Below, piece by piece: positions 1 to 64,000 of a stretch of DNA of 64,000 nucleotides (positions are counted from its first letter, which is position 1; every line of letters starts with the position of its first letter). The notes under the pieces are model-generated. The model was not told the origin of the DNA, did not search any database, and saw only the letters and a program-made list of their open reading frames with translations. This stretch comes from Welwitschia mirabilis. Taxonomy: Eukaryota. Both the position numbers and the translations under genes were made by a program. The stretch is from assembly GCA_051453625.1 (NCBI GenBank), contig JBOZIK010000001.1, forward strand, positions 48,401,235 to 48,465,234. The letters are read 5' to 3'.

Positions 1-2100
1 AAAGGATCTTCCTAAAAGCAGTGGATAACTTCCATCATGTTCTATCTCAATTATGACAATATTAATGGGATAAAAAGCTTCCTCAATTTGGATAACTAGG
101 TCTTTAATAATTACTAATAATTTCTTGATTGAGGTATTAGCTAATTCCAAGATGATAGGTGTAGGTTCAATTCTGCTTTCTAACTCAAGTCTTTTACATA
201 TGTGAAGAGGCATTATGTTTACACTTGCTCCTATGTTAATCAAAGCTTTTCAAATTATTTTTTTTCCTTTGAAGGTAACACTTACAGTTGTAGCCCCAGG
301 GTCTTTTAATTTAGGACATTTTTACATGACTAAGTTGAAAAGAGATTGGACAAGAAAAACTTTGTTAGGAATGATACATTTTTTCTTTCTTCTTAGTAAA
401 TCTTTTCATAATTTAGAATAGTTGGGATTTGTTTACAATAGTTTTCAAATGGATAGGTTGATGTTGAATTCTTGCANNNNNNNNNNNNNNNNNNNNNNNN
501 NNNNNNNNNNNNNNNNNNNNNNNNNNNNNNNNNNNNNNNNNNNNNNNNNNNNNNNNNNNNNNNNNNNNNNNNNNNNAAAACTTTGTTAGGAATGATACAT
601 TTTTTCTTTCTTCTTAGTAAATCTTTTCATAATTTAGAATATTTGGGATTTGTTTACAATAGTTTTCAAATGGATAGGTTGATGTTGAATGCTTGCATCA
701 AAGATTTTAGGTGTTTATCAAAGGTAGGATTTGTATTTAATCTATCAAGCCAAGGGGTGGATGGTTTCTTTCCTTTGTTGTCCTTTGAATTATTTTTAGT
801 AGAGGCCTTAGTAGGTGATGTAGATGAAAGTTTGTAAGAATCTAAAATTTCCACATCATCTTCCTTATTTATTTCATTATTTCTTTAGAATTTAAAATCT
901 CATAGATAGGAGGTATTGTATCCTTTCCACTTCTTATCACTATTTTTAAATCTCTTCTAACTTCATTTGGATTGGGCATTAGTTGAGATTCAAGAGACCC
1001 TTGTGTTCTTTGATTGATAAGTATTGTTTATTGAAGGACATTTACTAGGTTCTTAATATTGATATTAGTTTTCTCAGATGCTTTTCTCATCTCTTCTATG
1101 AATTCTCTAAGGGAATCATTCAGATTTTGTTGAAAATTAGGTTAAAAGTTGGAAGTCTTAAATCTGTTTTCAAATGGTTTCCATTGAGATTGTCCACCTA
1201 ATTTTTGTTGGAATTGTGGCTAGTTTTTAAAATTAGGTGTTCTTCAGTTGAAGGCACACACTTCCTCAAATATCTTTTCCTTACAAGTTGGTAACAAAGG
1301 GCATTCTTTTATTAGATGAGAGTCATCTTCACAAATTTCATAATTTGAAGTTAAGATTTCATTTTTTACTAATTTTTCATCAACTATCATTTATGTATAC
1401 TTCTCCAAAGTAGTAGTAAAATCTTTAATGCTTTACTTCTTTTAGATCTTTTAGAATTTATCCTATTGTGTAATTTTCTTTAGTGGGTTTAGGCCAAGTT
1501 TGACTTATTTTTACCAAATTTTCTAGTACACTCCATGCATCATCTAGGCCTAAATTTAATAAGTTACCTCCACAAGAAAAATCTACAAGTTGTTTTCTTA
1601 AAGCATTCAATTCACTATAAAGATATTCTACTAGCTCTTCTTTACGAAATTCATCAATAGGGTTAGAATGGCTAGTGATTATAAAACATTCATAAGCTGT
1701 TGCATAATCCTCATAAGTTTGTTGTTGAAAGTTGGTTACTTATTTTCTTCTCTTCCCCATGAAACTCTCACTCAAAAATCTTTTAATAAATACTTCTTGC
1801 ACTTGACTCTAAGATTTAAGGCTTTATATGGAATAGTTTTGAGCCAAACTTTTGCTCTTCCTCTAAGCGTAACTAGAAAAATAATCATGTAAGTATAGTC
1901 ACTAATATATTTTTTTTCATTTTCTAAGGTAAGCACAAGTTATTCAATGTTAGCTAAATGTTGAAAAGGATCTTCCTATGATTTCCATAAAAATTTGGAT
2001 AAGCACTTAAATTTCTTAATTGTACATCATATCCAGGAGGTAAATCAAAAGGATTTTGAATTTCACATTTTTTATTAGAAATTAAATCCCTAAGAGTAAT
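1..2100 (-). pseudogene. degenerate gypsy gag and aspartic protease
   Basis: Protease and gag motifs as above, with many stops and frameshifts. ORF 666..854(-) (PSTPWLDRL...AFNINLSI) lies in the gag-PR linker. Confidence 0.8.
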
Positions 2101-2921
2101 GTTTGAATTCAAAAAAGAAGTTCCTATTATGATTGGAGTATTAGATGAAGAAACTTGCTTTTATTTTTGTGATGCTTTCAATACATTTGACATTTGAAAA
2201 ATCTGATTCTAAAATAATAAAAGTAGAAAAATCTTCTTTTTCAATTTTGAAAATTTGCGTACATGAGGTGTGTGTATCTAGATTTAGCTTGAAGTTAAAT
2301 AATCCTTCTATGATGTTTTCTTTAATAAAGTTACATTCTTTCTAATATTTTATCTTCTTACTAGAATTTATCATGTCCCTGCATGCTCAAACAACTAATA
2401 AAAAGCCAAAATCAAAAACAGTAGATCGTCATCTACTTAGTTATGGATATAATAGGAAGGACGATGATCACAGTTAAAAAAAAAAAAAAAGTCTGAAACT
2501 ACAAAAATTCTGACAGAATGAAAGTGTATTATTTTCCAAACTATCATGGGGACAATAGGAAGAATGATAGTTTACTTAATTTGCAGAAAAGAAAATATCG
2601 AAATGCGAAAAATTTTATGACTGTCGTCCTTTAGGTTATAGGGATGACAGACATAATGATAGTTTATTATGAAGAAAAATAAAGGAAAATTATGAAGAAT
2701 AAAAACTAATTTCGAAATTTTAAACTATCATGTCCTATGTCATCAGGATGATAAAGAAAACGACAAGATCCCTAAGAAAATTTGTGGAAAATAAAATCAT
2801 GCAAAAATAAATCTACTTTAAACTATACTAGAAATACAACATTAACTTAAATAAATAACTTGAATAATAGATTCAAGGTACTTATTTGGTTAATGACAAT
2901 TTTCTTAGCTTCTTACAGCCT

Positions 2922-2939
2922 TCCCCAATAATGGTGACA
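2922..2939 (-). promoter_or_regulatory. primer binding site (Athila-type), decayed
   Basis: tccccaataatggtgaca resembles tccccggcaacggcgcca (reverse complement of TGGCGCCGTTGCCGGGGA), mostly through CpG decay, and sits next to the LTR edge. Confidence 0.7.
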
Positions 2940-2945
2940 AAACAT

Positions 2946-5379
2946 TGTAGTGTGAATTTATGAAATCTTGAAGTCATTTACATAAACCTGTGAATCAAAT
3001 AACTTGCAGAAAATACACTCAAGTATAGATGGGTGTTCATCCAAATGTTGTAATCCCAATAAATCCACTATGCTTAGAGTTAAAGAATTGATTTCTAAAG
3101 GTATTTTTAATCTTTTATCTTATAAAAGCTTGAAGGAAATAAACACATAAATGCAATACAGATGAATGATATAAAATGCAATGGATGGAAATGAAAATGA
3201 ATTTTACTTAAATCTTAGTCCTTCTATCACAAAGACTACCTTCTGTATAAATTATATCAATTAAGAAGAGCTTCCAACTAGTTCTTAACCAATATAAACT
3301 ATGAGATCTATCCAAGTAAGATACAGAATGCAATTTGGAATGGAAAAGTAATGTAAATCTATTACTAATCAAGATCAACCTTAACAAAGATTACCCTTAT
3401 AATCTAGATAAATTACAAAGTTGTCACAATAAACTATGATCAATATAAACCATAAGAAACATTCACAGAATTGGAATAAAAAGAGAAATTATATTAATTC
3501 AAAGAGTATTCAAGAATATTACATCCACTTACAAACAGAATAACTGCAACTCAATGAAAGAGACTCAGCCTAACACCAAGGAGAGTTCTTTTTGTAGCTC
3601 TGGATGGACCTCTTGCCCTTTAATCCTCCATCACAAGTATCCAGTATAAAATATGGAGCTAGAAATGAAGGAGGGGAAGGGTATTTATAGTTTTACATTT
3701 AAGGTTCTATAAGCAAAACCCTAAAGATGNNNNNNNNNNNNNNNNNNNNNNNNNNNNNNNNNNNNNNNNNNNNNNNNNNNNNNNNNNNNNNNNNNNNNNN
3801 NNNNNNNNNNNNNNNNNNNNNNNNNNNNNNNNNNNNNNNNNNNNNNNNNNNNNNNNNNNNNNNNNNNNNNNNNNNNNNNNNNNNNNNNNNNNNNNNNNNN
3901 NNNNNNNNNNNNNNNNNNNNNNNNNNNNNNNNNNNNNNNNNNNNNNNNNNNNNNNNNNNNNNNNNNNNNNNNNNNNNNNNNNNNNNNNNNNNNNNNNNNN
4001 NNNNNNNNNNNNNNNNNNNNNNNNNNNNNNNNNNNNNNNNNNNNNNNNNNNNNNNNNNNNNNNNNNNNNNNNNNNNNNNNNNNNNNNNNNNNNNNNNNNN
4101 NNNNNNNNNNNNNNNNNNNNNNNNNNNNNNNNNNNNNNNNNNNNNNNNNNNNNNNNNNNNNNNNNNNNNNNNNNNNNNNNNNNNNNNNNNNNNNNNNNNN
4201 NNNNNNNNNNNNNNNNNNNNNNNNNNNNNNNNNNNNNNNNNNNNNNNNNNNNNNNNNNNNNNNNNNNNNNNNNNNNNNNNNNNNNNNNNNNNNNNNNNNN
4301 NNNNNNNNNNNNNNNNNNNNNNNNNNNNNNNNNNNNNNNNNNNNNNNNNNNNNNNNNNNNNNNNNNNNNNNNNNNNNNNNNNNNNNNNNNNNNNNNNNNN
4401 NNNNNNNNNNNNNNNNNNNNNNNNNNNNNNNNNNNNNNNNNNNNNNNNNNNNNNNNNNNNNNNNNNNNNNNNNNNNNNNNNNNNNNNNNNNNNNNNNNNN
4501 NNNNNNNNNNNNNNNNNNNNNNNNNNNNNNNNNNNNNNNNNNNNNNNNNNNNNNNNNNNNNNNNNNNNNNNNNNNNNNNNNNNNNNNNNNNNNNNNNNNN
4601 NNNNNNNNNNNNNGTATCTAAGAACATTATATCCACTTACAAATAGAATAACAACACCTTAATGGAAGAGACTCAGCCTAACACCAAGGAAACTCTTTTC
4701 TATAGCTTTGGATGGACTTCTTATCCTTTAGTTTTCAATCATAAGCATACTAAGTATAAAAGATGGAGCTAGAAATGAAGGAGGGAAAGGGTATTTATAG
4801 TTTTACATTTAAGGTTCTAGAAGCAAAACCCTAAAGATGGAAAACAAAACCGTAATAACTCACATGGGTTACTTGACCCCATTTACAAACATATTTCTGA
4901 TGAACATGTAAAAATAGCTATTGTCTCACCTATTGTTGGGATGATATATGGGACATCACCATGTGTTACATGTCTCCATGCCTCACTGTTAGCCCCATAG
5001 CTTTTATTCATGTTAGTATTATCATCATCCTGCCTATTATGGGGATAACATAGGGGATGAAGCCATGTGCCACATGTCTCTATGTGCTCCATGTGCTGCT
5101 TTCAGCCTTGTAGCCTCTGTTCATGTTAGCAGTGTTGTTGTTCTGACTATCATGGGGACGACACAGGGGATGATGGTTTTTCTTTTATCTAATCTCAAAG
5201 GTAAGTCAGTCTTTTACATCATAAAGTCCTTCTTTCAAATATGCAGTATTAAAATAGGCTTGAGAAACCGCAAAAAATGCTAAGGATTACATGTTTTACT
5301 AATCATCATGTCAGATCTTTATAGTCATTAGTATTGCATTAAAACCTACTTGAATGTCATACAAATTAGCATCACGACA
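2946..5379 (-). repeat. 5' LTR of the Athila-like element (contains an N gap)
   Basis: Imperfect terminal inverted repeat tgtagtg/cacgaca. Minus-strand TATA-like ctataaata at about 3682-3690 and 4792-4800. Confidence 0.7.
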
Positions 5380-6398
5380 TTTGGCAATGTGCCTACTCCG
5401 CTTTTCAAGGAGAGATAAGATGTTATCTTTTTTGGATACCTTATCACTCTTGAACGGATGATTTCCTAGCTAATCATCAACCCCTTATACAAGAGTAATG
5501 ATTTTCTAGGCTAATCATCAATCTCTCATACTTGGAGTCTTTCAAAGGCTCAGACTCAACCATAAGAAGAAGAGAAGAAATTGAGTTATGCCTCAAGAAT
5601 GGATGCAATAAAGTAGTATCTAATTAAAATGATTACATAAGATATAATTACCAATTACAAATAGATCACCAAAGATCGGTTTGAGTTCACTTCAGAGAAC
5701 CATATATGCATGTGTATTCCAGTAACCCTAATAAAGCAAGTTTTACCCCTTTTAAAGAGAAGGGAAAAATAACTATCGAAGGGAAGCCCTAAATGATTAT
5801 TCTAAGACATGATAATCTAATATTCCAATTAAATTCATTTTTTCAATGTAATTCAATGGCACGCTAGAAGAGAATGGTTGTTCAAAACCAATGCACATTC
5901 ATCTGAAGAAGATTATTTTTCCAACGGTTTGAAGGAAGGATGTCCACCTTTAAAACTTAGGATGTCCTCACTTCTAAGGAGGAGAACGTTTGCCCTCTAA
6001 GTAGTATGAACATTCACACTACTGGAAGAAAGCTACCCTAGAATAGAGCAGACTTCTGCACCTACCATAAGTGCAAATTTAGAAAAAGCTAAATTGGGGG
6101 GGAAGGGGGAGGGGGGCGGGGGCGATTTGGGCTATTTGGAGTGGGCATGTACAGACCTGAGAACTATTAGTTATGTTTCCTATAAGAAGGAGGAACATTT
6201 TTCCTATTTTAAGTGGGGATGTCTAGGCTAAGATCTATCATAGATATATTTTATTCACAAGTAAAGGAAACATCTGCCTTGTTTTGAGTGGGCACATCCA
6301 CATGTAAAGGTTAGCTTCTTAACATGATTATGACAAATGATGACCATTTTGTCACTTGATTCTTACACCTTTTGGCATCAAGAAAACTTATAATTATA
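5380..6398 (-). repeat. 3' LTR of element A, interrupted by the gypsy insertion
   Basis: Aligns with 12513-13516 (gcaatgtgcctactcc...aagaagaagagaagaaat...atgatgaccat). The first 150 bp or so of the LTR are missing. Confidence 0.9.
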
Positions 6399-6570
6399 AT
6401 CTCCTCCTTTTCAATGATGACAAATCCATTAATCTAAAGAACTTATTCAAAATATCCTCCCCATGAGATGTAGACTAGCTCCCCCTAAGTTTACTATTCC
6501 TATTAAAATGATATAACAATAAAACTATCGTATCTCATATAGGCTTAGAATTACTCCCCCTTTTGACATC
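6399..6570 (-). promoter_or_regulatory. multiple polypurine tracts (Sirevirus signature)
   Basis: atctcctccttt, tcctcccc, ctcccccta and ctcccccttttgacatca (plus-strand view) directly adjoin the LTR. Confidence 0.75.
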
Positions 6571-6739
6571 ATTGATTCTGAAAGAAAATATATACATAAA
6601 AATACCTGTGAAAAGAATGTGAATAGGATAATAATAATAAACATACATAATGGAAAGGACATATATTATATTAACTATTAAACAAAAATGATGAATATGT
6701 ATAAATTTCGGTATTGATGTTAAATAAAAATCATACCTT

Positions 6740-9700
6740 AGTTGGTCATGTTCCTATTCCTAACTCAATCCTTAAAAGCTCAAATATTGCTTCTAAAATA
6801 GGCTTAATAAACAAGTCAATAAGTTATTTACTTGTCCATACATGATCAAGTAGAATTGAGCCTCTTTAAACATGTTCTCTAATAAAGTGATGACTGATGT
6901 GAATATGCTTAGTTTTTGAGTATTTCATAGGATTCCTAGCCATGTTAATGGCACTATTATTATTACATAGGATTGAACTACTTGATATCTCAACTCCGTA
7001 ATCATGTAAGGTATGCATCATCCATAACAATTGAGTGTAGCAAACTCCAGTAGATATGTACTCAGCCTCAGCCATGAAGAGTGATATCAAGCTTTGTTTC
7101 TTGGAACTCCAAGTAAAAAACAATTTCCAAGAAAGTAACATGTTACAATTGTACATTTCCTATCATTTATACATTCGTCCTAATCTGCATCACTATACCC
7201 AACTAGGTTGAGTGAAATATCCTTAGAAAATCAAATACCAAAATTACTTGTATGTTTAAGATAATGAAAAATTCTTTTAATTAAAGAGAGATGAGATTCC
7301 TTAGGATTGGATTGATATCAAGTACATATACCAGCACTTAGTGCAATATCAAATTTAGCAAATGATAAATATAATAAACTACCAATTATACCTCGATACA
7401 TGGTTTGATTTATAGTTTTACTTGATTCATCCTTACTTATTTTTGTAGATATGAACATGGGAGTGCAAACCTCTTTTGCTTGATCAAGTTTGTACTCTTT
7501 TAGAATCTCTTTAACATACTTTGATTGACTAAGAAAAATACCATTCTTGAGCTATTTAATCTAGTAGTCTTGGCACTAAGTCCCATACTCCATTTCTTTT
7601 AAATTGAAGGAGTTCCTTTTGCATGGCTTCTAACCATTTCTTATGTAGTTCTAATTTAGCTATATTTCTAGGTTCAATATGAGACACAAAATAAAAATGA
7701 GCATAAATATTGTTTATATCTCATCTAATGCTTACTTTTGAATCTATATTCCCAATGATTAATCAGTTAGATGATCTATTTTCATTCTAAGGATAAAAAA
7801 GATCATTTTTGTGAATAAATAGGCTCAGAGGTATCATCAATTTCTTCCTCATCGGCTTTGTTAGTAATATTTTTCTAATTACCTTAAGTTCCTTTGTTAA
7901 GAGAGGGAATTAACTCATCCTCATCATCTTTAATCATCTTGCTGTTATTATTAGTCTTTAAAATTTTGACATGAATAGATTCTTCAACTTTATTTGTGTC
8001 ATAATTAAAAACTCTATAGGCTCTACTTTTTGAACAGTATCTAATAAAACTATCATGCATACCTTTAAGCTAGAATTTACCCAGATTTTTATCATTTAAA
8101 AATAATACATTTACTATCAAAGACTATAAATACTTTACCATTAGCTTCTTATCATTCCATAGTTTGTCAGTAGTGCTTTCAGTACGAGCCCTTAGAAAAC
8201 TCTTGTTAAAAATATAGCAAGCAGTATTTATAGCCTCAGGCCAAAACCATCTTGGAATATTATGTCCTCCTAGCATTTTCCTTACCATTTCTATTAAGAT
8301 CTTGTTCTTCCTTTCTATCATCCCATTTTGCTATGGTATTCTAGGAGCTGAAAACTAATGAAATATTTCATAATTATTATAAAATAAAATAAAATTCTCA
8401 TTTTCAAACTAACCTCCATGATGAAACTTGATTTTCTTAATGGTAAGGCCCTTTTCATTTTGAATTTTTCTGCAAATACAATAAAACTTATCAAAGGCAT
8501 TAGATTTAGAATGTTAAAAGTCAACCCATGTATAATGAGTAAAATCATCAATCACCACCATAAAATATTCTTACCACTTAAACTTTGAACTTTTGTAGGC
8601 TCTACTAAATGTAGATGCAACATATCTAGATGCCTTTTTAAGGATATTCAAGCTTAGATTTAAAAGAAAATTTGATGATTTTTCTTGCTTGATAATGTTC
8701 ACATAAGATATAATTTGAAAAGCCAAGTTTGGGTATGCCTCTAACTAACTCTTGTTGAGAGATGGTCTTTAAGTTAGAAACATTGGAATGACCCATTATT
8801 CTATGCCAGAGATGTTTTTGACTCTCTTGAGTAAAACCACATAGCTCTTTATCATTAGATTTTCCTTCTATAGAATATAAGTTTCTATATGGTGGGTAAT
8901 TAAAAGTTTTTATTTATTGGAAGCACTCTTTACTACACACTTATTTTTATCAAAAATAACTATATTCCCTTTATCATACATTTGGGAAATACTTAATATA
9001 TTATTCTTAACATCCTCTACATACAACACATCATTAATTTTTGGAAGATCATATTTACAAACCATACCTTTTCTATTTATTACTACTTTTTAATTGTCAT
9101 AAAAGGAAACCTCTTCTCCATCATAGTTGATAACTGTGTGAAACCTTCTTCTATTACCTATCATATGTCTTAAACATCCACTATCCAAGTACCATCTAGG
9201 ATACTCCTTCACTTTAAGAGTGGTCTAAACAAGCAATCCTTTAACAGATTTCTTTGTAACCCAACTTTGCTTAATGAGAGGCTAATTGTTTATTGTTTTT
9301 GGTTTTTAGAAAAACTTGTCACTTGTATAATAGAAAAAAATTTATCTTTCTGATGGGATAAGAAAATCTAACATGTCCTAGGCCTCCATAATAGAAACAT
9401 CAAATATGGAAAGACTTTAAATTATTAGACTTCAAAGCATAGCTCTTATGATCAAATCTTACCTTGTTGAAGTAATATGAGGTAGCAGCATTAAGTTTCC
9501 TTGCATCATCTAACTCCCTTAATAAAAGAGAAATAGTTTTATTTGCACCTACAAGACTTTTAATAGGCTTATCCAACTCTTTGTTAGCTAAGTCAAGTTT
9601 AGTTTGTAGAGATAATAATTTAGATTTTAAATCCCTATTTTTACAAGCTAAAATTTCATAATGAAGAATAATTATTTATAAGCTTCTTTAGTATTTTTAG

Positions 9701-12305
9701 AGTTTTTAGATACTACCTCATTCTCATTAGAGATTGCATTCTCATTCTTGGTAGTTGATATGAAGGCATACTCAGCAGTGATAACTAGCAATCCACAATT
9801 CTCTTCTTCATTTTTAGATTTTTTTGAGTGAGATCCTTCCTCACCATTCCAAGTAACTTAGAGGGCTTTCTTTCCTTTGATTTTGACTTTTCATGTATTA
9901 GCACATTCTGATGTTATGTATCAGAAGCTCTTGTACTCAAAGCACTGCAAATGTTTAATTTCTTATTTCTCCCAAAGTATTTGAAAGAATCTTTCTTTTT
10001 AATGTAATCCTCATTGGCATTAAATCTTGTTCTATCAAAGTCTTTTTATTTTCTTAGAAATATTCTAAAATTTTTGGCCAAAAGAACTAACTCATCATCA
10101 TCTTCTTCATTTCGGGAACCTTCTTTGCATTGACTTGAACATTTCAAAGCAATATTCTTTATCTTAGATTTCTCATCATCCATAATGGTAGCTTCATACA
10201 TAATTAATGATCCCTTGAGATTCTTTATACTCATGATATCTAGATTTTTTATCTCTTTAATCATANNNNNNNNNNNNNNNNNNNNNNNNNNNNNNNNNNN
10301 NNNNNNNNNNNNNNNNNNNNNNNNNNNNNNNNNNNNNNNNNNNNNNNNNNNNNNNNNNNNNNNNNGAGTAAAAAAACATAACTTTTTATCATTAGATTTT
10401 CCTCCTATAGAATGGGCAATTAAAAGTTTCTTATTGCTAGATATACTCTTTACCACACACTTATTTTTATCAAAAATAACTATATTCCCTTTGTCACACA
10501 TTTGAGTAATACTTAATAGATTATTCTTAAGGCTCTTACATACAAAACATTAACAATTTTTGGAAGATCATATTTACAAGCCATATCTTTTCCCTTGATG
10601 GATGCTTTTTGATTATCACTAAAGGAAACCTTTCCTTCATCATAGTTGACAGGTGTGTGAAACCTAATTCTGTCTCCTATCATATGTCTTAAACAATCAC
10701 TATTTAAGTATCATCTAGGATGCTCCTTTACTTTAAGAATAATCTAAACAAGTAACCCTTTAATATATTTCTTTTTAATCCATCTTTACTTGATGAGGCT
10801 TATTATTTGTTGCTTTTAATTTTTATAAAAACTTATCACTTGTATAATGGAAAAAAAAATTTCTTTCTGATGGGACAAGAAAATCTAACATGCCCTAGGC
10901 CTCCATAATATTAACATCAAATATGAAAATAATTTAAGCTATTAGACTTTAAAGCATACCTCTTATGATTATATTTAACTTATTGGAATGATATGAGGTA
11001 GTAGCATTGAGTTTCCTTGCATCCTCTAACTCCCTTGATAATAGAGAAATAGTTGTATTTGCATCTGCAAAACTTTCAGTAGTCTTATCCAACTCTTTAT
11101 TAGATAAGTTAAGGTTAGTTTGTAATGACAATAATTTAGATCTTAAATTCCTATTTTTACAAGCTAAAACTTAATAGTAAAAATATTATTATTCATAAGC
11201 TTCTTTAATATTTTTATAATTTTTAGATATTATCTTATTCTCATTCGAGATTGCATTCTCATACTTGATAGTTAATATGAAGAAATACTCATCATTGATA
11301 TCTAGTAATTTGCACTTCTCGTCTTTATTTTGAGATGTCTCTAAATTAGATTATTCGCTATCATTTCAAGTGACTTTGAGGGCTTTCTTCCCTTTAATTT
11401 TGGCCTTTCTATGTTAGCACATTTTATTATTATGTGTTTAAAGCCCTTGTACTTAAAGCATTGCAGAGGTTTCTTGTTTCTACTAATATTCTTGAAAGAT
11501 TCTTTCTTCTCAACCTAATTTCATTAACATCAAATCTTGATCTATTAAAGTATTTTTTTTTTTTTAGAAATCTTCTGAATTTTCTAGCCAAAAGGACTAA
11601 ATCCTCATCATATTCTTCATTGCTAAAATCATATTTGCATTAACTCGAACATTTCAAGGTAATATTTTTTATCTTAGATTCCTCATCATCCATAATGGTA
11701 TCTTTATATGTAATCAATGATCCCTTAAGCTCCTCTAGACTCATGGTATCTAGATTTTTACTCTTTTTAATCACAATAATTTTAGGTCTGAAACACTTAG
11801 GTAAGCTTTTTGAGATTTTTCTCATAACTCTTTATTCTAGAGTATTTTCTCTAAGACCCCACATTATACTCACAATGTCTATGATCTTGGTTGTGTATTC
11901 AATGACATATTTTTGTTCTTTTATTTTAATATTTTTAAATTAAGTTGTTACAAATTGTAGCTTAGAATTTTTCATAATATTCATACCTTCATGAGCAATC
12001 CTGAGGATATCCTAGATTTCCTTTACAGATGAATACTAAACTACTCAGCTATAATCCTTTGAATTAAGGGCATAAATAAGTGCATTCATTGCTTTTTCAT
12101 TAAGCTTTGCTTCCTCCTTTTATTCATTAAAACAACCTACCACTGGAATAGTAAGTTTAAAATAACCATATACAATACTATCCCAGATATTTAAATCAAG
12201 AGATTTTAGAAAAATTATCATTTTAGTTTTCCAAAAAGAATAGTTTGAGCTATTGAAATAATGTGGCCTCAAGATCAAATGGCCATCATTAGTGGTAGAT
12301 CCCAT
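6740..12305 (-). pseudogene. copia gag-pol of element A (internal duplication; RT core deleted)
   Basis: ORF 12120..12305 (RPHYFNSSNYSFWKTKMIIFL) is the gag N-terminus. Further gag ORFs at 11640..11825 and 10046..10501, plus integrase and RNase H ORFs. Confidence 0.9.
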
Positions 12306-12346
12306 TTAATCACTCAAAGTGGTGAAGCTATATCAAGAGTAACCTT

Positions 12347-12358
12347 GCTCTGATACCA
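12347..12358 (-). promoter_or_regulatory. PBS (tRNA-iMet)
   Basis: gctctgatacca is the reverse complement of TGGTATCAGAGC, 2 nt from the LTR edge. Confidence 0.92.
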
Positions 12359-12360
12359 AT

Positions 12361-13516
12361 TGAAATTCCTAGAGGGAGGGGTAAATATGATAATGATAAA
12401 TATAAATTTAAAAACCTCTTCTTAAATGAAATTAATTAGCTTAACAAATAAAAACTAAATCTAAGAAAAATATCAAAATAGAAAAATAATCAGCCCATAA
12501 GATTTATAGTGGTTCAGCAATGTGCCTACTCCACTCTTCAAGGAGAGACAAGATATCATCTTCCTTGGTTTTCTTATCACTTTTAAACTAATGATTTTTA
12601 GGCTGATCATTAACCCCTTGTACAACAGTGGTGATTTTCTAGGCTAATCATCAACCTCTCATACTTGAAGTCTCTCAAAGGCTCAAACTTAACTATAAGA
12701 AGAAGAGAAGAAATCAATTTTTGCATTAAGCATAGATGCAATAAAGTAGGATCTAATTTAAATGATTACATAAGATAGAATTACCAATTACAAACAAATC
12801 ACCAAATATTAGTTTGAGTTCACTTCACAGAACCATATATGTGTGTATTCCAGTAATCCTAATAAAGCAGGTTTTACGCCTTTTAAAGATAAGGGAAAAA
12901 TAGGTGTTGAAGGAAAACCCTAAATGATGATTTAAGACATGATAATCTGATATTCTAATAAATTTCATGTTTTTAATGCGATTGAATGATATGACAGAAG
13001 AGAATAGCCATTGAAAATTGTTGCGCATTCACCTAAAGAAGATCATTTTTCCAATGGTTCAAAGGGAGAACGTTTGCCTTTAAAACTATGGATGTCCTCA
13101 CTCCTAAGAGAATGGACTTCCACCCTCAAACATGGTACAAACATCCACACTACTAGAAGTGAGGGGACATCCACCCTGGAAGAGAGTAGATGTCCATCCC
13201 TACCATAGGTACAGACTGAGAAAAAGCTAAATGGAGGAGGAACATCTAGGCTGTTTGGAGTGGGGATGTCTGCATCTGATAACTATTAGTTATGTTTTCT
13301 ACAAGGAGAGGGGACATCCACCCTATTTGAGTGGGACGTCTGGGCCTAATAGCTATCACAGATACATTTTACCTACAATAAAGGGGATGTACATCCTATT
13401 CTAAATGGGGACATCTTCATGCATAGGTTAGATTCTTAATGTGACTATGACAAATGATGACCATCTTATCACTTGATTATTATGCCTGTTGGAATCACTA
13501 AAACCTTATACTTACA
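12361..13516 (-). repeat. 5' LTR of element A
   Basis: Runs tgaaattcctagagggagggg...cttaca. Homologous to 5380-6398, with a gggacatcc/ggatgtcc repeat cluster at 13060-13420. Confidence 0.9.
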
Positions 13517-16148
13517 AATTAACATGCTTAATATATTAATCTTGAATTTCTATCTCTTGTGTTTACTTAGTGGTCTCCTTCTTTGGTGGTGATGGGTTTA
13601 TCGAATGACCAAACTCCATGCCTAGCTGCATCTTTATCTCTCATACCTTTTCTATAAGGCTAGTTATTTTGATGTTCAAAACTTACACCCTAATATATAT
13701 TTCTTAGACTTCACCCATTAACCATGCAAATTGATCACTAACTAATGTATTTAGTGAATTCATAGTAATACATGTAAGGCCTAGGTACTTTGATAATTAA
13801 ATCTCACTATACTTTATGAGGTGAATTCTATTCAGCTTCTTTCTACTTAACATGGCCATTTATGTGAAAACATTATGCACTAAATGAACTAAATTTTTTG
13901 ACTATGAGATAGTATTAATAATAAAGATAAAATAAATTATAGTTAACAATTAGATAACCAATTTCACATACTTAAGGGTGGTATAGTATATGAAAAATTA
14001 TATGGTTTAGAATTTAATCATGGTAGAATCAATCATGCATGAAATTTCATCAACTCAACCATGTAAAAAGTAGGATGGATATGTATGGATATCAATCTAA
14101 AGTAGACACACCCAAGTGATAATAAGATCTATATGAACAAGCCTTTCTTATATCCTAGAGTGGATGCTTTAAAGGCTACTTCTTTACTAAGTGACTAAAG
14201 GCTATAGAACTTAAAGAGGAAGGGTAAATTAATTTCATATAAAAACCATATGATAAAAAATAAATACTACATAAAATAAAAATTTAATCTCTTATTAAAT
14301 TTATGTGATTTTCTCACTTGAGTAGTTTACACTTCGAGGGTGGACTCATACACACCTTTGGATCTTATTTCTAAAAAATAATTTCTATGATTTAAGGCAT
14401 CACACACCTCATAAGGATTAAAGTAAAATAGAGTAGCTCCTCTCAAGGTAGCCAAATAATTTTTATGATTTAAGATTACAAATTGGTGTTTATCTTAGGA
14501 ACACCTTAAAAGCATTGTAAGGCACTCATACAACTTGGAATCCTTCTAGGACCCAAATAATACAAGCCTCTTATGGTGAGAATGTAGTGGAAAGAGAGGA
14601 ATGAATATTTACAAAGATTCACAAATTTGATATCCCTCTTTTTATGTAGGAATAGAATTAAGAAATATTAGAAGAAAATAGAATGAAAAATAATGCTTTC
14701 TTACTTAATATAGGAGCTCACAAAAGAAGAAGTAGTAGAAGCAACTTATTAGATCTTTGGTTATTCCTTTTTCAAGTTGTTATAAAGTTTTATTATAAGT
14801 ATGGAGCCTTGTAAAATAAAAATGAAATCATGTTTTTTCCCCAAATAAAGGTATTTCTTAGAAGATTTAATTCTTTTGTAATTTTATAACAAGTTTCCAA
14901 ATTAGGTTACTAAAAAGGTGGCATAAAAAAATACTTAAAATTACATCTTAAAATGGCAACCTTTTATTTTTACATTTTAATTTGAAGTAAACATCTACAT
15001 TTGGCTTGTCCAACTTTGTTAAAAACAAAGAAATAGATTGGAAGCTTCAATGCCCTTATTGTTCTCAGGCAATAGTCAAAAGAGCTTCATAGGTTTATTA
15101 TCTAAAATTAAGGGTGAGTAATATTAGAGGTAGAACATTAAATTAAGAACTTTTTCACAGCATAAGAGTTTAGTAGTGATCTTTAAGATCAGCTAGTTTG
15201 AATCTGCTATTATGACTTTTTCGTAGGTCTCTGTTTCAATCTTAAATATTTAACATTACCTATATTAATCACAGTATTTTTTTTCAGTCTTATGTATGAG
15301 TCTATGTGTATTTTTTCTTTAGTAATGAAAATTTTAACTTTCATTCAAAAAAAAAAAACTACACAACTTGGAGAAGTCTTCATGTTTGTAGATGTCTTCA
15401 TAATATATATACATATCTAATCTAGAATCAAACATGCTTCATGAGTGATGGAAATCAGATTCTAAATGTTTATAAAAAATTACCTCATTATCAATGTCTT
15501 CAGTCTTTCTAGGAATTATTTATTAATGCCATTATGCTCTCCCAAGATGTCTTCACATAAGAAGATGTCTAAAAACTAGATGAAGGGATTATTTAAAAAG
15601 TAGACACCTTTAATTTTGGTAGATATTTTTTTATCACACTTCACTAGTTTTTCCAAGATATCTTCCATCTTGTAAACATCTAGTGGTATGCTAGACATGT
15701 TTAAAATATGTATATGTAGATATTAGATTTAAATTAAAGTTAACAAACACACTAGTTATCTTATACAAGTATTCACTCTGGTGGATGTATTCCTTTGTAG
15801 TAAATATCTTTAGCCTTATAGATGTCTTTTCTACACTTGATGAGACTTGAAATTCATGATTTCTATCCATACATAATACTAATTTAACAAGTTTAATATG
15901 TTAAAACTAGGTATTTCAATAGTATTCCCCTCTTTTGATGATGTTTACAACTTTTTAAATCTAATACAAGTACCAAATATATACCAACAAAAAAATTTAC
16001 AACTTGAAAGGAAAAAGAAACAGACATAGTTAATTTATAAAAAAAAGTAGTGTTCATTAAGATAAAAGTATTAGATGTACTATTAAATTGATTTTAACAA
16101 AGTGCAAATTCTAGTGAAACTAAAAATTCTATACAATGCTAATGAAAC

Positions 16149-18811
16149 TATTGGGTTTTACTAGAATATGTTTATTCTATTGGATACAAAGGATATTTCA
16201 TATTGATTTACATGCATAATAGGATTGTCCATGTGCATAGTTATTTTTAATTTTAGAAGTTAATGTCTAGCTTTAGCTTTAGGTCCTAGATCCATAAACC
16301 TTGGAATATGGTTTCATATTTTAAGGCATTAATTAATGCCAATCATGATAAAATTTGATGTATAAATTCAAGTTAAAATTAATGAATTATCTAAGCTATT
16401 TCATTTGATTATCTTTTACACTCCCTAGGATTCTCACCAAGTTCTTGGGCCTAATCTGTACTTGAGGATTTTGAAACCCTACAAATGTTATTAGAGCCAT
16501 CCTGAAGGGATCTTACTTTACAACAAATACTTTAGATTCTATAGAGGGAGGAGATGGCTATGACACAATGTGATCATCTATGAACGCATCAAAGGATAAT
16601 ACAAAAGAGAAATAGAAAGTTTTCTTTGCATGTTCATTTTATTAGAGGATATCTATTGCATAGAGATGAGTACTTTCTAAGAATGCAATGGCTACAAATG
16701 GTAGATGCTGTGAAGCATAAGCAAGGAAGTGATCATCTAGTGTTGAATAATAATGGATACATTTACCATTTTACACTTTTCTTGTTTGCCTTGGTTTTTT
16801 GTGCTTTTATCTCATTCAGCCTCTGTTTTTTTTTTAGATTTATGTTTACATTTTATGTTTATTCTTTTGTTGTCTACAAGCTATGTTTTCTATTTCCATT
16901 TTTTATTTAAACATAAGAATATGTTCAAGACTTGTGTAAAATCCTTAGATGTGTTCCATTTATAAAGATTTAAAGTTTGTAAATGTTTTTTTTAATATCT
17001 AATTTCTTGTGAGGGCATATGTCAGAAAAGGCATAATATTAATTCCAAAGTAATGATTAAAGCTCCTAAAGAAACTAAAAACAATTTCAATTTTTTAAGT
17101 ACTTCTCATGAATGTTTAAGAAATAGCTCAAACCAAGTTTATAGTAGCCATAAAATAGAGGTCCACCACTGCCTTTGGTGCTTGATCTCCTGGTAGGCTA
17201 CGGGTGTCAATCCTCTTGTCTTTGCATTTTCATGAATCCCTTCTTTAGATTTAACTTTCATACATCCACAAGCCAACATTGAGAGCTTACTCTACAATTT
17301 CATATTTTAGTTTTAAATATTCATAAGGATTGATATGAATGACATGTCTTTTTCTTTGACTGGCATATGGAAGATTCAATATGTTTAGTTATTACTATTA
17401 GTTAATACAAAAACTCCTTAAATAGAAAAGTAGTTATACTCACATGATCATGCTATCTAAACCAACTATACATGTACCAAATTGCAAGGGACATCTTATT
17501 TGTTATAGAATATTTTTCAAAAAACATGTTGTTGAAACTAGGTGATAACATCTCTATGCTATAAATCAGAGTTTACAAAGAGTCTTAGCTATGAAATTTT
17601 CATCACTGAAGAAAAATACTCCAATCACTAAACTTTTGTCATAACTATAATCTCTTATTTCGCTTGGTACATTACTTTCATCCATTTATGGAGTGTCTAA
17701 TTTCATTATCTTCATGCTTCTCTAAGAAGAAACATTTTGAGTAAAAGGATAGTTTTTCTAGGCTATCTCCTAAACAACCTCTAGTGGATTTCAAAGATCT
17801 GCTTCTTATATTATAGAAATGAAGGTTTGATCCACAAACATGAAGGAGAGATCAAGCTAATTTGAATCATTAATTTTTTCTTCTTTTTTCTTTCATGTTC
17901 CTCCATTATTTTCTTAGAAAATCCCTTAACTTTGCTTTATAAGGTAATTATTTAATGTCCTCTATATTAAATATGTAGGACCTATTTTATGCAATATGAA
18001 TGTCAAAAAATAATTTTATGAGATTAAATTTCATCAATTTCCACTAAGTGAACATTGATTAAGTAAAAGCTAGGTTAGGTCTTATCCCAAGTAACTCATG
18101 TTTTATGCAATTTTATGTAAAATAGTGGTATGGGACACTTTTTGTGATATTATTTTATGTGAAAATTGCTTGAGTTAGTCCCATTCTTGGGTGTGTTCCA
18201 TATGAAGTATTAGGTATGTTCCATAGTTCTAGGTAAGGTATGTAAATTTCTTGAGAATACCACTTGTAAAATGTCTTTTTTGAAGTTGCATAGAATAAAG
18301 GATGTAGATTAATCCAAGGAGATCACTTGAAAAAAATCTTCCTTGAAATTGCACATTTTGAAGGTTGATGCTTTTTTAGCTTAACACTTTAGTTGTGTGC
18401 TTTAATGCTATTCTAGAAACATGTCCTAACAATTGTCTAATGTCTAAATCCTCATCTTTTGGCCTTAAAATTAAGGAGGAATTTATTAGCTCTTATATGT
18501 TTGTTTTGATGGGTTTAAAGGATATTTCATAACAATTTATATGCATAATGAAAATGTCCATGTGCATAGTTATTTTTAATTTTAGAATTCAATATCCAGC
18601 CTTAGTTTTAGATTCTAGATCTAGAAATCTTGGGATATGGATGCATATTTCAAGGAATTCATTAACACCAATTATGGTAAAATTTGATTTATAAATTCAA
18701 GTTATAATTTATGAATTATCTAAGTTGTTTTATTTGATTATCTTATATTCTCTTGGGATTTTCTTCTAGTTCTTACGTTTGATTTATGCTCAAGGGTTTT
18801 CAAATTCTACA
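16149..18811 (+). mobile_element. small non-autonomous LTR element (TRIM/LARD-like) with LTRs of about 330 bp
   Basis: Direct repeats 16149-16483 and 18484-18811 (both contain gtccatgtgcatagttatttttaattttagaa and end in ctaca). PBS-like tgttattagagcc at 16486-16498. PPT-like aattaaggaggaa before LTR2. No recognisable coding domain inside. Confidence 0.8.
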
Positions 18812-21800
18812 ATTCTAGTGAAATTAAGAATTCTATACAATGCTAATGAAACAATAACACTATGCAATAATAATGCTAAAATAAAATCTAACAATAACAA
18901 CTATGTAATGTGAGTGATGAACCCAAAAAAAAAAAAAGGGAGAATGTAGAATAAGTAGTATAATTCCTAATACATCATTTTCACAATAAGATATTCTTAA
19001 TTAATTCTCTATAACTTTCCTACATCTCCCCTACTTTGTGGGCATCTTAAGATATTAGTCATGAGGATATGCATCATTGTCAGAACCTCCTAAATATGTA
19101 TCATCATCTTTATTTATTTTATTAGTGTTTTCATAATGCTTTGATGAATATCCTTGATTACCACTATATTATGATGATGTCTCTTGCTATGAACTAAAAC
19201 TAGATGTAGTATTCCTTTTGTTGTCTACTTGAGTGGAAGTTTGTAAAACCTACTAATACATCCTAGCGTATTTTCATGGTGTAATAGTAATACCAAAAAA
19301 GTTTGATGTTTTTGTTGAGCAAAATCCTAAGTATCAACTAGTTAATTCATTAGAGGTTGTGGAATAGGTGGTGGTGAATCAAGAGGCACATGTGGTGCTT
19401 GCCTTCACACCCTAAACTTAGCATATGGATAAACCTAAAAGGGAACATTAAACTCATCATAGAAATGTTGTAATTGTTATTATGCCTCATGTATTTTTTC
19501 TAGTGTCCCTGTTACTATGGAAAATCTTCCTGATGATATGAATTATGGTCCATTCCTCTTAGATGTTGTTCCTCCTCTATATTAAAACCATTTTAACTAT
19601 CATAATCATCATTTATATTAGTCTAAACATGATTGTCCATCTCCTCTAAGTCAAATAAGGGTTCCTCCCCCTCATTGATGGCTCTATGTGCATACTTGTC
19701 TTGATGCTTTCTAATGTGCATGATGTTCCATCTAATCTTGCTAATTCATCTAGCTATTTCTTTAGATATTTATTCACTAAAGATGATACTTATGCTCTAA
19801 CTGATTTATAATGCTTAGGATCTACTTTATCTGGGCTAGCACATATACGTTTAAATTTTGTGACCCTTTTCTTCTCACTAAAATCTAATAATGACCTCTT
19901 AGCATTGATTAAGTTTATAGGAAACACTACTATGCTAGCATTATAAATGATCATATTAATTAAAAATTAACAACTAAAACTTTATGCATAGTGGTATTGT
20001 GAGATCATATTTTTAAAAATGAAATGTCCCATATCTATATGGACACTAGTTAGCAGGTGATAAAGAAAAAGATTTACATTTTGGGAATCCCCCATCTCTT
20101 ACAAGAGTATTATAGAATACTATTAAGATCAAGATGAATGCATCAGAGGTCCCTTATTTGTGTTTGATATATTCATAATGGTAACATAATGTTAGAAAAA
20201 AATTTGAGTTGTAATATCTTTGTAAGAGACTCTAGCTACTTTTCATGTAGAAACACTTTCAAAGTAAAAAAATATACTTAAAAAATGTTGGCTGCATTTA
20301 GATGACGTAGATTATTTAAAAATTAAGTAATAATGTAAAGGATACTATCAGTTACTTACATTTTAATGGTTCCTGTAGCATCACACTTTTCATGGACATT
20401 GCAATAAAACTTATGAACCAAATATACAAGAATATTTTGAGTAAGATCAACTAATTTATCCATTTTAAAATGCTCAAATAAGTGACATAATTCTATCTAC
20501 CTATTTTCCTTAAAATCAAGAGTTGCTTTTGCTACTACATTGAATGATCTCTAGTTTACATACCTATTTTACTACATTTGGATTAGCGATGGAAAGTTTA
20601 TACCTTTATTATTAAGCAACTTATTTATCTTCTTTAGAATTTATTCTAGAACTATAAGCATCCTTTGTGTAAGTCATTGAAGAATAGCATGAGAAAACAC
20701 TAAATAATAAAGCAACTACTTGAATCTTAATGAGAAAGAAGTATTCTAAGTGAGCATATGTTTTTAGAAAGGAGGTAGGAGACATTCTTCAATGGCTAAA
20801 ACTATAGGTTGAATGGATTGAGAACCTTGAATGAGAGACATCTATTTTATGTGTGGATGAAATATGATATGAGGATAATGGTTCGTCTCTCTTTATCAAT
20901 TTTTAACGTTAACTATTCATCTTCTTCCTTCCTTTTTTCCCCCATATTTTTCTGATATTATAGATGTCTTTGAATTCAAAGATGTATAAAATGTGCTTCA
21001 GATATGTTAATCACATGGAAGACATCTACATATAGATGATTTTAAAAATTAAAATCCTTAATAGGATATGTCTATAATATGGGGAGATACCTATGACTAA
21101 AGTGACCAAAAAAAGGCCAAAATTGAATCATCTAATTATCATGAGATATCTTGATGAATCAAAATGCAAAAACATAATTTTTTAGTGAACATTTATAATA
21201 TAATAACACAAGAAATCCAGTATATATATAAAGGAATCTATTACGCAGAAAACATGTACATTGAAAATTCCTAGAAAATCACAAGATAGTGCATGATGCA
21301 TGATGAACTCAATAACACTACATAACAACTCTAGCAAATGAAAATTAATAGATTTAGAACACTAGAGTTGATAAGAAGCCACAAACCTATAAATTATCTA
21401 TTTAAGCATGGCCCAATCCCTAAATCTTTATACAACTTGTTGAATCTAACTTTGTTTAAAGGTTTTATGAAGATATTAGCTAATTAGTTTTTCATCTTAA
21501 CATACTCCAATTTGGTATTTTCACTTTATACATGATTATGAAGAAAAAGATTACAAATATTTATGTGTTATTTGTAAGTGTTAAATAAGATTATTTAATA
21601 TTTAACCATACATTTCTTATTATAATACACTTGACTATGCTCTATGGTAATGTGAAAATCATTAAGAATTTATTTCATTTATAGAATTCATCCATAATAA
21701 CTTCCTTAAGGTAGATTTTATGGTGGTGGAAAAGGTAGTTATAGTTCCCAAAATATTTTCTCACCCTAAAATAATTCATAACATTAAAAATAAATTAGGA

Positions 21801-21899
21801 AATACTAGTATTTACATAAAAGAGATTATGTTGTTAAGAATTGTAAAAAGAGAAGATTCATTAATGCCAATAAAGATAATGTAGCTAAAACTAAAAAAT

Positions 21900-24560
21900 C
21901 CTTAAAATAACTTAGTCTAAAAGAATAATTCAATTAAAAGCAAGAATGATGGGTTTAGGAAGGAGTATTTATTATTATTTTTAAATAAATCATTTCTAAG
22001 TATATTAACAGTGAATTCTACAGGCATATCACCTATTAAAAGGATTTGTTTTAAGATCATGTAGAAGATGATCATGAGGTTATTATCTTCGATGAAGGTA
22101 CCTCACACAAAATAAAATAACATAGCATACTTTTGTAAAAAATTACAAAGGTAAATATTTCAATAATGATGTATTTTAGTTTTCTAATGGCTATTACAAC
22201 TTTATTGGCCTAGAACAATTGATTAGAAATGGAGTTAAATCTAAATATTACAATTAAAAATGTATCTTATGTATGAGTAAACAAATTCGTGAAGTGCCTA
22301 AAATACAAAATAACCTCTACCAAATCCTTTTTGAAAAAGCCCTTTTTTCTAATAAAAATGGCTTTTGGACATGACATAGACATCTTGATCACATATCCTC
22401 AAAATACATGAAAGAGATGATCCAAAATAATCTTGTGAGAGGATTACCAAATCTTCAAATATATCCCATAGAAAATTAAAAAAAAAGGAATTTTTAAAGA
22501 GAAGCAAAAAAGAGTTCCCTTTTTAAAGATCAACATAAGATCATGACTACATCTATTGTTAATTTCTTTAATTATTTTAACTGCTTCATTACTTCAAACT
22601 AGGGTGGATGTACGTATTTTATTACTTTTATCCATTATTATTTTCTTATTTATCATGTTTATTTTTTAATATATAAATCTTAAGATTTATAATCTTTTAA
22701 AGTATTTTAAAGATAAGATAAAATGAAAATAGGTTATAAAATCAAGTGCTTAAGGATTGAGAGAAGAGATAAGTATTTATCTTATGAATTTCAGTCTTAT
22801 TTAGAAAATTGTGGTATTAATCATCAATTACAAATAGTATATACTTTTGAACAAAATGGAGCAACTAAAAAAAATGATCTTTATTTGATATTGCTAGAAC
22901 AATCCTCCTTCAAGCAAATATAAGAAAGGTATTTTGGACTAAATCTATCAAAAGTGATAACTACCTATAAGGTTATATCATTACACAACATGTTGATCTC
23001 TATACCCCAGTAGCAATGGTATGTTATCAAATGAAATTTATCTCACTCATAAATTTTGGGTTTCATATTCTTTATTAAGAATATTAATTCCAATCAAGAT
23101 AAGTTAGAATATAAAATAAGACTTTGTATTTTTCTTGGTTATTTTGATAAAAGTAATATCATAAATGCTATAATCTTGATTTCACAAAAGTACTAGAAAG
23201 TTCTAATGTTAAATTTACTTTTGATGAGTTTAAAATTTCTAGTTGTAAAAGTAAGTTTAGAAATATTTTTATTTACTAAATTAAGATCTTGATTTTTAAA
23301 TAAATATTAAAAGATTAAGATTTTATTATGATAAATCCAATATCATAAGTCCTATAGATGCTCCTCTGACTAAAAGAAGGCAACAACAAAATCTTGTTAC
23401 TATTGTTGAATAAAGGTATTTAATAATATTTTAAAAGAATACTTGGCCTTTAGTTATAAATCTTTAAATCTAAATCCTATTTACTTTAATTATTCTATTA
23501 AATATATTCCTTGAGTAAAAACCATAGAAGAAGAAATCATTTAAATTAGAAAGAACAAGACTTGGATATTTGTTCTTGAGATAAAGAATAAAAATGTTAT
23601 TAGCACCAAGAGAATTTATAGAACTACATATAACTATGATAATATAATTAATAAATATAAATTTCATCTTGTTAGTTTTGATTATGTATAGTAGGTAAGT
23701 CTAAACTATGAAAACATATGCGTCTATTCGTTTAGTCTCCTTACATATGCCTTCAATATTCACATAAATGTTTAACAAATAAATATTAAATTAGCTTTTT
23801 TAAATGGGATTATTAAAGAAGTTTAGATATTTTAACCTTAAGGATTTAAAGATAAATAATATAATGCCTATTACTCAAGAAGGATTCATACAGTTTAAAA
23901 CAAGCCTTAAGGGCTTTGTTTTCTAGACTAAATACCTATTTGAGAATTTATGGTTATAAGAGATGCTTTACTAAAAATGTCTTATGTAAGAAACTATCTA
24001 AGATCATTCTATTTTTGTCTTAATTTGTGTTGATGGAATATTTTTTAATTAAACAAATAAACATCTTAGAGACATCATAAGATCAAAATCCTATAACTTT
24101 TAAGAGGTTTCTTTCTAAATCAAAGCAAGTATGATTCTTACGTGTTGAAGAAATTTAATATGCATGAATCTAAATCTATTTCTACTCCTTTGCTTAATAA
24201 TCATACTCTAGAAATAATATATGGAAGGAGATAATGTAGATTCACATGTGTATATATCCATGATTAGAGCCTTATGGATCTAACAACAATTAGACCTAAT
24301 AGAGAAGATTTTGTTAATCTTGCTTCAAGGTTATACCATCTTTAAAGAAACATGTTGATGGAATGAAATAAATCTTTTATTATGTTAATGAAACATAAAA
24401 TTAATGTTTCTTTTATGAGTTCAAAAATAAGACTCAATTAATTAACTATGGTAATACATAGTGGTAGATAATATTGATAATAAAAAGTGCACCGCAAGTT
24501 ACATCATGATGCTCAGTGATAGCTTCTTTTCTTAGGAAGGAAAAAAATAATCATGTTATT
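21900..24560 (+). pseudogene. highly decayed Ty1/copia pol (PR, GAG-pre, IN, RT, start of RNase H)
   Basis: WTWHRHLDH near 22365; ORF 22723..22923 (KIKCLRIERRDKYLSYEF...EQNGA, integrase core); CIFLGY near 23125; AFLNG near 23795; DNKKCTASY near 24477. Confidence 0.8.
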
Positions 24561-25541
24561 TTAATGTTAAGTATTTATTAATATTTTTAATCATTCAATT
24601 TTCTATTTTATTTTTTGATAATTTTTATCCTTTTCTTAAGCTTTAAAAATAATACTTTCTAATTGATTATAAATTTCTATATAATCTTTAGATATTTCTT
24701 AAAAGGAGGATCATCTATTACCTAATTTTATTTTCCTTCATAATGGTAGACCTCAGTATCAAAATTAAAAAGAAACTTCATATATATTTTTTGTTTAATG
24801 TTTAAGTTGAATTGTGTAACTATGTGTCTAAGAATTCTTGATCAATTCATACTTGAAATATTCATATAAATAGTAATTCTATAGTCTAAGAGAAAATACT
24901 ATTGTTGCATGTTCTAAATTATGGATATGATTATTCCTTTTATCTATCTTTAATTATTAAGACCCATAAGATATAACTCTTCTTTCTTATTTAAGGACAT
25001 ATATTATTTCTTTTCCTAATGCATTAATGTGTATGTCATATGATTTTCTCTTATCTAGAATTACCAATATAGAAGCATTGGCTAGTAATTTCTTAATTTG
25101 TTAAATTATTCTTTACATTAGTTTATTTATTTTATTTATTTTCACTAAAAGAATTGTTAAAGAATCTAAAACCTTTAAAAAATTAAAAATGAAACATTTG
25201 TGATATCCTGCAAGTCTTAAAAAACTTCATACCTTTTTTGCATTTGTAGGGACATAAACTTACTACCTAATTTGAAATTGTATACGAAGAAACCATTTTT
25301 CCCCCTAAAAATAACATTGTCTTTTACTCTTATATATCTTATTCATCCTTAGAATTTACAAAATGATTCCATGATGGTTTTCATGATTTTTATAGTTCTT
25401 AAAGTAGATAAATATGTCATCATAAAAACTATTCAAAAACTATCCAAATATAACCAAAAAAAGTATGATTTATGATATTTATGAAAATGGTAAAGGCATT
25501 TGTTAATTTAGAAGGCATAATAGTAAACTAAAAATGTCTAT

Positions 25542-26888
25542 TGTTAACATGTAAAAATTGATGTTTTGATCATGTTAATTGACTAATTTATCTTAATAAA
25601 AGATATTAATATAATTAATTTATCATAAAAACATGTCTTCTATTACTTTTCTATATTAATTATGGACTTATTATCTTCCTATTGACTTTTTAGGATATTT
25701 ATTGCACTTTGAAGAACATGCTTCAAAATGATGATTATGTAGGCTAAAATGACTGTGCTACCATCCTGGTCATTCAGCACTACCACTCTTTGAGAGAAAA
25801 TCACTTTAATTCTTATGTTACTAACTTGTCATGCAAACTTTAGTCAAACAGAGTTACAGGATTAATTTGATTTGACCCTTGAAATAACTTGCATCTTTGA
25901 TGACATGTGGTGGTGATGAAAATGACATGTAGTGGAGACATGTGGCATTGCTGAGCAGGATAATGATGGAGATACATGATGACAACAATGGTTGGAAAAA
26001 GTAGAAGCATCCAAGAGAAAAGTGTTAGCCTCGTCATAATAATCTCTCCCAAATAAAAGATGATAAATGTTATACCTAATGCCATCATTTTATAGTCGCT
26101 CATCTAATACTACAAAACAAAGACTCGTAATCACCCTCGACCCCCATACTTACCTATAAAAGGGTCTTAATCCCTTCATTATAATATCTTCCATTTTGGT
26201 AAAAGCATAAAATCTTTGGAGCATTAAGTCGCGATGGTCCTCTAAGTGCTTCTTTAGAAACTAAGCTTGCTTTCAAGGATATCTTGAGAAGTCTTTTCAG
26301 CTTCCTTCTATCTCTGATGTAATGTGCCTTTATTTGATTTAATACTTAAGAGTTTTTTTTAATTGCTAGTTACAAATTATTTTGTACTATGAATGCTTAA
26401 ATAACAATGTAACTATCAAGATTATTTGGTTAACTAAGCAAATTCATTAGTTAATTGATCTAAATCTTAGCAATGTTATGGATCTTGAGTACCTAAGATC
26501 CTGACCTTCCATTTTTATTACAAGGTTGTGAAGGATTAGTGACTTTTGAATTAATAAACACTCATATGATAAATGAGATTATGTCATCATAACCCAAGCT
26601 ATCATACATAATAGTATAAAGTTTATTTCAAGATAGTGTAACATATGATCACGTGAGGAATTGTAGAAGAACAAGTTAGGTAAAACTTGAAGCTTTCTTG
26701 CTTTTCACTTTTTTGAGCAAAGTTTCAACACAAAATTCTTAACTTCTTCTTTTTCCTTTCTTTGCTTTATAACTTATGATTAAGTAAGATTATTTAAATT
26801 TTGATTATTCAATCCCAATTATCCTTATGAAATAATGACATTAGATCCTTACCTAGTTTAAATTCAATTCACTATACTCACACGAATA
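25542..26888 (+). repeat. 5' LTR
   Basis: Colinear with 30620-31964 along its whole length. Confidence 0.9.
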
Positions 26889-27362
26889 AGGCTTTTAGTA
26901 TCATTGCTTAGGATAATGGCATGGTAACTGCTCAAAAAGAGCATGCATTTTTCTTTCTTATAACCTTTTTAATTAGTTTTTATTTTTCCAATGGTGAGTA
27001 CTAATCCACTCCAGTGGTATCTGAACTAGTTGTATTTTTCTTTTTTAAAGTGTTTGTTTTCCTTTTATTTCTTTCCAGTGTTGGTACTGGTTCTTTCGAG
27101 TGATACCCAAATTAGTTTAGCTTTAAGTTTGTTTTAGGTTTCTTTGCTTTAACTTGATTTGTGTTATAGGTTTAAGAAGTTTTTTGTAGGTTGCAAAAAA
27201 GGAGCAAAGAAACTAAAATTTAATACACTCTACATGATTTTTATTTTCTATGTTTTTAATTCATGTTTTAATTTCTTATGCATGTTTATTATCATGAACA
27301 CTAAAAACACTAAAAAGTTTTATAATTTAATTTTCATTAAGATTGGTTTTGTGTCCACAGCC

Positions 27363-27405
27363 ATTTTTATTTTTATTTTTATTTTTATTTTTATTTTTAT
27401 TTTTT
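27363..27405. repeat. (ATTTTT)n microsatellite
   Basis: Direct inspection. Confidence 0.9.
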
Positions 27406-30400
27406 CTATGGCCTTGTAACATTGGACACTTTGTAAGAATTGTGCAAATTCTTAGAACTTCAGTAAAGCTATAATTCTCATCTCTACTAGTGTCACTACC
27501 TTGCTTGATTAGTGTTACCTACCTTTCTACTTAAACCTCTCTCAAACTTTGCATAGAGACTTATATAACCTCTTTGAAAGCTTTTTAATCTCAAGCCTCT
27601 TCTAAATATTTAAGAAGTCATGAAAATATAACCTATTAGTGCACCTCATATACCATTTTCTAAAAACTTGATATGGGTTGGAAATGTGATACTTTTGGGA
27701 GATTGTATGAAATACCTTATAAACCCTACTTTTCCTATGAAAACTATGAAAATACCTATAACATACCCCATTACATCCAACCTAAAACTATAGAAGATTA
27801 TAGGGGACTACATCCAACACAATTACAAAAGTCCTTCACCCTCCTTTCCATATTCATTTAATCAAAACCTTCCACATATAAATCAAACTCATTATACCAA
27901 ATTTGAAAAACCTTATCTTCAATAATAGTTTGATCCCATACCTTCCATTGACCCTTATGATCCTTACCCATCATCATTTAATCCTTATTCTCCATATTCC
28001 TACATCTAATAATAATATTCATTCACTCCATTTGAGGATTTAGTAAGAAAATTTGTGGATACTTAAGTCCAGATTAACCATAATCATGAAAGAAATTTTA
28101 AATAACACTCCTATCCCCTAAGTAATATTGAGTAAATTCTTCAAACCCACACCCAAATGTGCTAAAAAATAATCCATAATAGTGCTGAAATCATTGGGAT
28201 TCTCAATGAACATAAGGAAGACCTACCTATAATCCATGAATCTAAGAGCCTTGAAAAATTTAAAAGGATTAAGAATAGTGAAACTAATGTTACTTAAGCC
28301 ACATCTTCTAGGAATGGAGAAGAAACTAATGAGGAAATTCATGAGGACCTTAACTTTAGTGACATACTAATTGATTATTCATGAGCAATCTATACTTTGG
28401 TAGAAGATTAAACATATTAGAGGATGATTAAACATCAAATAATGAGAAACCATTTTAAAAAGGTTATACCTTAAAAAGTTCTATAATAAAGGATAAGCTC
28501 TTCAGCAATATCAACAAAGAGAACATTAAATTACAATCATTATTGCTTAAAGATAAATCCCATAGTAACCTTAGTAAGGAAAAGAATATTATCACATAAG
28601 CCATTCATATTACACCTCATAATCCACCCTATGAGAAATCCTCATCATTTTATCAACAAGTCCATGGACTAACCATTGTATCTTCACCTTTATCTATTAA
28701 GAAAAACCCAAGCCTTAATAAAATAAACAAACCTTCTTTATAATTGAAACCAACTTTCAAAGACCTTAATTCTCTTGATGAACATTTACCTTAAGTAATT
28801 ACCAATTCATCTTTGTCTTCCTCTGAAAATGATGTCTTGTAAAAGTTGTTAAATAAACATAAAAAAGCTAAGGGATGAACTATTTCTAATTTTAAACATA
28901 TAAATCTTTTTGCTTATACTAATGTTCTTTCTAATTTCATGGACTCTTGCATAAAATCTATATGGATTTTCTCCTAGTTAAAAAGGATTTGTGAAATTCT
29001 AAATCATCTAATGTTCATTTCCACATTCTTGATCCTATACACATGTACCACCTTAGAGAATTTTTAGTTCCATTTTATAAATTATAATTTTCTTTTAAGA
29101 TATAAGTTTCTTTTAGGCTACAATCAATTTAGGGAAAAACAAAAACATTTGTGCTTGATGGTCTCTCTTGCCTAAAACATTCTAAGCACTACCACTTGTA
29201 TAATCAATGCCTAAAACTCTTTCACTCAGGAAATCCCAAATTTTATCCTTTTAAGCCTTTTCATTCACCCCTCTCATTTCTTAGTGATTCTACTAAGATA
29301 AAAAACTATTCACTTTGGTCATTCATCTATGAATTCATGAGACTTTCAAAGCTAGATTAATGGCCCTTAACAAAAATCAATAATAAATGATCTTATTATC
29401 ACTTAAGTAATAGTTATAATTAAATTTACTTATGAATGTTTAAAGAAGAGTTATGCTTACTTTTAGTTTGATTGTTAAAGGCACAATCGCTTAATTTCTT
29501 CGATGTCAATAAAATAGGACTAGAAACTTGAAATCTGCCTTTGTATTATGATCCTTCTATTTAAATCTTTTGATAGGGACAAGATTTTTCTCAATTAGGC
29601 TAATGAGTTAATGACCCCTCTAATGTGCATAAAAAATGAATATGAGAAGATTTACAAAAGAAAAATCATATATCTTTTCTTCAAATGCACTTGTTGATTG
29701 GGTTTAATTAGCTACAATACGACTATGAATACTTATTAACAATGTAGTTGTAGCAATCTAATTATAACATAATCATCTATATCAGGGCTATAAATATTCG
29801 CTTATAATGTAGCACAGATTTCTTCATAAGATAATATGCCTAACTCTATTTGAATAAAATGTCGTAATATTGGATTCTTAATGTGATTGAAATGATTAAA
29901 CTAAGAACATATACACTAGTGGAAATAGAAAACAAAGAAAAGAAAAAGGTGGGCATCAGAGGCCTTTTGTGTTCTATTGTCTTTTAACCTTCATACTTAA
30001 GATTTATTATGATTTCTTGAATTCTTATAAGTTACTTGGTTGATACTATGATTATTTGATAGTGATATCCACAAAAAAAATACAAAAACATAATAAGGAT
30101 CATTAACTTAGGTAGGCTTGCTTATTTATTCCTCGATTTTATGGCTAAGTCCTTTACCACATTTTCATTATCCATCTCCATCATCCATTTCAATTTACCC
30201 CCATTTTATAAGAAATAAATCATAAGGCATAAGCCATCTTTACTTAGAATTTTTATCAAGAAATAAAATGGTCATTTTGCATTAGTTGGCTCTCTTTTTA
30301 TAACTTATTTGCATTAGTTTGCATTATTTTTAATACAAGGACTTGTTGAGATTTTTCTAAGGTCATGTTCTCAAAATTGTTTTGACAATTTATATCATAA

Positions 30401-30619
30401 GAACTTTGAGAACAAAGTTTAGTTTTGATTAGGGAATATGATATCTATTTTCAAATAATTTTTAAATTTTAATGCCTTAATTTTAGAAAGTTGGTTATAA
30501 ATTTTTTAAAAATATATTATTTTTACACTTGAGTATTTTGTCTTAGATAATTTTCCCATGTTAAACATTTCATTATCAACTTTTTACTAAGGATCTAGCA
30601 AAATTCTATTTAAAGGGTA

Positions 30620-31964
30620 TGTTAACATATAAAAATTAACATTCTGATTAATTTAATTGATTAATTTATCTTTAATGGAAGACATTAATATAATTGATTT
30701 ATCATAAAAACATGTCTTCTATTACTTTTCTATATTAATTATGGAATTATTGTCTTTCCATGGAATTTTAGGATATTTATTACACTTTAAAGGACATGCT
30801 TTAAAATGGTGACTATCTAGGCTAAAATGTTAGTGCTGTTATCTAAGTTACCTAGCACTGCTAGTATTTGAGAGAAATCACTTTAATTCTTACATTCTTA
30901 ACTCATCATGTAAAATTCAATCAAATGGAGTTATGGGATTAATCAGATTTCACCTTGGAAATAACTTGCATCTTTGATGAAATATGGTGATGATGATGAT
31001 GACATGCAACAATGCACGTGGCATTGCTTAGTGGGATGATGGTGAAGACACATGGTAATGACAATGGTTGGCAGAAGTAGTAGCATCTAGAAACCAAGTG
31101 TTGACCTCATTATGATGATTTCTACTTAATAAAAGATGACAAACATTATACCTAATGCCATTACTTTGTAACCACTTACCTAACACTATAAGCTAAAGGC
31201 TTGTAACCATCCCCTGCTCCCATCCTTACCTATGAAAGGGCCTTAAAACCTTCATTGTAATATATTTCATTTTGGTAAAAGCATGAAACCTTTGGAGAGT
31301 TACATTATGATGGCCTTCTAAGTGCTTCTTTGGGGAGTGATCCTACTTTTAAGAATGGCTTAAGGAATCCTTTCAGCTTTCTTCTATCTCTAATGTAATA
31401 TGCCTTCCTTTGATTTAATATTTAAGAGTTGTTTTCTTTTGATTTCTAGTCACAAATCACTTTGTGCTAAGAATGCTTAAGTAATAATGTAACTATCAAG
31501 ATTCTTTACTCAACTGAGTTAATTCAGTAGTCAATTGGTCTAAGTCTTGGTAATTTCATGAATCTTGAGTACCTCGAGTCCTTACTTTTCATTTTTTTTA
31601 CAAGGCTATAAAGAATTAGTGACTTTTGAATTCACCAACACTTATATGGTAAATGAGATTATGTCATCATGACCCGAGCCATCATACTTAATAGTTTAAA
31701 CTTTGTTTTAGGAAAGTGTAGCATATGGTTAAATAAGGAATTATAGGACAAGTCGAGTAAAATGTAGAGCTTGCTTTCTTTCCACTTTTCTAAATGAAGT
31801 TTCAACCCAAAATTCTTAACTTCTTCTTTTTCCTTTATTTAATTTGTAAATTAAAATTAAGTAAGATTGTATAAATTTTGATTATCTAACCCAAATTATC
31901 CTCTAGAAGAACAATACTAGGTTCTTATCTAGTTTAAATCCAGTTCACTGTACTCACAAAAAAA
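30620..31964 (+). repeat. 3' LTR
   Basis: Colinear with 25542-26888; preceded by purine-rich taaagggta. Confidence 0.9.
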
Positions 31965-32649
31965 TCTATATCTTATGTGAAAGTTAGTTTTATGAATGTC
32001 TTCTTCTTCTCTCTTGTTCTAATAGTATCCTAACTTTCTATCTATCTTGGAGAATAAATAAAAGGGATTATATATTCTTAGTAATGAGTATTTTTCTTAA
32101 TGGTAATCTTATTTAGTCCTTAGTAATCTATATGTAATGTTAAAGTACTATCATTCTTTTTGAAAAATAATACTAGAGCATCATAAGGAGATACACTAAT
32201 ATGAATGAAGCATAAGAATTTTTTATTAGCTTCTTAAGTTGAAATTTTAATTCTTTCATTTTTATAGGATTCATCCTATAATAAGCCTTTAATATTGAAG
32301 TGGTTCTAAACATTAATTCTATTGTAAAATCTACCTATTTGCGTAAATGCATCCTTTGTAACTCTATGAAAAACACATCTTAATATTCATTCACTACTAG
32401 AATATTACCAAGTAATGTTCCTTTCCCTTTTATATCCACATATCTATGCTATAACAAGAATATTTGATTTCATTTCTCACTTGATTTATTCTAGCTTAAT
32501 TAAATTATGATTTATTGATTTTTGTTGCCTCTTAACTATAACCATTATCCTGTTTACTTTAAGTATCTATCCTATCTCTATAATTTAGAGTGATTTGATC
32601 TTTATTATAAACATTTATTTCCAAACCTATATCACACTCTCCTAAACTC

Positions 32650-33505
32650 TTCCCTATTTATGATTATTCTAAATTCTAATACTTTTTTATTCATTTTAGG
32701 TATGGACCATTGGTAAGTTTAGCCCTCCTCTTAATTAGAATACAACTTGGATTTTTATTTATCATTATTATAGGAGAAATATAATAATGGATTACACCAC
32801 AATAAAAATTTATATCTACCTGTTTATTATTAATACAACCCTTACCTTTAATTGTTATGTATTAATTATGAACTCCCTAATTTTGTTATATTGCTTAAAT
32901 CTTTCCACATGTGATAGTATAGATTAAGAAAGTTATTGATTTAGACTTTTGTACATATTTTTTTTCATTTAAGATAACATTATATTATGTGTACTCCTAC
33001 TATTTCACAAACCTTCATTTTTGAAAAGAGGGGGGAAGGCCTTTATGTTATTATGATCAATATTCTATATTAGCCTTTTGAATTGACTATTATTGTTACT
33101 TGCTATGAGTCTAGGCCAACTTCTCTTTTAATCAAGATTTTCTCCTTTATTATTTGTTATATTTTATCTTGATTTCTCACAAGGATCTTCTTTTACTTAT
33201 TGTTAAGGATGATAGTATAACAAGTCACATTTGTTAATTAAAATTTAAAAGATCTTTTTATCTTATTGTCTTAGCATCTATATGAATGAATCTTAATAAC
33301 TTGGCTTTATCTACTAATTTATCTAACATTATTAACATAGTAATTACAACTTTTTTAGTAAGCTTAGGATAGAAAACGACTATAAAATATTAAACCTTAT
33401 CCTTTTGATCTAGACTTTTGTGAAAGATGTATCTTAAGTGCTACATGAATTTGATCTGATGTTATGCAACCAAGGTATTGATATCTTGCATTAGCTAATT
33501 ATACT

Positions 33506-33580
<75 letters not shown>

Positions 33581-33757
33581 NNNNNNNNNNNNNNNNNNNN
33601 NNNNNNNNNNNNNNNNNNNNNNNNNNNNNNNNNNNNNNNNNNNNNNNNNNNNNNNNNNNNNNNNNNNNNNNNNNNNNNNNCTTTAAAAAAATAAATACAC
33701 ATACATACATACATATATACATACATGCATATATACATACATACATATATATACATA

Positions 33758-33830
<73 letters not shown>

Positions 33831-35900
33831 ACACACACACACATATACACATATACATATATACGTGTATATATATATATATATATACACCTCTTAAATT
33901 AGAAATAGTTTATCATATAGCCTTCTTATGTTATTTTAGTATAGAGATTAGAGCTCCTTCTTATGAATTTAAGATATGAACATAAATGAATATAAGTTAT
34001 GAGTTGTTCTCTCTTAAAAATGCATATTTTAAAACTTTAAGTAGAGGTTTAGGATTAAAATTTGAGATACTCTCTTCATTAAAAGGTTATTATTTTGGTG
34101 TTTATGGTAGAGGTTCAAATTTAGGTTCCTATGGTGATGTTTTATGTTTACAATAATATGTATTTCAAGTGCTAATTCCATATGACATTCATGTAATGCA
34201 TGATCTTTTATATAAGATAAAGAATTTGAAATTTCATCTCTATTACTTGTAATTAACTTAATATCTTTGATATGAACTATATAATTCTTATTTGTTGCAT
34301 TGAAAACTTATAACTCTATATTCATATTATCAATAAACATTTTTAGTACACATTATAAAGTTGAAATAGTTAGCAATGATCTACCTAAGATAAGTGGACA
34401 TTCCTTTAAGTAATTTTCCATTTATTATATGATAAGTTCTACTAGGTGGTAGAATCTATTAACTTACACTAAGATATTCCACTCTTTCTTTAGATATTTT
34501 ATTGATTAATTAGTAATTTATAAACTGATTATTATTTTCTTTATTCCTTGCAATACAAGTAATTTACATAGTAAATATGAAATCACTCTTAAATATAATA
34601 AATTTTTATGTATTCTTTTTTCATTTTGGCACATGAAATAATTGTTGAACTAATATCTTAAATTTAGGTGAAACTTTTTTTGAACTATGACACTTACTTA
34701 TTGAGATAGAAAAGAATTTTTCTTATTTTTATCTTTTTGTCCATTATACACATAGCTTTAAGAAATTTTGCATATGAAGAAACTTGTTTAATGGCTTCTA
34801 AAATATAAATATTAATCTTCACTCTCTTAAATAGTTTTAGGTATTTTTATTCAAGTTGTTTTTTTTCATAGGTATGAAACATCTTGAAAATAAGGCTTTT
34901 TTAAGTTCTTCACATCTATATGTTTCATATTATTCATATCATATGTTTTGTGCTCATGATTAGGTTGAAATTCAAGGTTGGATGTAAAAGATTCTTCTCT
35001 TAGTGGTTGAACATTTTTATTTATTCATATACCTCTTTTAAATTAGATGGTATTAACACCACTAATTTTGTATTCTTTATCAAATTATCTTCCTTTGAAC
35101 TATTCATTAGTTAAGCTATGAGAATATCCCTTTATCTTTGATTAATTAAAGATAATCAGTAAGATGTAGTTTGATAAATTTGATTTACTTATTGTTCTAG
35201 TTGTTAAGAGTTTATATTATTTGATTATTTATTTTATTTTTTTATTATTAATGATCATTTAGGATTTAGAAAATTACTTTAGAATGTTTTTTAATGGTTT
35301 ACTTTAAGGTTTTCTATGTCCTTATCAGGTAGAGGCTTTATTTTATTGGTATTTTCAAAAAAATATAAGGTGATTCTTTTATTATAGATCATATGAATCT
35401 CCATATGAAAATTATAATTGGTATTATCATCTTAGAAAGAATCTTCTAGATTGTGTACTATTCACTTTCTAGCTTCATAACTAAGAATAGAATTATGTTC
35501 TTTCATTTCATTCTCATTTAAAGCACATATATCACATAGGGTAAATTCACTTGTGTTTTTAGATATTTTTATTTATTATAAGAATTTGACTATGCTATCT
35601 ATTTTTTAGTGTTATTTTCCTCATCTAATTTGTATGTATCTTTTCTTATAAATTTACTATATGGTTGAGATTATCTAGCTAAATCTTTAGGTATGGATGA
35701 TATTTCTTAATTTTTAGCACTCTTAGCTATATGACCTAAAGCATCACAACATTATTCTAGTAATTTAGATGTAATATTTCTTCTAATCATCATTTCAATT
35801 AGTTGTATATTTAGAAATGTCAATCTTTCCTAGGAAAAGTTCATTGTTCTTGTGCTTCAAAACCATATTAATGGCATTTCATCAAAAAGTTTTTAAAATA
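32650..35900 (-). pseudogene. very old Ty3/gypsy pol remnant (PR-RT-RH-IN order)
   Basis: Faint minus-strand motifs in gypsy order: protease-like (LFD..AINM) near 35870, RT-like near 35100 and 34915, RH-like near 34125, integrase C-terminal KL..GPY near 32700-32725. Confidence 0.5.
33509..33890. repeat. compound microsatellite (CT)n / gap / (ATAC)n(AT)n(AC)n
   Basis: Direct inspection. The ORFs called here are artefacts. Confidence 0.95.
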
Positions 35901-36399
35901 GTTAAAAGTTTTGTAGAAAGGCTTTTTTTTTTTTTTTTGAAAACTCATAATCTTACCTCTTAATATATTGGTTTTATGTGATGAAAAAAAAGATGATTTC
36001 AAAAATTTCTATGCGGAATATCTTCATGATTTAATTTAAAATGATTTTAAGTTATGTACCATGATTTATCTTTTTATTTTAAATAAAAAGAAAATATTTC
36101 CATTTTATATGCATATTTTTGATCTTCTATGTTTAACATAATAGCCTCAAAATTATATAAGTATTTATAGGTATGTTTAGAATCTAGGCCATAAAATTTA
36201 GACAGTATGTTGGTAGTGGATAGCTCCATTTTAATATGATTTATGAGAGGAAGCAAAACCATATACAAAGGTATAGCAGATTTCAATGTTTTCCTATGTA
36301 AGCCTAAACACATGCTATCTTTGTTAATACCACACATAGTTAAATTTATCAAAAGGGTTTCTAAATGTTTTGAGTTGAATATTCTTACATTTAAAAAGT

Positions 36400-38800
36400 A
36401 TGCTTAGTTTAGTTATCATTAAATTCATCTAAAAAGTGATTTAATGTTAGTTATCCTTCATCAAATTCTCTATGGAATTAGCTAGTACTATTCCTAATCT
36501 AGTGATGTATAAGAAGTTAAGATTAACTCATGGATTAACCCATTAATACAAACTTGAATAGTATCAAAAGGTTTTTTAAGTTTGTAAAAACTTGAAATCC
36601 TAATCTCTTTACAACTAATAATAATAAATACACGGTAAGATCCACTAGGTAAAAGTGAGATCCATCACCAGTGATCTAAACTAAATGCTTCACAGATTTA
36701 ACATTATATGTTTTAAATGCTTTTACTTCTTATAAAATTAAAAACTTGGGTTTGATATAAAGTGTTTACAAGCAAGGTTAGCCATTAAAGAATTTAATAA
36801 CAACCAGAATATGATTAAAAACTACTAAAGGCTACTCGATAATGAGAAAATTCTATTTGTGAAATAACATCAAGGTTATCTTTTAAAGATGATAAAACAA
36901 GATCCATCCAATTTTTAAAAGTTTTCTCATAATAGAAACTTGTCAAGTGACAATGTTCCTTTTGTAGAAGTTCAATCCTTTTGTAAAAATCATTTTTTAG
37001 TAGGAGGTGGATCAAAAGTCATGAATATGAATTTAGATGTATTACAACTTACTTTAGATGAGGTAAGAGATGGAATTAGTAAATTAGCTCTTAGAAAGCT
37101 CATGGATGCATAAGATCTATATGTAAAATTACTAAAATGGAGTGATTCATTAGTATGGAAAGAAATATGAAAATGTTAAATGATGAAGTTAAGAATGAAC
37201 TAGTTAAGCAATAGATGATTATGGACTTATTCTCTTTTTAAGAAAGGGAATAAGTTAAAGTTAAATAACTATATTCTAGTCATGATTATCAATTTATTTT
37301 CTAAATTATTACATACTATCCTAGAGGAGAGGCTAGCAAATTAGTTAGAAAATAATAAATTATGTGTACTCTCTAAAGTAGGACTTTAAGAGGATTACTT
37401 TATAATGTATCATCTAATTACCTTCAAGTTTTATATGGGGTAATCAAAGGAGTTACATAAAAATATTTTTATTTGTTTTTCTAACTTCACAAAATATTAT
37501 GACATACTTATCAAAGATAAATTATGGAGTAAATTTATTGATCTTAATGTTAGCATCAATTTGTAGACATCCATATAAAGATTACATGCAAAAATAATTA
37601 TTAAATTAAGAAATATAGATGCTCAAGAATATTATAGGTTCTAGAATAACATAGAGGTAAAGCAAGGTTTTCCTTTATTATTAACATCATTTGGAATTTT
37701 TATGGATGAATTAGAATAATGGATGTAGTAGGTACCAGAAATATATGTAATAAAGACAGGCCAAAAGATGCTCCACCTCTTCATTCTATTAGATGATGTA
37801 GCACTAGTTATAGATTCTAATGTAGGAATTTAGACTAAGTTGAAAGTATTAGAAAGGTTTTCTGAGTACTCAAGGATGAAGGTAAATGTTTCTAAAATAA
37901 AAATCATTACTTGTGGAATAAATGATAGAAATTATAATTTTGGGCTAAATAATAAATAGCTTGAGATTATTGATTCGTACAAATACCTATGATTGGAATG
38001 TTCTCAAAACTATAAATTAAATTAATGTGTCTTATAAAGAGTTCCTATTGAGCATAAGGATCTTTATGCTATAAAGAAAAAATGTAAGAAAGAAAATATT
38101 TGATCATGGAAGCTACAAAACCAATTGTTCCGTATGACTATGTAATTAGTCATTTTATATGAACGCAGAGTATGAAGTTTAAGCCTTGCTAAATATTTAT
38201 GAAAAAAAAAAAGATAAAATTCAAAAACAATTTTTGATAGACGATTAAGGTTAAAGATAAAATACCATATGAGATGTCCTTACTAGAAGATAGTATGTTA
38301 CCTCTTAAAGCCAAGAAACTATGTCAATTTTTAATATTTTTAGAAGAATAGACTTGATTAAAAAGATTAATTTTTCAATTGTGGTATTAGAAATCACACA
38401 AGAAAAGGGATTATATGATATAAAAAATTCATGGATATAAGAATGGAGCATTCAAGATCATAATATAATTGGAGATCCTTCAATAAGCAGTGGAAGATAG
38501 ATAAAAACAAAAAGAAACTTTAGCTCTATTACGAAACTATTCAAAAAAGAAAGCTTGAGAAGAAAGTGCAATTTCTATCTGTAACAATACCATTACACAT
38601 AAGAAATATAATAAGTAAGGATGGTAGCTCATCATCTTCAGGTTGAAATAAAAAGATGAGATAATGTCTAACCATAGGACCAAGCATATTAACTTTGGAT
38701 ATTACAAGTAGAAGGAAATCAACATCATATTTTATTGAAGTGTTATGGCACTAAATGTTTCAAATAAAAATGGCATACAATGAGAAAAACTTTATATGAG
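36400..38800 (+). mobile_element. decayed non-LTR retrotransposon (LINE), RTE/RTEX-like RT
   Basis: FICFSNFTKYYDILIKDKLW (~37468); NNIEVKQGFPLLLTSFGIFMDELE (~37646, compare GVKQGCPLSPTLFG); LLDDVALV (~37785); MKVNVSKIK; DSYKYL; C-terminal RMVAHHLQVE (~38618) and QVEG..HILLKC. Confidence 0.8.
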
Positions 38801-41275
38801 TTAGTTATGTTATCGCCATTAATAATGGGACATTACTTTAAGGATGTTTTTAGGTTACCTAAGCATTGGACATATTCAATCTACTCTAAAAATATTAATG
38901 CTATGTATTTGTATTACTTGAATGATCTAACAGACTTTTAAGATCTATCTAGACATAGATTTAAAAATACAAACTAAAAGGTTTCTAAAATGGAATTATA
39001 TTTTTGTGAGTCAAGGAATAAAAATTACAATTTCTATTACAATGGTACCAAACACTTATTCCTCCTTAATGATTATTATAATTCATAGTCTTCGTACTTA
39101 CATCTTAAGAGGGAAGAAATAGATAATGATATTAATTTTATAAAAATCAGGGGTCTAATATAGTATATGCAATTCTAATTGTCATTTTTGCATTTTGATA
39201 ATTAAAAACTTATTTTCCTAGGTATACAAATAATCCTTTGTAAGAAAGACTACCAAATAAGTCAAAGATGAGAGTAAGATATTACACTAATTACAAAATC
39301 ATTTCATAAACAAGTAATAAATTATTCAATGTAGATATCAAATGTCATAAATGCAATTAGTTTAAAGATGATTTTCCTTAAAATGAAATGTAGGAAATAC
39401 TACACTAGCATAAGAGATTTCATAAACAGTAATACATTAATCATTTAAACTTTAAGAATGAAATAACTCTAAATGATAAATACAAAAGACTACTCAAAAT
39501 TAACCATTTAATAATCATTAATCATAATTGTATTAATGACTGAATAATACAAGTCCGATAACAAATTAACATGCATTTACCAATCATGAAACTATATAAA
39601 TAATAATTCAATAAAAGTTAAAGTTTTAGGCTTGATAAGGCATATTCCTTACATAATAATTATTTCTTAATTCTTAGGGTGGAGAGATAAATGAAGCATA
39701 TACAATCATAATAAGACAAGCCCTTATCACATCCATGAAAAATTTTAATCGAAAAGGATAGTGTTCTGATACAAAATGGAATAGAATCTAATACAACATG
39801 AGATGAAATTAAATTCATTAATTGTTGATGTAGGATTTACTTATATCATGGGTTAGATTACTAATTACCTCAGTACATATTTAGTATGTTAAATAAATTT
39901 GGTTATTAAGAAGCTTCTTATGTATTATAATCAATCATGTTAACCCTTAGTTTTATTAAGATCCCCTTTGGCTTTTTGGATACTAAATTAACTTTTGTTC
40001 TTTGATTTAAGTTTAATTTAATAATGTGTTATCTAATCTATAACCTATATTTTCTATGAACTATTTCTCCACAAAACACTAATAGTATTATGAATTTAAA
40101 TGGTTATATTAATCATTTTTATTAACTTGGCTGGTCTAAAATTTAGATAACTTAAGATGATTTATAAGGTAAATTTAAAGTTTTAGTCCTTTTCAATAAC
40201 ATTCAAAAACTATAAGAGTTAAACTTAGCTAATGATAACTCAATGATAAGAATGGTAATCATATCCTTGAAATATATTATTTATTAAAGCTATGGGATTA
40301 AACATGTATAAATACAAGTGTAAATAATGATCTATATGAATAATATATTATATTTTTTAATATGGATATTCTTCTTCCTACATTACTTCTGCACCTTGAT
40401 AGATCTTGTTGTTAGATCGTCTACAATAATATCAAATATTCATGCAATACAATAATCAACAAACTCACAAAGTACTTCTTCATTCAATACAACTACTACA
40501 ATAGGAGAAATCATAGGGATACACTCTATTACTTTTTTATCTAAAATCTATGTAGAAGTAAATTTATATTACTAGAAGTATTCATGACTTCATTAACATG
40601 GTATCTATTTAAAATTATAAAAAATAATTTAGGAGAAATAATAAGAAGAAAATGAGAATGATATTACAAGATATTAGCAAACCACTATATTTTCATTTTT
40701 AAAGATCCTGAATTATGGTAATAAAACTCAAGTAGTTTCAATATCTTCATCTGTGTGCATCATAAATCTTAAACATATTAATGTGTTTTAAACACTAAGA
40801 AAGTTTTTAAAATAAAAATTACCATTAAAATTAAATAATCTTACAAAACTAATTCTTTATTTTTATAGGCAAAGAAATAGGTAATTAAAAAATTATTTGA
40901 TTATAATGCAAGTGTGAACTCATTTTCTTGTAAAAGTATAAGAAAATAAAGATTGACTTCATTAGGAAAATCAATTAATCTAAATCTAGTAAAGTATTTA
41001 GATAATAATATACAAACTCAACTATTCAAATCTAGTTCATTATCTATTGGAATATAATGTTAAGATTACTTCTACAAAGAAAAAGATCAAGTTAAAACTA
41101 TATTCATAGGTTTACTAAAAAGTTATGATTAACAACTATCCTTGGAATAAAGAAAAAACTTCCTAAATTATCATTAAAAACATGAAATCTATTTTATAAT
41201 GGATTAATTAATTAGTCATCTATCCTTAGTGTATGACTATAATTAAATGCTAAATACCTATTGGTAAAGCTTATT

Positions 41276-41382
41276 TAATAAGCAGTTCTTATGTTATTCA
41301 TAATCAAATTCATCAATACCTTTCTATCTAATAAGCAGTTCTTATGTTATTCATAATCAAATTCATCAATACCTTTCTATCT
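41276..41382. repeat. perfect 53-bp tandem duplication
   Basis: taataagcagttcttatgttattcataatcaaattcatcaatacctttctatc occurs twice back to back. Confidence 0.95.
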
Positions 41383-41771
41383 CAATATGGATTAGGATTT
41401 TTGGTTACTTTTATGTTCCAATATTATTAATGATATGACATATAAGCTATATTACTATTATGTCTGTACTAAATTAATTAAATATGATAACATGTAATAC
41501 ATGTTTAAAATATCTAAACCACATTTATAATAACCAAAAAAATGTAATTTAAAATACAAATTATCTTTAATTAATAAAATACTTTTTATTCTTCTAAAAG
41601 AGAAGATTATTAGGAGGATTTATAAGGAGGACAAGCTAGTAAGTTTTAAGTAAGGTTTTCAAGTAAAAGTTTCATTTAGAAGGAAGTCAAAAGGTCTGTA
41701 AGGAGTTATGTATAAGGAAGAAGAGGTATGTTTTCTTGTCAAATAATTTTCTTTCTTTTTTTCTACTATGT

Positions 41772-41876
41772 TTTTCTCTCCCTCTCTTTCTCTCTCTTTC
41801 TCTCTTCCTCTCCCTTCATCCCTCTCTCTCCCTATCCCTCTCCCTTCCTCTCCCGCTCTCCCTCTTCCTCTCCCTG

Positions 41877-41913
<37 letters not shown>

Positions 41914-41934
41914 CTCGCTCTCTCTCTCTCTCGC
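41772..41934. repeat. CT-rich polypyrimidine microsatellite
   Basis: Direct inspection. Confidence 0.9.
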
Positions 41935-42249
41935 TGGTTAATAATATACAACCTATTAATGTATCTTTCTTGATAATATGGATAAACTTGTTTTATTTAA
42001 GCTTTTCATATTCCATATTTTCTACTTATATATTCTACCATAAATTGACCTCTCCCTTGAGTAAGTAAATGCCCAAGAAAGTCCTTTTAATTTCATTACA
42101 TTTAAGAGGACATAAGAGCTTCCTGACATTATTAAGCCAAGAATCTAGATTTATTAATTTTATAATGCCTTTAAATTTGATGGATGCATATTAATAAGCC
42201 TTTCAATTAAATTCTTAATTTCTCCATTTTGAGGAATAATCTCTCTAAA

Positions 42250-42700
42250 TTGGGTTAAAGGTCATTGATTATACTATTGCATAACTGTGTTAGAAACTAT
42301 TTAAATACATCCATTACTATGTTATAATCTATGCTAGCTTGTACCTTTTAACACATGGTCATTCATTAATTGCCTCTTAGGATATGTAGCTTTTTCCTCA
42401 TGACATTGATTAGCTTTCACATTTGCATTATGATGTTCTTTTGCTTGATCTACCACTTGGTATGTTTATAAACTAAAATAATAATAACTTATTCCCTTTA
42501 CTTGTTATTATTTTTTGATTGTACTACTATGGAACCTTTGCTCTTATACTACTATGTAATGCGCAACTTAATTGAATTCTTAAATAAATTTATAAGCTAA
42601 AAGTTTCTAAATGGTAACCATTCAATTGTAAGGATTATGTTTAACTCTTATAAAAGAACCAAGATTAAAAAGAGCACTACTACATACTTAGTAAATAAAA
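42250..42700 (-). pseudogene. possible gypsy RNase H fragment
   Basis: Weak motifs only: NGYHLETFS (compare GHPIAYFS) and KHTKW (compare RHAKW). Confidence 0.3.
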
Positions 42701-44959
42701 GATTAATCAAGTGATGTTGTGTGATCATAATGACCACATTGTTTATTAAAATTACTATTTAGAAATTAAGGTAATAGTTTGTTTTAATAATCATAAGTGC
42801 AAGCAAATATCATTAGTAGTCATTTTTCATTCACCAACATTAACAAGCATAGCATAAGAATTTAATATACCATACGATTAAAAATAAAACTCTTAACTAT
42901 TATCAGTTATTAAACTTTATAGTACAAGAACAATAATTATTGTAAAAAAATATATATTTAACCTCATACTTAAAGAAGAAAATAATATCAGCATAGCAAT
43001 TATATTATCATATTTGTACAATAGTATAGCCTTGGATTTCCAATGAAGATTTCTGACTTTAGTACATGAGAGTCAATGCTATCTACATCCCACCTCAACA
43101 CGAGCTAACCTCAAGTCTAAGGGATGTGAATATATAGAGTCATGTATTACAAACAAATAGAAGAGAATATGATAACAAATAAATATGTCATGTATATAAC
43201 TAGTGGTAGTGATCTTAGAGCTACAAAATCATGATGTGATAAAGAGTTCTTATACAACATTAGAATTACAAATAATATCATAAACCTTAATACTAGAAAT
43301 CTCACCACATATAATTATCTCCATTGGTCAGATTTTGCATGTCAAATGGGAGCTTCTCCCAATGAATATATCTTTAAAGGTAAATGGTAGATAGAGAAAC
43401 ATGTTCCTTATGAATATCTTCACCGCATATCATTATCCTTATGAATATCCTCATCATAATTATTATTCAAAGTACACCAAAATTAACAACTCCATTAAGT
43501 ATTCTCTATGTGTTATGGAAGAGCATATTCCCATTAATGAAACTATAGGAGGTAATGGTGAAACACTTGTTTTGATGAGATTCTAGCTATGTATAACATC
43601 TTAATTAATATTATTACTATAACTATGAGATCAAAAGACATTAAATAATATTCCAAAATAACTTAAAATGTAATTAAAGATAGGAAGAAACATTATTTAA
43701 AATTTCTTTTCAATTAATAATCAGGAGTTGCAACTACTGTGTGCATACTAGAAGAGAGTATATTGACTCTAAAAAATATTTAGACTCGATCAAAATCATA
43801 AATGATTTTTTTAAAGGCGTAGAAAATTGTATCCCTAGATCTTTAGTAATAAGAAGTTGAATAATGATGCATAGTCTTTTGTAATATTAATTTGTAACTT
43901 TTTGCATCATGTCCCATTTAGAATCTCCATCCATCCACTTATGGAACTAAACATCAAATAGTCACAATTACAAACTTCTAAAAAGTAATATTATATTTAC
44001 AAATGAGAAATTGTAATATGTTTAGCTTGATATCAATGTTCCACTAAACATAAAAAAATATTATTTTTCACAGTGTAAGAAGGTTACTCAATAAGATAAG
44101 TATTACTTGATATACCTTTATAAATAGTCCTTAAACAATTTTTTGCCCTTTATTTCCTCCCTTAAAACTTTTTCTTTTTCTTGTCTACATAGATGGGGGT
44201 GAGAGAGATATTTATAAGCTCTAGGCAGGGCAGATGTATTAGCCCTTAAAACTTTTACTATGATTAAACTTTGAAAATATTATACCCTTTATAAAGTATC
44301 ACTTTTATATCTCTTATATTTTTACAAGGAAGTTTAAAATTATTAAAACTTTAAGAAAAATATCTTTGACATGCCTTAACTTCTTGAAAAATATATCTTC
44401 ATGCCTTTCTTTTTCTCTTTAAACCTATTTTCTTAAGGGCCTCGTCATATTTTCTTGATATTACATCAATTTGAGCATTTTCATATGGTTTTCTTTCATT
44501 AGATTTTAATAAATATTCTTATATTATTTATCTATATTTAATTTTTTAATGTCATATATTAATTACATAATTAATCTTGATTAATTATTAATTATATATA
44601 AATTATATTTACTAATTGAGATATTAATCATTTACTAATCATATCTACTAGTTGGAATTACATCTTTACATGTTATTTATTTCTTGGTTTTCCTACCCTT
44701 CTTTTAGTTATGTTTATTTAATTATGTTTAGGACATTATGGTATGTCAAGCAAGACATCTAAATATTTAAACCCATGAGCTTCTAGATGAAAGCACATGT
44801 TATTTCTTTCTTGCTTTTCCTTACCCTTTTTTAAATTATATTTAGGATCTCATCATGTGCTAAGGAGGATATCCAATGGCTGTAATCCATGATCTTGTAA
44901 ATGCAAGATGTATGTTTCCTTAGTTAGACTCTAACATGTTTATTATTGTTCTTACTAGG

Positions 44960-45250
44960 TTCTTAGTAAATATTCTTATGAAAAAATGGATTAACTTCTT
45001 TGATATTTTTATAGTTTCACAATCAATCCTGAAAAGGTTTTTCTAGAGTCACTTGGGAAACTTACACTTTAAATAAATATGATGGAGGTCTTAGCCTTAT
45101 TAACAATCATAAATAGGGTATTTCTTTATTCTCTATATGAATGAAGCAATGTTTTCTTAGTAAGGATTCTTTAAGGATTCTCCTTAGAAATAGAAATAAT
45201 CAAGGAAAACATAAAGTCTGGGAAATTGACATGATAATAATATCTTTTAC
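44960..45250 (+). pseudogene. short gypsy RT remnant (Tat/Athila-like)
   Basis: INPEKVF..GKL at about 45022-45063, compare LNPxKCxFGVxxGKLLG. Confidence 0.4.
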
Positions 45251-46289
45251 CGTGTCTTTTTCCTATGGCTATTTCTATTTTAGGCTCTTTGAATTTATAA
45301 CAAATTTCAAAGACTTGGAGTTTTAATAGTAATTTGGAAATAGTAGTGCATTAACATTTTAGAATTAATACTTCAATAATTAAATCATTAGTGGCTTCCA
45401 TTTAATGAACGTGCATAGGCTATTCAATTATCTAGGTTATGTTTACTTAGAACAAATTAACAATTAACATGGTTTCTTATCTTGGCTTGCATGGAAGATG
45501 GTTAACTTGAGGAGCATAACCTATCATTTATGGTCTCAAATAAGTTATAAGAAAGAAATAAAAACAATTTCCAAAAGCTTGTGAAGGAATTGAATAAATT
45601 ATTTGAGATGAATAATAATTTATAAGAAGCACAATTAGATATCTTTTAGACAAGTCAAATACCTATTTTCCACTTTTAGATAAAGATTACCTATGATATT
45701 ATTAACAAAAGTAAACAGATCTCTAAGAATCTAAATAAAACATAAAAACTTCAATTAGCTTATAATTCATGGAAGTAGAGAATTAAAAATATTTAGAAAT
45801 GTTCAACATTCCAAATATTTATATTTTTTTAATGATTTATAACTAACTAATACTTACCCATTAGTATATGTTAATAGCGTTTAGAATTTTCTTTACCTAG
45901 ATGTGTTATTTATGATGTTCAAAATTCTTTTGAGCATATCCTCATTCATTTTAGAGTTGCTCATAATGCATGGAACTAGACTTCTTTCTTTTGTGATAAT
46001 TTCGAGTCAATAATCATACATATTATTTTTGGATATGCTTTCCAACTTTCTAATTCCTTTTTCTTGTCTCAATATTTTTTTTCTTTTTTGAAAGAAACAA
46101 GCATTATATTAAACTAGAAAATTTACATAGGGGGGCAAACATGCCTTGACTTGAGAAGAATAAGAAACCTGATTGGCAGAAAAGAAAACTATCTTACTAT
46201 AATCATAGAAACCTGTTATATACAAGGCAAAATTTGGGGCAAAAGCATCCCTAAGAACTACAAATAAGTAAGAGCTAGTAAAAATTGAA

Positions 46290-47520
46290 ACTGAACTAAG
46301 AATAACTAGAAAAAATAGGGAATAAATATCTCGTAAAATTGGAGAAGACGTTGCCATGATGGTATTCAATCAGAAATCGTCCCATTTCATCTGCAAATAC
46401 CTCAAATGCTTGATTTACTTTCTTAAACTCCTTAGCCCCTATCTAGTTCTTATCTAGATGCAATCTAAGTTCCTTCTTTTGATAACTCAACTTAATGTCT
46501 TGCAGTTGAGATCTGTGTGAGATTCCCAAAGTTAAAAAAGCACATATTTTCAAATCATGGATCATAGCAAGTAAGAATTCTCTTTTCGTGTGGTCCATGT
46601 TAATGTCTTCATAAGGCTCTTGATTTCTCTCTTCTGAGGAGGAACCCGATGGAAATTTGATTCTTGATTTTGATTAGGACTACCTTCTATCTTCTGAGGA
46701 GAGGCCTCTTAGTTGTAACCTTGGGACCATTGCTCTTATTTTTGGGATTTAGTTGGGAATTTTTCTAAACTATCTCTTCTTACTCTCGGGGTGAATTCAC
46801 CTTCTCTATCTAAAATTCTTAGGACGAAGTCATCCATCTTTAAAAGTAGGGACTATCCCTCTTAGGATGAGGGGCTTCATCAGCTATAATCAGTTTCTTC
46901 GATTTTTTCTTAAAGGGGCTCTCTTGTGAGTTACATCACTAGGAGACAAAGGGAAGATCTCTTACCTTGTAGTCCCTTACAGCCTTCCAAAGAGCCATAA
47001 TTAGTCTAGAGTATTTGTTATAAAGCTTAAATGAAGAAGTGAGGGAGGTTAACTTGATGTCATAGGTATAAATATTTGAGGAAGGCAAAATGCAGGATTG
47101 ATAATATTGAGCAATAGCCAAATTGTATGAAATAATGGTCAATCATCTTGGCCTCCAAACCCCATAAGAACAGGAGCACCTTACAACCAATATGGCCACT
47201 AAGCAATTTTGGAACACTGCTCAAGAAGAAATGGGATGCCTTTCCCTGCCCTCTGCTCCTGAGAGGAATTCTTTTCCTTGTCACTGGAATGTCTAAAAGG
47301 TAGAAATGAAGTCTTCTATTATCTCTAAGGGGATTCTTCTAAACATAGTTCTTTACCCTCTCCATCTTCTATAAAATGGGCCAAAATTAGTCTCTGGTTC
47401 TCCTTTCAGCTTATGCAAGAGAGATACCCATCCCAATGCATGCACCTTATCCCAGAGCTCAGGTCATCCTTCGAACAAGCTAGGGTCTATTGGTTCAATA
47501 ATTGGAGTTGCTCCAATAGC
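46290..47520 (-). pseudogene. retroelement accessory (env-like/plant transposon protein) ORF with C-terminal DnaJ J-domain, frameshifted
   Basis: N-terminal IEPIDP...VHALGWVSLLHKLKG...PFYRRW...IPLEIIEDFI; middle WGLEAKMIDHYF...LHFAFLKYL...VNLPHFF; S/R/K/P-rich linker; then FLTLGISHRSQLQDIKLSYQKKELRLHLDKN*IGAKEFKKVNQAFEVFADEMGR at about 46377-46538. Confidence 0.75.
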
Positions 47521-47561
47521 TACCTTGATTTGCAAATGAGACCATTTAATCTTCTTAGCTG

Positions 47562-47570
47562 TATTTATAG
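47562..47570 (-). promoter_or_regulatory. TATA box upstream of the accessory ORF
   Basis: Minus-strand ccctataaatacag lies about 40-50 nt before the coding remnant. Confidence 0.55.
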
Positions 47571-50500
47571 GGAATGGGAGGGGGGGTACTATTGAATATC
47601 ACTTTATTGCATGTACACCAAATCTGTTATAAAGTTAGTTAAATCCCATCTTTTTTACATGTCTCAGATACATTCTAGTCATTATAATAGCTTGACATGA
47701 ATCAATTCAGAGCTCCACCTACATTGATGGAAAAGGTGTTGAGCATCTTCTTGACAAGATTGTCAGATCGTCTCAATCTATGTTTAACTTTTAGTCCTGT
47801 ATAATATTTAAAAGCTTCATTGCATAGTTAATTTTTATCATCTTAAATACAACTTTCACATTCCTAAAATAAATTTGAGATCTTATAAGATGTAGCTTAT
47901 TAAATTCAGACGCAACTTGAAAAACTTTATATAAATGGGGAGTATTTGAAATAGTTACCCAACTCTTTCTTATTGTGGTTTTATTTCTTAGTTTTGTTTT
48001 TGCTCTGTGTTGTTTTCTGTTAAATTATTTTCTTGTGTATTAGTGGATTTGTTCAAATGAAATCCTTTCATTTGTATTGATAATTTTTTCTTTTAACAAA
48101 ATAATTTTTTAAAGTCTTACACATCTTACTAATTATATTTATTAAAATTTTAATTATCTATATACTATTAAAAAATATTTAATACCCAAACCCATAATAT
48201 TTATCACATTAGATAGAATAAGATTACATTTGTAAATACTAAAAATCACACATTATTATATTATATAAAACAAATGTGGTATGTTTTTATAAATTGTTAT
48301 GCATTAACCATTTATTATTTCACTAAAATTATTTAATGACAATAGAAGATTACAATTCATGAATGTGATCTTTACATCAAGTTGATGTATCTTCCATCTT
48401 CTCTAAACTACCTAAGAAACTAGAGTCTAAATAGTCTATTACTTGGTTATGGGAGCAAAGGCTTCTATGTAGCTAATACTTAAATATGTGTAAAACAGTT
48501 TGCTATTAATTTTACCTCGTGTCTACTGAGTATTCCATATAATGTATTTCTAAACATACATTTATTCTTTACCACTTTCTTATTAAGTAGTAAGTCTACC
48601 ACTTTCCATGTATGATTCTCAATAAAACATTTACATTTCATGCACATTATATGTTGTGATACTGGATGTTCATTTGTATACTTGAAATTTGCTAGTTCTA
48701 AACTAAAAGTAAGATTAAATATGAATAGGATGCTCCTCATCATTTCCTTTCCTAATCGATAAAAATTACTCCCACTATGAGTGTTAAATTTATCTGCTTC
48801 ATTTGGTGAGATCTCCTTTAAAAGGTAACATTATTCATGACTTCTAACCAATGATATTATGCACAAGTATGTTCATGATATTACCACTTTTCTAGAGATG
48901 TCTTTAACAAAATTATTTAAGGCAGAATCGATATTAAAATTATATCCTACACCATACTATGTTTTGACTACTAAACTGGTTGTTGGTATATAGAAGCTTG
49001 ATCTCCTTGATGTTATCCTAATCCTTAACACTATCCTTGCCCTTGAGATAATTAGTTAGGCAAATAAGAAAAACAATGGTGAGGAGATTCATAGGCTTGC
49101 TATTGTGACATTACATTGAGAGGGTCACTAACCTCTCTAAATAGTAGAACCCTTATATCACATTTGTTTAATAAGATTTCTTTCTACTTCAGATTATGGA
49201 TACCTACCTTATCACCTACGGTCATGAGCTCTTTCAAAGACTCTAAAACAATGACATCTATAGCAAATATGATTTTTCTCTTCTTTGAAAGTAAAATTTA
49301 TACTCCTTAACATTTGTTCTATGCCCAACAAAAATGCTTGCTTTAGCATGTGGTTCTACTTTATTACAAGGTCATAGAAAAATAAATGCATAACATCAAG
49401 ATACAAACACTCTAAAGTATCAAATACTATCGTCATGATTTGTCCATAGTTGATGCTCATTGTGCTTTGAATATATAAAACATATTTAATAACATGTCTT
49501 GAGCCATCAAAAGTGAATTAGTTTGAAATATAAAAATACCAAGGCAACTAACAATTCTAGTATAGTGTCTTGAGAATGTCATTCTTCAAGGAAATGGGAA
49601 TTGAGCAAACTTTACAATAAAAATTGTACAACAATAGCTAACTAAAAATGATTTAGAATAATAAACTAAAGCTAGCACCATGCATCACAATTATGAGATG
49701 AACTAATAGGAATTATATTAATATTTTAAGCCTACCTATGCTTAAATATAAATAAATAAAATTCTTAATAAGTTCTTGTAAAGATAACTATGTAGCTTAA
49801 TGGATACCTTATAGGAAATAAAAAATCAAATAAATCTTCATTGAAGCTCATATTTGAGATGAAATTGATATCACAATCAATATTGTCAAGTCACTTTAAC
49901 ATTCGTAGTCCTCTCATGGTAGAAAAGAAACTTAATCAGCAAATTAATTACTAAGAACAAGGTTAAGAGCTATGTCTAGACATTATGAAATCATTATGAA
50001 AACTAGAATCATAGCAATAAATCAAATACAATTATAAAAATATAGATATTCTTGGTTATTCAAAAGTTGCAATAACAATACTACTTAAAAATTAACTCTA
50101 TTAAGCTAATTATATAGCTTGATAATGGACTAAGTCCTAAAAGACTATTTAGAACTCCATGGCTTACAAGAAGTGAATGAATTACAATGAATGCAAATTT
50201 TGATTTAATATAGTATATCAAAAGGAGTAAAGATGACTTAAGAATATGATACATTTGAGGTAAATTCATTAGTTAGAAATGATTTTAATATTAAGAAGAC
50301 CAATTCAATTTAGTTAGATTACATCTTGATGATTACAAGATTAAGATTTTATTAAGGAGGAGTTTTCTAAAGTAGATAATCAAATCTCATTAATTAAATA
50401 TTAGCAAATTCAAAATATGTAGTCTTTAATAAGTTAATCATTCATGTAAAAGTTTAGATAAGGAAAAGTCCTAAGTGGTAACAAAGACGAATTGTCTCAC

Positions 50501-52817
50501 TAGGTGTATTAGTAAAGTATTAGATTTTGATAAGTAGCATTTGGGATCTTATTCCTTATGGCTTTATTACCTACAATTTAGTAGTTTTAATATTAGTTTT
50601 AGTATTAGAAACATGAAATTTCTCAAATAAGCATAAACATTAAATTATAATCACAAATAGACATGCTTAAGGGATAGAATACTAAAAATTAAATCAAAAT
50701 CAAGGGTATAATCATGCCTATTTTATCTCTTGTTAGCAAATCAACATGTATTTTTAACTCCTTTGTGATAAAGAATTCAATGTTTGGGCTAACGTATTAA
50801 GGGCCTCTTCCCATAAACGAGTAGGGAGTCCCTTGTAGATAAGTATGACTCTTGCCATGTCTAGAAGCATATGATTTAGTGATTAACTATACAATTCTAC
50901 TATAGTGTATCTAAGATGGTTGTTTGGTGTTTGATTTCATGTTTCTCTAAAAATTCTAATGATCCTTTAGAGATGTATTTTCCTCCATTTTCTATGCATA
51001 ATACTCTTGAATTTGAAATTTGACTTATTTTCGATGAACTTCTTAAATGTCAAAAAAGAATGCAAGGCTTATCACTTAGGTTTGAAGTAAATGATCATCT
51101 CTTTCTTGTGTAGTCATCTCTGAAAGTGACAGAGTAGTGATTCCCTCTAAATACCTCTATAAGTCCACATACATCAGAATGAACTAGCTATAACTTCTTC
51201 TTGAAATTTTGGTAACACTTTTTGAATGGTAATCTTATAGTCTTATTTAAAATATAGGTTTTACATTTTATATTTTTTATTTGTAGATCCTGTAGAGTTC
51301 CTTTATGGTTACAGATCCTCTCTAATGACATGTGATTAAGTCATGCATTCCAAAAGATCCTCTTTAAGCTTTTGTGAATTCTTCATCTAAGAAAACATAG
51401 ATTAGTATATTTCCTCCTCAAACTTTCTTGAGACAACATTTCCCTCTTAATCTATTAGAGCTCGTGCATTTAGCCACATCAACTTATCTTAAAGACTACA
51501 TCATAAGATAGGATACCTTACTCTTCTTGATGTCTACTTTCCCATCTATTCCTATCATTTTAACATCAAATTCCTTCCTCACCAATGTGCTGAGTAATAA
51601 TAGATTTTGCTTTAAACTAGAAATGTACAAGCTTCTTTCAACTAAAGTCCTGTTGCTTCATTTAAAGGTTGAGTTAACATTAATCAAATTCCCCTTATTG
51701 GCTCTATACTCTTGTTTCCATTCACAGTGTACAATAGAAGTAAATGTTCAAATTAAAGAAAATAATCCATTACACATGTCATACATTAAGTGACTCGTGT
51801 CTAATACTAGTAGTTGATGATATTTGGTATTATAGAGTTGACATGATTCATCTCGACTTGTACTTAAGGATTAGATTTAAAAGATCCTAAGAAGTCTCAT
51901 TTACGATACTCATAGGAACATGGGGCTCTTTTCACAATTATTACGAGAATTAAACTCCTTCTTTGTATCTTTCGTCTAATGTGATTAACTTTTTTTTTAA
52001 TTTTTTTCTCTCTCCTTTTTTTTTTAATTTGGGGATCTATCAAATAGACTTCTACACTTTGAAGCTATGTGACCCTTCTTACTACATATGTTTCTTTACC
52101 ACTTACTTTTCTTCTTGTCTTTCTTCAAGCTCTCCTCATAACTTACATTCTTTTAGTACTCTTTATCCTGATTGAATCTTCTATTATTTTTATCTTGACG
52201 AACCCTTTAATTTTTCTTTTTGATATTATTTCTATAGTAATCTTTGTCCCCTTAGCATCAACACTGCACCATGTACCATCATTATACTATGTATTAAGAT
52301 CAACTAGAATTTGCCCTTAGATTCTTAATGTACAAGACCTTTAACATGCTATCTACTATTTATATCATGATAATTTGGTCATAGTTACATATTTCTTAAG
52401 CATTTTTATAAGAAGAACCTAAGCAATACACCATTTATTATACTTTTTTGAGAATCTCTTTGATACCTTATAGCTCAATTATGACTTTTAAGGGTTTTCT
52501 CTTCTCCATTTGAAGATTGTTGATACTATTCAATAGATAAAAGAACTCTATGTTTAACTTTTTACTACATTCTATTTTAAATGTCTTTATAATTTTTTAT
52601 GCATTATCACATTGTTGCACCATCTTATGATGATGTTCATCCATGGTTAAAAGAATAGCAAATGCTAAAATTTCATTACTGACAATCTAATATTGAAATT
52701 CATCTCATTTGAAGGATGTCAACTTGATGAGCTTGGCTCCTATGTGGTTGTTAATCTTTAGCTATTATTTATACATCTATTTAGATTTGACTACTAAGAT
52801 GAATTGATTATCCCATT

Positions 52818-53936
52818 TAGCGGATCTACAAACCCTAGAGGGGGGGTGGTTAAATGGGTTTTGCAAAATAAAATTACCCTTATGAACAGTCACATGAAAA
52901 TAATAATATATATGAAACAGAAACAAGATGATATCAGATGAATTTTAATGAATAAAAGCACAAGAAAATAACTAAAATGAAAATACCCAAGAAGTACGCC
53001 AGACAAACGATTTATAGTGGTTTAAGAAAAACTCCTACTCCACTCTTGGCTCTCAACTTCAACCTTAATTTGATCTAGATCCTTTTTGTTTTCTTTCTAG
53101 GTTTCCAGGTTAACTTCTAACCTTTATAAGTGGACTTTTGAGGCTCAGTTTCAATCTCTATAGAGCAAAGCTTTTGATGAGAATAGTATGCTTGAATGCA
53201 CTAGATTCACCAGATTTGAAGTACAACAAAAATAGAATACACTACTAGAAAAAAAAGTTCACAAGTGCAAGCTCAGACAATGCAATGGATTGTTTTTTGA
53301 CCAATAAATATCAATAGTACAAATGTGCTTTTCTTTTTGAAAATAGTTGGTATCAAATATTTACATTCTTTTGCCTTATATAGGAGACAGAGTTTTACAT
53401 TAAAAAATAAATGTGATACTTCAATAGCTATGTATAACAAAGTTAATTGCTAGAAAATGTTCTAAGAAGTTCTATTTCCGCTACAACCAATCGACACCTT
53501 GAAATGTTCAGTTGACCTAATTTGTCGCCATTACTGAAGTCGGTTAACCCCACTTTCTTCCAGTTGATCTGATTATCTTATCTCACATGGTCCAATCGAC
53601 CCCATCCGTCATTTGGTTGACTGCCATTATCCAAGTCTGGTCAACCTCTTATAGAGTCCAATTGACCTCACTTAAGTTTTAATAGTCTTCTTTGTCCAAG
53701 ATCTAGTCAATCCCTCATTAGATCCAATCGACTACTTTTGTCTGGTTCCAATTGATCCCTTATAGAGTCCGATCGAACCCTCATCAATTTCAATAGTTTT
53801 TTGAGTAAGAGTGAGATTTGAGAAAAATATTAATTCACTTCTAACCTACAAAACTTTATTAACCTAAAATGTGTGTAACATATTAATCTATAACAAGTAT
53901 GTTAGTTTGACATCAATTTGACAATATAACTTAACA
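52818..53936 (-). repeat. 3' LTR of element B
   Basis: Colinear with 60561-62191; ends ttaaca next to the PPT. Confidence 0.92.
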
Positions 53937-54385
53937 ATCTTCCCCTTTGACATTGATGGAAAACTACATTTGATTAGACTTAAGATTATTAATTTGATAG
54001 ACACTTTTGTAAAGACGACTCCTAATGATTTCCTATAAAAAATCTTTATATATTACCAAGTAATAAAACATTTATTATTTATTAACATTTGTTACTAATC
54101 ACAAAATCAAGATTAGAGACATTTTGATAATCATTTTGTAAGTAATAGAATATTCATTGCTTTTAATAAAGGTATTACAATTGATCATTACAAAAATAAT
54201 AAAAGTAGTTTCTGATTTAGCAAAACATAAAATAACCATATAATATCAACACGAGATAATACTAGTGTAAGAAGAGATAACAACAATGCACCAAGAGACA
54301 ATAGTAGTGTAATATTTTCTTTCCCTTTTGACATCAATACCTGAGGAGAAAAACAAAGAGATAAGAGAGATAGAGAGATAACAAC

Positions 54386-55441
54386 TCAATCTAACTCCTC
54401 CTCCTCTTTAGATTCTTCTTCAGATTTAAGGTCATCATCATCATCATCATCTTCTTCTTCTTCTACTTTATGCTGAGAACTGTGAGCCTCTTTTGAAGTA
54501 TCTACAATCTCATAACTTGCTGCAATGAAGCCTCTTTCATGTGATGGAGACGAGAATCTAGTCTTTTGTGATAAGAAAGAATTTCATTAAGAGATGCCTT
54601 CTTGAGAGAATGCAATTTTGAGGATTCCTTTATGCTAGAAAAGATATGCATACGAGAGAGAATGGCATGCCCTATTGAAGACATTGGGGTTAAATATTCA
54701 AGCTTTGGATGAAACTAAACTCTAAAGTGCTGAAAACTTTTAGTAATGAGGACAGAATAAGAAAGAGCCCTGGTTTTATAATATACAAGCTAAATGGTTA
54801 TATTCTTTAAGATAGTAAGAGAAGCATCAGTACTATGATGAGTTCCAATGAAATACAAGAGATGATCTTTGTAGTTGGAGGTCTCATCACAATGACCAGT
54901 AAGGGGTAAAATGTTATAAGTAAGACGAGATGCAAAAACCTATATTTTGGAATGAAATAAGATGTAGTAAGTGTGGTCTTCTGGCAAATAAATTTTCCAT
55001 ATATTTCCTTGATAATTTCAACATTGTCCTCCATGGAATCCTCCAAAGGCCAAAACTCCCTGTAGTCCCCCTTGAGGAGATTTATGACTAAAGATATCAA
55101 ATCTAGGGTAATATTCATGCGCCTTCAAACACAAGAGTGGAAAAGGTGGGGGAATCAAAATTATAGGTTTCATTTGCATAAAACATGCATGTAAGGAAAG
55201 GGTATGTTAGATTAGATATATTAAGAAAATAAGATAGATCTAGCTCATTGAGAAGTCTTACCACATCACAAAGCTCTTTGTGTTTCCCAGAAGCAATCGG
55301 GTGCTCTTCATAAACAGGTTTCTTCTCAAAATTCTCTGTGAATCTTTCGATGGCCTCATCCGACATTCTTGAGTAGAAATAAGATGGATCTCTTCTAGCT
55401 AGCATCTTCTGATGTGTTCTTCTAGAGGACTCCTCAACCAT
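54386..55441 (-). pseudogene. Sirevirus env-like ORF (frameshifted)
   Basis: ORFs 55115..55441 (TYPFLTCMFYAN), 54807..55118 and 54502..54684, followed by an acidic D/E tail. Located between pol and the 3' LTR. Confidence 0.8.
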
Positions 55442-55864
55442 TTTATAAGTGTGGCCCTTGCTAAAGACAAAAGAAAATGGAGGAAACTGACAAAGGAATG
55501 AGAGTGACTGATGGAAGACAGGTGGAAATGAGAAAAGTAGGGTTCCAAAATCTTTTATAAGAGGGGCAAAATAAGTTGATTTTGATTAAAAAATTAGGTC
55601 TACCGCCTTTTTCCTGCTTAAAACCCTATAAGTCTAGTCAACTAGATACAGGTCTGATCAACCCGTTGAGGCATGGATCAATTTTTCTTCAAGTCCAATC
55701 AACTGGAACTTCAGCCTAGTCAATCTGACTTGAATCAAATTCACCTATAATAGGTTCGGGTGACTAGGATAAAATCCAGTCAACCCAACTTCTTTAAATC
55801 TAGTTAATAGAATTTAAAAGTTAGTTGACCGTTATGCTTTCAATTGGAGGATAGTAACAGAATC

Positions 55865-58800
55865 CCTAGATTACATCAAAGGTTTATAAATTTTCCAAAG
55901 ATCAGGGGTTTTGTAAAGATATCAGCTAGTTGGTACTTAGTGGTTATGAAATTCATAGAAATATTGTCTTTTTCAACTTGATCTCTAACAAAATGATGGC
56001 TAAGTTCGATATGTTTAGCATAAGAATGCCAAATAGGATTTTTTGATATATTAATTACACTATTGTTATCACAAAAATGGGTACCTAATCATAGTTAATC
56101 TTAAAATCCTTGAGCATTTCCTTCATGTACATAAAATGGGTACAACAACTTCCTGCTACTATATATCCTGCTTTTGCTATGGAAAGAGAAATAGAATTTT
56201 GTTTCTTACTTGCCTGTCCTACCAAACATGATCTAAGAAAGAAGCAATTTCCACTTGTGCCTTTTTGGTTGTCCTTGCATCTGACCCAATTTGCATCACT
56301 AAATTCTACAAGTGCTAAATATATTCCTTTGGGATAACATGTCCCATAATCACTAGTATCTTTTATATGTCTTATGATTATTTTGACAGCTTAGAGGTGA
56401 GAATCCTTGGGGTTTACTTAATATCTACAACACGCAGCCACACTAAACATTATATTAAGTCTAATAATTGTTAAATATAATAAGATTTCTATTATGCTCT
56501 TATAGAATTTTTGATCGATTGATTTCTCGTGATCATTAAGACTAATTTTACATGATGTTGACATAAGCGTGGTGGTTGATTTTGCATTCTTAAGCCCAAA
56601 TCGCTTTACCAACTTCTTATCATACTTTGATTGAGAAATGAAAGTGCCTTAATTAGTTTGTCTAATTTGAAACCTCAGGAACATACTTGCTTCTTCTAGC
56701 ATATTCATCTCAAAATGAGTTATCATGATGTTAGACAACTCTTTTGAGAGTTCCTCCTTTGAAGCCCCAAAAATTATATTATTAATATAAATCTAAATAA
56801 TAATAAAGTCTTGCCTAGTTTTCTTGAAAAAGATATTTTTATTTACAGCTCCCTGGTTATAACCACTATCCTCAAAAAAAGTTGTTAATTTTTCATACCA
56901 TGCCATATGGGCCTATTTCATCTATATAAGGCCTTTTTGAGTCTATAGACATGGTTTGGTTTATGAGAATCTGTGAAATCTCTTGGTTGTTCCACATATA
57001 CCTCTTAATTGAAAATACCATTCAAGAAAACACTGTTTATATCCATTTGGAAAACTTTAATGTTTTTAAAGATTGCAAATGAAAGAAACATTAGATTGCT
57101 ATCTAGTCTAGCTATGGGAGAAAATGTGTATCCTACATCAATCCTGTCAATCTGATTGTAATATTGAGCAACTAATCTTGCCTTGTTTTTAATCCTATTA
57201 TTATGTTCATCAAATTTATTCTTAAAACCCCAATTTGTTTTAATCACATTTTGATTCTTAAGTCTTTCCACTAACTTCCAAACATCATTTCTTTTAAATT
57301 GTTATAACTCCTCTTGCATTATCATCATTCACTCCTCATGACCTTCAGCCTCTTCATATTTCTTAGGTTCAACTTGAGATAAATAGCAAATGTGAGCACA
57401 AAAATTTTTCATAGAATTTCTAGCGTGCATCCTTGAGTTCGCTTCTCCAATAACTAATAAAGAGGGTAATATTTTAGTTCTTTGAAATGCTTGGGAGTTG
57501 ATTCTTGTGTTGTGTCATTTTCCTTTCTATGTGTAACTTCCTTGTTGGTTGTGATATTTTGAGAGAGATCTTCTTCATCACTTGTAGGAATAAGTTTGGG
57601 ACTGTTGTCATCAATTTGGACATTTATGGATTCTTCCATTATTAAACTTCATTTGTTGAAGACCCTATAAGCTCTACTTCTCATTGAGTATCCAAGAAAA
57701 CTTACTTCATCTACCTGAGACTTGAATTTGCTTAAATATCCTCTATCTTTCAAAATAAAGTACTTACTTCCAAAGACTTTAAAATAAGACATATTTGGTT
57801 TTTTCCTTTCCATAGCTCATAGGGAGTTTTATCCATGCTAGGTTTTAAATATACTTTATTAATAATATAACATGCATTGCTTATTGTTTTAGTCCAAAAG
57901 GTTTTGGGTACCTCCTTATCATTTAGCATTGTTCTTGCCAGTTCTTAAACGACTCTGTTTTTCCTTTTTATTAACCCATTTTGTTGTGAGGTTTTTGGCA
58001 CTAAAAACTCATGTTCTATTCAATTTTCCACACAATATTTTTCAAAAATATGGTTTTTAAATTCTCCTCCATGATCACTTCTAATTTGTTTAATAGTGTA
58101 CCCCTTTTTCATTTTGAATTTGATTGCAGATTTCAACACATCTTTTGAAAGCTTCAACCTTGTTTCCTAAGAAAGCAATTCAAGTGAACTTAGAGTAGTC
58201 ATCCACCATTGTCAAAAAAATATCTTTTTCCTGCTAGGCTTTTAGTTTGATAAGGATCTACCAAGTCCATATGAATAAGTTCAAGGGCATTGTTGTGGAG
58301 ATTAAGTTTTTACTTTTATGGGAGGTCCTTATTTGTTTTCCTTTTTAGCATGAATTACATAACGCATGTTTACTAATATGGATGTTAAAAATCCTTCTTA
58401 TGATTTTCTTTTTAATGATGGTCTTAAGTTGATCATAGTTGACATGACCTAAATATTGGTGTCATAACTCTTCTTGATTTACATGTGAAAAATGACAGAC
58501 AGAAGAGGGTTGATCAATACTATAAACATTGTCTATTATATTTGCTTTAATAAGAACCTCATTTGTTCTACCATGTCTAACCTCACATTTTTTACAATAA
58601 AAAATAACTCTATAAACTTTTAAACAAATTTGAGTAATACTAAGCAAATTACATTTAAGACTATTTACATATAAAACTTCATTAATTTTAGGCATGTTAC
58701 CTCTACCAATGCTTCCAATGCCTTCAATTTTTTCCTTTCTGTCATCACTGAATGTCACTTTTCATCCATCAAAATCGTCAAAGTATTAGAATCTTGATTT

Positions 58801-60495
58801 GTTACTTGTCATATGGTGAGAGCACCCACTATCCAAGCACCAACAAATTCTACTGCTAGCTTTGAAAGCTGTTTGAATCAATAAGCTTTTCAAATTATTC
58901 GCCCTTATCCACTCAGTCCTTTTGAACTATTTTGGTATAGAAATTTTAGGAATAAATTTTAAAGACAAAATGACTTGAAAAAAGCATAACCTCCCATTTG
59001 CAAAATGATTTTGAGTGACCTAATTTTTCATAAAAATGAAAGGTAATTTATGAAATGAAATTGTTATTTTTCCATGTTACTTAATCAGAAGAAGTGGTAG
59101 TTTTGAGGAAGTGAATCCAATACCTCTTTTGTCATGGACCGATTTTCTTATTTTAAGCATCTATTCCAATTTACTAGAACTATTAGAAAATTTACTTATA
59201 AAATGAGACAAACTTTTAACCTCTTGAATTAGCTCCACATTATCCATTTAAATTTTTGTATAGTTGGCCTTCAAGACTTCCTTTTCCTTGTTTAGAGACT
59301 TTATTAATTTGTTTAGGTTGTTTATTTGTTTAGCTAGCTTTTTACATTCTGAATATAGCTCTTCACAGGTGTCTTCGAATTCTCCTTCTCCTTCCCCTAT
59401 GATATCTAAATCATCTAGTTTGGTTGAACAAGGCACCTTATTTAAGGGAGGAACTGTTGTCATGAAAGAAAGTCTTCTATCTCCCTCTTACTTTTGACTA
59501 AACCTTTTGTCTTCTTCCTCATCTACATTATCCCAAGTAGCAATAAAAGATGGTTTTTTGGATTTTCTTTAATCCGTTTTGTTATTAGGACACTCATTTG
59601 TAACATGTTTATATCGTTTACAGGCATAGCACTAGATCTCCTTTGCTTTCTCTTGATCTCTCCTTAGCTCGGATTGATCCCTTCTAGATCCCTTGCTTGA
59701 TTCCCCATCTTTTTTTTTCCTATGCAAGAATTTTTTTGAATCTTCTTACTAGCAATGAAACCTCATCCTTATCAAAGTCATCATCTAATCTTTTAAATTT
59801 GGCTTCCTCTTGCACACTTTTCAATGTAAGATTTTTTTTTTTTATCTTTAAGAAACTTTAGTTCATAAGTTTGAAGATTACATTACAGTTCATCTAGGGC
59901 CATCTAGTTAATGTTCTTACTTTTTCAATGACAGTGATCTTTGGCTCAAAATGCTTTGGAAGGAATCTTAGGACATTTCTTACCACTTTTGCTTCATCCA
60001 TCTTTTCTCCTAGGCTTGTCGTTGAGTTCACTATATCTGTCAGTCTGGCAAAATACTTTTGAAGTGTTTCTTCCTCCTTCATACGAATGTCTTCGAACTT
60101 GAAGATGAGCATCTACAAGTTTGCCTATTTTACGGTACATGTACCTTCATGAGATATTTCAAGAATGTCCCATGCTTCTTTGATAGATTCATAATTTACA
60201 ATCTTCTTAAATTCTTCTATACAAGCTGCACAAAAAATAGCATTAAGAGCATGGGCATCTAGAGTTGTCTTAGCCTTATTAATAGGAGTTCTCTCAGTTT
60301 CACAATGGTCTTCGTGTTTCCACTACTATCCGTTTTGGTCATCGTAGGTTGTTCATATCCATTGTAAATAAACTCTTCTATGTCAACATTAAGGGACCTA
60401 AGGAAAATTATCACGCCCTTTTTCGAATAAGCATAGTTTGTTCTATGAAACAGTAGTGGTATTCCAGTAAAGAATCCATCTAAAGGGTTACTCAT
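55865..60495 (-). pseudogene. copia gag-pol of element B
   Basis: Gag (ORFs 60259..60495 and 59894..60112); WCLDSGCSHHM ~58810-58843; integrase RSDHGGEF ~58060-58085; RT KNKARLVAQ...FQMDINSVFLNG (ORF 57005..57271); RNase H QLADIFTKP ~55905-55932. Confidence 0.93.
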
Positions 60496-60546
60496 GGCTA
60501 GGGTTATAAGTCAACATCTATTAGAATCTACTACTAACTCAACTTA

Positions 60547-60558
60547 TCTTTGATACCA
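60547..60558 (-). promoter_or_regulatory. PBS (tRNA-iMet)
   Basis: tctttgatacca is a decayed reverse complement of TGGTATCAGAGC. Confidence 0.85.
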
Positions 60559-60560
60559 GA

Positions 60561-62191
60561 TGAAGGGTTTACAAACCCTTAAGAGGGGTGTTTTGGGAGG
60601 CGTGGGGGAAGGGTTGGTGTGTTAATAGGTTTTGCAAAACAAAATTACACTTATAAACATTCACATGAAAATAACAATATATATGAAAAAGAGACAAGAT
60701 AATATCAAATGAATTTTAATGAATAAAAGCACAAGAAAATAATTGAAATGAAAATACCTAAGAAGTGTATCAAACAAACGATTTATGGTGGTTTGGAAAA
60801 AATCACTACTCCACTCTTGGCTATTAGCTTTAATCCAAAGTTGATTCAAATCCTTATTGCTTTCTTTCCAAGGTTCTAGGTCAACTTGTNNNNNNNNNNN
60901 NNNNNNNNNNNNNNNNNNNNNNNNNNNNNNNNNNNNNNNNNNNNNNNNNNNNNNNNNNNNNNNNNNNNNNNNNNNNNNNNNNNNNNNNNNNNNNNNNNNN
61001 NNNNNNNNNNNNNNNNNNNNNNNNNNNNNNNNNNNNNNNNNNNNNNNNNNNNNNNNNNNNNNNNNNNNNNNNNNNNNNNNNNNNNNNNNNNNNNNNNNNN
61101 NNNNNNNNNNNNNNNNNNNNNNNNNNNNNNNNNNNNNNNNNNNNNNNNNNNNNNNNNNNNNNNNNNNNNNNNNNNNNNNNNNNNNNNNNNNNNNNNNNNN
61201 NNNNNNNNNNNNNNNNNNNNNNNNNNNNNNNNNNNNNNNNNNNNNNNNNNNNNNNNNNNNNNNNNNNNNNNNNNNNNNNNNNNNNNNNNNNNNNNNNNNN
61301 NNNNNNNNNNNNNNNTTAATCCAAAGTTGATTCAAATCCTTATTGCTTTCTTTCCAAGTTTCTAGGTCAACTTGTAACTTTTACAAGTGGACTTTTGAGG
61401 CTCAGTCTCAACCTTTACAGAGCAAAGCTTTTGTTGAGGATAGTATGCCTGAATGCATTAGATTCACCATATCTAGAGTACATCGAAGATGGAATACACT
61501 GCTAGAAAAGAAGTTCACAAGTGTAGGCTCATATAGTACAGCAGATTCTTTTTGACTAATGAATATCAACAATACTAATCTAGTTTCCTTTTTGAAAACA
61601 ACTGGTATCAAAGATTTCTATTCTTTTGGCTTAAATAGGAGAAAAAGTTTTACATTAAAAAATAAATCTGACACTTCAATGACTAGGTCTGACAAAATTA
61701 ATTGCTAGAAAATATTCTAAGAAGTTTCGTTTCTGTTATGACCAGTCAATCCCTCGAAATGTCTGGTCAACCTGATTGTTTGCTGATACTGAAATCAGTC
61801 GACCCCATTTTCTTTTGGTCGATCCGATTGTCTTACATGACATGGTCTGGTCGACCTCATCCATCATCCAGTCAACCACCTTTGTCTAGGTCCAGTTAAT
61901 CCCTTATAGAGTCTAGTCGGCCTCACTTAATTTTTAACAGTTTTCTTTATCCTAGGTCTGGTCGACCCCTCATGGAATCCATTCACCCACTTTTGTTCAA
62001 GTCTAATCAACCCCTTATAGAGCTTGGTTGACCCCTCATCAATTTTGATAGTTTTCTGGGGACGAGTGAGATTTGGGGAAAATATTGATTTACTTCTAAC
62101 CTACAAAACTTTATTAACCTGAAATATGTGCAACATTATAAGCTATACCAAGTATGTTAGTTTGACATCAATTTGGCAATATAACTTAATA
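60561..62191 (-). repeat. 5' LTR of element B (inflated by a gap)
   Basis: Colinear with the 3' LTR; carries a GTCGAC palindrome cluster at about 61740-62035. Confidence 0.9.
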
Positions 62192-63499
62192 CTATTTGTT
62201 CCACTTTGACTCTTCCTATAAGATGACACTAATATTCACCTTAAAGTTGATCAACATTTTCACGAAGTAACATTTTGCCCAAAGTGTTTTTAGTACTCTT
62301 AGATACCTTAAATCTAGTGGAGTCTACCTTTTGGGCTTTTGGAGTTTATGGGAATTACTTATTTTTTAAATAGTATGAGATCTAAAATATTTGAGTTATG
62401 CTTTTTTTGCATTTTTTAAAAACCTACACAACTATCCTGAAACAAATCATAATAGGTGATATATGACTAATGATGCCTTAATTCTCTAGCCTAGCAAAAT
62501 GTCCCTTTATAAAGATTAGGAAGATTTTTTTCATCCTATAAAAAAAAAATCCTAGTTAACTAAAATTTTTTGGAACGTTGTCCATCAAAACAAAACTTTT
62601 TCCTAATTAACTAAAAATTTCTTAGGAGGTCGCCCATTGCAATATTGCTTTACTACTAGCATCCTTAATTATGGATTTCTTCTTAGCCTTATACCATTTT
62701 TGTTATTAGTGTAGTTATGTTAGATACATAAAACATGCTTGAGGAATCATGCTTTCAGCTTCACCCTTACCTTGAGAAACCCAAATTTGGCCTCCAAAAA
62801 CTTCATCTATGACCATAGGTGAAGTGTGTCTATTGCAACTTCATTAAATGTTTTTTAAGAATGAATTTTGTTAAGCTCCTTAATCTTAAGTTTCTTTAAT
62901 TCCTAGCTTCTTCAGTGGTTAATCCTAGATGTCATAGCAGTCGTTCCTCTGATACTACATTAGTTGAAGGTGATATTAGTTAATCTAATCAATAAAAAGT
63001 TGAGGGAAAAGAGAATTATTGAAAAGCAACTAGAGATACTTATCAGTCAAGCAAAATGCAAACCAAATGTGGTTGAAACAAGGTAAGATACAACTACAAC
63101 GATGAAATATTTGAGAAGAAGTTTTCAATTCTGTTTCTAAGCAATTACAAAAAGTTGTTAAGTAGAAATTGATAGAAAAACTATGGGGAGATGTGAGAGG
63201 GGAAAAATATTATTTGAATCACATAAAAGGTAGTTTGGCTGCAAAAAAACACCTATCTACATGATTCAATCCATTTGCAGGTGAGGCATTTGTAGGACTG
63301 GAATGGGCTCTCACTATTTTAAAGTTGAAACAAGGACATTGTTGCAAATTGCTTGAGAGTAGTAAGTAGTTCCTTCATTGGATCCAATTTGCCCACTTGT
63401 GTCAACTTTGCATGCAAAATAGCATTGAAGATAAACATATTTTTCTGAAATGCTCCAAAACATCTTCCACTAGATAAAAATGCGGTATTAGGGTCCAAT

Positions 63500-63610
63500 C
63501 CTTAGTCCAACTTTTCTAATTGCCATTACATACTTTGGGTCATTACTTTGATGAAAATTTCCATTACCATGTCATGTACATTTTTTAGGTTTAATAGATC
63601 CAATAACAAT
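63500..63610 (-). pseudogene. copia RNase H C-terminus
   Basis: VHDMVMEIFIKVM...LEKLD*, compare DMxADIFTKxL...LG; followed on the minus strand by a PPT-like agtggaaga. Confidence 0.5.
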
Positions 63611-64000
63611 GTAATAAACTTTCAACTTCAGTTTCAAAAATGGGAATAAACAATGCGAACTCAAACATGCATAAATCAATTTGCTTGAAAAAGCACAATG
63701 ATGCATTTCAAATAACTTGTACAATAAACTAGAGGACAACAAGGCATGTAAAAGGGGGTTAGGAAAAAAAACATATGGGAAGAGAGAAAGAGAGTGATAT
63801 ATGCGCATGCAAAAAGTGTAAAAGCAATCATGCTAAAGAATCATCGCAAGTGCACACAAGAAAGAATACAACAGTTTAAGAATGATGCTATGCACTTGCA
63901 TCCTGGTTTCGAGAGTTTTTTCCTTTTGTAATAATCTTCTTGCTTCTCATGCCATTAAAACCCTTTTCACCAACAAGTTGGTGCCCTCTTCTACTTTTGC

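Follow-up and report, generated by a model that had tools for sequence, protein, structure and literature searches.

The 64,000-nucleotide stretch of DNA analyzed here (the window) carries on its minus strand a broken J-domain that is part of a repeated unit of about 2.1 kb (46084-48170; by contig depth, the unit has a clearly marked 3' end, whereas its 5' end is approximate). The reading that we prefer, and to which we give about an even chance, is that the locus represents one dead member of an interspersed repeat family in which a host J-domain was captured and multiplied as a passenger. In sense orientation, the unit consists of the remnant of an open reading frame (ORF), a fast-evolving spacer of low complexity and, near the 3' end, a complete J-domain similar to those of class A/B J-proteins, after which a short trailer leads to an A-rich terminus. 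The J-domain may have been taken from a host J-protein gene, either by capture of a gene fragment or by retroposition of a transcript, and would then have been multiplied as part of the repeat, with at least part of this multiplication probably taking place after the reading frames had already been broken. Gene capture by plant transposons is common (PMC7264820), and a report on sunflower repeat sequences ranks "DNAJ-like protein" second among gene families by frequency, with 18 sequences (PMC3852528).

A J-domain with an interrupted reading frame

The first-pass annotation had read a J-domain-like peptide from the minus strand without frameshift, and this peptide is indeed the exact translation of positions 46673-46296 in one frame (frame a), with a single internal TAG at 46445-46443. 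A profile comparison that the same annotation had proposed bears out the assignment, as Pfam PF00226 (DnaJ) matches residues 48-98 of the peptide (window positions 46532-46380) along profile positions 5-58 of 63 with 32.4 bits (E 1e-7), above the gathering score of 27.8 bits. In the PDB, 47 distinct sequences match the J peptide at E<=10, the top match being DNJ-12 of C. elegans (38.4 bits, E 1.2e-8), followed by DNAJA1, Sis1 and DNAJB1. These alignments reach from about 46565 to 46356 and are thus wider than the Pfam-matched core (46380-46532); the domain is of full length and comprises helices I-IV. Going by these profile and structure-database matches, the J-domain at 46380-46532 is genuine and, among solved structures, comes closest to J-domains of class A/B.

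The His-Pro-Asp (HPD) tripeptide, located in the loop between helices II and III, is required for stimulation of Hsp70. In the window copy it reads HLD (46460-46452 on the minus strand), as had been pointed out earlier, and the in-frame TAG follows three codons later, within the same loop, so that the J-domain frame is not open throughout. With these two lesions the window copy is dead and is predicted to make no protein and to recruit no Hsp70, and the co-option of Hsp70 proposed for it is left without support. The decay by C>T changes that had been described across the window is consistent with a CpG observed/expected ratio of 0.16-0.18.

A family of diverged copies

Contigs of two closely related organisms (sets X1 and X5) were aligned to positions 45000-49500 at a likeness of at least 80%. 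This yielded 3251 (X1) and 3514 (X5) aligned contigs, of which 2195 and 2325, respectively, were less than 90% alike. Summed contig depth, which is not equivalent to copy number, was 59-1701 across 45000-48170, dropped past 48170 and was 13-22 in 48624-49378. About 60-80 diverged contigs were found over the J segment, and the same holds for the upstream segment, in X1 and X5. The family letter is carried by 58 contigs of X1 and 77 of X5 at position 46395 and by 62 and 69 at 46613, while the upstream family letters at 47328, 47385, 47515 and 47540 are carried by 42-60 contigs of X1, and those at the upstream places listed for X5 by 38-81. Judging from these contigs, the J-domain belongs to a multi-copy family with dozens of diverged copies in the plant and a very close relative, and is not a single chance pseudogene insertion, the possibility that had been raised against its significance. 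No further copies were found inside the 64-kb window by blastn or tblastn.

Depth is unevenly distributed along the unit. The two bins over the J-domain reach 645 and 431 in X1 and 861 and 657 in X5, compared to 8-12 for the contigs of the locus itself, and the upstream bins (47265-47566) reach 495-660 and 802-1195, respectively. The spacer (46674-47026), in contrast, has a depth of 59-172 in X1, so that the J and upstream segments exceed it 3-10 times, and at two listed places in 46661-46962 the family letter is present in 5-9 contigs only. Past coding selection on these two segments would produce such a contrast, which is easier to reconcile with an element protein that was once functional than with a sequence carried only as a passenger.

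The family majority also appears to be nearer to a canonical J-domain than the window copy is. At 46395 most contigs encode the canonical Leu of "EVL" in helix III, where the window copy differs, and in most copies the J frame is closed by a stop at 46324-46322, some 19 codons past the end of the Pfam core at 46380. We count both the full length of the domain and this more canonical majority against the captured-passenger reading.

Extent and ends of the unit

At the 3' end of the unit lies an A-rich run (46071-46089, minus strand), and at 46084, inside this run, 49 contigs of X1 and 37 of X5 leave the family. Read in the direction of the unit, the letters past this point are rich in A, and they agree between copies at only 0.45-0.46. 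The unit therefore has the A-rich 3' end followed by unrelated flanks that is looked for in retroposons, and on the evidence of these contig ends the A-run is the 3' boundary of the family. Contig comparison delimits a short C-terminal tail and non-coding trailer between this run and the J-domain core (46090-46379, minus strand). One X1 contig record (552 nt, 91 differences, 6 gaps) covers 46075-46586, from which it follows that trailer and J-domain are contiguous in another copy. A joint in X5 that leads from 48161 to 46105 with 24 letters between, in another locus, suggests that units can be head-to-tail neighbours.

Neither terminal inverted repeats nor LTRs nor a convincing target-site duplication were found at the unit, and no Helitron ends (5'-TC ... 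hairpin-CTRR-3') were seen at its contig-marked boundaries. The flanks match only in an A-rich word of 11 nt (46087 and 48094), such as chance could give by a rough estimate. Of 45 inverted pairs in 3.6 kb, the best one at plausible ends among the 25 listed is 40 nt long and 70% complementary (45816-45855 / 48145-48184), and looks like a chance pairing in AT-rich DNA. The depth profile of the unit does not follow a 5'-truncation gradient.

Several contig joints (45810 to 47921, 46067 to 47803 and others) hint that the unit is inserted in another repeat or is an optional part of one; they were given no weight, as the joint sides are only 22-42 letters long at 80% likeness.

The upstream remnant and the proposed fusion

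Upstream of the spacer, the minus strand holds the remnant of an ORF in two parts. Part one (frame c, 47302-47463) has an internal TAA at 47355-47353 and no Pfam match, and part two (frame b, 47027-47301) has stops at 47062-47060 and 47029-47027 and no protein matches; an open stretch in frame b covers 92 codons (47338-47063). The stop at 47062-47060 is not common to most aligned contigs. Both frames contain stops and both differ from the J frame, and the change from c to b in the window copy is located at 47301/47302. A length difference at this point is seen in about 20-25% of the aligned depth, and the remainder has the frame state of the window copy, which suggests that the family spread after the frame had been broken. 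A loose end at 47333 was considered as a one-base length difference behind the frame change and rejected, as 30 family letters align there gap-free (22/30 identical).

The motif strings by which an upstream domain had been recognized are present in the window, but they are split over frames c and b, each with stops, and match no Pfam family. No family was returned at E<=10 for three whole-frame translations and five shorter pieces of the upstream region. This includes PF20167 and PF03078, although the pieces are short and broken and a distant relative is possible. A full HMMER search of 1.84 billion proteins with the frame-b translation gave no matches at E<=0.001, where about 56 bits would be needed for a match (rough estimate). 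The resemblance to env-like, extra-ORF or PF20167 proteins that had been suggested is thus not borne out by these searches. Chordate FAM75 clusters of the ESM Atlas, assigned to the 92-residue frame-b stretch at 0.92, were put down to sequence composition and dismissed, the stretch being from a plant. The AlphaFold2 model of the same stretch is weak (pLDDT 62, pTM 0.29) and shows two C-terminal helices only. The TATA box attributed to this ORF exists as the TATA-like motif CTATAAATAC at 47570-47561 on the minus strand. It carries no weight, because the window contains 180 occurrences of TATAAA, counted over both strands (2.8 per kb), and the exact 10-mer is found five times on the minus strand.

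The spacer between the remnant and the J-domain is of low complexity and poorly conserved, and a 17-nt imperfect repeat with 60-nt spacing (46625-46641 / 46685-46701) straddles its 3' edge. In the window copy every frame is interrupted by stops between 47027 and 46673. Among the family contigs, none of the 40 listed places, out of 963 that differ, joins frame b to the J frame. The fusion of the J-domain to the upstream domain, as originally proposed, accordingly finds no support in either the window copy or these family letters.

Origin of the J-domain unit

The membership in a retroelement that the first-pass annotation had assumed would make the region a post-pol accessory ORF (env-like or Athila-type) of an LTR retrotransposon, with the J-domain fused to it and the A/G-rich run at 46089-46071 serving as polypurine tract. 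A remnant of a Copia pol does lie directly upstream on the same strand (SH3_retrovirus, 29.7 bits, at 49431-49273; RVT_2 profile positions 41-92 at 48501-48346), the purine-rich run sits at the family boundary, and plant elements are known to have accessory ORFs located behind pol and ahead of the 3' LTR, among them a sunflower Athila 3' ORF with a partial match to PF20167 (PMC7264820, PMC11728184). We nevertheless regard this origin as very improbable. The Copia remnant ends at RT profile position 92 of 244 and has a depth of 13-46 (48322-49378) compared to 431-660 over the J and upstream segments of X1 (431-645 over the J segment), and a pol that is near single-copy indicates an element different from the J unit. 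The region is not enclosed by a pair of LTRs: the window has three LTR-like pairs, at 5.4/12.5, 25.8/30.9 and 52.8/60.6 kb, and 45700-48100 and 40000-46100 have no partner within the 64 kb, although a partner could have been deleted. The A-rich end leads into unlike sequences that disagree between copies, with no common LTR start. Pfam searches of the plus-strand frames of 40000-48300 and the minus-strand frames of 43000-46300 returned nothing. The region resembles Athila-type 3' accessory ORFs and the families PF20167 (Transposase_32) and PF03078 in its position downstream of a same-strand pol remnant and in some short motif strings; it differs from them in the lack of an HMM match and of LTRs, and in a copy number unlike that of the neighbouring pol. 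It is also rather doubtful that, instead of a mobile element, the region represents a pseudogene from an expanded, lineage-specific family of intronless N-domain/J-domain host genes in tandem and dispersed arrays. The head-to-tail joint of unit end and start in another locus would agree with this origin, as would the gene-like layout of TATA-like motif, ORF, trailer and A-rich end, and DNAJ-like genes have been counted among the redundant gene families of sunflower repeats (PMC3852528). Most copies, however, are 80-90% alike and broken, the contigs of both sets diverge abruptly at a single 3' point and continue into dissimilar flanks, in the manner of dispersed insertions, and relatives were found neither for the upstream part among 1.84e9 protein representatives nor for the J part by word search. 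In three word-based protein searches the J peptide drew 122, 2 and 154 candidates, none of them scoring, in a library so large that generic J-domain matches of 30-40 bits are estimated to fail, so that these blank searches exclude close relatives only. Scans of metagenome and viral contigs, for which the J peptide as well as one DNA pattern served as queries, yielded no relatives, and no RNA run was listed among the indexed runs as containing the sequence.

It is conceivable, if unlikely, that the repeat family once encoded a J-domain protein of its own. The J-domain could have formed the C-terminal part of the upstream ORF, or else a small separate ORF of some 90 codons, from an ATG at 46598-46596 to the family stop at 46324-46322. 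Such a protein might have recruited host Hsp70 for assembly or transport of intermediates, or might have acted against J-protein-dependent silencing. Conservation within the unit is highest in the J and upstream segments (depth 431-660 vs. 59-172 for the spacer, X1), which are similar in the number of contigs with the family letter (58-62 vs. 42-60 in X1, 69-77 vs. 38-81 in X5). In addition, the family majority has the canonical helix III residue and lacks one stop of the window copy, and the common stop lies shortly past the J-domain, as the end of a real ORF would. In one RNA run (X15), 27 reads of 12.5 million fell on 46359-47113, with the first mate mostly on the plus strand; 21 of the 27 were under 90% alike and 25 fitted only in part, which points to diverged copies. 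SILENZIO, a plant J-domain protein, acts with MBD5/6 and Hsp70 in transposon silencing and would be a conceivable target (PMC8616336). We consider it possible but improbable that a J-domain co-chaperone was kept by selection during the spread of the family, recruiting Hsp70 or disturbing silencing of the MBD5/6-SILENZIO type. No intact copy was seen among the aligned contigs, the frame break at 47301/47302 is common to most copies, the listed differing places do not join the two frames, no protein of such architecture was found in the large protein libraries searched, and the RNA signal comes from a few reads that fit only in part. In the literature consulted, no J-domain is described as being encoded by a mobile element of plants, but the roughly 4000 accessory ORFs surveyed in plant LTR retrotransposons (PMC11728184) may include some that bear a DnaJ domain.

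Comparison with known systems and implications

Among the class A/B J-proteins (DNJ-12, human DNAJA1 and DNAJB1, yeast Sis1), DNJ-12 shares 21 of 55 aligned residues with the window copy, has a loop between helices II and III of equal length and is covered over helices I-IV. Unlike in these proteins, the tripeptide here is HLD, the loop contains an in-frame stop, and the J-domain lies at the end of its frame instead of the N-terminus. A G/F region, a zinc finger and C-terminal client-binding domains are all absent behind it. Selfish elements with an Hsp70-recruiting module of their own are known from a few viruses, and the J-domains of polyomavirus T antigens are intact, carry HPD and are experimentally functional. 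The repeat is similar to these in the idea of a selfish element with its own Hsp70-recruiting J-domain, but the window copy is dead.

The preferred reading, a captured J-domain carried along as a passenger, has closer parallels in Pack-MULEs, Helitrons and the Bs1 LTR retrotransposon, where likewise a piece of a cellular gene, lodged in a repeat with many dispersed copies, decays without having a function (PMC7264820). None of the ends of these elements was found here, and in contrast to them a whole domain would have been captured, which is better conserved than its surroundings. The DNAJ-like sequences of the sunflower SUNREP set are comparable in that DnaJ-like coding sequence occurs in the redundant, repeated fraction of a plant genome. 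There they are treated as a redundant gene family and not placed in an element, and the likeness to the present repeat is one of description (PMC3852528).

As it stands, the locus would be one more case in which a piece of a cellular gene was multiplied in a repeat of a plant, a common event without consequence for the host. If the family did carry a working J-domain, this would matter, since none was found reported for plant mobile elements and a plant J-protein has recently been tied to transposon silencing (PMC8616336).

The window copy and its J-domain

The peptide quoted by the first-pass annotation was borne out on the minus strand at 46673-46296, where one reading frame spells it out, broken once by a TAG at 46445-46443. 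A Pfam search places its residues 48-98 (46532-46380) on positions 5-58 of the 63 in the DnaJ profile PF00226 with 32.4 bits (E 1e-7), above the gathering score of 27.8, the other listed families, Globin and FBF1, both being far under their cut-offs. At E≤10 the peptide matches 47 distinct PDB sequences, nearly all of them J-domains, with C. elegans DNJ-12 (38.4 bits), DNAJA1, Sis1 and DNAJB1 as the top relatives. Together, the Pfam and PDB matches show a genuine, full-length J-domain of class A/B-like type. HLD does stand in place of HPD at 46460-46452 (minus strand), as annotated, and the TAG stop lies three codons past it, changes that leave the J-domain of this copy dead.

A family of diverged copies

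Contigs of one DNA run each from organisms A (X1) and B (X5), and raw reads of two RNA runs (X15 and X18), were aligned on 45000-49500 at a likeness of at least 80%. The same locus is found in organism B at >99% identity, and organism B is therefore a very close relative. The aligned contigs numbered 3251 (X1) and 3514 (X5), 2195 and 2325 of them less than 90% alike. Depth is 8-12 for the locus's own contigs and sums to 13-22 over 48624-49378, while summed contig depth, which does not equal copy number, reaches 645 and 431 (X1) and 861 and 657 (X5) in the bins over the J-domain (46359-46660), 660 and 495 (X1) and 1195 and 802 (X5) in those over the upstream segment (47265-47566), and only 59-172 (X1) over the spacer (46661-47264). 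The family letter, i.e. the base carried by the majority of diverged contigs where the window copy differs, occurs at the listed places in 58 and 62 (X1) and 77 and 69 (X5) contigs in the J segment, in 42-60 (X1) and 38-81 (X5) in the upstream segment, and in only 5-9 at the two places listed for 46661-46962. The J segment is covered by dozens of distinct diverged contigs, which show that it is part of a repeat family and not single-copy. The Copia pol remnant at 48322-49378 (depth 13-46) is outside this family.

The repeated unit (J unit) covers about 2.1 kb of the minus strand, approximately 46084-48170, and comprises the upstream segment, spacer, J-domain, trailer and an A-rich end. Its true 3' end is at 46084, within an A run (46089-46071), where 49 (X1) and 37 (X5) contigs depart from the window sequence into letters that are A-rich in the unit sense and agree at only 0.45-0.46. 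The 5' end is harder to place: depth drops past 48170, and one X5 joint runs from 48161 to 46105 across 24 intervening letters, as expected of head-to-tail neighbours. At 47761/47762, 25 and 31 contigs go over to a different sequence that they have in common, so that the window copy is rearranged there. No convincing terminal inverted repeats, Helitron ends or target-site duplication were found at the unit. An LTR junction should be followed by a conserved LTR start, and the A-rich end is more in keeping with a poly(A)-type retroposon or a retroposed transcript; depth, however, does not follow the gradient that 5' truncation would give.

The DNA 3' of the unit (45000-46083) is itself repeated (X1 depth 86-356) and has a boundary of its own, at 45810, beyond which 35 X1 contigs continue into shared different sequence (agreement 0.69), and several short-sided joints connect 45.1-46.07 kb with 47.79-47.92 kb. 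These observations hint at a J unit that either inserted into another repeat or belongs to one as an optional portion.

Comparison with the family majority rests on the 40 of 963 differing places that were listed, among which 17 majority differences fall in 46290-47600. In helix III of the J-domain, Phe of the window copy is replaced in the majority by the canonical Leu of 'EVL', and most copies have a J-frame stop at 46324, about 19 codons past the Pfam-matched core. One contig per DNA run (sides 67-68 letters) skips 154 bases in 46284-46439, the J-domain end and part of the trailer, a deletion derivative common to both organisms.

Among the RNA reads, 27 of 12.5 million (X15) and 5 of 11.1 million (X18) aligned, of which 21 and 4 were less than 90% alike and 25 and 5 fitted in part only. 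Diverged relatives are at most weakly transcribed, and no expression of the window copy is visible in these two runs.

The upstream segment and the proposed fusion

The motif strings reported upstream of the J-domain are present but split over two frames rather than held in one. With the J-domain in minus-strand frame a, the upstream remnant runs in frame c at 47463-47302 (TAA at 47355-47353) and then in frame b at 47301-47027 (stops at 47062-47060 and 47029-47027); a majority difference falls on the first base of 47062-47060, and most copies therefore lack that stop. Neither three whole-frame translations nor five shorter pieces of this region matched any Pfam family at E≤10, the proposed likeness to PF20167 included, and the frame-b translation had no relative at E≤0.001 among 1,835,955,588 representative proteins. 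PF20167 is reported to match in part a sunflower Athila 3' ORF and to be related to Athila ORF1 (PMC11728184). Chordate FAM75 clusters, Atlas look-alikes of the upstream piece, were rejected, and the single-sequence fold of this piece (pLDDT 62, pTM 0.29) is too weak to serve as a query. The annotated TATA-like motif does occur, at 47570-47561, but carries no information, given 180 occurrences of TATAAA across the window.

The c-to-b frame change of the window copy lies at 47301/47302, where a one-base length difference accounts for 20.3 of 166 plus 11.4 of 157 of depth in X1 and 9.8 of 141 plus 20.5 of 107 in X5. As the difference is confined to a minority of depth, the break is apparently common to most copies, suggesting that the family spread after it arose. 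The spacer between frame b and the J frame has stops in all three frames and no listed state joins the two, so the fusion that the first-pass annotation had inferred finds no support. The ancestor could equally well have had a short J ORF of its own, beginning with the ATG at 46598-46596 and closing at the family stop.

Surrounding elements

The window is AT-rich (GC 0.23-0.35 per 2-kb step) and strongly depleted in CpG (observed/expected 0.16-0.18), includes 1610 N, and looks like plant DNA packed with decayed repeats. Upstream of the J unit on the same (minus) strand lies a badly decayed Copia-type pol, with Pfam matches to SH3_retrovirus (49431-49273, 29.7 bits) and to only positions 41-92 of 244 of RVT_2 (48501-48346, ending at 48346); Pfam returned nothing for five companion translations of this search or for the three plus-strand frames of 40000-48300. 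By contig depth at ≥80% likeness this element is near single-copy. It spans 48346-52800 (minus), heavily decayed, with a gag-like zinc-knuckle string visible upstream, and no LTRs were recognised for it.

Three direct-repeat pairs, 76-85% alike, at 5384-5978/12517-13108, 25798-26825/30875-31902 and 52839-53593/60610-61848 (spacing 7.1, 5.1 and 7.8-8.3 kb), probably represent the terminal repeats of three old LTR retrotransposons. None of them brackets the J region, and neither 45700-48100 nor 40000-46100 has a partner within the window. The first LTR-bounded element contains a tandem duplication (8885-10263/10405-11773, period about 1.5 kb, 80-87% alike), and an (ATAC)n/(AT)n/(AC)n microsatellite at 33661-33924 adjoins a run of N. 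More N runs, i.e. assembly gaps, probably account for the apparent ORFs, open in every frame, at about 3.7-4.6 kb and 60.7-61.4 kb.

Origin of the J unit

The best-supported reading, which we consider an even call, is that the window holds a decayed member of an interspersed repeat carrying a J-domain captured from a host gene. Host-gene capture by repeats has precedents in plants (PMC7264820), and counts of sunflower repeats include DNAJ-like sequences (PMC3852528). The more specific proposal of the first-pass annotation, a J-domain fused to the accessory protein of an LTR retroelement, failed three of the tests run and is very improbable. It is somewhat less improbable, though still quite unlikely, that the copies form a host gene family that expanded without being mobile. 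In the literature searched, we found no published account of a plant mobile element that encodes a J-domain, and 'DnaJ' does not occur in the main text of the two accessory-ORF papers searched.

That the repeat family once encoded a working J-protein is unlikely, but the idea is kept alive by the higher conservation of the two coding-like segments and by a family majority more canonical than the window copy. SILENZIO is a J-protein of the MBD5/6 silencing pathway (PMC8616336), and its role there lends interest to the reading in which the family encoded such a protein.
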